A stretch of 39,923 nucleotides of DNA from Minisyncoccota bacterium. Lineage in GTDB: Bacteria; Patescibacteriota; Minisyncoccia; Phycocordibacterales; SBAW01. Of this stretch, positions 1-39,923 are shown one piece after another; position 1 is the stretch's first letter, and every line of letters starts with the position of its first letter. The notes under the pieces were generated by a model. The model searched no databases. It had not been told where the DNA came from and worked only from the letters and a program-made list of their open reading frames with translations. The stretch spans positions 1 to 39,923 of the forward strand of contig DASYIO010000122.1 in assembly GCA_035997465.1 (NCBI GenBank), read 5' to 3'. Both the position numbers and the translations under genes were made by a program.

Positions 1-903
1 AACTCTGGGTCCGAGGCCAACGAGGTAGCTGTACTCCTGAGCAAGCAAAAAACTGGCCGTAGCATTGTTGTCGCTTCGAACCTGGCTCACAGCTCGGTGT
101 CGTATGCAGCCAAAAAGTTTGGCTCTAAGATCGAATCTTTCGATGTCGACCAAAAGACTTTTCAAGTCTCCAATAAAGATCTTATCGAATTCCTAAAAAA
201 ACAAGGCAAGCGGGTGGCTATGCTCAACGTGGTGTACGGTACGACACAGTTGGGCACGAGTGAGGATTTTATCCTAGACAAACAAGTTCAGAAGTTATGC
301 AAAAAGCAGGGCATTTGGGTTCATATTGACGCTGCTTTTGGCGCTTTGTATCTCAATAACGGCATTGTGCCTAAGCAGTGGCGGGCGGCTTTTGCTCTTG
401 CCGATTCGGTCACTGTGGATGCTTACAAAATGGCCGGGCTCCCAACATCGGGGGCCCTGTTTTTGAAACATGACAGCTACAAAGCGCTACTAGACCAAGA
501 AGTAACGTATTTTAAAGGTACAACCACTGCACTGGGCACTACGCGCAGTGTGCTGTCTGTCGCAACTTCGCTGGATTTGTTTAAAAAACTTAAGGCTGCC
601 GGATTGCGCAAGCTCGCACAAGAGCAAAATCGCAAGGCCGACTATGTCCGCCGTGAGCTTACAAAGCAGGGGAAGGAATTGTTTGTAGATGACGGTTCCA
701 TAATCGTAGTCATAAAAGTTTCTAACGAAAAGATTCTCGACCAAAAACTGCGGTCACTGAAAAAGAAAGGATTTGACCTCTCCTCCGTAAAGATGCAAAC
801 GTCTAGATATAGTCTTTATGGCCTACGCCTTACCTTGACCACAAAACCCGAGACTAACTGGGCCACTATAAAGAAGTTCGTAATCGCGTGTAAAACTATC
901 TAA
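1..903 (+). CDS. PLP-dependent decarboxylase-like enzyme (fold-type I, group II decarboxylase-like). The 5' end is cut by the window edge.
   Basis: Frame 1 is open from base 1 (NSGSEANEVAVLL...), so the listed ORF 97..903 is only the tail of a longer gene. Motifs: SGSEAN (like GGTEAN), HIDAAFGA, and SVTVDAYKMAGLP with the candidate PLP lysine. Confidence 0.55.
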   Translation, partial: NSGSEANEVAVLLSKQKTGRSIVVASNLAHSSVSYAAKKFGSKIESFDVDQKTFQVSNKDLIEFLKKQGKRVAMLNVVYGTTQLGTSEDFILDKQVQKLCKKQGIWVHIDAAFGALYLNNGIVPKQWRAAFALADSVTVDAYKMAGLPTSGALFLKHDSYKALLDQEVTYFKGTTTALGTTRSVLSVATSLDLFKKLKAAGLRKLAQEQNRKADYVRRELTKQGKELFVDDGSIIVVIKVSNEKILDQKLRSLKKKGFDLSSVKMQTSRYSLYGLRLTLTTKPETNWATIKKFVIACKTI

Positions 904-904
904 T

Positions 905-1594
905 ATGGAGCCGATTATTTTATTTGAGGACGACCAGCTGTTGGTGGTCGATAAGCCCACGGGGATGATCGTCTACCCCGATGGCAAGCACGATTACCCG
1001 GCCCTTTCGGCTTGGTTAGAAAAAAAGTTGGGCGAGGGGAACTTTCATTTTGTGCATCGCATCGATCGCGAAACATCCGGTGTGCTGTGCGTTGCCAAAA
1101 CCGCAGAGGCGTTTGAGTTTATAAAAGAGCAGTTTAAAAACCGCGAGACCAAAAAGACGTACCGCGCGTTTGTGCACGGCACGTTTAAAGAAGAGCGGGG
1201 GATAATTGACAAGCCCATAGGTAGTAGTCGCGGGGGCTCGGGCCCGCGCTCGGCCAAACTTTCCTACGGCGTGCAGCGCGATGCCACCACTATGTATAAG
1301 GTGCTTAAAAGCCAGGCTTACGAGGCGGACACCCAAGAGCCTGTGTCGTATGTCGAGGTGTTTCCTAAAACCGGCCGCACCCACCAGATACGCGTGCACT
1401 TTGCCTCTATTGGCCGCCCTATACTGGGCGATAGGCTTTACGGCACAGGCCGCCCCAACTTGCTGGGGTTTGAGAGGCTCGCCCTGCATGCGCTTTCGCT
1501 GTCGTTGACCCACCCCAACGGAGAGGAAATGACCTTTAAGGCGCCGCTCCCGCCGGATTTTGTTGCCGCAGAAGGGCAATTGCGGAGCGCCTAG
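905..1594 (+). CDS. RluA-family pseudouridine synthase
   Basis: HRIDRETSGVL catalytic-Asp motif, KTYRAFVHG, and GRTHQIRVH...LGDRLYG. The size (229 aa) fits an RluA/RluD catalytic domain. Confidence 0.9.
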   Translation: MEPIILFEDDQLLVVDKPTGMIVYPDGKHDYPALSAWLEKKLGEGNFHFVHRIDRETSGVLCVAKTAEAFEFIKEQFKNRETKKTYRAFVHGTFKEERGIIDKPIGSSRGGSGPRSAKLSYGVQRDATTMYKVLKSQAYEADTQEPVSYVEVFPKTGRTHQIRVHFASIGRPILGDRLYGTGRPNLLGFERLALHALSLSLTHPNGEEMTFKAPLPPDFVAAEGQLRSA

Positions 1595-1617
1595 GCTTGT
1601 GTTAAAGTCTTTGAGCA

Positions 1618-2100
1618 ATGCAGAAATCGGCAGTCAAAACCTCTACGGTAAATATGGCAGAGCGCAAAACCCTGGGACTCCGCTCGGGGGATACGGTCCG
1701 CGTCTGGCAGAACATTGTCGAGCTTAAACAGCAAAAAGGCGCCAACAAAAAGGAGGTGACGACTAAAAACGTCCGCCGCCAGGCGTTCGAGGGCCTTGTC
1801 TTGGCCGTTAAGCACGGCACCGAGGCAGGGGCTACTTTTACCGTACGCAAAGTATCCCAGGGCATCGGGGTAGAGAAGATCTTTCCTTTATACTCGCCGA
1901 TGATAGACAGCGTCGAGGTGTTGCGCCGCACGCGCACGCGCCGCGCCAAGCTCTACTTTATCCGCGACAAGGCTGCCCGCGACCAAAAGCGCGCTATGCG
2001 CCGCCAGCTTGCCGTCGAGCCCCGCGCTATTGTTGAAGATGTTTTGGCCGAGGAGCCTGCAGCCGAGGCTCCCCAAACTACCGAATCTGCGGTAGAGTAA
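1618..2100 (+). CDS. rplS: 50S ribosomal protein L19, with an internal basic insertion and an acidic C-terminal tail
   Basis: GDTVRVWQNI...RRQAFEGLVLAVKHG...TFTVRKVSQGIGVEKIFPLYSPMIDSVEVL is the L19 signature. The start could be 1618 or the ATG at 1654. Confidence 0.85.
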   Translation: MQKSAVKTSTVNMAERKTLGLRSGDTVRVWQNIVELKQQKGANKKEVTTKNVRRQAFEGLVLAVKHGTEAGATFTVRKVSQGIGVEKIFPLYSPMIDSVEVLRRTRTRRAKLYFIRDKAARDQKRAMRRQLAVEPRAIVEDVLAEEPAAEAPQTTESAVE

Positions 2101-2130
2101 TTTTTGTCCCGCGCTCGCGGGTCCCCATCT

Positions 2131-2217
2131 GCCCAGGTGGCGAAATTGGTAGACGCACTACCTTGAGGTGGTAGCTCCCGCAAGGGATTGGAGGTTCAAG
2201 TCCTCTCCTGGGCACCA
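2131..2217 (+). tRNA. tRNA-Leu (anticodon GAG), type II long variable arm, CCA encoded
   Basis: Hand-folded. Acceptor GCCCAGG/CCTGGGC; anticodon stem CTACC/GGTAG with loop TTGAGGT; variable arm TCCC-GCAA-GGGA; T arm GGAGG-TTCAAGT-CCTCT; then A-CCA. Confidence 0.9.
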
Positions 2218-2240
2218 AAAACCTGCGCTATAGTGTGCGC

Positions 2241-3290
2241 ATGGATACTTTTTTCAAAATCCTGCTGGTGTTCGTGCCGCTTACTATTGGTGCGGAGTTT
2301 GCGGGCGTCTCACCGGTCCTTGTCTTTTTTTTGGCGGCAGTCTCAATCATCCCCCTGGCTAAATTTATCGGCGAGGCAACCGAGGAGCTTTCTTCGCGGA
2401 CCAACCCGGCAATCGGCGGTCTCCTAAACGCGACGTTTGGCAACGCGCCCGAGCTTATCATCGGGCTTTTTGCGCTCAACGCGGGGCTTGTCGAAGTGGT
2501 CAAGGCATCTATTACCGGCTCGATTGTGGGCAACTTGCTGTTGGTGTTGGGCGGAGCGATGTTTGCAGGCGGTTGGGGCAAAGACAAACAAAACTTTAAC
2601 CGCACCGGAGCTTTGGCGGGCGGCTCGACGCTTTTTTTGGCGGTTATCGCACTTGTGGTGCCGGCGATATTTGTCATTACCGCGCCTGGTGTAGGAGACC
2701 AAACGGTCGAAAATCTAAGTGTCTTTGTGTCGCTGGCGCTTTTGTTGATGTACGGTGCAAGCCTTATCTTTAGCCTCCATACGCATAAACATTTGTACGT
2801 CGAGTCCGAGGTCGCCAAGTTTGAGCCCAAGTGGAGCCTGGCTAAAAGTATCGGCGTGCTGCTTGTGGCAACGCTTGCTGTCGCATGGGTTTCCGAAATT
2901 TTGGTGGGCTCGATAGAGCCACTGGTAGCAAGTTTTGGCTGGACCCAGCTGTTTGTGGGCGTTATCTTTGTCGCGATAATCGGCAATGCCGCCGAGCACT
3001 ACTCGGCCATCACTGTTGCTCTTAAAAACCGCATGGACTTAGCGCTCGGCATTACCATAGGCTCTGCGGCACAAATCGCGATGTTTGCCGCTCCTGTGTT
3101 GGTGCTCGCAAGCCTCGCCCTTGGCCACCCAATGAATCTTGTCTTTAATCTTTTTGAGCTTGTGTCCATTGTCGTGTCTGTGCTCATCGTCAACATGATA
3201 GTGCAAGACGGCGAAAGCAACTGGCTCGAGGGCGCCCAACTGTTGGCCGCGTACGTCATTGTGGCGCTCGCGTTCTTCTTCCACCCCTAA
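2241..3290 (+). CDS. Ca2+/H+ antiporter, CaCA (ChaA/CAX) family
   Basis: The two alpha-repeat signatures GNAPELI and GNAAEH are present, with about 10-11 hydrophobic segments. The start is the ATG at 2241 or the GTG at 2235. Confidence 0.85.
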   Translation: MDTFFKILLVFVPLTIGAEFAGVSPVLVFFLAAVSIIPLAKFIGEATEELSSRTNPAIGGLLNATFGNAPELIIGLFALNAGLVEVVKASITGSIVGNLLLVLGGAMFAGGWGKDKQNFNRTGALAGGSTLFLAVIALVVPAIFVITAPGVGDQTVENLSVFVSLALLLMYGASLIFSLHTHKHLYVESEVAKFEPKWSLAKSIGVLLVATLAVAWVSEILVGSIEPLVASFGWTQLFVGVIFVAIIGNAAEHYSAITVALKNRMDLALGITIGSAAQIAMFAAPVLVLASLALGHPMNLVFNLFELVSIVVSVLIVNMIVQDGESNWLEGAQLLAAYVIVALAFFFHP

Positions 3291-3317
3291 GGCAAACATG
3301 GTATAAATCGGGCTATT

Positions 3318-3394
3318 GGTGGCTGTAGCTCAATTGGTAGAGCCCTGGTTTGTGGTACCAGTTGTTGTGGGTTCGAGTCCCATCAGTCACCCCA
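3318..3394 (+). tRNA. tRNA-His (anticodon GTG), with genome-encoded G-1 and CCA
   Basis: Hand-folded. G-1 then acceptor GTGGCTG/CAGTCAC; D arm GCTC-AATTGGTA-GAGC; anticodon stem CTGGT/ACCAG with loop TTGTGGT; T arm GTGGG-TTCGAGT-CCCAT; C73 opposite G-1; then CCA. Confidence 0.9.
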
Positions 3395-3411
3395 AGTAAC
3401 ACCAAGCACAT

Positions 3412-3834
3412 ATGACAAACAAAACCGGATTTTGGGCGGAGTTTCGCAATTTTGCCGTCAAAGGCAACGCGTTTGACCTGGCGGTCGCGGTTGTCATAGG
3501 CAATGCGTTTTCGGCGGTCATAAACTCATTGGTGGGGGACATCATCACGCCTTTCCTTGGTCTTATTACCAACCATGTCGATTTTAAGACGCTTACGTGG
3601 CAGCCCTACGCGGGGCTGGCGGTCAAATACGGGGCTTTTTTGCAGGCCGTGTTTAACTTCTTTATCATCGCCCTGTCTATCTTTTTGGTCTTTAAACTTA
3701 TCTCTACTATGCGCAAAAAGCTCTTTCATCGCGGTGAGGACGCCGTGCCGCCTGCAGAAAAGCCCGCGCAAGAGAGGCTTTTGGAGGAGATACGCGATAT
3801 ACTAAAGGGCGATGCTAAAGAAACTCGAGTTTAG
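3412..3834 (+). CDS. mscL: Large-conductance mechanosensitive channel MscL
   Basis: FAVKGNAFDLAVAVVIGNAFSAVINSLVGDIITP is the canonical MscL N-terminus/TM1. A second TM and a charged C-terminus follow. Confidence 0.9.
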   Translation: MTNKTGFWAEFRNFAVKGNAFDLAVAVVIGNAFSAVINSLVGDIITPFLGLITNHVDFKTLTWQPYAGLAVKYGAFLQAVFNFFIIALSIFLVFKLISTMRKKLFHRGEDAVPPAEKPAQERLLEEIRDILKGDAKETRV

Positions 3835-4486
3835 CCCGTCTATATCGATACTTGTGGCCGGTGTGCTTATTGCCGGCGCTATAGTGTTTGTAAATTTGCG
3901 ACCCAGCTCTGCCGACGCAGACGCCGCGCTACCCGCAAGCGCAAACGTACCCCCGCCCGCCGCCACCGACCATATCATCGGGAGTCCGACAGCGCCCATT
4001 GTGCTTATCGAGTACAGCGACTTTCAGTGCCCGTACTGCTCGCTTGTATACCCGACCATTAAAAAGATAATCGACGATAGTAATGGCCAAATAGCCTGGG
4101 TGATGCGCAACCTGCCTCTGGACAGTCTGCATCCGGAGGCGCGCCCAGCAGGATTGGCGGCCGAGTGCATCGCCGAGCAAAAGGGCAATGACGGATGGTG
4201 GGCCTTTGCCGACGACATTTTTGGCAACCAGCAAGACCTGGGCCAGCCGCGCTATTTGGCGCTGGCACAAAAGTTGGGCGTCAATATGGCGCAATATCTG
4301 TCGTGCGTATCGAACAAAAAGTACAACGATAAGCTCGACACACAGTCAGGCGAGGCGTATGCCGCCGGGGCGCAGGGGACGCCGTACACGGTGGTCTATG
4401 GTCACGGGGTCAGTGTGCCGTTGTCGGGCGCTTTGCCAGCCGCGCAGTTTAACGCGGTAATCAAAGCGGTACAGGCGCGTCAGTAA
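3812..4486 (+). CDS. DsbA-family thiol:disulfide oxidoreductase, membrane anchored
   Basis: N-terminal TM segment, then a thioredoxin fold with an FQCPYC (CxxC) active site. Overlaps the 3' end of mscL by 23 nt. Confidence 0.8.
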   Translation: MLKKLEFSPSISILVAGVLIAGAIVFVNLRPSSADADAALPASANVPPPAATDHIIGSPTAPIVLIEYSDFQCPYCSLVYPTIKKIIDDSNGQIAWVMRNLPLDSLHPEARPAGLAAECIAEQKGNDGWWAFADDIFGNQQDLGQPRYLALAQKLGVNMAQYLSCVSNKKYNDKLDTQSGEAYAAGAQGTPYTVVYGHGVSVPLSGALPAAQFNAVIKAVQARQ

Positions 4487-4525
4487 CCAAACGGGGCTAT
4501 TAACTAGTAATTCATCTTTTATTTT

Positions 4526-5311
4526 ATGTGGTTTGAAGATATCCAAGTTCGCAGGGCGGTGCGCGTAGTATTGTGGCTTTTAGTAGCGCTCATGGCAGCC
4601 GCGCTTATTTTTGTACTAAGCTCATTGCGATATGTAGGCGCGGGGATAACGCCGGGTAACACCATAAGCGTCTCGGGCTATGGCGAGTCATACTCTACGC
4701 CAGATATTGCAACCTTTAGCTTTAGCGTCGTGTCAGAAAAGTCGACCGTCGCCGCAGCGCAGAGCGATGCGACCGCCAAAGCCAACGCCACGCTTGCCTA
4801 CCTTAAGTCGGCCGGCGTAGCAGACAAGGACATCCAAACCAGCGGCTACTCTATCAACCCGCAGTACGACTATATGTCCACCGCTTGCGTAAACGGCAAC
4901 TGCGGCAGTGGCCGTCAGGTTTTGCGCGGTTACGAAGTGCGCCAAAGCACCACGGTTAAGGTGCGCGACACCTCTAAGGCAGGCGACATACTCGCAGGCA
5001 TAGGCGACAAGGGCGCCACCGAAGTGTCGGGCCTGCAGTTTACGTTCGACGACCCACAGCAGGGCCAGGTTGAGGCGCGTGGCAAAGCTATTACCGATGC
5101 TAAGTCTAAGGCCAACGAGCTTGCTAAAGAACTTGGTGTATCGATTGTCCGCGTAGTCTCGTTTAGCGAGTCTGCGGGCGGCACCCCGACCCCAATGTAC
5201 GCCAAGCTCGACATGGCGGCCGGTTCGGCTGTGGCCCAGTCGGCCCCCGATATTTCGGTAGGCCAAAACAAGGTCACAGACAACGTCTCGGTTACTTACG
5301 AAATCCGCTAG
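4526..5311 (+). CDS. SIMPL-domain (DUF541) envelope protein
   Basis: N-terminal TM, then ISVSGYGE...PDIATFSF...AQSDATAKANATLAYLKSAGVADKDIQTSGYSINPQY and a C-terminal GQNKVTDNVSVTYEI. This pattern is typical of SIMPL/26 kDa periplasmic immunogenic proteins. Confidence 0.8.
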   Translation: MWFEDIQVRRAVRVVLWLLVALMAAALIFVLSSLRYVGAGITPGNTISVSGYGESYSTPDIATFSFSVVSEKSTVAAAQSDATAKANATLAYLKSAGVADKDIQTSGYSINPQYDYMSTACVNGNCGSGRQVLRGYEVRQSTTVKVRDTSKAGDILAGIGDKGATEVSGLQFTFDDPQQGQVEARGKAITDAKSKANELAKELGVSIVRVVSFSESAGGTPTPMYAKLDMAAGSAVAQSAPDISVGQNKVTDNVSVTYEIR

Positions 5312-5399
5312 CCTTGCTTTTTGCAGGTTTTAGGGCATAATAGAAGAGGCGTTAAACAGAGCGGCCCGGAATTTCTTCTTCAACCGAAACGAGGTCGCT

Positions 5400-5609
5400 A
5401 TGCACAAAATGTATCTGTTCCTGTCTCGGCGCACTGGCAAGATACAATTCCAGCTTATGACAGGTCCTGATGACGAGGCGGCGGCGTGGGCCGCCTTGGC
5501 GAAAATCAGCAAAAACACAGTCGATCATCAAAAGAATATCTCAAGGCTTGTCTTTTCTCCGGGGTGTCTGAAACGGTCCCTGAGAGCGGTCCTGAGAGCG
5601 CGACGCTAG
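5400..5609 (+). CDS. Hypothetical small basic protein (69 aa). Coding status is uncertain.
   Basis: GAGG lies 5 nt upstream of the ATG. The stop at 5607-5609 is followed 10 nt later by a terminator hairpin. I recognise no family. The 3' part contains a 13/12 nt tandem repeat, so this could instead be RNA structure. Confidence 0.3.
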   Translation: MHKMYLFLSRRTGKIQFQLMTGPDDEAAAWAALAKISKNTVDHQKNISRLVFSPGCLKRSLRAVLRARR

Positions 5610-5619
5610 CCATCCGAGG

Positions 5620-5650
5620 AGCCATCCAACGGGTGGCTTTTCGATTGTTT
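5620..5650 (+). terminator. Rho-independent terminator upstream of secE
   Basis: AGCCATCC-AAC-GGGTGGCT (8 bp stem) followed by TTTCGATTGTTT. A second AGCCATCC copy at 5608-5615 could form an alternative pairing. Confidence 0.5.
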
Positions 5651-5722
5651 GACGCTTCCGGAAAAGAGGAGTACTGTAGGGAAAAGGCCCGGGAGGGCTT
5701 TTAAAATTGCCAAATTTACATT

Positions 5723-5893
5723 ATGTGGAACTACTTTAGAGACGTCCGAGCCGAAATGAAGCATGTCAGCTGGCCTTCGCGCCAGGTCACTATTACCTAC
5801 ACGGCCGTTGTGGTGGGCGTATCTGTCGCCACTGCGGTATACCTTGGCCTGCTCGACTACGTCTTCCGCCTTATTATCGAAAAGATAATTTAA
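5723..5893 (+). CDS. secE: Preprotein translocase subunit SecE (56 aa). Not in the ORF track because it is shorter than 60 aa.
   Basis: My own translation is MWNYFRDVRAEMKHVSWPSRQVTITYTAVVVGVSVATAVYLGLLDYVFRLIIEKII. It has the E-x-K-K/H-V-x-WPS motif plus a single TM, and lies directly upstream of nusG-rplK (conserved secE-nusG-rplK order). Confidence 0.8.
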   Translation: MWNYFRDVRAEMKHVSWPSRQVTITYTAVVVGVSVATAVYLGLLDYVFRLIIEKII

Positions 5894-5899
5894 TCTCCT

Positions 5900-6451
5900 A
5901 TGTCCAAACAAGACACATCGGTCGGGCGCGCCTGGTACGCCATCCACACTTACGCAGGCTACGAAAACGCCGTGGCGCGCAACTTGCGCCAGCGCATCGA
6001 GTCGCTGGGCCTCTCTGAGAAGATATTTCAGGTAATAGTGCCGACAGAAAAGACCATAAAAATTAAGGGCGGCCGTAGGGTAGAGGAGGAGGAAAAAGTT
6101 TACCCGGGCTATGTCTTGGTAGACATGATAGTAGACGACCAGTCGTGGTACGTCGTGCGCAACACCCCGCGCGTCACCGGCTTTGTGGGCTCGGGCGTTA
6201 ACCCGGTGCCGCTTAAGCAAGACGAGGTAGACACACTGCTTGGCCGCATGCAGGCGACCGAGGGCAGCGTTAAGCACTCTATCGATCTTTCGGCCGGAGA
6301 CTCGGTTGTCATTGTCGATGGGCCATTTAAGGACCTCGACGGCAAAGTGGGCGAGGTAGACGAGGCTCGCGGCAAGGTTAAGGTCTTGGTGGCGATGTTT
6401 GGCCGCGAGACGCCGGTAGAACTCGACTTCTTGCAAATAAAGCGAATCTAA
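5900..6451 (+). CDS. nusG: Transcription termination/antitermination factor NusG
   Basis: WYAIHTYAGYENAV (NGN domain), and the KOW region GDSVVIVDGPFKDLDGKVGEVD...KVKVLVAMFGRETPVELDF. Confidence 0.95.
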   Translation: MSKQDTSVGRAWYAIHTYAGYENAVARNLRQRIESLGLSEKIFQVIVPTEKTIKIKGGRRVEEEEKVYPGYVLVDMIVDDQSWYVVRNTPRVTGFVGSGVNPVPLKQDEVDTLLGRMQATEGSVKHSIDLSAGDSVVIVDGPFKDLDGKVGEVDEARGKVKVLVAMFGRETPVELDFLQIKRI

Positions 6452-6549
6452 TCTATTCTGCGGAAACTTCCCAGGAAAAAGTCCTCGGGTCGTCCCTCTT
6501 GGGGACATCCACCAGACTATTTTCCTGAAAAGTTTCCGCGACATCCAAC

Positions 6550-6972
6550 ATGGCCAAAAAAATAGTCAAAAAGATCAAAATTATAGCCAACGGCGGCGCA
6601 GCCGCTATGACCCCTGCGATGGGTCAGGTGTTGGGCCCGGCTGGCATCAACATCGGCGAGTTTATCAAGCGCTTTAACGAGGCGTCTAAGGACATGCGCG
6701 GCGACCTGGTGCCGGCCGTCATATCGGTGTTCGAGGACCGCACCTACGACTTTGTGCTTAAAACTCCTCCTGCGTCCTCGCTCATACTTAAGGCCCTTGG
6801 CAAAGAAAAGGGGAGCGGCAAGCCCAATACTGTTAAGGTTGGCACGCTTACCAAAGCACAGGTAAAAGAAATTGCCGAAAAGAAGATGCGCGACCTGAGC
6901 GCCCACAACATAGACGAGGCGGTCAAGATAATCTCTGGCACCGCGCGCTCGATGGGGGTCGACGTGAAATAA
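6550..6972 (+). CDS. rplK: 50S ribosomal protein L11
   Basis: KIKIIANGGAAAMTPAMGQVLGPAGINIGEFIKRFNE...FVLKTPPAS...KVGTLT is the canonical L11 sequence. Confidence 0.95.
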   Translation: MAKKIVKKIKIIANGGAAAMTPAMGQVLGPAGINIGEFIKRFNEASKDMRGDLVPAVISVFEDRTYDFVLKTPPASSLILKALGKEKGSGKPNTVKVGTLTKAQVKEIAEKKMRDLSAHNIDEAVKIISGTARSMGVDVK

Positions 6973-7001
6973 GGAACGTCGCTAAACAATTTAAAATCAC
7001 G

Positions 7002-7034
7002 AGCGCCCGCGGCAGAGATGCCGCGGGCGCTTTC
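7002..7034. terminator. Strong GC hairpin between convergent rplK and folA (probably a bidirectional terminator)
   Basis: AGCGCCCGCGGC-AGAGAT-GCCGCGGGCGCT (12 bp stem). It has TTTCGG on the + side and GATTTTAAA on the - side. Confidence 0.6.
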
Positions 7035-7036
7035 GG

Positions 7037-7546
7037 TCAGCGGAAATAATTTACGACCCGAGTTGGGTAAGGATCTTGCGCGCGATGGACCATCACGCGA
7101 TCGTGTAGACCGAGTCTCCAACCGGACTCATCGAACTTAGGAAAGAACCGGTCGCCGCCAGCGCCCACGTCGACCTTGGTGAGGTAGATGCGGTTGGCGC
7201 TCGGGAGAAAGTCTCGATACACTCTTTCTCCGCCGATGACGCAGACCTCTTGTGCGTCTTGGGTCATCGCGAGCGCTTCCTCTGGCGTCTTCGCGACCAC
7301 GCAGTTGGAGTGGATGACGAGTTCTGGGCGGCTTGTGATGACGATCTTCTTTCTCCCGGGCAGAGGCTCGCCGTCTGTTTGAGGTAGAGACAAGTAGGTC
7401 TCCATCCCCATAATGAGCGGCTTGTTGCGTGTCAGAAGACTGAATTGCCTCATATCGCTTGGGATGCGCTCCCAAGGGATCTTTCCTTCGTTGCCAATGG
7501 CCCAACTGGGGTGAGCCACAGCGGCTATCAAGCTGATAATCGGCAT
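7037..7546 (-). CDS. folA: Dihydrofolate reductase
   Basis: MPIISLIAAVA...AIGNEGKIPW...PSDMRQFSLLTRNKPLIMGMETYLSLP...LPGRKKIVITS...VCVIGGERVY is the DHFR pattern. The ATG at 7546 is preferred over 7561 because AAAGGTGA lies 4 nt upstream of it. Confidence 0.85.
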   Translation of the reverse strand: MPIISLIAAVAHPSWAIGNEGKIPWERIPSDMRQFSLLTRNKPLIMGMETYLSLPQTDGEPLPGRKKIVITSRPELVIHSNCVVAKTPEEALAMTQDAQEVCVIGGERVYRDFLPSANRIYLTKVDVGAGGDRFFPKFDESGWRLGLHDRVMVHRAQDPYPTRVVNYFR

Positions 7547-7675
7547 GGCGTCACCTTTCATGTACGTGCCTCAAAAACTATACCGAACACCTGACCTTTT
7601 GCATAACACTGTTTGGCGTGGCACTATGGCGGCGGGAGAACCATCAACCAGTGGCCGTCCGGCCGGGAGAGAAAT

Positions 7676-8341
7676 ATGAATCAGGTGCCCAAAGCGAGCC
7701 TTGCCTGGCTAGACTTTATTTTTGCGGTCGGATTGTTCAAAGTTGAGCAGGATTGGCTCCGGCGTCATACGGCGGAGCCGCGTCCCACTCCGCTGGCTGC
7801 CGATGATGTGGCGCTCGAATTCGGCCCCCATCGACTGTCCTCGCATGCGTTGTGGGCAGAGTTGGACGAGCGTGGTCAGGACCATTACTGGTTCCAGATC
7901 CTCAGGGTGTGGACCTTTGCTCATCAGTCGGGTGCGTTTCCGGAGTATCTCAACAAGGCAGTCCCGAGTCTCGGAGAAGGCAGGTCCAAGCACGTAAGCC
8001 GGGGTCTGGGGGCCCTGTTGAAAGAAAAAGCCCTTCGTAACTCGGACATGTCCAGCCGCTCGATCCTAACCTGGATCGAAAACAGCGGCGAGCATTTGTC
8101 TCGTTTTAGCCCTGACTTAGCGGAACGATTCTTCAACGTCACCGAGCAAAGGGGCTGGCGGTCTTGCCGAACTGATACGCTTGCACGCGACATCTATGTG
8201 TTGGCGATCGCTAACGGCCCCACTGCCATGCAATCCGATGTCTTTTGGGTCGGGTACGAAGGGTCGCTCGCGGGAGTGCGTCGTGACTGCCATCTGGGGC
8301 CCGAGCTCTCGCGCATCAAAAAGAGCGAAAAGGCTCAGTAG
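7676..8341 (+). CDS. Hypothetical protein (221 aa), no family recognised
   Basis: Long ORF with GGGAGAG 4 nt upstream of the ATG at 7676 (the listed start at 7613 is a TTG). A terminator follows. It lies between folA and the dCMP deaminase. Confidence 0.5.
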   Translation: MNQVPKASLAWLDFIFAVGLFKVEQDWLRRHTAEPRPTPLAADDVALEFGPHRLSSHALWAELDERGQDHYWFQILRVWTFAHQSGAFPEYLNKAVPSLGEGRSKHVSRGLGALLKEKALRNSDMSSRSILTWIENSGEHLSRFSPDLAERFFNVTEQRGWRSCRTDTLARDIYVLAIANGPTAMQSDVFWVGYEGSLAGVRRDCHLGPELSRIKKSEKAQ

Positions 8342-8388
8342 CAAGCTACTGAGCAAACTACGTAGGTGCGTACGTGCTTCACCTGCCG

Positions 8389-8420
8389 AAAAGGGCGTCC
8401 GCGAGGGCGCCCTTTTTCTT
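8389..8420 (+). terminator. Rho-independent terminator
   Basis: AAAAGGGCG-(10 nt loop)-CGCCCTTTT running into TTTTTCTTT. Confidence 0.6.
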
Positions 8421-8476
8421 TAGAGCTCTTTCTGTATACTCGCGTATGGATGTCCTCGGTTTGAAGGAATTAGATC

Positions 8477-9067
8477 ATGACCGAAGTTCTCGCTTGGGTA
8501 CCGGATACTGATCCGGACGTTCTGCGGCGCATGTTTCGCAGGAAGCTTGCTCCGGGCTATGCGCGCCCGAGTCACCTCGACACAATAGCCAAGCAGGCCA
8601 TCGTCATCGGTGAGCGCTCGACCTGTATGTGGTATGAGGTCGGTGCGGTCATCTTTTCGGGCAACATTGTGCTGTCGAGCGGCTACAACGGCGCTGCGGC
8701 CGGCGATGTTGACCCGCGTTACGCGGGGTGCGCGCGGGTAGTCGACGGCAAGCTCCAAGAGGGCAAGGGCCTGTGTCGCGGCTCGCACGCCGAGCTCAAC
8801 GCCATCGGTAACCTGTCGGCTGGCACCATGGGCCTTACGGACTTACAGATGATGGTCACTCTCCACCCTTGCTACAACTGTGCCAAGCAAATCCGCAACA
8901 AGGGCATCAAGCACCTCCACTACATCTGGGAGTACGGACGCGAGGAGGGTGTGACGAAGTACTTACAGGATGGCGGGGTACAGGTTGGGCGCTACACCTC
9001 GCAGCACCTTGAGGAGTGGATTTCGCACAATGGATACCACTCTGTGGGTGTGAACTCCACGCTCTGA
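8477..9067 (+). CDS. Deoxycytidylate (dCMP) deaminase, CDA zinc-binding family, with an N-terminal extension
   Basis: HAELNAI (H-A-E zinc/catalytic motif) and PCYNCAKQI (PCxxC), with GYNGAAAG upstream. AAGGAA lies 8 nt upstream of the ATG. Confidence 0.8.
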   Translation: MTEVLAWVPDTDPDVLRRMFRRKLAPGYARPSHLDTIAKQAIVIGERSTCMWYEVGAVIFSGNIVLSSGYNGAAAGDVDPRYAGCARVVDGKLQEGKGLCRGSHAELNAIGNLSAGTMGLTDLQMMVTLHPCYNCAKQIRNKGIKHLHYIWEYGREEGVTKYLQDGGVQVGRYTSQHLEEWISHNGYHSVGVNSTL

Positions 9068-9091
9068 TCCTGGGCTTTAGTCGAGCTCCTA

Positions 9092-9132
9092 CGGCCCGCG
9101 GTTGCTTCGGCAATCGCGGGCCGGATCTTTTT
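9092..9132 (+). terminator. Very stable hairpin plus T-run, 16 nt upstream of the glyA ATG
   Basis: CGGCCCGCG-G-TTGC-TTCG-GCAA-T-CGCGGGCCG (13 bp, UUCG loop) followed by GATCTTTTTGG. Confidence 0.65.
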
Positions 9133-9147
9133 GGTACACTTAGCCGC

Positions 9148-10446
9148 ATGTACGAATCCGTCGGCAAACAGGACAAAGAGGTATACGCCTCGCTTATGGG
9201 CGAGGAGGCACGCGAGCATGATGGCTTAGAGCTTATACCGTCTGAAAATTATGTTTCTAAGGCTGTGCGCGAAGCGTCGGGCTCTATTTTTACTAACAAA
9301 TACTCCGAAGGCTACCCGGGCCGCCGTTACTATGGCGGGCAAGAGTTTACCGACGAGGTCGAGCAAATCGCTATCGATCGCGCCAAAAAACTTTTTAACT
9401 GCGACCATGCCAATGTGCAGCCCTTGGGTGGTGCTAACGCCAACATCGCGGCGTACTTGGCGTGGCTAGAGCCGGGAGACACCATCATGGGCATGGACCT
9501 AAGCCACGGCGGACATTTAACGCACGGGCACCCCGTTACCTACATGGCCAAGCTGTTTAACTTTGTGCGCTACAAGATGAAAGACGTCGAGACGGGCGAG
9601 ATAGATTACGATGCTATGCGCGCGCTTGCAAAGGAGTCTAGGCCCAAAGTAATTATGGCAGGGTACTCAGCTTATAGTCGCGAGCTTGATTACGCAGCTA
9701 TAAAGTCGATAGCCGACGAAGTGGGCGCGGTTGCGATGGCCGACGTGGCCCACATTGCCGGGCTTATTGCCGGCGGCGTGCTCAAAAATCCTTTTGACTA
9801 CGGGTTTCAGGTCGTTACGACGACAACGCACAAAACTCTGCGCGGGCCGCGCGGCGGGCTTATCTTAAGCAAGGGCATAGTTGGCAATCCGCTCAAAGCT
9901 CCAGAGAAAACTATCGAAAATTTGCCCACGCTTATCGACCGGGCCGTTTTTCCGGGGCTCCAGGGCGGGCCGCACATGCACCAGGTGGCCGCCAAAGCTG
10001 TAGCGTTTGGCGAGGCTCTAAACCCAAAGTTTAAAGACTATGCCGCGCAGATACTTAAAAACGCCAAAGCGATGGAGTCGGTTTTTGCTAAGGCGGGCGT
10101 GAGGATGCTTGGCGGCGGCACCAGCAATCATCTTATTTTGGCCGATGTGTACGGCTCTTTGGGGGTAGAGGGCAAGGATGCCGAAGAGACTCTTAACAAG
10201 GTAGGTATTACGCTCAATAAAAATACCATCGCCGACGATATGCGCCCGCCGTTTAACCCCTCCGGCATACGCTTTGGCACGCCGGCTATTACAACGCGCG
10301 GATTTAAAGAGACCGAGTGCACACGCGTTGCCGAGCTTATGCTCGACGCACTTCAAAACAAAGGAGATGCGACAAAGCTCGACGCTATTTCTGCTGAAAT
10401 TAAAGCTTTGGCTCAAAAGTTCCCTATACCCGAATTTTTCATCTAA
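9148..10446 (+). CDS. glyA: Serine hydroxymethyltransferase
   Basis: LELIPSENYVS, YSEGYPGRRYYGG, DLSHGGHLTHG, VVTTTTHKTLRGPRGG (PLP lysine). The listed start at 9016 overlaps the deaminase and gives a non-homologous N-terminus, so I use the ATG at 9148 (MYESVGKQDKEVY...). Confidence 0.95.
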   Translation: MYESVGKQDKEVYASLMGEEAREHDGLELIPSENYVSKAVREASGSIFTNKYSEGYPGRRYYGGQEFTDEVEQIAIDRAKKLFNCDHANVQPLGGANANIAAYLAWLEPGDTIMGMDLSHGGHLTHGHPVTYMAKLFNFVRYKMKDVETGEIDYDAMRALAKESRPKVIMAGYSAYSRELDYAAIKSIADEVGAVAMADVAHIAGLIAGGVLKNPFDYGFQVVTTTTHKTLRGPRGGLILSKGIVGNPLKAPEKTIENLPTLIDRAVFPGLQGGPHMHQVAAKAVAFGEALNPKFKDYAAQILKNAKAMESVFAKAGVRMLGGGTSNHLILADVYGSLGVEGKDAEETLNKVGITLNKNTIADDMRPPFNPSGIRFGTPAITTRGFKETECTRVAELMLDALQNKGDATKLDAISAEIKALAQKFPIPEFFI

Positions 10447-10457
10447 GAGGGTACAAT

Positions 10458-11561
10458 GTGCCTATGGCGTTTCGGGATACTAAAATATTTAAGTGGTGGG
10501 AGAAGTACGAGCATCACTTGGGCGTGGGCGCGCTTGTTGTGGGCTTTGCCTTTGATGTTATTTTGGCCAAACGGCCCGACAGCCTGACCGACCACGTACT
10601 TCTTTTAACGTACCTCACCATAGCGGGAGCTATCATTATTTTGCTTAACCGTCGACAGATGCTCAAAAAAGAGCAGGCGCATTCGGCAGAGCCGCTGTTT
10701 TTGCTTTTGCTGCTACAGTTTTGCTTTGGAGGTTTGGCAAGCAACTTTTTGGTGCTCTACGGTAAGAGCGGGACCTTTACCGTCGATATTTTGTTTTTAG
10801 GATTTTTGGTGGCGCTGGTGTTTGGCAACGAGTATTTGCGCAACCGCTACGCGCAGCTGCGGTTTAATGTCGGCGTCTACTACCTTTTAATACTCACGTA
10901 CTGTGTTATTGCCGTGCCCGTGTTTATAACGCACACCATTGGCACATGGGTGTTTTTGCTCTCGGGCTTACTAAGCCTGGGCGTTACGGCCATATTTCTT
11001 ATCCTGCTATTTTCTATCGTGTTTCGCGGCAAAGAGACGTCTAAGTTGTTTGGTGTTGCAACACTCGTGCTCTCGATATTTCTTGTCTTTAACATTTTGT
11101 ACTTTCTCAACATTATCCCGCCGGTACCGCTGTCACTTAAAGACATAGGTGTCTATCACTCGCTGCTTAAGCGCTCGGACGGCAACTACGTGGCGCTGTA
11201 CGAGCCTAGTCCTTGGTGGCAAATATGGCGCGACACCAACGAGCGCTACACGCTGGGCGCGGGCGAAAGCGCGTTTTGTTTCTCCTCGGTGTTTGCGCCG
11301 ACCAACCTCACTGTGCCTATTTATCATCGGTGGGAGAAGTACGACGAAGCAGACAAGCAGTGGGACACTCAGGCGCTTGTAACATTCCCCATAGCGGGCG
11401 GGCGCGACCAGGGCTACCGCGGCTACTCGGTCAAGTCGGCACTGACGCCCGGCGAGTGGCGCTGTGATGTGGAGACCGAGCGGGGGGCCTTGATAGGCCG
11501 CAGCGATTTTACAGTTGTTAACGCAACCTCGACCCCGGCGCTTAGCCAGAGGACGCTGTAA
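10458..11561 (+). CDS. Polytopic membrane protein with a C-terminal DUF2914-like domain
   Basis: About 7 hydrophobic helices, then a soluble C-terminus (FCFSSVFAPTNLTVPIYHRWEKY...GYRGYSVKSALTPGEWRCDVETERGALIGRSDFTV). From memory this resembles the DUF2914 pattern. Confidence 0.6.
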   Translation: MPMAFRDTKIFKWWEKYEHHLGVGALVVGFAFDVILAKRPDSLTDHVLLLTYLTIAGAIIILLNRRQMLKKEQAHSAEPLFLLLLLQFCFGGLASNFLVLYGKSGTFTVDILFLGFLVALVFGNEYLRNRYAQLRFNVGVYYLLILTYCVIAVPVFITHTIGTWVFLLSGLLSLGVTAIFLILLFSIVFRGKETSKLFGVATLVLSIFLVFNILYFLNIIPPVPLSLKDIGVYHSLLKRSDGNYVALYEPSPWWQIWRDTNERYTLGAGESAFCFSSVFAPTNLTVPIYHRWEKYDEADKQWDTQALVTFPIAGGRDQGYRGYSVKSALTPGEWRCDVETERGALIGRSDFTVVNATSTPALSQRTL

Positions 11562-11647
11562 GTGATATGCAAGCATATCACCTGCACTCGCTCGAAATCA
11601 AAAGTTAACTTTTGTTTACTCGCTCGCTTGGTGATAAATTAGACTAC

Positions 11648-12262
11648 ATGCAAGGCAAGATCCATAAGGCGGTCGCAGATGCGCTCAAGAGCCTCGGGGC
11701 AGGCGAGGCAGCATTTGTTGTCGAGCGCCCGCGCAGCATGGAGCACGGCGACTATGCCACCAACGCCGCCTTGGTGGCTAAAGTAGACGCGCAAACTTTG
11801 GCCGACAAGCTCAAAATAGATGGTGTTGAAAAAGTAGAGGTAGTGGGCAAGTTTATAAACTTTTATCTTTCGCGCCAAGAACTTGTCCCTAAAGAGCAAA
11901 ACATCCCACAGTTGTATGCTGGCAAAAAAGTGATGGTTGAGTATACCGACCCCAACCCGTTTAAAGAGTTCCACATCGGACACTTAATGAGCAATACAAT
12001 AGGGGAGGCAATCGCGCGACTTTTTGAAACATCGGGGGCCGATACGGTGCGCGCTAATTATCAAGGAGATGTAGGCGCACACGTGGCGAAAGCTATCTGG
12101 GGTAAACAACAAAAGCTTGATGCGTTGTGGGGCGAAGCGTATGTGTACGGCTCTGACCAATACGAGGCTCATAAAGATGAAATAGATACTCTTAACAAAA
12201 CGATTTACGAAAAGAGTGACGTTGCGGTAAACACCTTATATGACGAGGGGCGCGCACAGTAG
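11648..12262 (+). CDS. argS: Arginine--tRNA ligase, N-terminal part (ends at an in-frame TAG; possible pseudogene or read-through)
   Basis: N-terminal anticodon-accessory region, then VEYTDPNPFKEFHIGHLMSNTIGEA (HIGH motif). Ends at the TAG at 12260-12262 in the same frame as the next fragment. Confidence 0.8.
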   Translation: MQGKIHKAVADALKSLGAGEAAFVVERPRSMEHGDYATNAALVAKVDAQTLADKLKIDGVEKVEVVGKFINFYLSRQELVPKEQNIPQLYAGKKVMVEYTDPNPFKEFHIGHLMSNTIGEAIARLFETSGADTVRANYQGDVGAHVAKAIWGKQQKLDALWGEAYVYGSDQYEAHKDEIDTLNKTIYEKSDVAVNTLYDEGRAQ

Positions 12263-13228
12263 CTTGAGCGTTTTGAAGAGATTTATAAAAAACTCGGCAC
12301 AAAGTTTGAGTATTATTTTTTTGAAAGTCAGGTCGGGCCCATTGGTTTAGAGTTGGTTAAAAAGCATCCCGAAGTCTTTACCGAAAGCGAAGGCGCCATC
12401 GTCTTTAAGGGAGAGGACGTCGGTCTGCATACGCGGGTATTTGTTAACAGCAAGGGCTTACCTACCTACGAGGCTAAAGAGTTGGGGCTGGTTGAAGCAA
12501 AAAAAGAAAAAGGTAATTTTGACCTATCGCTTACTGTGACCGCCAACGAAATAAGCGAGTATTTTAAGGTTGTGCGTGCAGCGGCTGAAAGAATATTTCC
12601 TGACCTTGAGGGCAAAATGCAGGCGCGCTTCCATGGCTTCCTTAAGCTCACCACGGGCAAAATGTCTTCGCGCAAAGGCAATGTTATTACCGGCGAGTCT
12701 TTGCTTGCCGACTTGACCGAAGCTGCTAAAGGCAAAATGGAGGGTAGGGAGTTGAAGGATGTCAACAAGACCGCCGAGCAGATTGCAGTGGGCGCAATTA
12801 AATACGCCGTACTTAAACAGGGGAGCGGGCGCGACATCATCTTTGACCCCGAAAAGTCTTTGTCGCTCGAGGGCGACTCGGGTCCGTACTTGCAATACGC
12901 GCGTGTACGCGCCTTATCGTTATTGGAAAAGGCCAAAGAGGCCGGCGTTGCGGCTGGCACAGACGATGCGCCCGCAGAGGCGAGCGCGCTTGAGCGCGTG
13001 CTCGTGCACTACTCTGAAGCTGTTGAGCGGGCGGCAAAAGAAATGGAGCCGCACTATGTTACGACCTATTTAACCGAGCTGGCATCGGCCTTTAACTCCT
13101 GGTACGCAGGCGGCAAAGTCATAGGCGGAACAAGTCCGCACTACGGTGTCTTTTTGGTAGAGGCGTTTGAAAAAACAATGTCCCAGGGTCTGCAGGTCTT
13201 GGGCATCCCCGCACCCGAGGAGATGTAG
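12263..13228 (+). CDS. argS: Arginine--tRNA ligase, C-terminal part (same frame as 11648..12262, continues directly after the TAG)
   Basis: The translation right after the TAG (LERFEEIYKKLGTKFEYYFFESQV...) continues ArgRS homology. It includes TGKMSSRKGNVI (KMSK-like), the DALR-type anticodon-binding end, and the terminal M typical of ArgRS. The listed ORF 12353..13228 starts at a TTG with no SD. Confidence 0.8.
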   Translation, partial: LERFEEIYKKLGTKFEYYFFESQVGPIGLELVKKHPEVFTESEGAIVFKGEDVGLHTRVFVNSKGLPTYEAKELGLVEAKKEKGNFDLSLTVTANEISEYFKVVRAAAERIFPDLEGKMQARFHGFLKLTTGKMSSRKGNVITGESLLADLTEAAKGKMEGRELKDVNKTAEQIAVGAIKYAVLKQGSGRDIIFDPEKSLSLEGDSGPYLQYARVRALSLLEKAKEAGVAAGTDDAPAEASALERVLVHYSEAVERAAKEMEPHYVTTYLTELASAFNSWYAGGKVIGGTSPHYGVFLVEAFEKTMSQGLQVLGIPAPEEM

Positions 13229-13237
13229 AATGGTTGT

Positions 13238-13432
13238 ATGGAATATCTACATCCGCTCGGTATCCTCCTGACGCTGGCTGGAGCTCTCGTTGCTTCTCTT
13301 AGCATAGTCAACCCCACTCGGATTGTCCCAAAGGGCAAGAATTTTAGTTCTCAAACCAAAAAATGCTTACTGATCATCGGGGTTTTAATGATTGCCGTTG
13401 GTCTTGCGCTTGCGCTATTTGCCGCCCGGTAG
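13238..13432 (+). CDS. Hypothetical small membrane protein (64 aa, two TM segments)
   Basis: Two clear hydrophobic helices in a tight slot between argS and ileS. No homology recognised. Confidence 0.35.
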   Translation: MEYLHPLGILLTLAGALVASLSIVNPTRIVPKGKNFSSQTKKCLLIIGVLMIAVGLALALFAAR

Positions 13433-13473
13433 GCTTTGTTTTAGGCCATTAAAACCGCTATAGTTAAGAAGTT

Positions 13474-16400
13474 ATGGACGACCCGAAGCAGGGGGGCGAG
13501 GTTAATGCTCCTAAAGTCAAAAGCGAGACTGTTTTGCGCGAGGAAGAGATCCTCGCCTTTTGGAAGCAGGACAAAACTTTTGAAAAGTCTCTTACAAAGT
13601 CCGCGCCCAAGGGAGAGTTTATCTTTTACGACGGCCCACCGTTTGCCACTGGCCTGCCGCACTCGGGCTCTCTTCTTTCCTCCGTCATTAAAGACGTAGT
13701 GCCGCGCTACAAGACCATGCGCGGCTACCGCGTGCCGCGTGTGTGGGGCTGGGACACGCACGGGCTCCCCATCGAGAACATGGTCGAGAAGGCGCTTGGT
13801 CTTAAGACAAAAAAAGAGATACTCGATATCGGCATCGGCGCCTTCAACGAAAAGGCGCGCTCGATGGTGCTCCAGTATGTAGATGATTGGGAGAAGTATA
13901 TCGACCGGGTCGGCCGCTGGGTCGACTTTAAGAACTCGTACAAGACGATGGACAACTCCTACATCGAGTCTGTCTGGTGGGCGCTTAAGCGACTAGATCA
14001 AAAAAAGCTTTTGTACGAAGGTCGCAAGGTTTTGATGTACTGTCCTCATTGCGAAACGCCTTTGGCTAAGGCCGAGATAGCGGCCGACAATACGTACAAA
14101 GACATCACCGAAGAGGCGGTGACTGTGCGTTTTAAGGTCAAAGATCCGCACAAGCACAAACTGCCCGACAATACCTACCTGTTGGCCTGGACCACCACGC
14201 CTTGGACGCTGCCCGGCAACGTGGGGTTGGCGGTCGGCCCTGACATGCGCTATGCGGTGGTGCAAGAGGGGAGTGTGCACTATATCGAGCAAGAAGACGG
14301 TGGTGATATAAAGGGGAGCGACTTGGTCGGCATCGAGTATGAACCGTTGTTTGATGTCCCGGCGCTGCACTCTGCGCGCTCCTACAAAGTATGGGCGGCC
14401 GGCTTTGTTGTGGCAGGCGAGGGCACGGGTATTGTGCACACGGCGGTAATGTACGGCGAAGACGACTTTGCACTGGGTATGCGCGAAAAGTTGCCCATGG
14501 TGCAGATGCTCGAGCCCAACGGCCATTACAACAATGTGGCCCCCGAGTTTGTGCGCGGCAAATATATCAAGCAGGCCGAGAAGCCCATTAAAGAGTATTT
14601 AGAGACACATCATTTGTTGCACGGTCGTGCTATGCATACGCATTCGTACCCGCATTGCTGGCGTTGCGGCACCGCGCTTATATACAACGCGGTTGCGTCG
14701 TGGTTTTTAAATATCCAAAAAGTTAAGGCAAAGATGCTGAGCGAAAACGAAAAGGTGTCGTGGTTTCCCGAGCACCTAAAGCACGGGCGCTTCCGCAACA
14801 TTGTCGAAAACGCCCCCGACTGGACGATATCGCGCAATCGCTTTTGGGCCTCGCCCCTGCCGATATGGAAGGAGAAAGGCGGCAATAAGCTTATGGTCGT
14901 AGGCTCGGTTGATGAGCTCTTGGCCAAGACCAAGCGCTCCGGCAATCGCTACTTTGTGATGCGGCACGGCGAGGCGAAGAGCAATGTGAATGGAGTTTTT
15001 GATTTGAACGGAGACCCAAACAATCATCTGACAGACAAAGGCAAGCATCAGGTCATACATACTGCCGCGGATTTGCGCAAAGAAAAGATAGACATGGTCA
15101 TAGCGTCTCCGTTTGTTCGTACGCACGAAACAGCAAAGATCGTAATCAAGGAGCTAGGATTGTCTGACTCAGCGCTCATGACAGACGAGCGCCTGCATGA
15201 ATATAACGAACAATCTTTACTGGAGGTCCGCCGTCGGGTAGGAGAGCTTCTGTTTGAGATAGAGCGTCGTTACACGGGGAAAAACGTACTCCTCGTTTCG
15301 CATGGCAACCCGCTGTGGAATTTAATCCATGTGGCAAAACGTATACCATCCGAAAACTTTGCAGATAAAGAAATGCCAAAACTTGCCGAAGTGCGAGAGC
15401 TGCCGTTCGTACTCTTTCCTCACACCAAAGACTACGAGCTCGATTTGCACCGCCCCTACATAGACGATGTGGTGTTAATAGACGGCAAGGGCGGCAAGTA
15501 TGAGCGCATCCCCGAGGTGCTGGACTGCTGGGTCGAGTCGGGCGCTATGCCCTTTGCCCAGGCGAACTACCCGCGCGACAAAAGCAGGGTAAACCCTGGA
15601 AGATTTTTCGGCCTCTTTCCCAAAGGCTACCCTGGCGACTTTATCGCCGAGTACATCGCGCAAACACGCACGTGGTTTTATTACATGCATGCGATGGGTG
15701 TGCTGTTGTTTGGCAGGCAGGCGTTTAAGTCGGTAGTGTCGACCGGCACCATACTTGCGGCCGATGGCAGCAAAATGAGCAAGTCTAAGGGCAATTACAC
15801 CGACCCATGGGAGCTAATGGAGAAGTGGGGTGCCGATCCGTTTCGCTTTTACCTTATGAGTTCGGTTGTGATGCAGGGTGAGGATCTTAACTTTAAAGAC
15901 GATGATGTACGCGAGTCGCATAATCGTGTCGTTGGTACGCTATGGAACTCGTTTAAATTTTTTGAGCTCTACAAAGACAAACTTGGCGGGACGGTTCATG
16001 CCAACAGCCCACATCCGCTCGACAGGTGGGTGATGTCGCTTCTTAATAAAACCACTATCGAGGTTACCGCTGCGTTTGAGGCGTACGATATGCCGCGCGT
16101 GGCGCGGGCCTTGCGCGCCTTTATTGAGGACTACTCGCTGTGGTATGTGCGCCGCTCGCGCGAGCGCGCTAGGGCTGAGAGTACCGATCAACAAGCAACT
16201 CTTGCGACTCAGTGGCATGTACTTGCGACGGTTGCAAAACTGATAGCGCCCATCATGCCGTTTTTGGCCGAGAGTATTTACAAAGGACTGGGCGAGCAAG
16301 CAAGTGTGCACTTAAGCGCGTGGCCCGGTGCCGGTAGCGTGGACGAGCATCTGCTTGCCGACATGCAGACTGTCCGAGAGCTTGCATCTAAAGGCCTAGA

Positions 16401-16770
16401 GTTACGCGAGCGCGCCAATATAAAAGTACGACAGCCGCTATCTACATTTAGAGCTAAGGCTGTACCTGCAGACACAGGACTGCGTCAGATATTGGCCGAC
16501 GAGCTTAACGTCAAGGAAATTGTGCAAGACGAGTCGCTCGAGGCTCCTGTGCTGGCTATTGAGCTTACTGCGGAGTTAAAAGAAGAGGGCCTGGTGCGCG
16601 ACCTGGTGCGCCGCATACAAGAGTGGCGCAAAGAGCAGGGCCTGACTGTTACCGACCGCCCAACATACGAGCTTAAGGTTATCGGCGAGGAAAAACAGGC
16701 CGCACAAAATAATAAAGAAAAAATAATGACGGCAACAAACCTTAGCAAGCTGACGATTACCGATGCATAA
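13474..16770 (+). CDS. ileS: Isoleucine--tRNA ligase (type 2) carrying an inserted histidine-phosphatase (PGAM-like) domain
   Basis: FIFYDGPPFATGLPHSGS, GWDTHGLPIE, WTTTPWTLPGN (editing domain), DWTISRNRFWASPLPIW, and GSKMSKSKGNY (KMSKS). Codons 487-656 (14932..15441) are an extra domain with RHGE...SPFVRTHETA...LHE...VSHG. Confidence 0.9.
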   Translation: MDDPKQGGEVNAPKVKSETVLREEEILAFWKQDKTFEKSLTKSAPKGEFIFYDGPPFATGLPHSGSLLSSVIKDVVPRYKTMRGYRVPRVWGWDTHGLPIENMVEKALGLKTKKEILDIGIGAFNEKARSMVLQYVDDWEKYIDRVGRWVDFKNSYKTMDNSYIESVWWALKRLDQKKLLYEGRKVLMYCPHCETPLAKAEIAADNTYKDITEEAVTVRFKVKDPHKHKLPDNTYLLAWTTTPWTLPGNVGLAVGPDMRYAVVQEGSVHYIEQEDGGDIKGSDLVGIEYEPLFDVPALHSARSYKVWAAGFVVAGEGTGIVHTAVMYGEDDFALGMREKLPMVQMLEPNGHYNNVAPEFVRGKYIKQAEKPIKEYLETHHLLHGRAMHTHSYPHCWRCGTALIYNAVASWFLNIQKVKAKMLSENEKVSWFPEHLKHGRFRNIVENAPDWTISRNRFWASPLPIWKEKGGNKLMVVGSVDELLAKTKRSGNRYFVMRHGEAKSNVNGVFDLNGDPNNHLTDKGKHQVIHTAADLRKEKIDMVIASPFVRTHETAKIVIKELGLSDSALMTDERLHEYNEQSLLEVRRRVGELLFEIERRYTGKNVLLVSHGNPLWNLIHVAKRIPSENFADKEMPKLAEVRELPFVLFPHTKDYELDLHRPYIDDVVLIDGKGGKYERIPEVLDCWVESGAMPFAQANYPRDKSRVNPGRFFGLFPKGYPGDFIAEYIAQTRTWFYYMHAMGVLLFGRQAFKSVVSTGTILAADGSKMSKSKGNYTDPWELMEKWGADPFRFYLMSSVVMQGEDLNFKDDDVRESHNRVVGTLWNSFKFFELYKDKLGGTVHANSPHPLDRWVMSLLNKTTIEVTAAFEAYDMPRVARALRAFIEDYSLWYVRRSRERARAESTDQQATLATQWHVLATVAKLIAPIMPFLAESIYKGLGEQASVHLSAWPGAGSVDEHLLADMQTVRELASKGLELRERANIKVRQPLSTFRAKAVPADTGLRQILADELNVKEIVQDESLEAPVLAIELTAELKEEGLVRDLVRRIQEWRKEQGLTVTDRPTYELKVIGEEKQAAQNNKEKIMTATNLSKLTITDA

Positions 16771-17341
16771 GATATTCGTAACCGAGGGCGTGGTGTTGGG
16801 CAAGCGCACAGCAGGCGAGGCCAACACGCTTGTGTCGATATTGACCCGCGAGCTGGGGCTTGTGCGCGCGTCGGCGCGCTCGGCGCGCGTCGAGCAGTCT
16901 AAGCTGCGCTACGGGCTCGAGACGCTCACACTCGGGCGCTTTAGTATGGTGCGCGGCAAGCACGACTGGAAGTTAACCGGCGTGGAAAATGTCTCGCACG
17001 CGTTTGTGCAGGGTGGCAAAGACAGCCGGCAGCGCTGCGGCAAAATAGCCAAGCTCCTGCTGCGCCTTATCCATGGCGAGGAGCGCGTGCCTGCGCTGTA
17101 TGCAACGGTTGCCGAAGGTCTTGCGGCAATCGCCCGCACGTCAACAACCGTTGATGCCGAGGCCATAGAGACAGTGTTGGTGTTGCGCGTCTTGGCGCAC
17201 CTGGGATATTTGCCGCACACGCAGGCCCTGGCGCAATTTATAGAGGGCGAGTACTCGGTCGAGCTGTCTGCCGAGGCGCTCAAGTCGCGCTCGCTGTTGG
17301 TACGCGCGATAAACGAGTCTTTGATCGCCACTGGCCTTTAG
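16763..17341 (+). CDS. recO: DNA repair protein RecO (short form)
   Basis: N-terminal OB-fold pattern (TEGVVLGKRTAGEANTLVSILTRELGLVRASARSAR...KLRYGLETLT) and a helical C-terminus. Overlaps ileS by 8 nt. Confidence 0.75.
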   Translation: MHKIFVTEGVVLGKRTAGEANTLVSILTRELGLVRASARSARVEQSKLRYGLETLTLGRFSMVRGKHDWKLTGVENVSHAFVQGGKDSRQRCGKIAKLLLRLIHGEERVPALYATVAEGLAAIARTSTTVDAEAIETVLVLRVLAHLGYLPHTQALAQFIEGEYSVELSAEALKSRSLLVRAINESLIATGL

Positions 17342-17358
17342 CGCGATATAATACACAG

Positions 17359-19290
17359 GTGGCACGAGACAATGACGGCGTAGAGCATCTTAAGGACAAG
17401 CTCTACTCGCGCAAGCGCCAGGGCCCTATGCAAGACGTGCGCTCGCCGCTCTCCGAGAGCGACGCGCATGTACCTGTGGCCTGGGCCGACATGGAGCCGC
17501 CCGCGCCGCCTCAGAGCCCCATGCGCACGCAAACGTTTGAGGGTGGCATGGACACCAACACGCAAAAAAGGGGCTTGTCTTTTTCTACCAAATTCCTTTT
17601 GGGCTCTATAGCATTTTTTGTCCTGGCGGCCGGCGCTGCAGCGTACTACTTTTTGGGCGGCGGCAATTTTGTATCGCCCAACAATATCGACCTGCAGATA
17701 ATCGCGCCCTCGCTTGTGGACGGCGGCTCGCAAGTCGAGCTCCAAGTTATTGCGACCAACCGCAACTCGGCGGCACTTAACCTGGCCGACCTGGTGCTGA
17801 CATACCCACAAGGTACTCGTGACCCCAAAGACCCAAGCAAAACATTGACCACCGAGCGGCAGTCCATTGGCACTATTGCATCGGGGCAAAATATTAAACG
17901 CACAGCCTCTGCTATTTTTTACGGACAAGAAGGCTCGACCCAACAAGTGCATGTGTCGCTCGAGTACTCTATCGAGGGCTCTAACGCGGTCTTTGTACGC
18001 GACGGCGATGTGACCTTTACGCTTGGGTCCTCTCCGGTGTCGGTGTCAGTCGCAGCGCCAACCAACACCACAGCCGGACAACCTTTCTCGCTCGATGTAA
18101 CGGTGCAAAGTAACTCGCAAGAAAAGGTCCAAAACGTGGCTCTTGAGGCGCAGTATCCGTTTGGGTTTGCCGTGCGCAGCACCTCGCCGCAGGCCGACTC
18201 GGGCGCAACGCTGTGGCACTTGGGCGACTTTGCGCCGGGCGCTTCAAAGATCGTGCACATTGTAGGCACTATCGACGGTCAGGATGGCGACGAGCGCGTG
18301 TTTAGATTTTTGGCGGGCTCGGAGGCCGACCCGACTGCTGCGCATATTAAAGTGCCGTTCCTCAACGTGCCTGCAAGCATTACGGTCAGCCGGCCGTTTA
18401 TATCGGGCCAGCTTGTTGTGGCTGGTAAAACAGGGGACACCGTTGCGGTAAGCCCGGGGCAAACCATACAGGGCTCTATTAACTGGCAAAACAATCTGAC
18501 AGATCCTGTCTCTAATATCGAAATAAGCCTTAAGCTGTCGGGCCCGGTGCTCGACACAAGCTCAATCGAGAGCGCCAACGGTTTTTATCAATCGTCCAAC
18601 AACACTATTACGTGGACCAGCGCCGAGGATCCGACCCTGGCCCAGGTAGCACCCGGCGCAACAGGCAACCTAAGCTTTAGTTTTGCCACACTGCCTCCGG
18701 GCACGGGCGGGACGGTATATACCAACCCCAAAGTAAACCTGACACTTAATGTCAAAGGCACACGCGGCAGCGACCAGGCAGACGAGTCGGTGTCTGCTGT
18801 CGACACAACCGACGTAATATTAGGATCGCTGCTGTCTTTGGATGCGCAATCGAGCTACAACCAGGGGCCGTTTACAAACTCCGGCCCGACGCCTCCACAC
18901 GCCGAGACCGCGACCAGCTACACGGTTACGTGGAGTGTTAAAAACTCGTCTAACGCGATAGCCAACGCCAACGTGTCGGCTGTGCTGCCAAGCTATGTCA
19001 CATACAAAACAGGGCAGACCGGCCTTGTCTACGACTCGGCAAGCCGCACCGTGCGATGGGATGTGGGCGACTTAAAGGCCGGCACGGGCTACACCAGCGC
19101 GGCTCAAACGGGATCTTTCCAAGTAACACTCAACCCATCGGCAAGCCAGGTAGGGCAGAGTCCGGCGCTGACCGGCTCGGCGGTGCTTGTAGGTACCGAC
19201 CGCTTTGCCCAAATCCAGCTCCAGGCCACAGCCCAAGGCCCCACAACGGCAACATCAGACGGCAAACAAGGCACCGTGCAGGCTAAGTAG
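17359..19290 (+). CDS. Membrane-anchored extracytoplasmic protein with repeated beta-sandwich (CARDB/DUF11-like) modules; function unknown
   Basis: Cytoplasmic N-tail, one TM (FLLGSIAFFVLAAGAAAYYFL), then about 550 aa rich in T/S/V/N/G with recurring ...G.S....V.V.N.G...NV.L... strands. The start is the GTG at 17359 (TATAAT at 17347-17352) or the ATG at 17428. Confidence 0.55.
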   Translation: MARDNDGVEHLKDKLYSRKRQGPMQDVRSPLSESDAHVPVAWADMEPPAPPQSPMRTQTFEGGMDTNTQKRGLSFSTKFLLGSIAFFVLAAGAAAYYFLGGGNFVSPNNIDLQIIAPSLVDGGSQVELQVIATNRNSAALNLADLVLTYPQGTRDPKDPSKTLTTERQSIGTIASGQNIKRTASAIFYGQEGSTQQVHVSLEYSIEGSNAVFVRDGDVTFTLGSSPVSVSVAAPTNTTAGQPFSLDVTVQSNSQEKVQNVALEAQYPFGFAVRSTSPQADSGATLWHLGDFAPGASKIVHIVGTIDGQDGDERVFRFLAGSEADPTAAHIKVPFLNVPASITVSRPFISGQLVVAGKTGDTVAVSPGQTIQGSINWQNNLTDPVSNIEISLKLSGPVLDTSSIESANGFYQSSNNTITWTSAEDPTLAQVAPGATGNLSFSFATLPPGTGGTVYTNPKVNLTLNVKGTRGSDQADESVSAVDTTDVILGSLLSLDAQSSYNQGPFTNSGPTPPHAETATSYTVTWSVKNSSNAIANANVSAVLPSYVTYKTGQTGLVYDSASRTVRWDVGDLKAGTGYTSAAQTGSFQVTLNPSASQVGQSPALTGSAVLVGTDRFAQIQLQATAQGPTTATSDGKQGTVQAK

Positions 19291-19323
19291 TTTTGGGCCT
19301 TTAAATAAGGTATATTTGGCGAT

Positions 19324-20721
19324 ATGGCCGCTCAAGATGTAATGGAAAAGATAGTGTCGCTCGCCAAGCGGCGCGGGTTTGTTTACCAAGGCTCGGAAAT
19401 TTATGGCGGACTTGCAGGTGTATACGACTTTGGGCCGCGCGGCGTTGAGCTGTTGAATAATATTAAGAAGTCGTGGTGGAAGGCCAACGTCTACGATAAG
19501 GAAAATTACTATGGCCTTGATGCGGGTATGTTTAAACACCCCAAAGTTTGGGAGGCTTCCGGCCATGTGGGCGGCTTTGCCGACCCGTTGGCCGAATGCC
19601 GCAACTGCCATCATCGCATCCGAGTAGATAAAGAACTCGCCGCTGTGGGTGTTGTAGCCGACGAAAAGATGTCCGAGGCACAAATAAATGAGCTTTTTGA
19701 CCAAAGCCGCGACAAAATAAAATGTCCTAACTGTGGCAAAAAAGACTTTACTCTCGCAAAAGCATTTAATCTTCTTGTTAAGAGCAACTTAGGCGACTTT
19801 ACATCCGAAGGCGCCGAGCCGGTGTATCTGCCGGGTGAGGCGTGCCAGGGCATCTACTTGGACTACAAAAATATTGTAGATACCATGCAACCCAAGATCC
19901 CGTTTGGCGTCGCGCAAATTGGCAAAGCGTTCCGCAACGAAATATCGCCGCGCAACTTTTTGTTTCGTACACGCGAGTTCGAACAGGCTGACACGCAGCT
20001 TTTTATCCGACCCAACGAAAACAAAGAGGCGTACGAAGCAATGAAACAGGACCGCTGGGATTGGTATCTCTCGCTTGGTATCAACGAAAAAAAGCTGCGT
20101 TTTAAACAGCATGACAACTTGGTCTTTTATGCCAAAGACGCATGGGACATCGAGTATGAATTTCCGTCCGGATTTGACGAGGTAGAGGGTATCCACGACC
20201 GGACTGACTACGACCTTTCTCAACATCAAAAATTTTCTGGTGCGGACTTGCGTTATACCGATCCGGAAACGGCAGAGAAATATATCCCTTGGATACTTGA
20301 GACTTCGATGGGCATGGGACGTGTGTTTTTGGCAGTCTTATGCGACTCGTACCATAAGGATGAGATGGGTGGAGAGACTCGTGTCGTGCTCAAGCTTGCG
20401 CCGCACCTGGCCCCTGTCAAAGCAGCTGTGTTTCCTCTGCTTAAAAATAAGCCTGAGCTTGTTGACAAAGCTCGCGAAATTTACACCCGCCTTAAAAAGG
20501 ATATCCCCCAGATCGTGTGGGACGACAACGGCAACATCGGCAAGCGCTATCGCCGCCAAGACGAGATAGGCACGCCCTATTGCATCACTATAGACTTTGA
20601 TACCCTGGGCGAAAACCCCGAGCACAAGGACACCGTAACCGTACGCGACCGCGACACGGGCAACCAAGAGCGCATGGCCACAACAGAGCTGGCGGCGTTT
20701 TTAAAGTCCAAAATAGGCTAA
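19324..20721 (+). CDS. glyQS: Glycine--tRNA ligase (dimeric GlyQS type)
   Basis: KRRGFVYQGSEIYGGLAGVYDFGPRGVELLNNIK, FRNEISPRNFLFRTREFEQ (class II motif 2), and the anticodon-binding C-terminus RRQDEIGTPYCITID. Confidence 0.95.
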   Translation: MAAQDVMEKIVSLAKRRGFVYQGSEIYGGLAGVYDFGPRGVELLNNIKKSWWKANVYDKENYYGLDAGMFKHPKVWEASGHVGGFADPLAECRNCHHRIRVDKELAAVGVVADEKMSEAQINELFDQSRDKIKCPNCGKKDFTLAKAFNLLVKSNLGDFTSEGAEPVYLPGEACQGIYLDYKNIVDTMQPKIPFGVAQIGKAFRNEISPRNFLFRTREFEQADTQLFIRPNENKEAYEAMKQDRWDWYLSLGINEKKLRFKQHDNLVFYAKDAWDIEYEFPSGFDEVEGIHDRTDYDLSQHQKFSGADLRYTDPETAEKYIPWILETSMGMGRVFLAVLCDSYHKDEMGGETRVVLKLAPHLAPVKAAVFPLLKNKPELVDKAREIYTRLKKDIPQIVWDDNGNIGKRYRRQDEIGTPYCITIDFDTLGENPEHKDTVTVRDRDTGNQERMATTELAAFLKSKIG

Positions 20722-20753
20722 CTCCAAAACCACGCCTGTGCTACAGTAGGGCC

Positions 20754-21824
20754 ATGGACAGGCTCAAGGACGTCAATGTCCATATAACCGCCGGGAGCAT
20801 CGTCACCGTCTTTTTGTTTGGTATTTTGGCGGCCCTGCTGTGGTTTTTGCGCGACATCGTACTTATTGTGCTTACGGCTATTGTCATCGCCTCGGCCATC
20901 GAGCCGGGCGTGCACTTTTTTCGCCGCTACGGTATTAACCGGGTCTTTGGCGTCATCATCATTTACGCCGTCGTTATATCGCTCTTCTTTAGCGTCATAT
21001 TTCTTTTTATCCCGCCGCTACTTAGCGATGCGGCCAACTTTTTAACCAGGCTCCCGGCGACACTCTCGTCACTTAACCTGGCCGACGCGACACACGGGCT
21101 TTTGCCCAACTTTGGGGCCGGCTCGGCGGTCGACCTGCTACAAAATCTCTCGCAGACAATTGCCCAGACAACCGGCGGGGTATTTACCACGTTGTCGGCC
21201 TTTTTTGGCGGCGTAACCTCGTTTGTGCTTATTGTGGTGTTTTCGTTTTACTTTTCGGTCCAAGAGACAGGTGTGGACGACTTTTTGCGTGTTGTAACAC
21301 CGAGCGCGCATCAGGCATACGTACTTAACTTGTGGAAGCGCTCGCAGACAAAAATAGGCAAGTGGATGCAGGGCCAGCTGATACTCGGCGTTATTGTGGG
21401 CGTGCTGCTCTACTTGGGCCTTACTATCTTGGGTATCCCAAACGCGCTTTTGTTGGCGGCGATGGCGGCACTGTTTGAGCTTATCCCGGTGTTTGGCCAA
21501 ATTTTGGCGGCGATACCGGCCGTGGCTATTGGCTTTGTCGATGGCGGCGTCACCGGCTCGCTTTTGGTTGCCGGGCTTTACCTGGTGGTCCAGCAATTTG
21601 AGGCGCACCTTATTTACCCCGTGGTCGTCAAAAAGGTCGTGGGCGTGCCGCCTCTTATGGTCATCCTTTCTTTAATTGTGGGCGCCAAGCTCGCCGGGTT
21701 TCTCGGTATCCTTTTGTCGGTGCCCATCGCGGGTGCAATACAGGAGTTTGTGGCCGATGTCGACCGCCGCAAAACGCAAGAGCTAAGCGCCGAGGGCTTT
21801 ACGCCCGAGGGCGATGTAAAGTAA
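20754..21824 (+). CDS. AI-2E family transporter (PerM/UPF0118)
   Basis: 8-TM pattern with the family's conserved C-terminal block (FELIPVFGQILAAIPAVAIG...QQFEAHLIYPVVVKKVVGVPPLMVILSLIVG). Confidence 0.85.
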   Translation: MDRLKDVNVHITAGSIVTVFLFGILAALLWFLRDIVLIVLTAIVIASAIEPGVHFFRRYGINRVFGVIIIYAVVISLFFSVIFLFIPPLLSDAANFLTRLPATLSSLNLADATHGLLPNFGAGSAVDLLQNLSQTIAQTTGGVFTTLSAFFGGVTSFVLIVVFSFYFSVQETGVDDFLRVVTPSAHQAYVLNLWKRSQTKIGKWMQGQLILGVIVGVLLYLGLTILGIPNALLLAAMAALFELIPVFGQILAAIPAVAIGFVDGGVTGSLLVAGLYLVVQQFEAHLIYPVVVKKVVGVPPLMVILSLIVGAKLAGFLGILLSVPIAGAIQEFVADVDRRKTQELSAEGFTPEGDVK

Positions 21825-21833
21825 TCTACCCGC

Positions 21834-23264
21834 ATGGATGAGAAGAAGTTTTATATAACGACGCCAATTTTTTACCCCAATGCCAACCTGCACTTGGGGC
21901 ATGCGTATGTTACGACACTAAGCGATGTGCTGGCCCGCTACCATCGTCTGATGGGGGATAAAACATACTTTTTAACCGGCTCGGACGAAAACGCGCAGAC
22001 AGTGGTACAGGGTGCGCAAAAGGCTGGGGTGGATTTTAAGTCGTTTGTAGACGAGCGGATAGAAAAGAACTTTAAGCCGCTTTTTGCCGACCTTAATATC
22101 TCTAACGACCAGTTTATCCGCACATCCGACCAAAAAGCCCATTGGCCGGGGGCTGTTGCATTATGGAAAAAGCTCGTCGATGCGGGCGACATCTACAAAA
22201 AAGAGTATGAGGGCCTATATTGCATAGGGCATGAGGCCTTTATTACTGAAAAAGAGTTGGTAGACGGCAAATGTCCCGATCATGGCACGGTGCCCGAGCG
22301 CACAAAAGAAGAAAATTACTTTTTTAGTCTTTCTAAGTACACGGGCGTTATTAAGCAAAAAATCGAGTCAGACGAGCTCTTAATAGTGCCCCCAAGTCGC
22401 CGCAACGAGATACTCTCACTGCTAGAGCAGGGTCTGCAAGACGTGAGCTTTTCGCGCCCGGCAGCCAAGGTCCCTGTGGGCATACCGGTGCCGGGCGACG
22501 AGTCGCAGGTGATGTACGTGTGGTGCGACGCACTGGCTAACTACATTACGGCCTTGGGCTATGGCCGGGAAGACGACTCTTTGTTTAAAGAGTTTTGGCC
22601 GGGCATACATGTTATTGGCAAAGATATATTGCGCTTCCATGCGGCTATATGGCCCGGCATGCTTTTGTCGGCCGGGTTGCCACTGCCTAAGGCTATCTTG
22701 GTGCACGGGATGATAATCTCGGGCGGCAAAAAAATGTCCAAGACACGCGGCAACGTTATAGACCCGCAAGAGCTCTTAAAAGAGTACGGCACCGATGCCG
22801 TGCGCTACTTTCTCTCAAGGCACGTCTCGCCGCTCGACGACAGCGAAATGACACTCGAGTTGCTTAAAGACGCCTACAATGCCGATCTGGCAAACGGACT
22901 GGGCAATCTTTCGGCGCGTATTATGCAGTTGGCCGAAACTCACTTGGCACAAGGGACACGGCCAGACGTTGCGGGCTTCCCCAAAGAATATACAGATGCA
23001 ATGGAAAGCTTTGAGATAAATAAGGCCGCCGAGTTTGTGTGGTCGCGTATACAGGCGCTCGATCAAAAGATTACCGAGACAGCGCCGTTTAAGCTTGTTA
23101 AGACAGACCCGGAGGCCGGTAAAAAAATAATCTTTGACCTAACCCAAGGGCTGTACCTTATCGGCCGGATGCTCAACCCGTTTATGCCTGACACGAGCAA
23201 AATAATTAAAGACGCGGTTGTAGAAAACAACAAGCCCCAAAACCTCTTCGCCCGCAAAGACTGA
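21834..23264 (+). CDS. metG: Methionine--tRNA ligase (short form, no C-terminal tRNA-binding domain)
   Basis: FYITTPIFYPNANLHLGHAY (HLGH), WCDALANYITALGY, and GGKKMSKTRGNVI (KMSKS). Confidence 0.95.
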   Translation: MDEKKFYITTPIFYPNANLHLGHAYVTTLSDVLARYHRLMGDKTYFLTGSDENAQTVVQGAQKAGVDFKSFVDERIEKNFKPLFADLNISNDQFIRTSDQKAHWPGAVALWKKLVDAGDIYKKEYEGLYCIGHEAFITEKELVDGKCPDHGTVPERTKEENYFFSLSKYTGVIKQKIESDELLIVPPSRRNEILSLLEQGLQDVSFSRPAAKVPVGIPVPGDESQVMYVWCDALANYITALGYGREDDSLFKEFWPGIHVIGKDILRFHAAIWPGMLLSAGLPLPKAILVHGMIISGGKKMSKTRGNVIDPQELLKEYGTDAVRYFLSRHVSPLDDSEMTLELLKDAYNADLANGLGNLSARIMQLAETHLAQGTRPDVAGFPKEYTDAMESFEINKAAEFVWSRIQALDQKITETAPFKLVKTDPEAGKKIIFDLTQGLYLIGRMLNPFMPDTSKIIKDAVVENNKPQNLFARKD

Positions 23265-24055
23265 TGGACTTCAAACTCTTCGATTCGCATTGCCACTTGT
23301 ATATGGAGGAGTTTAGTGGAGATCGCGATGCGGTCTTAGCGCGTATGCAAGAGCAGAAGATCGGCGCTGTGCTAATAGGGGCTGACCTTAAGACGAGCAA
23401 ACAGGCGCTTGAGTTAGCACAACAGCACGATTTTTTATGGGCTGCTGTGGGGTTGCATCCAAACGATAATCCGTCAGAGGTGTTTGACGCGGCTGTATAT
23501 GAGCAATTGGCACGCGACCCAAAGGTTGTTGCAGTAGGGGAGTGTGGGCTCGAATACCGCAGCTCCGCCGATGAGGAGCGGAATAACCAGATACTCAGAT
23601 TTGAAATGCAAATTGCCTTGGCACAAAAGGTGAGAAAGCCGCTGGTAGTGCATTGCCGTGATCCCCGCAAAAAGGATCCTCTCACAAAAAGTGCGCACGA
23701 CGATATGCTCGCATTACTTGCCGAGTGCAAGCCAACGGTGCCAGTTGTCATCCACTTTTTTACCGGTACGGCTGAGTTGGCGCAAAAATACCTCGACCTA
23801 GGCTGTTACTTGTCCTTTCCGGGCCCTGTAACCTACACCGACATGTACGACGAGAGCATACAAATAACGCCGATGGATAGGATGCTTATCGAGACCGACG
23901 CTCCTTTTGCCGCCCCGGTGCCAAACCGCGGCCGACGCAACGAGCCCGCGTATGTAGCCGATGTTGCGCGTAAAATTGCTGTGCTAAAAGGGCTTGCCTT
24001 TGAGGATGTTGCGGCGCAGACCGCTAAAAACGCTTCATCTGTTTTTTCCTTATAA
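23264..24055 (+). CDS. TatD-family metal-dependent hydrolase/DNase
   Basis: [46 protein letters not shown]. The start overlaps the metG stop (TGATG). Confidence 0.9.
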
Positions 24056-24074
24056 ATCTGCTAGACTGGCCCCT

Positions 24075-25523
24075 ATGCCGGAATTTTTAAAGAACCCCAA
24101 GGCCCTAGCCATGATGGGTGGTATGCTCGCCATGCTTTTGGCGGCGCTAGACCAAACTATTGTCGCAACCGCGATGCCCACCATTGTTAAAGAGCTGGGC
24201 GGGCTCGAGCATCTTTCGTGGGTCTTTACCGCCTACATGCTGGCCTCGACTGTCACCGTGCCTTTGTACGGCAAACTGTCGGATACCTACGGCCGCAAGC
24301 CGCTTTTTATCCTGGGTATTATCGTATTTCTTATAGGCTCGATGCTTAGCGGTGCTGCGACCTCGATGCTGCAATTGATACTCTTTCGCGGTATACAGGG
24401 TGTGGGCGGTGGCGCCATTATGGTCAACTCGTTTGCCCTGGTAGGCGACCTCTTTAGCCCGCGCGAGCGCGGCAAATGGCAGGGTCTGTTGGGAGCGATG
24501 TTTGGCTTGGCAAGCGTTGTGGGCCCGCTGTTGGGCGGGTACCTGACCGACGCGGTTAACTGGCGCTGGATATTTTATATCAACATCCCGCTGGGGCTTT
24601 TGGCCTTGGCGGTTATCTACTTTGTCTTGCCGACCATTGCCCGCAAGCACGAAAAGCCCCTGGACTATTTTGGTGGCCTTTTGATAGGCGCCTCACTCTT
24701 GCCGCTTTTGCTCGCATTGGTATGGGGCGGCTCGACGCACCCGTGGATATCGCCCCTTATTATTTGGCTCTTTGCGGCCTTTGCCATAATTTTGTACTAC
24801 TTTGTGCGCGAGGAGCGCTCGTTTGCCGAGGATCCGGTCTTGCCGATGTACTTCTTTAAAAACCGCGCGTTTGTCATATCGGTCAGCACCACCTTTTTGA
24901 CAGCGATAGGCATGTTTGGCTCCATCATTTACCTGCCTCTGTTTGCGCAAAACGTGCTCCACACAACCGCAACAGGTGCAGGGCTTGTGCTTACGCCGAT
25001 GATGCTGGGCTTGGTGGCGGCCTCGACCGCAACCGGGCAAATTGTGTCGCGCACCGGCAAGTACAAATGGCTGGCGGTGGGCGGCATTGCCGTGGCTACC
25101 GTGGGCATGTATCTGTTTTCGACCATGAGCGCTGATACGACCTACGCCGAGCTGGTGCGCAACATGATCGTTATGGGCATCGGGCTTGGAGTCACGTTCC
25201 CCATATTTAACATTGTGGTGCAGGCGTCGTTTATGCCGGCGGTGCTGGGTGTCGCCACAGCCTCGGTGCAGATGTTTCGTACCGTGGGTGCCACAGTCGG
25301 TACCGCGCTCTTGGGCGGGCTCTTAAACTACTTTATAGCTAGCCAGTATCCGGCGTTTGCCGACGCTTTGCCGCATGTATTTTTTATAGGATTTTTTGTG
25401 ATGCTGCTTGCCTTGGTGGTGACGCTCTTTTTGCCCCAAATACATTTGCGCCATCATCACGAGACTACCGAGGAAGTGGGGGAGAAGCTTGGCGAGGAGC
25501 TGGGCTTTAACCTGCCGCACTAG
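24075..25523 (+). CDS. MFS transporter, DHA2 (EmrB/QacA-like, 14-TM) family
   Basis: [26 protein letters not shown] (motif A), and about 14 hydrophobic segments. The ATG at 24075 is preferred because the listed start at 23994 overlaps tatD and adds a non-membrane basic leader. Confidence 0.85.
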
Positions 25524-25562
25524 GGTTGCCAATCTGGCGCCGCTCTGCTAAGGTAGTGCGGT

Positions 25563-26099
25563 ATGGCAAAAAAGTCGCAGGCCGATGAGGCCTTTACCCA
25601 AGCGACCGATGCTCCTTCCGGGGCGGACGTCACAAGTGCCCCCATTATTTATGAGGTCGGTTTTCATCTTGTCCCAACTATCGCCGAAGACGGCGTCGGT
25701 GCCGCAGTCGAAAAAGTTCGCAAGGCAATAGGCGCCGATGCAGAGTTTATCAGCGAGGTCTATCCTACAAAAATGCAGCTGGCCTATGTTATCGAGCGCG
25801 CCGCACAGGGCAAGCGCGAAAAGTACGGCGAGTCGTGGTTTGGCTGGATAAAGTTTGCCCAGATACCAAGCAAGATCCCCGCACTCGAGGCCGAGCTTAA
25901 TGCCTCGCGCGAGGTGTTGCGCAGCCTTATCATAGAGACCGTCCGCGAGGATATCGCACCCCCTAAGGCGCGCGCCGTCTTTGTGTCCGACCGCCTCGAG
26001 GGCGAGACCATTAAGAAGCCTGCAGCACCACAAGAGAAGCCTGCCGAGGTGAGCGAGGTTGAGCTTGATAAGTCGATTGACGCTTTGACCCAGGAGTAG
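25563..26099 (+). CDS. rpsF: 30S ribosomal protein S6, with N- and C-terminal extensions
   Basis: IYEVGFHLVP...KMQLAYVIE core, and its position at the head of the conserved rpsF-ssb-rpsR cluster. Confidence 0.75.
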   Translation: MAKKSQADEAFTQATDAPSGADVTSAPIIYEVGFHLVPTIAEDGVGAAVEKVRKAIGADAEFISEVYPTKMQLAYVIERAAQGKREKYGESWFGWIKFAQIPSKIPALEAELNASREVLRSLIIETVREDIAPPKARAVFVSDRLEGETIKKPAAPQEKPAEVSEVELDKSIDALTQE

Positions 26100-26111
26100 G
26101 ACACTTAACCC

Positions 26112-26579
26112 ATGAACAAAGTCATCCTCTACGGCAACCTGACCCGCGACCCAGAGCTTAAATCTTTGCCCTCGGGCTTTAACGTCGCCTCGTTTGGCCT
26201 GGCTACAAACCGCCGGGTTAAAAAGGAAGAGAAGTGGGAGGAGGTACCCGAGTTCCACAACATTGTGGTGTTTGGCCGCCAGGCAGAGACATCGGCCCAG
26301 TATCTTAAAAAGGGCAGCTCGGTACTTATCGAGGGCCGGATACAAACCCGCAGCTGGGAAACTCCCGAAAAAGGCAAGCAGTACAAGACCGAGATAGTGG
26401 CCGAGTCGGTGACCTTTGGATCGCGTGGCGGCGGGGGAGGCGCAGCGGGTGGCAGCGCGGCGCCCTCGGGTGCTCGCAGCGGAGGCTACAGCGATGCCGA
26501 GGCTCCGCAGAAAGCTCCTAAGGACGACGCGATAGATTACCCGGTCGAGGACATCAACCCTGACGATATCCCATTTTGA
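26112..26579 (+). CDS. ssb: Single-stranded DNA-binding protein
   Basis: MNKVILYGNLTRDPELK...FHNIVVFGRQAE...YLKKGSSVLIEGRIQTRSWE, a Gly-rich linker, and a C-terminal DDIPF tip. Confidence 0.95.
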   Translation: MNKVILYGNLTRDPELKSLPSGFNVASFGLATNRRVKKEEKWEEVPEFHNIVVFGRQAETSAQYLKKGSSVLIEGRIQTRSWETPEKGKQYKTEIVAESVTFGSRGGGGGAAGGSAAPSGARSGGYSDAEAPQKAPKDDAIDYPVEDINPDDIPF

Positions 26580-26629
26580 TGGGATCAATATAAAAGACCT
26601 TCTAATTGCGTAAGCAAAAAATAAAAATT

Positions 26630-26824
26630 ATGGCTAAAGAATACGCACCGCAGTTTGTCCGCATCGACTACAAGGACACCGAGACTCTTAAAAAGTTCAT
26701 CAACCCGCACGGCAAGATAATGGCGCGCCGCCGCACCAACCTCTCTGCGCCGAATCAAAGGGCTGTAGCCGAGGCAATAAAGCGGGCGCGCTTTATGGCA
26801 CTCTTGCCCTATATTGTTCGCTAA
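26630..26824 (+). CDS. rpsR: 30S ribosomal protein S18
   Basis: [50 protein letters not shown]. The ATG at 26630 is preferred over the listed TTG at 26606. Confidence 0.9.
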
Positions 26825-26837
26825 ATTTGAGATATGG

Positions 26838-26866
26838 AAAGCCCCGGCTTACGCCGGGGCTTTTTC
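26838..26866. terminator. Bidirectional rho-independent terminator between rpsR (+) and the minus-strand cassette
   Basis: AAAGCCCCGGC-TTAC-GCCGGGGCTTT followed by TTTCG. Confidence 0.75.
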
Positions 26867-26885
26867 GTGTAGTCATGGGGCAGAC

Positions 26886-27071
26886 TTAACCCTTGAGCAT
26901 AGAACGTCGGAGGTTCTTTGCATGCGGGTATTGCCTGAGGATCTCTTCCCGTTTTTGTTTCGTGTTACGCGCCAAAGCCTCGTCGCTGTCTGCTTCGAAA
27001 TATTCGGATTTCGTGGCTCCATCCACCTCGAAGAGCAGCACATATCCCCATGTATACCTCCACCGGGACAT
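26886..27071 (-). CDS. Hypothetical small soluble protein (61 aa), third gene of the minus-strand cassette
   Basis: GGGGAAAGAAG SD just before the ATG. It is preceded by a copy of the 21-nt motif and followed by the terminator at 26838-26866. Confidence 0.4.
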   Translation of the reverse strand: MSRWRYTWGYVLLFEVDGATKSEYFEADSDEALARNTKQKREEILRQYPHAKNLRRSMLKG

Positions 27072-27089
27072 CTTCTTTCCCCATCAGTT

Positions 27090-27110
27090 GTCAGCGGGCG
27101 GGATGCCCGA
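27090..27110 (-). repeat. 21-nt GC-rich motif, copy 1 (+ strand GTCAGCGGGCGGGATGCCCGA), upstream of the 61-aa ORF
   Basis: 20/21 identical to copy 3. The core CGGGATGCCCG begins 27 nt upstream of the start codon at 27071. Confidence 0.7.
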
Positions 27111-27121
27111 GGTTCTGCTCG

Positions 27122-27610
27122 CTACTCTTTGGGCAGCGCGAGATACTTGTGGGAATACTGGCTGCCGTAGCTCCCGTCCTCCCAGATCACTTTTACCTTG
27201 CCGGGGTCGTAGTCGCCGTAGGGTGCGAGGATAACCTTTTGTTCGGCGATCACACGCTTCATTTTCCGATTCAACGGTCTGGTACGGAAGATGTACCAGA
27301 GGCTCGATACGAGAGCCACGGGTGCCATGGCCGATGCGAAGAAGAGGGCGAGAGGGAAGACAACAGGCTTACTGAGGACAAAGAAGTAGGCGAACACCAC
27401 CACCGCGCCCAAAGCCCCCAAAGCCACGGACTTCCAGGTGTCACTGAGCAGAATTCTATTAAGATCCAGCTCCTCGTTCTTTTTCCTCTGGAGTTCGTCG
27501 ACATCGGCCGCGTCCATGCGGATGATAATCTCGCCGGTATCCTCCGGCTCGGTCTCGAGGAACACGTGCTCCTCGCTGCCGACCGTCTTAACTACCCAGC
27601 GCCTTTTCAT
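27122..27610 (-). CDS. Hypothetical membrane protein (162 aa; soluble N-domain, 2 TM, soluble C-domain)
   Basis: AAAGGAGA SD. The ATG overlaps the upstream stop (ATGA), which suggests translational coupling. Two central hydrophobic helices (ALGALGAVVVFAYFFVL and VVFPLALFFASAMAPVALVSSLWYIF). Confidence 0.55.
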   Translation of the reverse strand: MKRRWVVKTVGSEEHVFLETEPEDTGEIIIRMDAADVDELQRKKNEELDLNRILLSDTWKSVALGALGAVVVFAYFFVLSKPVVFPLALFFASAMAPVALVSSLWYIFRTRPLNRKMKRVIAEQKVILAPYGDYDPGKVKVIWEDGSYGSQYSHKYLALPKE

Positions 27611-28107
27611 GGTGTATCTCCTTTGTTTGTGAGCGGGATGCCCGTGTCAGGAAGAGGGAAGAGGACACCACTTTTGCCGCGATGGCAGTCCGGTGTCCCG
27701 ATATTGCTGACGATATAGTCACGCCCAGTAGATACGCGGAGCATTTCTAATCGCGCGCGTATAAGTTTACGCTCTAAGTCTTCTTGCTTGGGGCTAACCC
27801 AAAAGCGCATTGTGGCCCAAAATATCAGCATGTAGACGAGTACCAACGCGCCTAGTATCGCCGTAAAGAGCTTTAATTCCTCTTCTGTCTCAGAGATGAT
27901 TCCGGAGACCACTGCAATCATCAGCAGTAATAGGGTGGCGATGCTTGCAGTCGAAAGTATCAAGGCGGTGCGAATGTAGAGCCGGAATTGTTGCCGGCTA
28001 CATTCTTTACCGAGAGTCTTCCACTGGTCGATTACTTCCGGTTCGACGTAGATGACTTCGGGTCCCAGTTGGACTAGGCGGCCATCAATAACGGCATGTT
28101 CGGTCAT
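27607..28107 (-). CDS. Hypothetical membrane protein (166 aa; soluble N-domain, 2 TM, soluble C-domain)
   Basis: GAGGAAG SD 4 nt before the ATG. Two central helices (ALILSTASIATLLLLMIAVVSGII and LFTAILGALVLVYMLIFWATM). The architecture matches the next gene. Confidence 0.55.
   Translation of the reverse strand: MTEHAVIDGRLVQLGPEVIYVEPEVIDQWKTLGKECSRQQFRLYIRTALILSTASIATLLLLMIAVVSGIISETEEELKLFTAILGALVLVYMLIFWATMRFWVSPKQEDLERKLIRARLEMLRVSTGRDYIVSNIGTPDCHRGKSGVLFPLPDTGIPLTNKGDTP
27631..27644 (-). repeat. Core motif, copy 2 (GAGCGGGATGCCCG), upstream of the 162-aa ORF and inside the 3' end of the 166-aa ORF
   Basis: It shares GCGGGATGCCCG with copies 1 and 3. The core is 23 nt upstream of the start at 27610. 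A TGTCAG follows at 27645-27650. Confidence 0.6.
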
Positions 28108-28124
28108 GACTTCCTCGTTTATAT

Positions 28125-28145
28125 GTCAGAGGGCGGGATGCCCGA
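28125..28145 (-). repeat. 21-nt GC-rich motif, copy 3 (+ strand GTCAGAGGGCGGGATGCCCGA), upstream of the 166-aa ORF
   Basis: The core is 26 nt upstream of the start codon at 28107, the same geometry as copy 1. Confidence 0.7.
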
Positions 28146-28256
28146 TCTGTCCGGCGCAACCATACGACCAATACGGCACTTGGTCAGGAGTCTGTCGGGT
28201 TTTCTAGGTTAGAAAGTCAAAATACACTGGTAAATAAGCTTTTTCTAATGTAAATT

Positions 28257-28296
28257 TGTCAGAAATATTGACAATACCTGAGAGTTGATATAAAGT
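28257..28296 (+). promoter_or_regulatory. Candidate promoter of the TrmB-like gene, with an overlapping palindrome
   Basis: TGTCA-GAAATAT-TGACA inverted repeat (28257-28273) contains a perfect TTGACA (28268-28273). TATAAA is at 28289-28294. The ATG at 28303 is only 6-8 nt downstream and has no SD, so the mRNA would be leaderless or nearly so. Confidence 0.4.
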
Positions 28297-28302
28297 GCTC
28301 GC

Positions 28303-29037
28303 ATGGATATCAAGTCACTTGCCGCTATGGGTGTAGGCGAGAAGTCGGCCAAGGTTTACTTGGCGGGCTTGGCTTTGGGCACCACAAGCGTGCAGGATTT
28401 GGCCCGCAAAAGTGGCCTTAAGCGCCCCACCGTATATTTGCACCTCGACGACTTGGTTAAGCAGGGGCTTGTGGAGCACGTCTCGATAAATAAAAAGAAA
28501 TACTACCGCGCTGTGGAACCCTTGGTGTTGGAGGAGAGGCTCAAAAAAAGTCTGGCGCATTTGCAGCACGAGATGCCGCAGCTATTAGCGATGCGCGCCA
28601 ACACTATGGGCCGGCCACAGGTGCAGGTGTACGAGGGCGAGGAGGGGATACGGCATGTCTACAGCGAGATGAAAAAAGCTCGCAGCATGCGTATATGGTC
28701 TAACATTGGCGAGCCTGGGACCTTGCACAACACCAATATGGAGTTGGCCGAGGCAATACATGAGCGTGCTACCAATGTGCGCGAGATTATTGCCGGCACT
28801 AAAGAAACTAAGCGCTACTCGCGGCTTGTCGCAAAGGTCATCGGCCCGTCGTACTCGGCGCGCACGGCGACAGTCGAGGGTTTGCACAACGACACTATTA
28901 TTTATGACGATGTGGTCGCGATATTTAGACTGCAGGGCTTAAATATGTTCGTGGTGCGGATAGAAGACCCGACCATAGCCGACACCATGCGTGCGATGTT
29001 TGAGATGGCGTGGAAGACTGCCCGACCTTTTAAATAA
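28303..29037 (+). CDS. TrmB-family winged-helix transcriptional regulator
   Basis: N-terminal LGVGEKSAKVYLAGLALGTTSVQDLARKSGLKRPTVYLHLDDLVKQGLVEHV...KKKYYRAVEP is the TrmB HTH pattern. The C-terminal domain (about 150 aa) has the length usual for this family. Confidence 0.75.
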   Translation: MDIKSLAAMGVGEKSAKVYLAGLALGTTSVQDLARKSGLKRPTVYLHLDDLVKQGLVEHVSINKKKYYRAVEPLVLEERLKKSLAHLQHEMPQLLAMRANTMGRPQVQVYEGEEGIRHVYSEMKKARSMRIWSNIGEPGTLHNTNMELAEAIHERATNVREIIAGTKETKRYSRLVAKVIGPSYSARTATVEGLHNDTIIYDDVVAIFRLQGLNMFVVRIEDPTIADTMRAMFEMAWKTARPFK

Positions 29038-29106
29038 GATTGCTCTGCTTCGATCGTTTTGTTATAACCACATTGGGTACGAACAACCAAACGGGAGCCT
29101 AAAGCC

Positions 29107-29703
29107 ATGTTGTCCTCTGCGGACCAACGAGCTGTTGACTACTACAACAAGTTCGCGCGAGGCCGCACACAGGCCCCGCCCGATATCGAGCTAGTCTCTG
29201 ACGACTTTGCGCGCCAGACGTACTGTTTTCTCCCTGCGGTCAACCGAGTGGTGGATGCCGGGTGCGGATATGGACGGGCCGTTCCTCTCCTAAGAGAGCT
29301 CGGGACGACCGATTATCTGGGAGTGGACCCGTCGCGCGAGCAAGTGCGCTTGGCACGGCTGTTGCACCCGGACTGTACGTTTGAAGTATCGAGTTTGTAC
29401 GACCTGGGCACACGGCATCTGGGGGAGTTCGACGGGTTCTTCCTGTGCGCAGTCCTCTTCTGCATCCCGCGGCACCGTCTGGCGCGTGCGTTCAAATCCT
29501 TGCGGGCCTCTCTTAAGCAGGGTGCAACGGGGCTGGCCTCTGCCACTATAGGACGGGGGACTATCGCAAATACCGACGGCCTAGAACTCACGCTCTATCA
29601 ACCCCAAGAATTGATAGACGTTGCCAAAGCGGCTGGGTTTAGTGTCCGCGACTGTCGGGTGGTGGAAGGACGGCTGTTCCAGGTATCTTTAGAAGCCGTG
29701 TAG
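29107..29703 (+). CDS. Class I SAM-dependent methyltransferase, substrate unknown
   Basis: VVDAGCGYGRAV (motif I), YLGVDPS (motif II acidic residue), FDGFFLCAVLFCIP (motif IV region). GGGAG SD upstream. Confidence 0.75.
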   Translation: MLSSADQRAVDYYNKFARGRTQAPPDIELVSDDFARQTYCFLPAVNRVVDAGCGYGRAVPLLRELGTTDYLGVDPSREQVRLARLLHPDCTFEVSSLYDLGTRHLGEFDGFFLCAVLFCIPRHRLARAFKSLRASLKQGATGLASATIGRGTIANTDGLELTLYQPQELIDVAKAAGFSVRDCRVVEGRLFQVSLEAV

Positions 29704-29717
29704 GCTTCTCGCAAACG

Positions 29718-29747
29718 AAAGAGCCCGGCGCAAGCCGGGCTCTTTGT
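29718..29747. terminator. Bidirectional terminator between the methyltransferase (+) and efp (-)
   Basis: AAAGAGCCCGGC-GCAA-GCCGGGCTCTTT (12 bp, GNRA loop) followed by GTTTATTTTTT. Confidence 0.75.
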
Positions 29748-30323
29748 TTATTTTTTGTCGACACGCTCGACGTACTGACCTGTTTCGGTATTTATGCGCA
29801 CGACGTCGCCCTCGTTTATAAACATTGGGGCCTCAATGGTAGCACCCGTCTCGAGGGTGACCGTCTTGGATGCGCCCTGCGCGGTGTTGCCCTTAACGGC
29901 GGGCGGAGCCTCGGTGATTTTAAGTTCAACTTTGATAGGAACTTTGATGTCGATTATTTTCTCGTCAAAGACAAGTGCCTCGACTATCGAGTTAACTTTA
30001 AGGAACTGCGCGCCAACGCCAATGGTATCCTCCGATAGCACAAAGCGGTCGGCGGGATTATTTTCGGCGCAAAACCATCTCTCGCCCCTGTTGGTATAAA
30101 GGTATTTGACCGACTTGGTCGAAAGGTCGGCCTCCTCGACCTTTTCGGTCGCGTGGAAGGCCTGCTCGGTTACCCGGCCAGTTATGATATGGCGCAGTTT
30201 TGTCTGGTTGACTGGCTTGCGCATCTGCTTGCGAAAGACGTGCGCGTCCAATACCTCGTACGGTTCGCCGTCGATCAAAATAACCCGCTTGGGGAGTATC
30301 TCGTTGTATTCGAGCATTGCCAT
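29748..30323 (-). CDS. efp: Elongation factor P
   Basis: Full-length EF-P pattern: ...IDGEPYEVLDAHVFRKQMRKPVNQTKLRHIITG...KVELKITEAPPAVKGNTAQGASKTVTLETGATIEAPMFINEGD. Confidence 0.95.
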   Translation of the reverse strand: MAMLEYNEILPKRVILIDGEPYEVLDAHVFRKQMRKPVNQTKLRHIITGRVTEQAFHATEKVEEADLSTKSVKYLYTNRGERWFCAENNPADRFVLSEDTIGVGAQFLKVNSIVEALVFDEKIIDIKVPIKVELKITEAPPAVKGNTAQGASKTVTLETGATIEAPMFINEGDVVRINTETGQYVERVDKK

Positions 30324-30410
30324 AGGTGTATCAACAAAAAATGCCTTTCGGCAGTAGGCCCATAGTACTTGAAACCCGGGGCCCTTTCAAGCGGTTGTAT
30401 TAAGCGGCTC

Positions 30411-31013
30411 ATGATATACAGTGTGGCTATGGAACGCCTCTCATTAGAGGAACAGGGCAAGGAGAAAGGTGACGAGGAGCTTTTGGCTCTTTCGGTGCAA
30501 CATCCTTCGTTATTTGCCCTGCTGGTGCGCAAGTACGAGGATGCCTTTTTGCGTAAGGCGCTTAGCATTGTGCGTGGGCAAGAAGAGGCCGAGGATGTGG
30601 TGCAAGAGGCGTTTACCAAAATTTATTTAAACGCGGCCAAGTTTAAAACAGTCGAGGGCGCGCAGTTTAGCTCGTGGGGCTACCGGATACTCATAAACAC
30701 GGCGCTGACGCATTACGCCAAGGTCAAAAAAGGGCAGGGCAGGGAGGCCAAGTTTGATGACGAAATTTGGGCCCTTATCCCCGACAAAAACTTAAAGCAG
30801 TTCGAAAAGAAGGAGCTTGTCGACTTGGTGGCATCGGTCCTCTCGCGTATGCCAAAACCTTTGGCCAAAGCATTGTCGAGCTTTTTTATAGACGGCAAAA
30901 CTCAGGAGGAGATAGCGCACGAAGAGGGCCTGAGTGTGGGCGCGGTTAAAACCCGGGTGCACAGGGCCAAGGCCGAGTTTAAAAAGGTATACGAAACTAT
31001 TAATACTAAGTAG
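30411..31013 (+). CDS. ECF-type sigma-70 family RNA polymerase sigma factor
   Basis: Region 2 (AEDVVQEAFTKIYLNAAKF...FSSWGYRILINTALTHY) and region 4 HTH (GKTQEEIAHEEGLSVGAVKTRVHRAKAEFKK). The start is uncertain: TTG at 30369, ATG at 30411 or ATG at 30429. Confidence 0.8.
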   Translation: MIYSVAMERLSLEEQGKEKGDEELLALSVQHPSLFALLVRKYEDAFLRKALSIVRGQEEAEDVVQEAFTKIYLNAAKFKTVEGAQFSSWGYRILINTALTHYAKVKKGQGREAKFDDEIWALIPDKNLKQFEKKELVDLVASVLSRMPKPLAKALSSFFIDGKTQEEIAHEEGLSVGAVKTRVHRAKAEFKKVYETINTK

Positions 31014-31027
31014 CAGTTACAACGTAT

Positions 31028-31357
31028 ATGAGCAGCAAGATAGAGCAACAGGTGATGGCGTCGGTCGGGGTAATATATACCGCCCGTGCAGTTGTGTCGG
31101 CTACGGCATTTAAGTTATATGCACTTGTTGCATCGGTATGGGTGTTGGGCGCGCTGGTCTGGGTCGCCCGCGTTGAAGAAAATTTATTTAATGCAATGAA
31201 CGGCGGAGTACTTGCGGTAGGCAATTTTGTACTATATGCCGTAACCCACACAAGTTTGCCGGTACAGATGGTGCTTTTGGTTGCTGCATTGGCCTTTGTG
31301 TCTCTTGCGCTTGATTTGGTACGTACCGTTGGGCACAGACGTCAGCTGGCTTGGTAG
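31028..31357 (+). CDS. Small membrane protein downstream of the sigma factor (possible anti-sigma partner)
   Basis: 109 aa with 3 hydrophobic segments, 14 nt after the sigma gene. The role is inferred from position only. Confidence 0.4.
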   Translation: MSSKIEQQVMASVGVIYTARAVVSATAFKLYALVASVWVLGALVWVARVEENLFNAMNGGVLAVGNFVLYAVTHTSLPVQMVLLVAALAFVSLALDLVRTVGHRRQLAW

Positions 31358-31396
31358 CTATTTACAAAGCGGCACTATAGGGTGTAGTGTCTTAGT

Positions 31397-32518
31397 ATGA
31401 ACAGCAAAGACAAGGCCGCCCAGATATTGAGCAAGGCAGAAGTAGTTATAAACGGCCCTCAACCGATCGATTTGCAGGTTAAGGACGAGCGGGTATATGA
31501 CCGCGTATTTTCAGGAGGCTCTTTGGCCTTGGGCGAGTCGTACATGGACGGGTGGTGGGATGTCGAGGACTTGTCAGGCGCTATATCTAAAATTTTGCGC
31601 AGCAACATACCGGACTCTTTGCGCAACGCGGGTGTGATTTGGCATTTTGTAAAATCCTGGGTGCTTAACAGGCAAAATCAGACGCGCGCCTTTGAGGTTG
31701 GAGAGAAGCATTATGACATAGGCAACGACCTGTACGAGCGCATGCTCGGCAAGAGGATGGTTTACACCTGCGGCTATTGGAGCTCACCTACAACGCCCGC
31801 TCAAGATCTAGATGACGCACAAGAGCAAAAGCTCGACCTGGTGTGTCGCAAAATAGGCCTCAAACCCGGACAAGTGGTACTCGACGTGGGCTGCGGGTGG
31901 GGGAGCTTTGCTAAATTTGCGGCCGAAAAATATGGCGCCAAGGTGGTGGGCATTACAATTTCTAAAGAGCAGGCTGCGTTGGCGCGCGAGCGCTGCAAGG
32001 GCTTGGATGTCGAGATACGCGTCGAGGACTATCGCGACACCAAGGGGCAGTTTGACCACATAATTTCTTTGGGGATGTTCGAGCATGTGGGGCCTAAAAA
32101 CTACCGCACATACATGCGCAAGATGAACGAACTTCTTAAAGACGACGGCATCTTTCTTTTGCATACCATCGGCGGCAACCACAGCGTTATGGCCTCTGAC
32201 GCATGGCTTGATAAATATATATTCCCCAACGGAGTGCTGCCGTCTGTCACACAAATTGGCCGGGCAATTGAAAGGCTGTTTATCATGGAAGACTGGCACA
32301 ACTTTGGCCCCGACTACGACAAAACTCTTATGGCATGGTGGGCAAACTTCGACAAACACTGGCCCGAGATTAAAGACAGCTATAGCGGGCGGTTTTATAG
32401 GATGTGGAAGTACTACCTAATGACATGTGCGGCTGTATTTCGCGCTCGCGAGTCGCAATTGTGGCAAATTGTCTTAACTAAGCAGGGTCTTGTAGGCGGC
32501 TACCGCGCCGTGCGTTAA
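31397..32518 (+). CDS. cfa: Cyclopropane-fatty-acyl-phospholipid synthase
   Basis: GESYMDGWWD, HYDIGNDLY, VLDVGCGWGSFAKFAAEKYGAKVVGITIS (SAM motif), FDHIISLGMFEHVG, and YYLMTCAAVFRAR. Confidence 0.9.
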   Translation: MNSKDKAAQILSKAEVVINGPQPIDLQVKDERVYDRVFSGGSLALGESYMDGWWDVEDLSGAISKILRSNIPDSLRNAGVIWHFVKSWVLNRQNQTRAFEVGEKHYDIGNDLYERMLGKRMVYTCGYWSSPTTPAQDLDDAQEQKLDLVCRKIGLKPGQVVLDVGCGWGSFAKFAAEKYGAKVVGITISKEQAALARERCKGLDVEIRVEDYRDTKGQFDHIISLGMFEHVGPKNYRTYMRKMNELLKDDGIFLLHTIGGNHSVMASDAWLDKYIFPNGVLPSVTQIGRAIERLFIMEDWHNFGPDYDKTLMAWWANFDKHWPEIKDSYSGRFYRMWKYYLMTCAAVFRARESQLWQIVLTKQGLVGGYRAVR

Positions 32519-32594
32519 CCTGTCCGCCAACCCGGTGGAAAGTCTTTATTTTAGGCCGTATTTTGGCCACCTAATATTTGACCTTAAAAACCCC

Positions 32595-32623
32595 TTGACA
32601 AAAAGGGGTAGGGGGTATATGCT
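32595..32623 (+). promoter_or_regulatory. Sigma-70-like promoter with no protein gene downstream
   Basis: Perfect TTGACA (32595-32600), a 17 nt spacer, and TATGCT (32618-32623); alternatively TATATG with a 15 nt spacer. It points into the cfa/recA convergent spacer. Confidence 0.45.
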
Positions 32624-32629
32624 GGTAAT

Positions 32630-33004
32630 TAAGTCAGCCAGAGCTGGCCTAGCACCTGGGGTTCGTTCCTAGGACGGCGAACAGATGCTCTTTTTAGGAG
32701 ATGCTTGAGACGACTCTAAGCGGCTTTTGGCCCGGCCAGAAGAACTACGGTTCGAGCGAGGCTCGAACTTTGGAATAGATAGCCTTTGGAGCTAACTGCT
32801 AAGTATCTTGGAGTGCGTACACACTGTCACGTCACACTTTTGCCACTTGGAAAAAGACCCGGACGTCGACGGTGTCCTAGGTACCTCCGATGTTCGAACC
32901 TCACTGGTCTGCGGACTGGTGAAAGTAGATTCGGACTCGCTACAAAGAGCCCGCAAGTTTCAGAGCCGCTAGTATCCTCACGGAGAACGCGGCTCATTTG
33001 TTTT
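32630..33004 (+). ncRNA. Candidate structured non-coding RNA of about 375 nt, class not identified
   Basis: The 486 nt gap between convergent cfa and recA is bounded by the promoter above and a + strand terminator. It holds several stable hairpins, for example GTTCGAGC-GAG-GCTCGAAC (32749-32767), GTTCG...CGAAC (32661-32682) and GGAC-GTCGACGGT-GTCC (32861-32877). No credible ORF. Confidence 0.4.
32963..33004 (+). terminator. Plus-strand terminator closing the candidate ncRNA (abuts the recA stop)
   Basis: GAGCCGC-(19 nt)-GCGGCTC followed by ATTTGTTTT. The T-run is present only in the + orientation. Confidence 0.45.
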
Positions 33005-34096
33005 CTATATTTTACTCTCCGTCGAGTCGTCGCTAGATGCGGCGACTTTTTTAGTTTCGGCGCCGTCTTTAAATGCTTTGCGGATGTCGGCCAGTAGGGC
33101 ATTGGCTACTTTTTTATTCTCGCGCAGATAGGTACGGGATGCGTCGTAGCCGCGGCCAAGCTTCTCCTCGCCATAGCTGTACGAGCTGCCGGACTTTTGT
33201 ACGATGCCGTATTTTTCGCCCAAGGCCAATAGCTCGCCCTCTTTAGACACACCCTCGTTGTACATGAGGTCAAACTCGGTGGTGCGGAAGGGGGCTGCGA
33301 CTTTGTTCTTGACCACCTTAATGCGATGGCGTCCGCCCACGACCTCCTCGCCTTTTTTAATCTGCGCAATGCGGCGGATGTCCAAGCGGACGCTGGTGTA
33401 AAACTTAAGCGCCTTACCGCCGGTCGTTGTCTCGGGGTTGCCGAACATCACGCCTATCTGCATGCGGATCTGGTTTATAAATATGACGATGGTTTTGGAC
33501 TTAGACACTATAGCCGTGAGCTTGCGCAGCGCTTGCGACATAAGGCGCGCTTGTTTGCCCACTTGGTAGGAGCCCATGTCGGCCTCTATCTCGTCTTTGG
33601 GCGTAAGTGCCGCAACCGAGTCCACAACAATAATGTCGACCTTGCCCGAGCGCACCAGCGACTCGACTATTTCGAGCGCCTGCTCGCCCGAGTCGGGCTG
33701 GCTTACCAAAAGCTCGTCGAGCTTAACGCCAATTTTGCGCGCGTACTCCGGGTCCAAAGCGTGCTCGGCGTCGATAAACGCGCAGATACCGCCCTTTTTT
33801 TGTGCCTCGGCAATGGCATGCAAGGACAGCGTTGTTTTGCCCGATGACTCTGGGCCAAAAATCTCGAGTATGCGGCCGCGCGGGTAGCCGCCTATGCCAA
33901 GCGCCCAGTCGAGCCCTATTGAGCCCGAAGGTATAACATCGACGTTAACTTTTGGGGCTTCGCCTAGCATCATAATGCTCTCGTCGCCGAACTTGGTTTT
34001 GATGGCCCGCAAGGCAGCGTCGATAGCCGTGCTGTCTTTTTTATTTTCTTGCGGGGAGATCTTTTCTGCTTTTTCTTTACCTTTTTTGAATGCCAT
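33005..34096 (-). CDS. recA: Recombinase RecA
   Basis: [17 protein letters not shown] (Walker A), [24 protein letters not shown] (Walker B), [15 protein letters not shown], and an acidic C-tail. Confidence 0.97.
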
Positions 34097-34171
34097 ATGG
34101 ATGAATTGATATAAGAGTTAAGAGGCACGATCTAACATTCTTGACTCATGTTTCTTGGCTCATAATTTTAT

Positions 34172-34510
34172 TTAAATAGGGCAATACGTTAATACATTGA
34201 ACGAAATCGACACCTGTGCCCGGCGGCCAAAACGGTCCGTGGCTCGGGCTACGACGATAGTATACCCTGGGGGTGGGGAATATCGGTACACAAATTTGCC
34301 CGCCTCATCTGTGTAAAAAGGCTTGTCGTTTATGCTCAAAAACGAGATGTTTTGGGCTGTCCCCACAATGGTGACAACCGAGCTTGATGTGGCGGTGCCG
34401 TCTATGGGGGAGTCTATGGCAAGCTCGGGCCCGCTAATTATCCTGCGCGCCTCAAAGAGCCCGTAGCCGAGCACCACCAAAATTGCGGCAATAATAGCAA
34501 AGCGCTTCAC
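34172..34510 (-). CDS. Small membrane-anchored protein with an Ig-like/beta-sandwich ectodomain (hypothetical)
   Basis: GTG start and N-terminal TM (FAIIAAILVVLGYGLF), then a beta-rich stretch (IDSPIDGTATSSSVVTIVGTAQN...). It lies 13 nt after ftsK, so it is probably co-transcribed. Confidence 0.5.
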   Translation of the reverse strand: MKRFAIIAAILVVLGYGLFEARRIISGPELAIDSPIDGTATSSSVVTIVGTAQNISFLSINDKPFYTDEAGKFVYRYSPPPGYTIVVARATDRFGRRAQVSISFNVLTYCPI

Positions 34511-34523
34511 CTCGCCAGTATAC

Positions 34524-36755
34524 CTACATCGTCTCGTCGCTAGAAGGGCCAGGGCCGGCAGGGGCGCCGCCTTTTTCTAACACTTCGCGGGGTTTGGCTC
34601 CGTCGCCCGGGCCTATGACACCGCGCTCCTCCAAAATATCTATCATGCGGGCAGCACGAGCATAGCCGATGCGCAGCTTGCGCTGCAAGTAACTTGTAGA
34701 CGCTTTGCCGGCCTCCAGCACAGCGGCGCGCGCTTGCTGGTACATGTCGTCATCAATCTCATCATCGTCGCCAAAGCCGCTTCCGGATGAGGAGCCGCCG
34801 GATGTCGCCGAGCCCAGGCCAACGCCGTCGTTGCCTCGCTCGGCGGGGACAATGTCGATCGGCACCTCGGCCTCGTTGTGGTTGGCAATAAAGTCGACTA
34901 TCGACTTAACCTCGCCCTCGCTTATAAACGCGTTTTGCAAGCGCACAGGCTTGTTCATGTCGGCACTTAGGTAGAGCATGTCGCCGGCGCCCAACAGTGT
35001 CTCGGCGCCGCCCTGGTCGAGTATGGTGCGCGAGTCTATTTGACTGGCGACCTGGAGTGCTATGCGCGCCGGGACGTTAGCCTTAATAAGGCCGGTAATA
35101 ACGTTGACTGAGGGGCGCTGGGTGGAGAGTATTAGGTGTATGCCCACCGCACGGCTCATCTGGGCCAAGCGCACAATAGAGGCTTCGAGCTCGCGAGGGT
35201 AGCTTTGCATAATGTCAGCCAGCTCGTCGATGACAATGACGATGTAGGGCATGGCCTCGGGTATTTTTTTACCTTCTTCTAGGGCACCGTCTTTTTTAAT
35301 TTCCTCTAGCGCAGGCGCTAAAATAGTTGTGTGGTATGACTCGACATCGCGCACGCGGTTTTCCTCCAATATGTTGTAGCGGCGCTCCATTTCTTTGCCG
35401 GCCCAGCGCAACGCCATGATGGCTTTTTTAGCATCGGTAATGACGGGCGTTAAAAGGTGGGGGAGCGAGCGGTACAAAGTTAGCTCGACGCGCTTTGGGT
35501 CGATAAATATAAATCGCAGCTGCGATGGCCCGCAGCGATACAGGAGCGACGTAATAATAGTGTGTATAGCGACCGATTTGCCCGAGCCGGTAGCGCCTGC
35601 AATGAGCGCGTGCGGCATTTTGGCTACGTTGGCAAACAACGAGCCTCCGGCAATGTCGCGGCCAAGGCCTACCAACAAGGGCTTAGGGCTGTCGCCAAAC
35701 TCGGGCGACTCAAGCAGGGTGCCAAGCCCCACGGTTACTTTGGCCGAGTTAGGGACCTCGATGCCCACCAAGGCCTTGCCCGGTATTGGCGCCTCGATGC
35801 GGATGCCGCCCTTGGCTGCCAAAGCAAGTGCTAGGTTTTGCTGCAGAGCGACGATTTTAGACAAGCGTACGCCCTCGGCCGGTTTTATAGCGTAGCGGGT
35901 TACAGACGGGCCGATTGAAATTTCGTCGAGTTCGACCTGTATGCCAAAGTTTTGCAGCGTGCGCTTAATGATGTTGGCGTTGCCCTTAATGTCGCCCACA
36001 CCCGGGCGGCCTTTGTCACGCTCAAGCAGTGAGAGCGGCGGGGGAGTATAGGTACCCAAAAGGGACTTTAAAGACAATGCGGCCGCTTTGGCCTGGAGTG
36101 CGCTTGTGTCGACCTTTGGTATGGCGGCGCGTGCCGCAGCCGGCTCGTACGGCTCGTCCTTCTCCTGTGTTGGCTCTTTGCCACGAGCTTCCTCAAGGCT
36201 CGGCTCGCTAAAGCCGGTTATGGTGGGCTCGAGCGGATCTTTTTTCCTAAAGAGTCCGGCGACCAAGTTCCACGCGCCTACAAATGGGTCCAAACTGATG
36301 CGGCCTTCGAGCAACAACAAAAGTGATATAAGAAGGAGCCCGCCTAGGCCGATGAGCGCCGCGTATATATCAAAGTATGCAACCGCAGGCCCGGCTATGG
36401 CTTGCCCAAAGTAGCCGCCGCGGCCCGATACTATTTGTATAAACCCGAGCCCGGCCACCAAAAACACGATGCTCGATACGAACTTAAGCCAGCTTATGGC
36501 CGGGCGCTCTTTTTGCAATGCGGCCCCGCCGAGCATAAAAAACAGCACAGGCACCAAAAAGTAACCAACCCCCAAAAGATTGCCAAACAGTATGTAGGCA
36601 TCGCTGCCGGCCGGCCCGGCGGCGCCAAAGCCCGCCAACGTGAGCACCGCGCCCACAATAATAAGCAGCACTGCGGCTACGGCTTTTAGCGTTTCCCCGG
36701 GCACGCTTTTAAGCGGATTTAATCCGCCTTGTGGCTTGCCGCTTTTCTTTGCCAT
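34524..36755 (-). CDS. ftsK: DNA translocase FtsK/SpoIIIE
   Basis: 4-5 N-terminal TM segments, a linker, a motor domain with HALIAGATGSGKSV (Walker A) and IVIVIDELADIM (Walker B), and a C-terminal gamma wHTH (ASTSYLQRKLRIGYARAARMIDILEERGVIG). Confidence 0.95.
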   Translation of the reverse strand: MAKKSGKPQGGLNPLKSVPGETLKAVAAVLLIIVGAVLTLAGFGAAGPAGSDAYILFGNLLGVGYFLVPVLFFMLGGAALQKERPAISWLKFVSSIVFLVAGLGFIQIVSGRGGYFGQAIAGPAVAYFDIYAALIGLGGLLLISLLLLLEGRISLDPFVGAWNLVAGLFRKKDPLEPTITGFSEPSLEEARGKEPTQEKDEPYEPAAARAAIPKVDTSALQAKAAALSLKSLLGTYTPPPLSLLERDKGRPGVGDIKGNANIIKRTLQNFGIQVELDEISIGPSVTRYAIKPAEGVRLSKIVALQQNLALALAAKGGIRIEAPIPGKALVGIEVPNSAKVTVGLGTLLESPEFGDSPKPLLVGLGRDIAGGSLFANVAKMPHALIAGATGSGKSVAIHTIITSLLYRCGPSQLRFIFIDPKRVELTLYRSLPHLLTPVITDAKKAIMALRWAGKEMERRYNILEENRVRDVESYHTTILAPALEEIKKDGALEEGKKIPEAMPYIVIVIDELADIMQSYPRELEASIVRLAQMSRAVGIHLILSTQRPSVNVITGLIKANVPARIALQVASQIDSRTILDQGGAETLLGAGDMLYLSADMNKPVRLQNAFISEGEVKSIVDFIANHNEAEVPIDIVPAERGNDGVGLGSATSGGSSSGSGFGDDDEIDDDMYQQARAAVLEAGKASTSYLQRKLRIGYARAARMIDILEERGVIGPGDGAKPREVLEKGGAPAGPGPSSDETM

Positions 36756-36829
36756 GATTTGGAAATAATAACACGCTAACCGCTAGCTTGTGCTCGCGGG
36801 GCTAGTTGATACACTCAAGGTCACAGGAC

Positions 36830-36871
36830 GTCTTATAGTGTCTCTGAATATTGTAAGAGACAATAAAAGAC
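36830..36871 (+). promoter_or_regulatory. Long imperfect inverted repeat upstream of the wHTH gene (candidate operator)
   Basis: GTCTTATAG-TGTCTCT-(10 nt)-AGAGACA-ATAAAAGAC, 27-68 nt upstream of the ATG at 36898. The blocks recur inside the gene at 37356-37410. Confidence 0.4.
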
Positions 36872-36897
36872 ATGCCAGTAAACTAAAGGACAATACT

Positions 36898-37617
36898 ATG
36901 CCAGACAAAAGGTCAAAATTTCATGAATTTGCTTTGAAATCAATCCTTTTTAAAGGACGCGAGGACTGGTATTTTTGCTATCTTAAGGCCGAAAAGATAG
37001 CCCATGTCATGGCCGTTTTGGAGCGCAGCGCACCCATGCCCGCGGGCCTGCGTGTCCAAGAGATAGCGACTCGCGCCGCGGCACTGCCCGGCGATGTGGC
37101 CCACCTGGCGGCCGGTGAGGTAGAGGCAACGGTAGTGTTGGCCGACATATTTTCCTTGCTTTCGGCGGTGCGTTTAGCTGCGACAGAAAGCTTGATACAC
37201 AAGGAGACTGCGGCAATATTGGAGAGCGAATACGAGGCCGTTGCCGAGCGCCTTATGGCGGGCAGCCACCCCTCGCCGTTTGTCAGTGCCGAGGACTTTC
37301 ATATACCGCAATTATCTTTGGACTCGGGCCGAGGCTCTATATCGGACACGGGAATGTCTCATAGTGTCTTTGACCGTCCTATACATAAAGACATGCTTAA
37401 AGGACAATACGAGGCCGGCCCTAAAGGGCACTCGGAGCGCACAGAGCGCATATTGGAGTTTATCCGCAAACAAAAGAGCGCATCTATTAAGGATATAGCC
37501 GCTACTATTAAAGGATGCAGCGAAAAGACCATACAGCGAGAGCTTGCCGGTCTTATACAAGAGGGCTTGGTGCGCAGGGTAGGCGAGCGCCGTTGGAGCC
37601 AGTACCTGCCAGTTTAA
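36898..37617 (+). CDS. Putative transcriptional regulator with a helical N-domain and a C-terminal winged-helix (DeoR/ArsR-like) domain
   Basis: The C-terminus (RILEFIRKQKSASIKDIAATIKGCSEKTIQRELAGLIQEGLVRRVGERRWSQY) is a clear wHTH. The ATG at 36898 is preferred over the listed GTG at 36790, whose extension is encoded by the inverted repeat. Confidence 0.6.
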   Translation: MPDKRSKFHEFALKSILFKGREDWYFCYLKAEKIAHVMAVLERSAPMPAGLRVQEIATRAAALPGDVAHLAAGEVEATVVLADIFSLLSAVRLAATESLIHKETAAILESEYEAVAERLMAGSHPSPFVSAEDFHIPQLSLDSGRGSISDTGMSHSVFDRPIHKDMLKGQYEAGPKGHSERTERILEFIRKQKSASIKDIAATIKGCSEKTIQRELAGLIQEGLVRRVGERRWSQYLPV

Positions 37618-37765
37618 GCGGCGGTTTTAAGCACCTTTTTAGGCCTTTTGGCAAGAGTACATAAGGACACAAAACCGTGGTTTGTCTATTGCCTCGAGGT
37701 CCCGCTTGGTGTACCCTGGCCCTGTCCTGGGGATGAACTATTTTAGCGTTGTCCACAGGGCTTTT

Positions 37766-37793
37766 TTGCGACCTCTCCGTGCTCGGCTATACT
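37766..37793 (+). promoter_or_regulatory. Candidate promoter of the surface-protein gene (would give a ~205 nt 5' UTR)
   Basis: TTGCGA, 16 nt spacer, TATACT. The UTR contains CTGGC-GAAA-GCCAG (37920-37933) and GTAGAAC-AT-GTTCTAC (37936-37951). Confidence 0.3.
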
Positions 37794-38003
37794 ACTGAGT
37801 AACCCTGGCACATAGGGGGCACGTTCGTTGACAATTGCTTTGCATACATACTCCTGAACTCCTTGTCCCGCTTACGGAAAGATTACGCCTGAAACTCCGT
37901 CTACTACTTTGCTACCAACCTGGCGAAAGCCAGCGGTAGAACATGTTCTACGGTTCGGTTCGATTACTCGTGTTTAACAGTAATTATTCGTTTGTAGTAA
38001 CTT

Positions 38004-39923
38004 ATGTCTACTCTTACTAACAGTTCGACTCGCCTCGCTGCGCTCGTCGCAGGCGTTGCAGTTGCACTCGCTCTTATGAGCGCAGTTGCAGTTGCTCCGG
38101 CACAAGCTGCAGGACTTTCGTCCACGCAGGTGCAGGCAATCGTTACCTTGCTCGCATCGTTTGGTGCTGACTCGGCTACGATCGCAAATGTCACCGCGGC
38201 CCTTAACGGCCAGGCGACTACGGGTACTGGCTCCGGCTCTGCTGGCGCTTGCCCGGTTCTCTCACGTTCGCTTTCGTTGGGCGCAACTGGCGCAGACGTC
38301 AAGTCTCTTCAGATGTTCCTCAACGCTTCTGCTAACACCCGTGTTGCTGTATCCGGCGCAGGCTCTCCTGGTTTGGAGACCACCTACTTCGGTCCGGCTA
38401 CTCAGTCGGCAGTAGTTAAGTTCCAGGCTGCTAACAACGTCTCCGCTATCGGCGTCGTTGGTCCTGCAACCCGCGCAGCTATCGCAGCAGTCTGCGGTAC
38501 TACGGGCACTGGTACCGGCACCGGTACTGGTACGGGCACTGGCACTGTAGTCCTCCAGGGTGGCGAGGGTTCGCTCGATGAAATCGACAACACCTCTTCT
38601 AACCTCGAGTCCACAGTCCGCGAGGGCGAGACTCAGAATGTCTACGGAGTTCAGGCTAAGGCCAAAGACTCTGACGTCATGATCGAGCGTGTTGACGTTG
38701 ACTTTACCCGCTCTGACACCACTCCTGGCGCAAGCTCTTCTCACCTTGATGACTATGTCTCCAAGGTAAGCTTGAACCTTGACGGCAAAGAGCTCGCTTC
38801 TATGGATGTCGACTCGGCAGACGAGAACGACAAGGCCACTGGCGACTTCGACAACACTGCAGACACCGGCGACAGCAAGGTTTACTCTTTCCGCTTCTCT
38901 GGTCTTAAGGGAGTGATAAAGGAGGACGACCTCGCTCGCTTGTACGTATCTGTTAAGGCTGTCAGCAACGTCGACTCTGACGATGCAGGCAAGACTTGGT
39001 ACGTCCACATCCCGGTAGACGGCATCCGCGCCGTTGACGGTGCTGGTATCTCTGACACCTACGGTACTGACTCTGAGCTCGACGATGATACGTTCTCAGT
39101 CGAAAAGGCTGAGTCCGGCGACCTTAACCTCACTGCAAACGGCAGCGACAACGAGGACCGCGTAATCACTGTCAGCGCAGACAATGACACTAACGGTGAG
39201 GAGGTAATGGCCTTCAACCTTAAGTCTCAGACCTCTGACAACAACATCTCGGAGATCCGCGTAAACCTCGCAACCACCACTTCTACTTCGACTATGCTCT
39301 CTTCTGCTATCAACCAGTTGCACCTCTTCCAGGGCTCCAAGGAGATCGCAAGCGCAGACATCGAGGGCAGCATGGGTGACGAGCACGCTATCTTCGACAA
39401 CCTCGACGTGGACATCAATGAGGACAGCGACGTTGACTTTACCGTCAAGGCTGACTTCAACGACAACGCTGACGAGCGCAATGGTCTCGCATTCCAGGCT
39501 TCTATCCCGGGTTCCGGTATCGAGGCTGAGGACGGCGAGCAGGATGATGTAACCATCGGTAACACTGTTACCGGCGGCGAAATCGAGCTCCGCACTACGG
39601 GCATCACGGCGGTCTTTAAGAGCGCTGATGAGGTTCGCAGCAACGGTTCTCTCGCAGGTGACGCTGACGCAGTTGACTTCACCATCAAGTTCAGCGTAAC
39701 TGCTGTAGGCGATGACGATGTCTTCCTCGACGGCGACGTCCTCCAGGGCGTTGTGGCTCCGACCACCGCGACCGACGGTTTGACGTGGGCAACCACGACT
39801 GACTCGAGCACTGGTACTTCCAGCTACACCGGTATCCTTACCGCTGATGATGGTTACCAGAGCGGCGACGACACCAACAACGCAGGCGACAAGCGCTTCA
39901 AGATCGAGTCCGGTGCGACCAGG
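38004..39923 (+). CDS. Secreted cell-surface (S-layer-like) protein: signal peptide, PG_binding_1-like domain, Thr-Gly linker, and acidic beta-rich repeats. The 3' end runs off the window.
   Basis: Not in the ORF track because no stop is reached. My translation from the ATG at 38004 stays open for 640 codons to 39923. It begins MSTLTNSSTRLAALVAGVAVALALMSAVAVAPAQA/AG. The peptidoglycan-binding-like segment is CPVLSRSLSLGATGADVKSLQMFLN...TYFGPATQSAVVKFQAANNVSAIGVVGPATRAAI. Then come GTTGTGTGTGTGTGTGT and D/T/S/N/G-rich modules. Third-position bias is strong (GCT/GGT/ACT/TCT/GAC/AAC/CTC), unlike neighbouring genes. Confidence 0.8.
   Translation, partial: MSTLTNSSTRLAALVAGVAVALALMSAVAVAPAQAAGLSSTQVQAIVTLLASFGADSATIANVTAALNGQATTGTGSGSAGACPVLSRSLSLGATGADVKSLQMFLNASANTRVAVSGAGSPGLETTYFGPATQSAVVKFQAANNVSAIGVVGPATRAAIAAVCGTTGTGTGTGTGTGTGTVVLQGGEGSLDEIDNTSSNLESTVREGETQNVYGVQAKAKDSDVMIERVDVDFTRSDTTPGASSSHLDDYVSKVSLNLDGKELASMDVDSADENDKATGDFDNTADTGDSKVYSFRFSGLKGVIKEDDLARLYVSVKAVSNVDSDDAGKTWYVHIPVDGIRAVDGAGISDTYGTDSELDDDTFSVEKAESGDLNLTANGSDNEDRVITVSADNDTNGEEVMAFNLKSQTSDNNISEIRVNLATTTSTSTMLSSAINQLHLFQGSKEIASADIEGSMGDEHAIFDNLDVDINEDSDVDFTVKADFNDNADERNGLAFQASIPGSGIEAEDGEQDDVTIGNTVTGGEIELRTTGITAVFKSADEVRSNGSLAGDADAVDFTIKFSVTAVGDDDVFLDGDVLQGVVAPTTATDGLTWATTTDSSTGTSSYTGILTADDGYQSGDDTNNAGDKRFKIESGATR
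38496..38546 (+). repeat. Imperfect hexanucleotide (GGY ACN) tract encoding the (Gly-Thr)n linker
   Basis: The tract reads ggtactacgggcactggtaccggcaccggtactggtacgggcactggcact. Confidence 0.8.

What the first reader, a model, noticed from the sequence alone, without database searches (positions are those of the whole stretch)
14932..15441. Complete histidine-phosphatase (PGAM-family) domain inserted inside isoleucyl-tRNA synthetase
In IleRS the segment between DWxISRxRxWGxPxPxW and the DLHRPxID element is normally a short connector. Here it holds about 170 extra in-frame codons (K487-L656).

The insert contains every catalytic signature of the histidine phosphatase superfamily, in the right order and spacing:
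- FVMRHGEAKSN (Arg497-His498, the phospho-acceptor; His codon at 14965-14967).
- IASPFVRTHETA (second Arg).
- DERLHEYN (acid/base Glu).
- VLLVSHGNPLW (second His, codon at 15301-15303).

It has no intein signatures (no N-terminal Cys/Ser with a C-terminal His-Asn). That makes it a permanent domain fusion placed in the second half of the Rossmann fold, close to the active site and the KMSKS loop. I do not know of a described aaRS with an embedded phosphatase. Speculatively it could hydrolyse a phosphorylated or adenylated by-product (Ap4A-type nucleotides, non-cognate aminoacyl-AMP) or an inhibitor, or it could act as a regulatory switch.
Basis: partly seen in the sequence, partly recalled or inferred. 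Interest (0 to 1): 0.78.

Follow-up and report, generated by a model that had tools for sequence, protein, structure and literature searches.

The report
Phosphatase domain embedded inside isoleucyl-tRNA synthetase
An essential protein-synthesis enzyme (isoleucyl-tRNA synthetase) of an ultra-small "candidate phyla radiation" bacterium carries a complete-looking phosphatase enzyme spliced into its middle; the same phosphatase is a separate gene pressed against the synthetase gene in sister lineages, so the two have stayed linked as a unit that I found described in no paper I could search, and its job is unknown.

Summary
ORF 13474-16770 (+) is a type-2 IleRS (TIGR00392 776 bits). It carries a 166-aa histidine-phosphatase (Pfam His_Phos_1, E 5e-25) insert at aa 483-648, where reference IleRS has a 4-10 aa connector in a zinc-knuckle hairpin.

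The catalytic residues R497/H498/N504/R549/E576/H610 are intact and 97-100% conserved in 120 homologues. The window's copy lacks the ~30-aa substrate "cap", which has been lost about 10 times independently.

It is not an artefact or a one-off: at least 106 species-level Paceibacteria/Parcubacteria genomes carry it.

The main new result is that the same phosphatase subfamily also occurs as a separate gene wedged between argS and an insert-less ileS. 52 of 58 informative loci show this, mostly with overlapping stop/start codons. Embedded and separate forms have switched at least 5 times. The subfamily also occurs inside ValRS (up to 4 or more tandem copies), on the ArgRS C-terminus and on TsaC.

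Best reading: an active accessory phosphohydrolase coupled to adenylate-forming tRNA enzymes. The substrate is unknown; pyrophosphate is the lead candidate.

No paper found describes it. Novelty: a new variant of a known kind (an aaRS accessory domain). Interest about 0.72.

The parts
13474..16770 (+). ileS: type-2 isoleucyl-tRNA synthetase, 1098 aa, with an internal phosphatase domain
   Evidence: Single ORF. TIGR00392 776 bits against a cutoff of 621. Foldseek TM 0.71-0.75 to P. megaterium IleRS2.
14920..15417 (+). Inserted histidine-phosphatase (His_Phos_1) domain, aa 483-648, short cap-less form
   Evidence: Pfam PF00300 88.7 bits, E 5e-25. Boundaries from alignment to 8c8u and to the insert-less IleRS of L083/L084. 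Model pLDDT 94.5. Foldseek matches to PspA, GpgP, PhoE and RosC.
14938..14952 (+). S-G-N-x-Y motif (aa 489-493) preceding strand 1; N-x-Y marks this phosphatase subfamily in both embedded and free-standing forms
   Evidence: S489, N491 and Y493 are invariant in the 90-sequence alignment A1; 99-100% in the 121-sequence alignment (120 homologues plus the window protein). N-x-Y in 38/38 free and 71/80 embedded copies.
14962..14967 (+). R497-H498 of the RHG motif; H498 is the predicted phospho-acceptor nucleophile
   Evidence: 99% and 100% conserved. Coordinates verified.
14983..14985 (+). N504, a conserved phosphate-pocket residue
   Evidence: 97% conserved.
15118..15120 (+). R549, the second catalytic Arg (S-P-x-x-R motif)
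   Evidence: 100% conserved.
15199..15201 (+). E576, the predicted acid/base Glu (R-L-x-E)
   Evidence: 100% conserved. Aligns to the RLNE Glu of dPGM 4emb.
15202..15228 (+). Short linker YNEQSLLEV that replaces the ~42-aa cap segment of the ancestral long form
   Evidence: 13 residues between E576 and R588 here, against 40-46 in 95 of 121 sequences. Root state is long, with about 10 independent losses.
15301..15303 (+). H610, the second catalytic His
   Evidence: 99% conserved. Coordinates verified.
15397..15441 (+). Conserved return linker ELPFVLFPHTKDYEL (aa 642-656), leading back into the IleRS DLHRP motif
   Evidence: F645 93%, P649 97%, H650 82%, N651 87%, E655 89%. pLDDT at least 92 in the full-length model. 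Free-standing proteins end at '...GELRKL' instead.
14869..14889 (+). First half of the degenerate zinc-knuckle (KEKGGNK; relatives have CxxC)
   Evidence: Alignment to 8c8u and L083. The four Cys are intact in 37/38 insert-less IleRS but lost in 43/80 embedded IleRS.
15478..15501 (+). Second half of the degenerate zinc-knuckle (IDGKGGKY; relatives have CxxC)
13660..13671 (+). Non-canonical class-I signature H-S-G-S in place of H-x-G-H
   Evidence: Among 120 homologues: HxGS 109, HxGN 7, HYGH 4. Confined to the window's sub-clade.
15772..15786 (+). Intact KMSKS loop motif
   Evidence: K[MILV]SKS in all 121 aligned sequences (120 homologues plus the window protein).
11612..13228 (+). argS, the upstream member of the conserved argS-(phosphatase)-ileS-recO block; interrupted by an in-frame TAG at 12260-12262
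   Evidence: Pfam Arg_tRNA_synt_N, tRNA-synt_1d and DALR_1 on the two pieces. Sequence read directly.
16763..17341 (+). recO, the downstream member of the conserved block
   Evidence: Pfam RecO_N and RecO_C. Same order in L001, L083 and L084.

Best explanation
**What it is.** The segment is a catalytically competent branch-1 histidine phosphatase. It works as an accessory enzyme of class-I, adenylate-forming tRNA enzymes in Paceibacteria (CPR).

**How the module is arranged.**
- In the window's lineage it is rigidly built into the zinc-knuckle hairpin of the IleRS connective-peptide region.
- In sister lineages the same protein is made from a separate gene between argS and ileS. That gene mostly overlaps or abuts the ileS start; translational coupling is my inference from this.

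**Shown here:** fold, catalytic residues, purifying selection, clade-wide occurrence, genetic linkage, repeated change of topology, and structural integration (decay of the zinc site).

**Inferred:** it hydrolyses a phosphate-bearing species that is produced or bound at the synthetase.
- Lead candidate: the pyrophosphate released on amino-acid activation. This would pull adenylate formation forward. A substrate that small would also explain why the substrate cap is dispensable.
- Next candidates: a phosphate on the tRNA acceptor end, or a phospho-residue on the synthetase itself.
For: **Active enzyme**
- The catalytic set RHNREH is kept in about 115 of 120 homologues at 56-83% identity, while neighbouring positions fall to 20-50%.
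- It is kept in 37/38 free and 72/80 embedded copies of a second, wider set.
- It is kept in every complete tandem copy of the multi-copy variants, except one copy that reads RHAREH; the copy truncated at the protein end could not be scored.

**Fold**: Foldseek probability 1.0 to PspA, GpgP, PhoE and RosC.

**Coupling to the synthetase**
- Free-standing homologues lie between argS and an insert-less ileS.
- In 80 metagenomic loci, 52 are free with ileS downstream and 49 of those are within 220 nt. Most junctions are -6 to +11 nt.
- 16 loci are embedded, all at the same site. Only 6 informative loci lack ileS downstream.
- Embedded and free states switch 5-6 times on the IleRS-core tree in 200/200 bootstraps. 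They switch 4-10 times on the domain tree.

**Structural integration**
- Linkers have pLDDT of at least 92 and the model has pTM 0.80.
- The four knuckle Cys are lost only in embedded forms: 49/80 lost or partial, against 1/38 (Fisher p about 1e-10).

**Partner spectrum**
- IleRS: 85 of 96 long representatives by motif; 4 of the 9 not classified by motif also scored as IleRS in NCBIfam.
- ValRS at the equivalent site: P0234 and P0133, the latter with 4 or more copies.
- ArgRS C-terminus: L132.
- TsaC/Sua5: P0170.
- All of these make an acyl-adenylate plus PPi and bind tRNA. That statement rests on established biochemistry of these families, not on a test here.
Against: - No substrate was tested, and none can be deduced from sequence.
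- To my knowledge, branch-1 histidine phosphatases are not established pyrophosphatases.
- All aaRS release PPi, so a dedicated IleRS/ValRS-bound PPase is not obviously needed.
- The ancestral long form has a PhoE-like cap, which is typical of enzymes acting on small organic phosphates.
- Adjacency alone could explain how the fusion arose without any functional link.
- A more distant free-standing member (P0247, in a gene context that looks archaeal to me from its S27e, RIO1 and TsaD/Kae1-type neighbours) is not next to ileS.
- The orientation of the phosphatase pocket relative to the synthetic site could not be read, because no coordinates or PAE were available.
- The ArgRS and TsaC fusions are single observations. 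One ValRS case carries an in-frame stop on a 3x-coverage contig.
Confidence: 0.55

Rival explanations
1. A hitch-hiking housekeeping phosphatase. The enzyme has a general metabolic role unrelated to aminoacylation, for example a PhoE/PspA-like small-molecule phosphatase or the cell's general PPase. It ended up inside ileS only because it was the neighbouring gene and the CP hairpin tolerates insertions.
For: - The closest solved relatives are small-molecule phosphatases.
- The ancestral form has the usual cap.
- The same IleRS region also accepts other foreign domains. P0185 has GNAT plus an IS200-type Y1 transposase domain, and NCBIfam has an IleRS-with-GNAT model.
- Stand-alone tandem versions exist: P0251 and P0266.
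- A distant member is unlinked to ileS.
- The insert evolves faster than the IleRS core: 49% against 67% mean pairwise identity.
Against: - The linkage to ileS is kept in about 90% of informative free-standing loci, with overlapping stop/start codons.
- Linkage is re-established in different topologies at least 5 times.
- The same subfamily independently joins ValRS, ArgRS and TsaC.
- The cap that would define a small-molecule specificity is lost about 10 times while catalysis-related residues stay.
Confidence: 0.3
2. A non-catalytic structural or sensor domain. The fold now serves to stabilise the CP hairpin in place of zinc, or to bind a phosphorylated ligand that regulates IleRS. It would not turn over substrate.
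For: - Loss of the zinc-binding cysteines only after embedding.
- Rigid, confidently predicted linkers.
- Repeated loss of the cap.
Against: - A purely structural role does not explain near-absolute conservation of the nucleophile His, both Arg, the Glu and the second His. This holds in embedded, free-standing and tandem copies alike.
- The free-standing form cannot be a hairpin brace.
Confidence: 0.1
3. An artefact or selfish element: a chimeric assembly junction, an intein, or a mobile insertion with no host function.
For: Other mobile-type domains occur in the IleRS of some relatives, such as Y1_Tnp in P0185. Tandem copy-number variation exists.
Against: - The same in-frame architecture is found in at least 106 species genomes and many long contigs of up to 722 kb.
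- There is no Hint, intein or endonuclease domain.
- Base composition is unremarkable across the junctions.
- Catalytic residues are under purifying selection.
Confidence: 0.02

Closest known systems
Type-2 isoleucyl-tRNA synthetase (IleRS2), e.g. Priestia megaterium IleRS2 (PDB 8C8U/8C8V; PMC10485003)
   Same: - Full IleRS2 domain set: HUP core, CP1/editing domain, CP2, anticodon-binding domain and a type-2 C-terminus (DUF5915).
- 30% identity and TM 0.71-0.75.
- TIGR00392 score above its cutoff.
- Intact KMSKS.
   Different: - A 166-aa phosphatase sits where PmIleRS2 has residues 474-479.
- The zinc-knuckle cysteines are lost.
- The HIGH signature is H-S-G-S. This is neither canonical HxGH nor the published [A/G]xHH hyper-resistance variant.
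Histidine phosphatase superfamily, branch 1 (PhoE/YhfR 1H2E, PspA 4IJ5, GpgP Rv2419c 4QIH, RosC, CobC, dPGM)
   Same: - Same fold: Foldseek probability 1.0, TM 0.65-0.69.
- RHG nucleophile, two Arg, Glu acid/base and second His in the canonical order.
   Different: - Only 15-23% identity.
- No NCBIfam equivalog cutoff is reached.
- The cap segment is deleted in the window's copy.
- It is embedded in, or operon-coupled to, a tRNA synthetase.
- The subfamily-specific N-x-Y motif before strand 1 is, from my recollection of the PhoE, dPGM, SixA and PspA N-termini, not a general feature of the superfamily (not tested here).
- Substrate unknown.
SixA (phosphohistidine phosphatase), the minimal cap-less member of the superfamily
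   Same: Similar small size (about 160 aa) and lack of the cap insertion. This gives an open active site of the kind used on phosphoproteins (from my own knowledge of the family).
   Different: TIGR00249 scores 47.7 bits against a cutoff of 74.5. The cap-less state here is secondarily derived from a capped ancestor.
Cis/trans accessory hydrolase modules of aaRS: bacterial ProRS INS domain versus free-standing YbaK/ProXp; AlaRS editing domain versus AlaX
   Same: The evolutionary logic is the same. One hydrolase family is found either inserted in or appended to a synthetase, or as a separate small protein serving it (from my own knowledge, not tested here).
   Different: - The chemistry differs: those modules deacylate mischarged tRNA, whereas this is a phosphatase fold.
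- Here the separate gene is physically adjacent to the synthetase gene, and the topology has switched repeatedly.
Bifunctional RNase H / acid phosphatase (Rv2228c type; NCBIfam NF005567) and IleRS with a GNAT domain (NCBIfam NF040702)
   Same: - NF005567 is the best NCBIfam hit of the insert (69 bits). It is a precedent for a His_Phos domain fused to a nucleic-acid enzyme.
- NF040702 is a precedent for a foreign enzyme domain in IleRS.
   Different: - Both are far below cutoff: 69 against 326, and 296 against 1999.
- The partner enzymes differ.
- Judging from profile offsets, the GNAT seems to sit at another position in IleRS.

Membership tests
Isoleucyl-tRNA synthetase (TIGR00392 equivalog), type 2 | Whole-protein score at or above the curated cutoff | tested here: met
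   776.2 bits against a cutoff of 621.4, matched in two stretches around the insert.
Isoleucyl-tRNA synthetase (TIGR00392 equivalog), type 2 | Canonical class-I HIGH signature (H-x-G-H, or the published [A/G]-x-H-H of IleRS2) | tested here: not met
   The window has H-S-G-S. The clade has HxGS in 109/120 and HxGN in 7/120. Published variants are from PMC10485003.
Isoleucyl-tRNA synthetase (TIGR00392 equivalog), type 2 | KMSKS loop motif | tested here: met
   KMSKS at aa 767-771; K[MILV]SKS in all 121 aligned sequences (120 homologues plus the window protein).
Isoleucyl-tRNA synthetase (TIGR00392 equivalog), type 2 | Type-2 C-terminal organisation and overall fold | tested here: met
   Pfam Anticodon_1 plus DUF5915. 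Foldseek's best matches are IleRS2 structures, TM 0.71-0.75.
Isoleucyl-tRNA synthetase (TIGR00392 equivalog), type 2 | Aminoacylation of tRNA-Ile | not testable with these tools
   Needs biochemistry. Indirect support: strong conservation of the core (67% mean pairwise identity).
Histidine phosphatase superfamily, branch 1 (Pfam PF00300) | Score above the Pfam gathering threshold | tested here: met
   88.7 bits against 21.7, E 5e-25.
Histidine phosphatase superfamily, branch 1 (Pfam PF00300) | RHG nucleophile His, plus two Arg, second His and acid/base Glu | tested here: met
   R497, H498, R549, E576 and H610 are present and 99-100% conserved.
Histidine phosphatase superfamily, branch 1 (Pfam PF00300) | Alpha/beta fold of the superfamily | tested here: met
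   Model pLDDT 94.5. Foldseek probability 1.0 and TM 0.65-0.69 to 4IJ6, 4QIH, 1H2E and 9MMH.
Histidine phosphatase superfamily, branch 1 (Pfam PF00300) | Substrate-binding cap insertion after the catalytic Glu | tested here: not met
   Deleted in the window: 13 residues between E576 and R588, against 40-46 in 95 of 121 sequences. SixA-type members also lack it, so this does not exclude membership.
Histidine phosphatase superfamily, branch 1 (Pfam PF00300) | Phosphatase or mutase activity through a phospho-His intermediate | not testable with these tools
   Needs an enzyme assay with an H498A control.
Specific named enzymes: dPGM, CobC, PspA, SixA, RNase H/acid phosphatase (NCBIfam equivalogs) | Score at or above the curated equivalog cutoff | tested here: not met
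   Best scores against cutoffs: NF005567 69 vs 326; dPGM_arch 63 vs 225; PspA 53 vs 350; SixA 48 vs 74.5; CobC 42 vs 163.
Intein / homing element | Hint or intein domain, N-terminal Cys/Ser and C-terminal His-Asn | tested here: not met
   No such Pfam hit at E below 0.01. The junctions read ...DEL|LAKTK... and ...VLF|PHTKD....

The most novel reading that the evidence does not exclude
The phosphatase may be a previously unrecognised class of synthetase accessory enzyme, a cis/trans 'product-clearing' or 'repair' module. Possible activities are:
- hydrolysing the pyrophosphate released on activation;
- removing a blocking phosphate from the tRNA acceptor end;
- removing a phosphate placed on the synthetase by a kinase.

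On this reading it acts directly at class-Ia synthetases and TsaC. Paceibacteria would then depend on it for efficient charging of tRNA-Ile and tRNA-Val. Its repeated relocation between an upstream gene and one precise internal hairpin would reflect selection for proximity to the catalytic site.
Probability: 0.3. Interest if true: 0.88.

Novelty: new variant of a known kind. Interest (0 to 1): 0.72.

Why it matters
**A new chemistry in synthetases.** Aminoacyl-tRNA synthetases are among the most studied enzymes. Their known add-on domains are editing, tRNA-binding or regulatory modules. I found no description of a conserved, catalytically intact phosphatase wired into IleRS and ValRS. If it really works with the synthetase, it adds a new type of chemistry to the aminoacylation cycle.

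**A handle on CPR biology.** It gives a way into the poorly understood physiology of CPR bacteria, a large share of bacterial diversity that includes obligate episymbionts.

**A natural experiment in domain insertion.** The module exists as an adjacent gene, as an internal insert at one precise hairpin, as tandem arrays, and as fusions to other adenylate-forming enzymes. Once embedded, the host's zinc site decays.

**An annotation problem.** NCBI labels many of these proteins only as 'class I tRNA ligase family protein'. That may be because the insert splits the IleRS match, though I did not test the cause.

**A second unusual feature.** The co-occurring H-x-G-S variant of the class-I signature motif is a further, testable departure from the rule in a motif linked to mupirocin resistance in IleRS2.

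Tried and rejected
**Stand-alone copies that were not.** P0121 and P0122 looked like free-standing genes 57% and 39% identical to the insert. They are fragments of frameshift-broken ileS genes, flanked by tRNA-synt_1 pieces. I rejected them as free-standing genes.

**Ancient paralogy with differential loss.** This could have explained the interleaving of embedded and free forms. The domain tree never recovers two clean clades: 4-10 changes, mode 7, in 200 bootstraps. L099 (embedded) and L083 (free) share 54% domain identity and 57% core identity. However, free copies are more alike (about 0.47-0.50) than expected from their IleRS distances. Part of this is ascertainment, because the loci were chosen by similarity to P0125. 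I therefore claim several switches, not their direction.

**A link between the HxGS signature and the insert.** Rejected. HxGS/N is confined to the window's sub-clade. Embedded forms elsewhere have HxGH or GxHH, and so do free-standing forms.

**Split-IleRS intermediates.** P0245 starts at a contig edge and is uninformative. P0234 turned out to be a ValRS.

**Literature.**
- Five term combinations found nothing relevant.
- Two recent IleRS papers do not mention the insert.
- Searches on pyrophosphatase in Parcubacteria gave no usable statement.

**A motif-anchored count of the zinc knuckle.** My first attempt failed to parse most sequences. I redid it with alignment columns.

**Pocket geometry.** I could not obtain coordinates or PAE for the models, so the position of the phosphatase pocket relative to the synthetic site, the KMSKS loop or the tRNA path remains unknown.
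Full report
**1. The observation**

The window holds one uninterrupted ORF, 13474-16770 (+), of 1098 aa.
- It is an isoleucyl-tRNA synthetase. TIGR00392 scores 776 bits against a cutoff of 621, and Pfam finds tRNA-synt_1, Anticodon_1 and DUF5915.
- The Pfam tRNA-synt_1 match is split in two. Between the halves lies a His_Phos_1 (PF00300) match. It scores 81.6 bits in the whole protein and 88.7 bits (E 5e-25, cutoff 21.7) on the excised segment.
- Base composition shows no discontinuity at the junctions.

The insertion point is sharp. Against the closest solved IleRS (P. megaterium IleRS2, 8c8u), query residue 482 pairs with chain residue 474 and query 649 with chain 479. Against an insert-less IleRS from a related bacterium (L083/L084), the same place holds a ~10-aa connector flanked by CxxC...CxxC. 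The insert is therefore aa 483-648 (nt 14920-15417).

The full catalytic set is R497, H498, N504, R549, E576 and H610.

**2. Is it a real, folded, functional-looking domain?**

- AlphaFold2 models are confident. The insert with short flanks has pLDDT 94.5 and pTM 0.90. The full length has pLDDT 88.3 and pTM 0.80, with pLDDT of at least 92 on both linkers.
- Foldseek places the insert in branch 1 of the histidine phosphatase superfamily. Probability is 1.0 and TM 0.65-0.69 to PspA 4IJ6, GpgP 4QIH, PhoE 1H2E, RosC and the riboflavin-pathway HFP 9MMH.
- The full-length model matches IleRS2 structures at TM 0.71-0.75.
- No NCBIfam equivalog (dPGM, CobC, PspA, SixA, RNase H/acid phosphatase) reaches its cutoff. 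The specific enzyme cannot be named.
- In 120 homologues (56-83% identical overall), the six catalytic positions are 97-100% conserved. Adjacent positions fall to 20-50%.
- The insert evolves faster than the IleRS core (49% against 67% mean pairwise identity) but is clearly constrained.

**3. The window's copy is a derived, cap-less form**

Most relatives have a ~198-201-aa insert. It includes a ~42-aa segment after the catalytic Glu (E...G...G......PEGGE), which corresponds to the usual substrate cap of this family.

The window and 25 others have only 12-14 residues there, with several unrelated replacement sequences. On a tree built from the IleRS core only, the root state is long, and parsimony needs about 10 changes. 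All 26 short forms keep RHNREH. So 'complete domain' is true for catalysis but not for the substrate-binding cap.

**4. Distribution**

- All 120 best hits in the 5.8-billion-protein database carry PF00133 plus PF00300. Their contigs reach 722 kb, and their names include Paceibacterota, Adlerbacteria, Kaiserbacteria and Parcubacteria.
They span Zambryski-, Adler-, Taylor-, Nomura-, Colwell- and Yanofskybacteria and others.
- An exhaustive HMMER search of 1.84 billion cluster representatives gave 279 hits at E of 1e-10 or better. Most of the long ones are IleRS.

Assembly chimerism is excluded. There is no intein signature.

**5. The key new finding: a phosphatase-synthetase module with several topologies**

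Two apparent stand-alone hits were fragments of frameshift-broken ileS. A genuine free-standing family of 185-205 aa does exist. It shares the N-x-Y-F-[IL]-[LM]-RHG start and a C-terminal ...GE[LI]R[KE]L strand with the insert.

In three independent cases this gene lies directly between argS and an insert-less ileS of 947 aa. The block order is the same as in the window: argS-ileS-recO-DUF11/CLIPPER-like.

A metagenome scan seeded with the free-standing family returned 80 loci:
- 52 have ileS downstream, and 49 of these lie within 220 nt. Most junctions are -6 to +11 nt, that is, overlapping stop and start codons.
- 16 are embedded, every one at the same IleRS position (reference residues 477/478 to 485/486).
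- Only 6 informative loci show no ileS downstream.

On an IleRS-core tree of 118 sequences, the embedded and free states change 5-6 times in 200/200 bootstrap replicates, against 26-32 for shuffled labels. On the phosphatase-domain tree they change 4-10 times and never just once. The two forms are therefore not simply two ancient paralogues.

Caveats on this analysis:
- The trees are neighbour-joining.
- The free-standing set was ascertained by similarity to one protein.
- Free copies are more alike than their IleRS distances predict.

For these reasons I claim several switches but not their direction.

Other arrangements of the same subfamily:
- Two to four tandem copies, all keeping the catalytic residues.
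- Insertion at the equivalent position of ValRS. P0234 is inserted at profile positions 461/474. P0133 has 4 or more copies.
- An in-frame fusion to the ArgRS C-terminus, in L132.
- A fusion to TsaC/Sua5, in P0170.
- A distant member in a gene context that looks archaeal to me is not linked to ileS.

**6. Structural integration**

The insertion lies in the loop of a zinc-knuckle hairpin. The four cysteines are intact in 37/38 insert-less IleRS. Among 80 embedded IleRS, 43 have lost all four and 6 have lost some. Fisher's p is about 1e-10, not corrected for phylogeny. The window has lost all four (KEKGGNK / IDGKGGKY).

The embedded forms also have a conserved return linker (PFVPFPHNxxYE) that the free proteins lack. 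Together with the confident linkers in the model, this indicates a rigidly docked domain that took over stabilisation of the hairpin.

According to PMC10485003, the PmIleRS2 catalytic HUP core is residues 40-168 and 513-632. The site (474-479) is therefore in the connective-peptide region just before the second half of the fold.

**7. Mechanism**

Shown:
- an intact, selected phosphatase active site;
- obligate genetic linkage to class-I synthetase genes;
- structural integration.

Inferred: the enzyme acts on something tied to the synthetase reaction. IleRS, ValRS, ArgRS and TsaC have two things in common: formation of an acyl-adenylate with release of PPi (then AMP), and binding of tRNA. This is established biochemistry, not tested here.

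My lead candidate is hydrolysis of PPi at source. It is a tiny substrate, which would make the cap dispensable. Copy-number increase would also make sense. The next candidates are removal of a phosphate from the tRNA acceptor end, and dephosphorylation of the synthetase itself. Cap-less relatives such as SixA act on phosphoproteins, and toxin kinases are known to target aaRS active sites; both statements come from my own knowledge.

Against the lead candidate:
- Branch-1 members are not known PPases.
- Every aaRS makes PPi.
- The ancestral form is capped.

The main rival is that the phosphatase has an unrelated housekeeping role and was captured from the neighbouring gene. I put this at about 0.3. 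A purely structural or sensor role fits the zinc-site decay but not the conservation of the catalytic residues in free-standing and tandem copies.

**8. Comparison with what is known, and novelty**

The host is an IleRS2, and the guest is a branch-1 histidine phosphatase. Both families are well known.

The nearest conceptual precedent is the set of cis/trans accessory hydrolases of synthetases (ProRS INS versus YbaK, AlaRS versus AlaX). NCBIfam also has an IleRS-with-GNAT model.

I found no description of a phosphatase in or with any aaRS:
- Five literature searches returned nothing relevant.
- A structural paper and a 2026 preprint that dissects IleRS domains across 1,535 sequences do not mention it.

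I rate it a new variant of a known kind: an aaRS accessory domain with new chemistry and an unusual evolutionary behaviour. It is of high interest because the function is open and directly testable.

Noticed in passing
window 13660-13671 (IleRS aa 63-66): The class-I 'HIGH' signature is H-S-G-S, so the fourth His is replaced. Among 120 homologues it is HxGS in 109, HxGN in 7 and canonical HYGH in only 4. It is confined to the window's sub-clade. It differs from the published [A/G]xHH mupirocin hyper-resistance variant, which other relatives carry (e.g. L083: GIHH).
   Followed up: partly
window 12260-12262 (within argS, 11612-13228): An in-frame TAG splits the arginyl-tRNA synthetase into two ORFs that continue in the same frame. 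TAG is a normal stop in this window (14 of 30 long ORFs). This is therefore a sequencing error, a split or pseudogene, or readthrough.
   Followed up: partly
window 13238-13432 (+): A 64-codon ORF with two hydrophobic stretches (MEYLHPLGILLTLAGALVASL...LLIIGVLMIAVGLALALFAAR) lies in the 245-nt argS-ileS spacer. This is exactly where relatives carry the free-standing phosphatase gene. I have no evidence that it is expressed.
   Followed up: no
P0185 (IleRS homologue, 1066 aa, truncated): One IleRS carries three foreign domains: an IS200/REP-type Y1 tyrosine-transposase domain at aa ~326-472 (inside the CP1/editing region), the His_Phos at 680-854, and a GNAT acetyltransferase at ~921-1065.
   Followed up: partly
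P0225 (979 aa): A second His_Phos copy sits at a different site (aa 438-627). It lies between the end of the catalytic domain and the anticodon-binding domain, in addition to the usual site.
   Followed up: no
L171 2470-2472: A ValRS with the embedded phosphatase has an in-frame TAA right after the phosphatase, and the ValRS continues in the same frame. The contig has about 3x coverage. It could be an error, or a naturally split ValRS broken at the insertion point.
   Followed up: partly
L001 1937-4022: In a close relative's contig, a TnpB-like gene (HTH_OrfB_IS605, weak hit) and a Cas1 gene sit between argS and a fragmented ileS. This suggests mobile-element activity at this locus.
   Followed up: no
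window 38262-39923 (-): Two long ORFs on the minus strand (38262-39095 and 39096-39923) abut and are separated only by a TGA. This may be an in-frame TGA within one gene.
   Followed up: no

Follow-up and report, generated by a model that had tools for sequence, protein, structure and literature searches.

TrmB-type transcription regulators are the closest described counterparts of the regulator encoded at the locus analyzed here; the site of one of them, TrmBL1/Tgr, is TATCAC-N5-GTGATA (PMC4158304). The locus is a 2.9-kb block between rpsR and efp, and it lies in a window of 39,923 nucleotides, the whole stretch of Minisyncoccota contig DASYIO010000122.1 that was analyzed. It carries three small genes (A, B and C), a TrmB-family regulator and a methyltransferase (MT), which an earlier note had taken for a horizontally acquired cassette. 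With moderate confidence, we instead interpret the block as a conserved regulator with two variable slots, in which the A-B-C trio is driven by a repeated leader and MT is specific to this genome, and not as an acquired cassette.

Organization of the block

All five ORFs were recovered as previously called, and the ATGA overlap, formed by the stop codon of A and the start codon of B, proved real. The genes and the hairpins at their ends are as follows.

26838..26866, unstranded: hairpin terminator of the convergent pair rpsR (+) / ORF C (-), by folding energies
26886..27071, minus strand: ORF C, 61 aa, soluble, orphan, from the ORF list
27122..27610, minus strand: gene B, 162 aa, 2-TM, B-type family member, from the ORF list and HMM
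27607..28107, minus strand: gene A, 166 aa, 2-TM, A-type family member, from the ORF list and HMM
28303..29037, plus strand: TrmB-family regulator, 244 aa, by Pfam TrmB
29107..29703, plus strand: class I SAM-dependent methyltransferase (MT), 198 aa, by Pfam Methyltransf_25/11/12
29718..29747, unstranded: bidirectional intrinsic terminator of the convergent pair MT (+) / efp (-), by folding energies

Both terminators are genuinely strong hairpins on both strands, with energies of -23 to -27 kcal/mol and z-scores of -5.4 to -6.1, and equal folding was reached in 0/200 shuffles. Specifically, the rpsR-side hairpin folds at -26.5 kcal/mol on the plus strand and -23.2 kcal/mol on the minus strand (z about -6 and -5.4), with a good U-tract on the former and a short one, only a 3-T tail, on the latter; the efp-side hairpin folds at about -26.8 kcal/mol on either strand (z about -6). 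Their proposed function as cassette insulation did not hold: they are ordinary ends of the convergent pairs rpsR/C and MT/efp, and a homologue of the rpsR-side hairpin was found in the relatives L005 and L006.

A core-like regulator between two variable slots

The regulator matches Pfam TrmB at 47.5 bits (cut-off 25.6) and consists of a wHTH and a coiled-coil helix, followed by a C-terminal domain that is PLD-like. Its AF2 model (pLDDT 86.7) was matched by Foldseek to TrmBL2 over the full length (5bpd, E = 2e-14) and to TrmB (3qph, E = 1e-10), while the C-terminal domain resembles NucT/SauUSI. Across Patescibacteria we found 144 homologues, whose identity declines gradually from 84% to 30%, and relatives with a 56-84% identical regulator have it between rpsR and efp. 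The order rpsF-ssb-rpsR-slot-regulator-efp is retained in L005/L008, L006, L012, L013, L066, L068, L071 and L072, and is partly covered in L070, where the contig ends before efp, and in L073, where the regulator is a fragment only. Because of its graded homologues, typical codons and k-mers, kept gene order and TrmBL2-like fold, the regulator is, on this evidence, a conserved core gene at its ancestral rpsR-efp position in a Kaiserbacteria-related Paceibacterota clade.

The gap between rpsR and the regulator forms the first slot. It holds one to three small envelope-protein genes, depending on the genome, which are transcribed divergently from the regulator, and its content differed in every genome examined. 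The flanking genes are 56-98% identical to those of the window; the slot proteins reach no more than 25-38% identity or show no relationship, and those of other genomes are often unrelated to A/B (e.g., lipoproteins and small TM peptides). The regulator adjoins small membrane-protein genes both in the rpsR-efp context (L005, L006, L066, L068, L071, L073) and in a second context beside ruvC (L069, L003), so that the two do travel together, and in this respect the earlier reading is supported. The adjacency argument is biased, since the regulator served to find most of the loci. In more distant CPR lineages, the divergent neighbor of the regulator codes for an amino-acid permease, for an ABC substrate-binding protein or for an aminotransferase.

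MT matches Pfam Methyltransf_25 at 44 bits (cut-off 27), all its NCBIfam matches fall under the cut-off, and its best PDB match is 3bkw (E = 3e-4). In L005, L006, L067, L068 and L071 it is missing from the regulator-efp interval, and unrelated genes occupy this position in L066 and L072. Since it is missing there in all relatives examined, MT lies outside the conserved module, contrary to its assignment to a cassette; by gene order and profile match, it is a generic methyltransferase specific to this genome, filling the regulator-efp interval, the second of the variable slots.

The A/B membrane proteins and ORF C

Topology and AF2 modeling agree with the build described for A and B before, namely two hydrophobic segments each (residues 49-67 and 80-98 in A, 61-79 and 89-107 in B) with soluble regions N- and C-terminal of them. 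In the family layout, beta strands at the N-terminus are followed by a long helical hairpin with 2 TM segments and by a basic helix, and the C-terminal strand carries YGxY...Y-L-x-L-P-K. Both termini of A and B are predicted to lie in the cytoplasm, where they would make up a small beta-sheet; the structure model of B is of modest confidence (pLDDT 66.8, 4-sequence alignment).

As had been claimed, the three small proteins stand outside any described family: A, B and C have no match in Pfam, PHROGs, PADLOC or NCBIfam. Foldseek returned no significant structural match and none to a known toxin or holin. A word-indexed search of 5.8e9 proteins gave no homologue of A, and an exhaustive HMMER search with B against 1.84e9 representatives gave only P0123 (38%, E = 1e-6) and P0125 (27%, E = 8e-4), the former being encoded in the same slot beside a regulator fragment and rpsR. 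Relatedness emerged within the collected loci, where phmmer connects A with L066_153 (E = 3.6e-15) and L005_169 (E = 1.4e-8), and B with L066 (E = 3e-5) and L071 (E = 2e-4), besides further pairwise links. Against family HMMs made without A-type or B-type sequences, respectively, A scores 20.3 bits and B 32.6 bits (shuffles below 9 bits), and the multiple alignment shows N- and C-terminal motifs common to the members. Given these pairwise links, the leave-subtype-out scores, the common motifs and the slot position of P0123, A and B are, as far as profiles can tell, paralogues that stand very far apart within one tiny family restricted to this clade.

ORF C differs in its record. It has no counterpart in any relative locus examined and occurs only in this population, on three contigs that are 99.99-100% identical; its codon use is the most atypical of the trio (z = -4.4). 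Against the A/B family HMM it scores 4.3 bits, with a shuffle maximum of 4.2, and this weak resemblance falls on the family helix after TM2. It is possible, though on the doubtful side, that the small ORFs, all or only some of them, are in decay or without function, with C perhaps a spurious ORF or a leftover that follows a duplicated leader: its lack of homologues, its confinement and its codon use would all suit this, and the weak likeness to the post-TM2 helix would suit a fragment. But C retains an intact ATG, with SD and leader spaced as for A and B, and for A/B intact full-length homologues with conserved motifs occur in at least 8 genomes, which argues that A and B are maintained genes. 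As these homologues occupy the same slot in relatives, A/B are best seen as a volatile family that is nevertheless maintained vertically in the lineage. Our best guess is that A, B and C are membrane-anchored, cytoplasm-facing envelope accessory proteins, fast-evolving under lineage-specific pressure.

Composition and the case for acquisition

The earlier impression of deviant codon choice was borne out in part: A, B, C and MT are atypical (z = -3.6, -2.0, -4.4 and -5.2); the regulator is typical (+0.1), and about seven further window genes are as atypical. Tetranucleotide distances rank at the 93rd percentile for A-B-C, the 92nd for MT, the 77th for the whole block and the 16th for the regulator, so that A-B-C and MT deviate in codons and mildly in k-mers, while the regulator and the GC content, which falls inside the window range, are ordinary. 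The reported contrast in SD strength was borne out by anti-SD duplex energies of -5.9 (A), -8.9 (B), -5.5 (C) and -6.6 (MT) kcal/mol, as just 4/34 other called window genes reach -5.5 kcal/mol or better. About 14 of these 34 genes have a TAnnnT box 6-9 nt ahead of the start and look leaderless.

These data bear on whether the whole 2.9-kb block is an acquired, terminator-insulated cassette, with A/B/C acting as a toxin/immunity, abortive-infection, holin-like or export system under local TrmB control. We consider this very improbable. The atypical codons and mildly deviant k-mers of A, B, C and MT would fit it, as would the variable slot content, the absence of A/B/C from known families, and the superficially holin-like look of small 2-TM proteins with charged tails; but acquisition of the whole is contradicted by the 144 graded homologues, typical composition and rpsR-efp synteny of the regulator, recent acquisition of A/B by homologues at the same chromosomal position in relatives, and membership of MT by its lack of conservation together with A/B/C. 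The proposed roles likewise found no backing in PADLOC, PHROGs or the Foldseek comparison with known toxins and holins, and no lysin, integrase or other mobile-element gene lies nearby.

A repeated leader ahead of A, B and C

Each gene of the trio is preceded by a copy of the same stem-loop.

28159..28187, minus strand: predicted sigma-70-type promoter of A-B-C (-35 CTGACC, 17-nt spacer, -10 TATGGT)
28131..28143, minus strand: stem-loop copy 1, GGGCATCCCGCCC, 25 nt upstream of the A ATG
27631..27643, minus strand: stem-loop copy 2, GGGCATCCCGCTC, with one G-U pair, 22 nt upstream of the B ATG
27096..27108, minus strand: stem-loop copy 3, GGGCATCCCGCCC, 26 nt upstream of the C ATG

The copies have an identical 12-nt core, CGGGCATCCCGC, located 22-26 nt 5' of each ATG. 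In 39.9 kb, where 0.42 occurrences would be expected, this exact 12-mer is present three times, and all copies precede the three ATGs; it had been overlooked in the earlier note. Copy 2 sits within the 3' end of the A coding sequence, where it reads ...PDTGIPL... in the A frame. The complete leader consists of the promoter, an AGAAG box, a GGGCA-N3-4-YGCCC stem-loop and the SD. In the alignment of relatives, a -35 CTGACA, a TAnnnT -10 and a CGCC-AGAAG box are conserved, and the stem-loop is kept in L003, L005, L006, L010, L066, L067, L068, L069 (two copies) and L071. In L073, which has family genes in the slot, no stem-loop was found, so the element is dispensable. Expression of the trio would depend on a sigma-70-type promoter of its own, some 45 nt upstream of A, with transcription inferred to start near 28150-28152.

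The leader of C is 41/48 identical to one in L003 that stands before an unrelated TM ORF of 52 aa, and the likeness ends at the ATG. Occurring before unrelated ORFs in relatives, the leader behaves as a portable expression module. The stem-loop itself probably acts on the mRNA, as a stabilizer, a processing mark or a translational-control site; each cistron could then be translated from its SD in a genome with mostly leaderless or SD-less starts. Its folding is not exceptional (z about 0 versus shuffles) and none of the 4 core pairs shows covariation. We favor an RNA hairpin over a dimer-bound DNA palindrome, since the loop varies from 3 to 4 nt across copies and the B copy carries a G-U pair, both better tolerated by RNA.

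That the element is a DNA site is in our judgment unlikely; it would then serve either a dimeric transcription factor, as a roadblock operator situated shortly after each start region, or cassette exchange, as a recombination site. The element is indeed a perfect short inverted repeat with sequence-conserved arms, without covariation and with unremarkable RNA folding energy, but a change of arm spacing from 3 to 4 nt is poorly tolerated by dimeric DNA binders, and the departure of the B copy from consensus retains a pair in RNA. Recombination at or near the element would give just this pattern, one leader before unrelated ORFs and a breakpoint located at the ATG; however, no recombinase or integrase gene lies near the slot within the window, and the element is always found on the sense strand, with its distance to the SD and ATG downstream fixed.

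Regulator promoter and putative operator

28257..28273, unstranded: palindrome TGTCAGAAATATTGACA, putative regulator operator, conserved in position across loci
28268..28296, plus strand: regulator promoter (TTGACA, 17-nt spacer, TAAAGT, 6 nt to the ATG)

The right arm of the palindrome doubles as the -35 box from which the regulator would be transcribed. The promoter spacing is kept across loci, and the 6 nt from -10 to ATG imply a leaderless mRNA. A palindrome of the form TGTCA-N7-TGACA, with at most 1 mismatch, lies no more than 60 nt from the start of the regulator in 40/63 loci, and 28-32 nt 5' of it in 32 of these 40, against a background of 16 other matches in 505 kb. Motif, position and conservation indicate that a regulator dimer most likely binds this sequence. 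As the palindrome overlaps the -35 box, the regulator would repress its own transcription, which suggests autoregulation through a conserved site. The A-B-C promoter has no full operator, and the palindrome lies about 110 nt upstream of the putative A-B-C start; for control of the trio by the regulator, only conserved adjacency would speak.

Comparison with known systems

A coupling reminiscent of Mlc held by PtsG could also be envisaged, in which A/B are signal-input partners whose cytoplasmic beta-domain sequesters and releases the regulator at the membrane, linking envelope or transport state to transcription. Such a partnership would suit a TrmBL2-like regulator without an effector subdomain that adjoins membrane proteins in two genomic contexts, and whose distant CPR neighbors include a permease, an ABC substrate-binding protein and an aminotransferase, as well as the predicted cytoplasmic ends and small beta-sheet of A/B. 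It is nevertheless quite improbable: the regulator family is far wider than the A/B family, so any partnership would be clade-specific, and slot proteins often unrelated to A/B fit poorly with a specific interface on a highly conserved regulator. In our preferred reading of a conserved regulator with variable slots, the comparison lies with the TrmB family itself. The regulator differs from TrmB in that the sugar-binding subdomain is missing and its architecture is TrmBL2-like, and its palindrome TGTCAGAAATATTGACA is built like the TrmBL1/Tgr site, as an inverted repeat of 17 bp (PMC4158304).

Organization of the block between rpsR and efp

The window is part of the metagenome-assembled genome of a member of Candidatus Paceibacterota (CPR/Patescibacteria), and the locus recurs on JGI and Logan contigs that are 99.99–100% identical to it. 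The block between rpsR and efp consists of a conserved TrmBL2-like regulator, probably autoregulated, located between two variable slots, namely the rpsR-to-regulator gap on the left and the regulator-to-efp gap on the right. The left slot contains tandem distant paralogues (A and B) of an undescribed, clade-restricted two-transmembrane (2-TM) family and an orphan ORF (C). All the features that an earlier note had listed, including the ORFs, the ATGA overlap, the TrmB regulator, the methyltransferase (MT) and two terminators, are present:

26838–26866: hairpin terminator (both terminators −23 to −27 kcal/mol, z −5.4 to −6.1)
26886–27071, minus strand: ORF C (61 aa), from the ORF listing
27122–27610, minus strand: gene B (162 aa), from the ORF listing; ATGA overlap with A
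27607–28107, minus strand: gene A (166 aa), from the ORF listing; ATGA overlap with B
28187–28182 and 28164–28159, minus strand: predicted A promoter (−35 CTGACC, 17-nt spacer, TATGGT)
28257–28273: palindrome TGTCA-N7-TGACA, putative operator; its right arm forms the −35 hexamer TTGACA
28303–29037, plus strand: regulator (244 aa), by its TrmB domain
29107–29703, plus strand: MT, class I SAM methyltransferase (198 aa), by Pfam
29718–29747: hairpin terminator

Both terminators comprise a stable GC-rich hairpin followed by a U-tract, as expected of intrinsic terminators, and the U-tract is weak solely in the minus-strand reading of the 26838–26866 hairpin. Their stems (26843–26858 and 29724–29739, repeat I1) are near-identical in inverted orientation over 16 nt with 94% complementarity, which probably reflects convergence of GC-rich terminator hairpins. 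The longest rpsR ORF (26606–26824, plus strand) starts from TTG and encodes 72 aa, while the ATG at 26630 (64–65 aa) is the start in relatives and in one gene call. The S6 gene (25563–26099) encodes 178 aa with a long C-terminal extension and scores 24.3 in Pfam, below the cut-off of 27. A 222-aa ORF on the plus strand (27050–27718), antisense to B and the 3′ end of A, is spurious, since its translation is of low complexity and B has homologues. Long antisense ORFs are common in this window of 54% GC, such as a 346-aa ORF antisense to rpsF and ssb.

The contrast in Shine-Dalgarno (SD) sequences pointed out earlier is borne out: the anti-SD duplexes of A, B, C and MT range from −5.5 to −8.9 kcal/mol, and −5.5 is reached by only 4 of the 34 other called genes. 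In about 14 of these 34, a TAnnnT box stands 6–9 nt ahead of the start codon, suggestive of leaderless mRNAs. Starts of this type, with TAnnnT ending 6–9 nt before the start and no SD, are found for example at 2235, 13474, 17359, 20754, 24075, 25563, 28303, 30429, 31397 and 34510 (minus strand), and SD-like sequences in the window occur mainly at operon-internal genes. This pattern suggests that leaderless mRNAs may be widespread in this Paceibacterota genome.

The block had also been taken for a horizontally acquired, insulated cassette with its own codon choice. A codon deviation does exist for A, B, C and MT (z = −3.6, −2.0, −4.4 and −5.2, respectively) and is absent from the regulator (+0.1); it is mild and not unique to the block, with several unrelated window genes at z −3 to −7. 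The tetranucleotide percentiles likewise indicate a mild deviation for A-B-C (93) and MT (92), with the block as a whole at 77 and the regulator at 16, and the GC content of the block is unremarkable. The acquisition claim itself is not supported by synteny, which shows a mostly old locus with fast-evolving occupants. As a caution, missing homologues, odd codon usage and flanking terminators together mimicked a horizontally acquired cassette. Elsewhere in the window, codon usage as atypical as that of the block (z −3 to −7) occurs at 97–903, 5606–6544, 7037–7561 and 7613–8341, and further at 23264–24055, 38262–39008 and 39227–39811; some of these may be mis-called ORFs, and others could be further variable or acquired genes.

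The regulator is TrmBL2-like and lies in a conserved gene order

The regulator has 144 homologues among Patescibacteria, including Kaiserbacteria, Adlerbacteria and Taylorbacteria, with identities that grade from 84% down to about 30%; a metagenome scan with the regulator yielded six loci only and nothing new. Synteny was compared in relatives whose regulator is 56–84% identical. The order rpsF-ssb-rpsR-[slot]-regulator-efp is kept in the relatives' loci L005/L008, L006, L012, L013, L066, L068, L071 and L072, and is partly covered by L070, whose contig stops before efp, and L073, which holds only a regulator fragment. Judged by these sequence comparisons, the regulator is a core gene and not an accessory one. 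A second, diverged paralogue (23–35% identity) often lies a few kb from the first (L009, L018–L020, L023, L027, L030, L031, L035 and L047), so the regulator family has expanded in some CPR genomes.

The Pfam TrmB winged helix-turn-helix (wHTH) domain (PF01978) matches residues 6–73 of the regulator with 47.5 bits against a cut-off of 25.6, and a profile of 40 homologues matches residues 9–116 of Pyrococcus furiosus TrmB (3qph) with E = 5e-8. The AF2 model built from the 40 homologues (pLDDT 86.7) displays the architecture of the solved TrmB and TrmBL2 structures, comprising the wHTH, a dimerisation helix and a C-terminal domain, and the last of these also resembles PLD-like nucleases. Over the full length, the model matches TrmBL2 (5bpd/5box) with E = 2e-14 and TrmB (3qph) with E = 1e-10. 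The sugar-binding effector subdomain is absent from the regulator, which has 244 aa compared with about 340 aa for TrmB/TrmBL1, and the NCBIfam TrmB/TrmBL1 equivalogs score only 21–28 bits against cut-offs of 600–650. TrmBL2 also has no sugar-binding subdomain (PMC4158304). Given the length, the NCBIfam scores far below cut-off and TrmBL2 as the best structural match, we regard the regulator as TrmBL2-like and not as a sugar-sensing TrmB. Nothing in these data points to a chromatin-like role.

A putative operator overlaps the regulator promoter

In 40 of 63 loci, the palindrome TGTCA-N7-TGACA is found, with at most one mismatch, in the 60 nt preceding the regulator start codon, and in 32 of these loci it lies 28–32 nt before that codon; only 16 other occurrences exist in 505 kb. 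The regulator promoter comprises TTGACA, a 17-nt spacer and the −10 box TAAAGT, followed by 6 nt to the ATG. The regulator mRNA is therefore predicted to be leaderless, and the palindrome overlaps the regulator's own promoter. Autoregulation is known in the TrmB family (PMC4158304), and the most economical reading of the present arrangement would be negative autoregulation through putative binding of the regulator to the palindrome. This site offers a clean, testable candidate operator for a TrmBL2-like regulator found across CPR.

A distal divergent promoter overlapping the operator (TTGTCA-16-TACATT) was considered and discarded, as its spacing is not conserved in L005. Additionally, a second short inverted repeat, TGCCTT-TAAT-AAGGCA, with variants such as AGCCTT...AAGG, is found between the operator and the divergent gene at several loci; it lies about 25–45 nt upstream of the operator in L017 and L018, and at about 6935–6955 in L005.

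Two variable slots flank the regulator

CPR/Patescibacteria genomes are full of unannotated small membrane proteins. In every relative, the rpsR-regulator gap contains one to three small genes, encoded on the opposite strand from the regulator and varying from genome to genome.

Table. Contents of the rpsR-regulator slot in relatives
L005: one 169-aa 2-TM protein
L006: 175 aa
L010: three TM peptides, 63–91 aa
L012, L013: other membrane proteins
L066: 153 aa
L068: 94 + 172 + 131 aa, ATGA overlap
L070: 116-aa TM protein and a lipoprotein
L071: 190 aa
L072: 256-aa protein
L073: 172 + 172 aa

The slot proteins are at most 25–38% identical to those of the window, whereas the flanking proteins are 56–98% identical, indicating that turnover and divergence proceed much faster in the slot than in its surroundings. 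For dN/dS, the JGI and Logan contigs offer no variation relative to the window, and the more distant homologues are too diverged (25–38% amino-acid identity). The locus is a concrete case of a chromosomal slot whose small envelope proteins are replaced far faster than the neighboring genes.

As described earlier, A and B each carry two hydrophobic segments with soluble N- and C-terminal regions on either side. None of the three small proteins falls into a recognised family of Pfam, PHROGs, PADLOC or NCBIfam. When A and B were each searched against 5.8e9 proteins by word index, the query was the sole hit. The A and B proteins have diverged past pairwise recognition; by sensitive comparison, A, B, eight slot proteins and P0125, a relative of B from the protein search, join in one family. 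Specifically, phmmer connects A with the 153-aa protein of L066 (3.6e-15) and the 169-aa protein of L005 (1.4e-8), B with the 153-aa protein of L066 (3e-5) and the 190-aa protein of L071 (2e-4), and the 175-aa protein of L006 with the 196-aa protein of L069 (4e-5), and HMMs built without the own subtype give 20.3 bits for A and 32.6 bits for B, with shuffles reaching at most 8.6 bits. The family alignment begins with an N-terminal G-x-E-x-V...V-I-R...D beta region, followed by a pair of TM helices with an outside loop of 3–28 residues between them, a basic helix, a YGxY motif and a C-terminal Y-L-x-L-P-K strand. From the distribution of positive charges, both termini are predicted to be cytoplasmic. 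An AF2 model of B from a four-sequence alignment (pLDDT 66.8) contains three N-terminal strands, a long helical hairpin (34–78 and 86–131) and a C-terminal strand; a Foldseek comparison with the PDB gave no match at E < 1, the hits being generic helical hairpins.

With B as the query, an exhaustive HMMER search covering 1.84e9 representative proteins recovered P0123 and P0125 as the sole true relatives, and P0123 occupies this slot as well, with a regulator fragment on one side and rpsR on the other. The family HMM found no further member in about 50 loci with more distant regulators, which confines the A/B family to a narrow clade. For ORF C no homologue was found. It weakly resembles the helix after the second TM segment of the A/B family (4.3 bits against a shuffle maximum of 4.2), and it is uncertain whether C is a genuine gene.

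The small genes had earlier been assigned a possible toxin, holin or defence role. The size and hairpin topology of A and B do recall holins, and Pfam matches of A/B to such 2-TM families exist, all of them weak, sub-threshold and limited to the TM region. Searches for the corresponding families gave no PADLOC matches for A, B and C and no PHROG for A and B, with C matching at E > 0.03 only; no lysin-like gene was called in the neighborhood, A/B have no secretion-system or lysin context, and they reach no family cut-off. PADLOC hits at the locus comprise only HTH portions of the Csa3/CasR models on the regulator and the methyltransferase portion of mad2 on MT. A toxin, holin or defence cassette is not supported by these results. 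What makes the locus valuable is a testable operator, a leader that is repeated, and the fast replacement of small envelope proteins in CPR.

The second slot contains MT, which matches Methyltransf_25 (44.0, cut-off 27), Methyltransf_11 (39.3, cut-off 21.2) and Methyltransf_12 (34.8, cut-off 30) in Pfam and has the Rossmann-type SAM-binding domain of class I SAM-dependent methyltransferases. No family with a defined substrate could be assigned: all NCBIfam matches are far below cut-off, the best being the DVU_1556 family with 31 bits against 155. The best PDB match is a generic methyltransferase (3bkw, E = 3e-4), and plasmid tblastn gives about 30% identity to unnamed class I methyltransferases. 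The efp gene directly follows the regulator, with no MT, in L005, L006, L067, L068 and L071, and the gap holds unrelated genes in L066 and L072. Being missing or replaced in relatives, MT is a genome-specific occupant of this slot and may be a recent acquisition.

A repeated leader precedes each small gene

The 12-mer CGGGCATCCCGC occurs in exactly three copies in the 39.9-kb window (0.42 expected; 0 of 100 shuffles reach three), one ahead of each of A, B and C at 22–26 nt from the ATG. It is the core of a leader that in relatives consists of −35 (CTGACA) and −10 (TAnnnT) boxes separated by a 17-nt spacer, then CGCC and AGAAG, a GGGCA-N3-4-YGCCC stem-loop, an A-rich stretch, an SD and the ATG. 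From the position of the predicted A promoter, transcription would start near 28150, giving about 45 nt of leader with the hairpin at its beginning. In B and C the hairpin and SD are retained but no −10 box is recognisable, so these genes are probably co-transcribed with A. The three copies are identical despite the divergence of A and B, which suggests that the element is constrained or homogenised.

The hairpin copy of B lies inside the 3′ end of the A coding sequence, which explains the extra C-terminal tail of A and an accidental LPXTG-like motif: A ends in ...LPDTGIPLTNKGDTP / ...FPLPDTGIPLTNKGDTP (27613–27657, minus strand), with LPDTG, and the residues DTGIPL are the translation of B's leader hairpin. 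LPDTG is almost certainly not a sortase signal, as A has neither a hydrophobic segment nor a basic tail after it, and no signal peptide.

The evidence as to whether the leader element acts as RNA or as DNA is mixed. The four core pairs of the stem are 100% paired, three of them invariant and one varying from G-C to G-U, with no double changes; an outer CAGA/UCUG helix is present inconsistently in some copies, and folding of ten leaders gave none more stable than shuffles. With Rfam, tRNAs alone pass the gathering score in the window, and a permissive scan of 26800–29800 matched the terminators alone, below threshold. A putative RNA-level role, such as a stabiliser, a processing mark or translational control, is favored by the variation of the loop between 3 and 4 nt, by the G-U pair of the B copy and by the constant placement of the element on the sense strand ahead of the SD. 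The element is not obligatory, since L073 has none. A match of GGGCATTCGATGCCC in L012 was excluded as a leader because it lies inside a coding sequence.

The C leader shares 41 of 48 positions with the leader of a 52-aa TM ORF in L003 that is itself unrelated, and the likeness does not extend past the ATG, so the leader behaves as a portable expression module for different ORFs. The same boundary excludes C as a frameshifted homologue of the 52-aa ORF. The leader has not been described previously, and it precedes each cistron in a genome largely devoid of SD sequences. A far-reaching scenario, to which we give little credence, is that the leader defines a dedicated expression site next to the regulator, where small envelope-protein ORFs of unrelated origin would come and go by exchange, duplication and loss, each joined precisely at its start codon. 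This would be a CPR-specific cassette system for the rapid diversification of small membrane proteins, possibly linked to host attachment or phage pressure, with the stem-loop bound by a dedicated RNA- or DNA-binding factor.

Regulator and small genes as a module

To our knowledge, almost nothing is known of gene regulation in CPR/Patescibacteria. The regulator adjoins leader-bearing small membrane-protein genes in the rpsR-efp context, and the same adjacency recurs in a second context beside ruvC (L069 and L003/L004), so that in part the two form a module. The ruvC-context loci also have very acidic, D/E-rich small ORFs directly downstream of the regulator (L003, 7779–7958, minus strand, 59 aa; L069, 3041–3181, minus strand, 46 aa). 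The adjacency argument is biased, since it was the regulator that led to most of the loci; P0123 is the sole data point free of this ascertainment bias.

The A-B-C promoter carries no full operator, and the palindrome lies about 110 nt upstream of the inferred start. In more distant CPR lineages, the gene divergent from the regulator encodes an amino-acid permease, a substrate-binding protein (NMT1 or Peripla_BP_6) or a class I/II aminotransferase; such transporter and aminotransferase neighbors were noted at L009, L011, L016–L018, L020, L023, L024, L003 and L051. This hints that the regulator family may control amino-acid or nutrient uptake. Given the missing full operator, the other neighbors in distant lineages and the ascertainment bias, control of A-B-C by the regulator is plausible but unproven.

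Comparison with known systems

The regulator shares with TrmBL2 the TrmB wHTH, the coiled-coil helix, the PLD-like C-terminal domain, a length of about 245 aa and the lack of a sugar-binding subdomain, and its recognition-helix tyrosine (Y45) is invariant, as in the archaeal TrmB family. Unlike that family, it is bacterial (CPR), with an identity of only about 15–18%. The putative operator is a 17-bp inverted repeat with the layout of the TrmBL1/Tgr site TATCAC-N5-GTGATA, the TGM operator (PMC4158304); it differs in its sequence and in overlapping a bacterial −35 box. The arrangement also resembles generic divergent regulator/membrane-gene pairs, with an intergenic region of about 195 nt, a palindromic operator at the regulator promoter and a membrane or transport neighbor. 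What sets it apart is that the neighbors are replaced between genomes, have their own proximal promoter with no full operator, and carry a conserved leader on every cistron.

5′-Proximal mRNA stem-loops stabilise transcripts or control translation, as exemplified by the ompA 5′ hairpin and the Bacillus aprE and ermC leaders. Like these, the present leader has a short GC-rich hairpin that lies no more than about 10 nt from the inferred 5′ end, upstream of the SD and conserved in position; unlike these, it is repeated before internal cistrons, has only 4–5 bp with no covariation, and is not in Rfam. Finally, the A/B family is comparable to class II holins, PrgI/VirB3-like proteins and DUF2721 in its 150–190 aa, 2-TM hairpin and charged cytoplasmic tails, and is distinguished from them by its conserved N-terminal beta strands and C-terminal YGxY...LPK.
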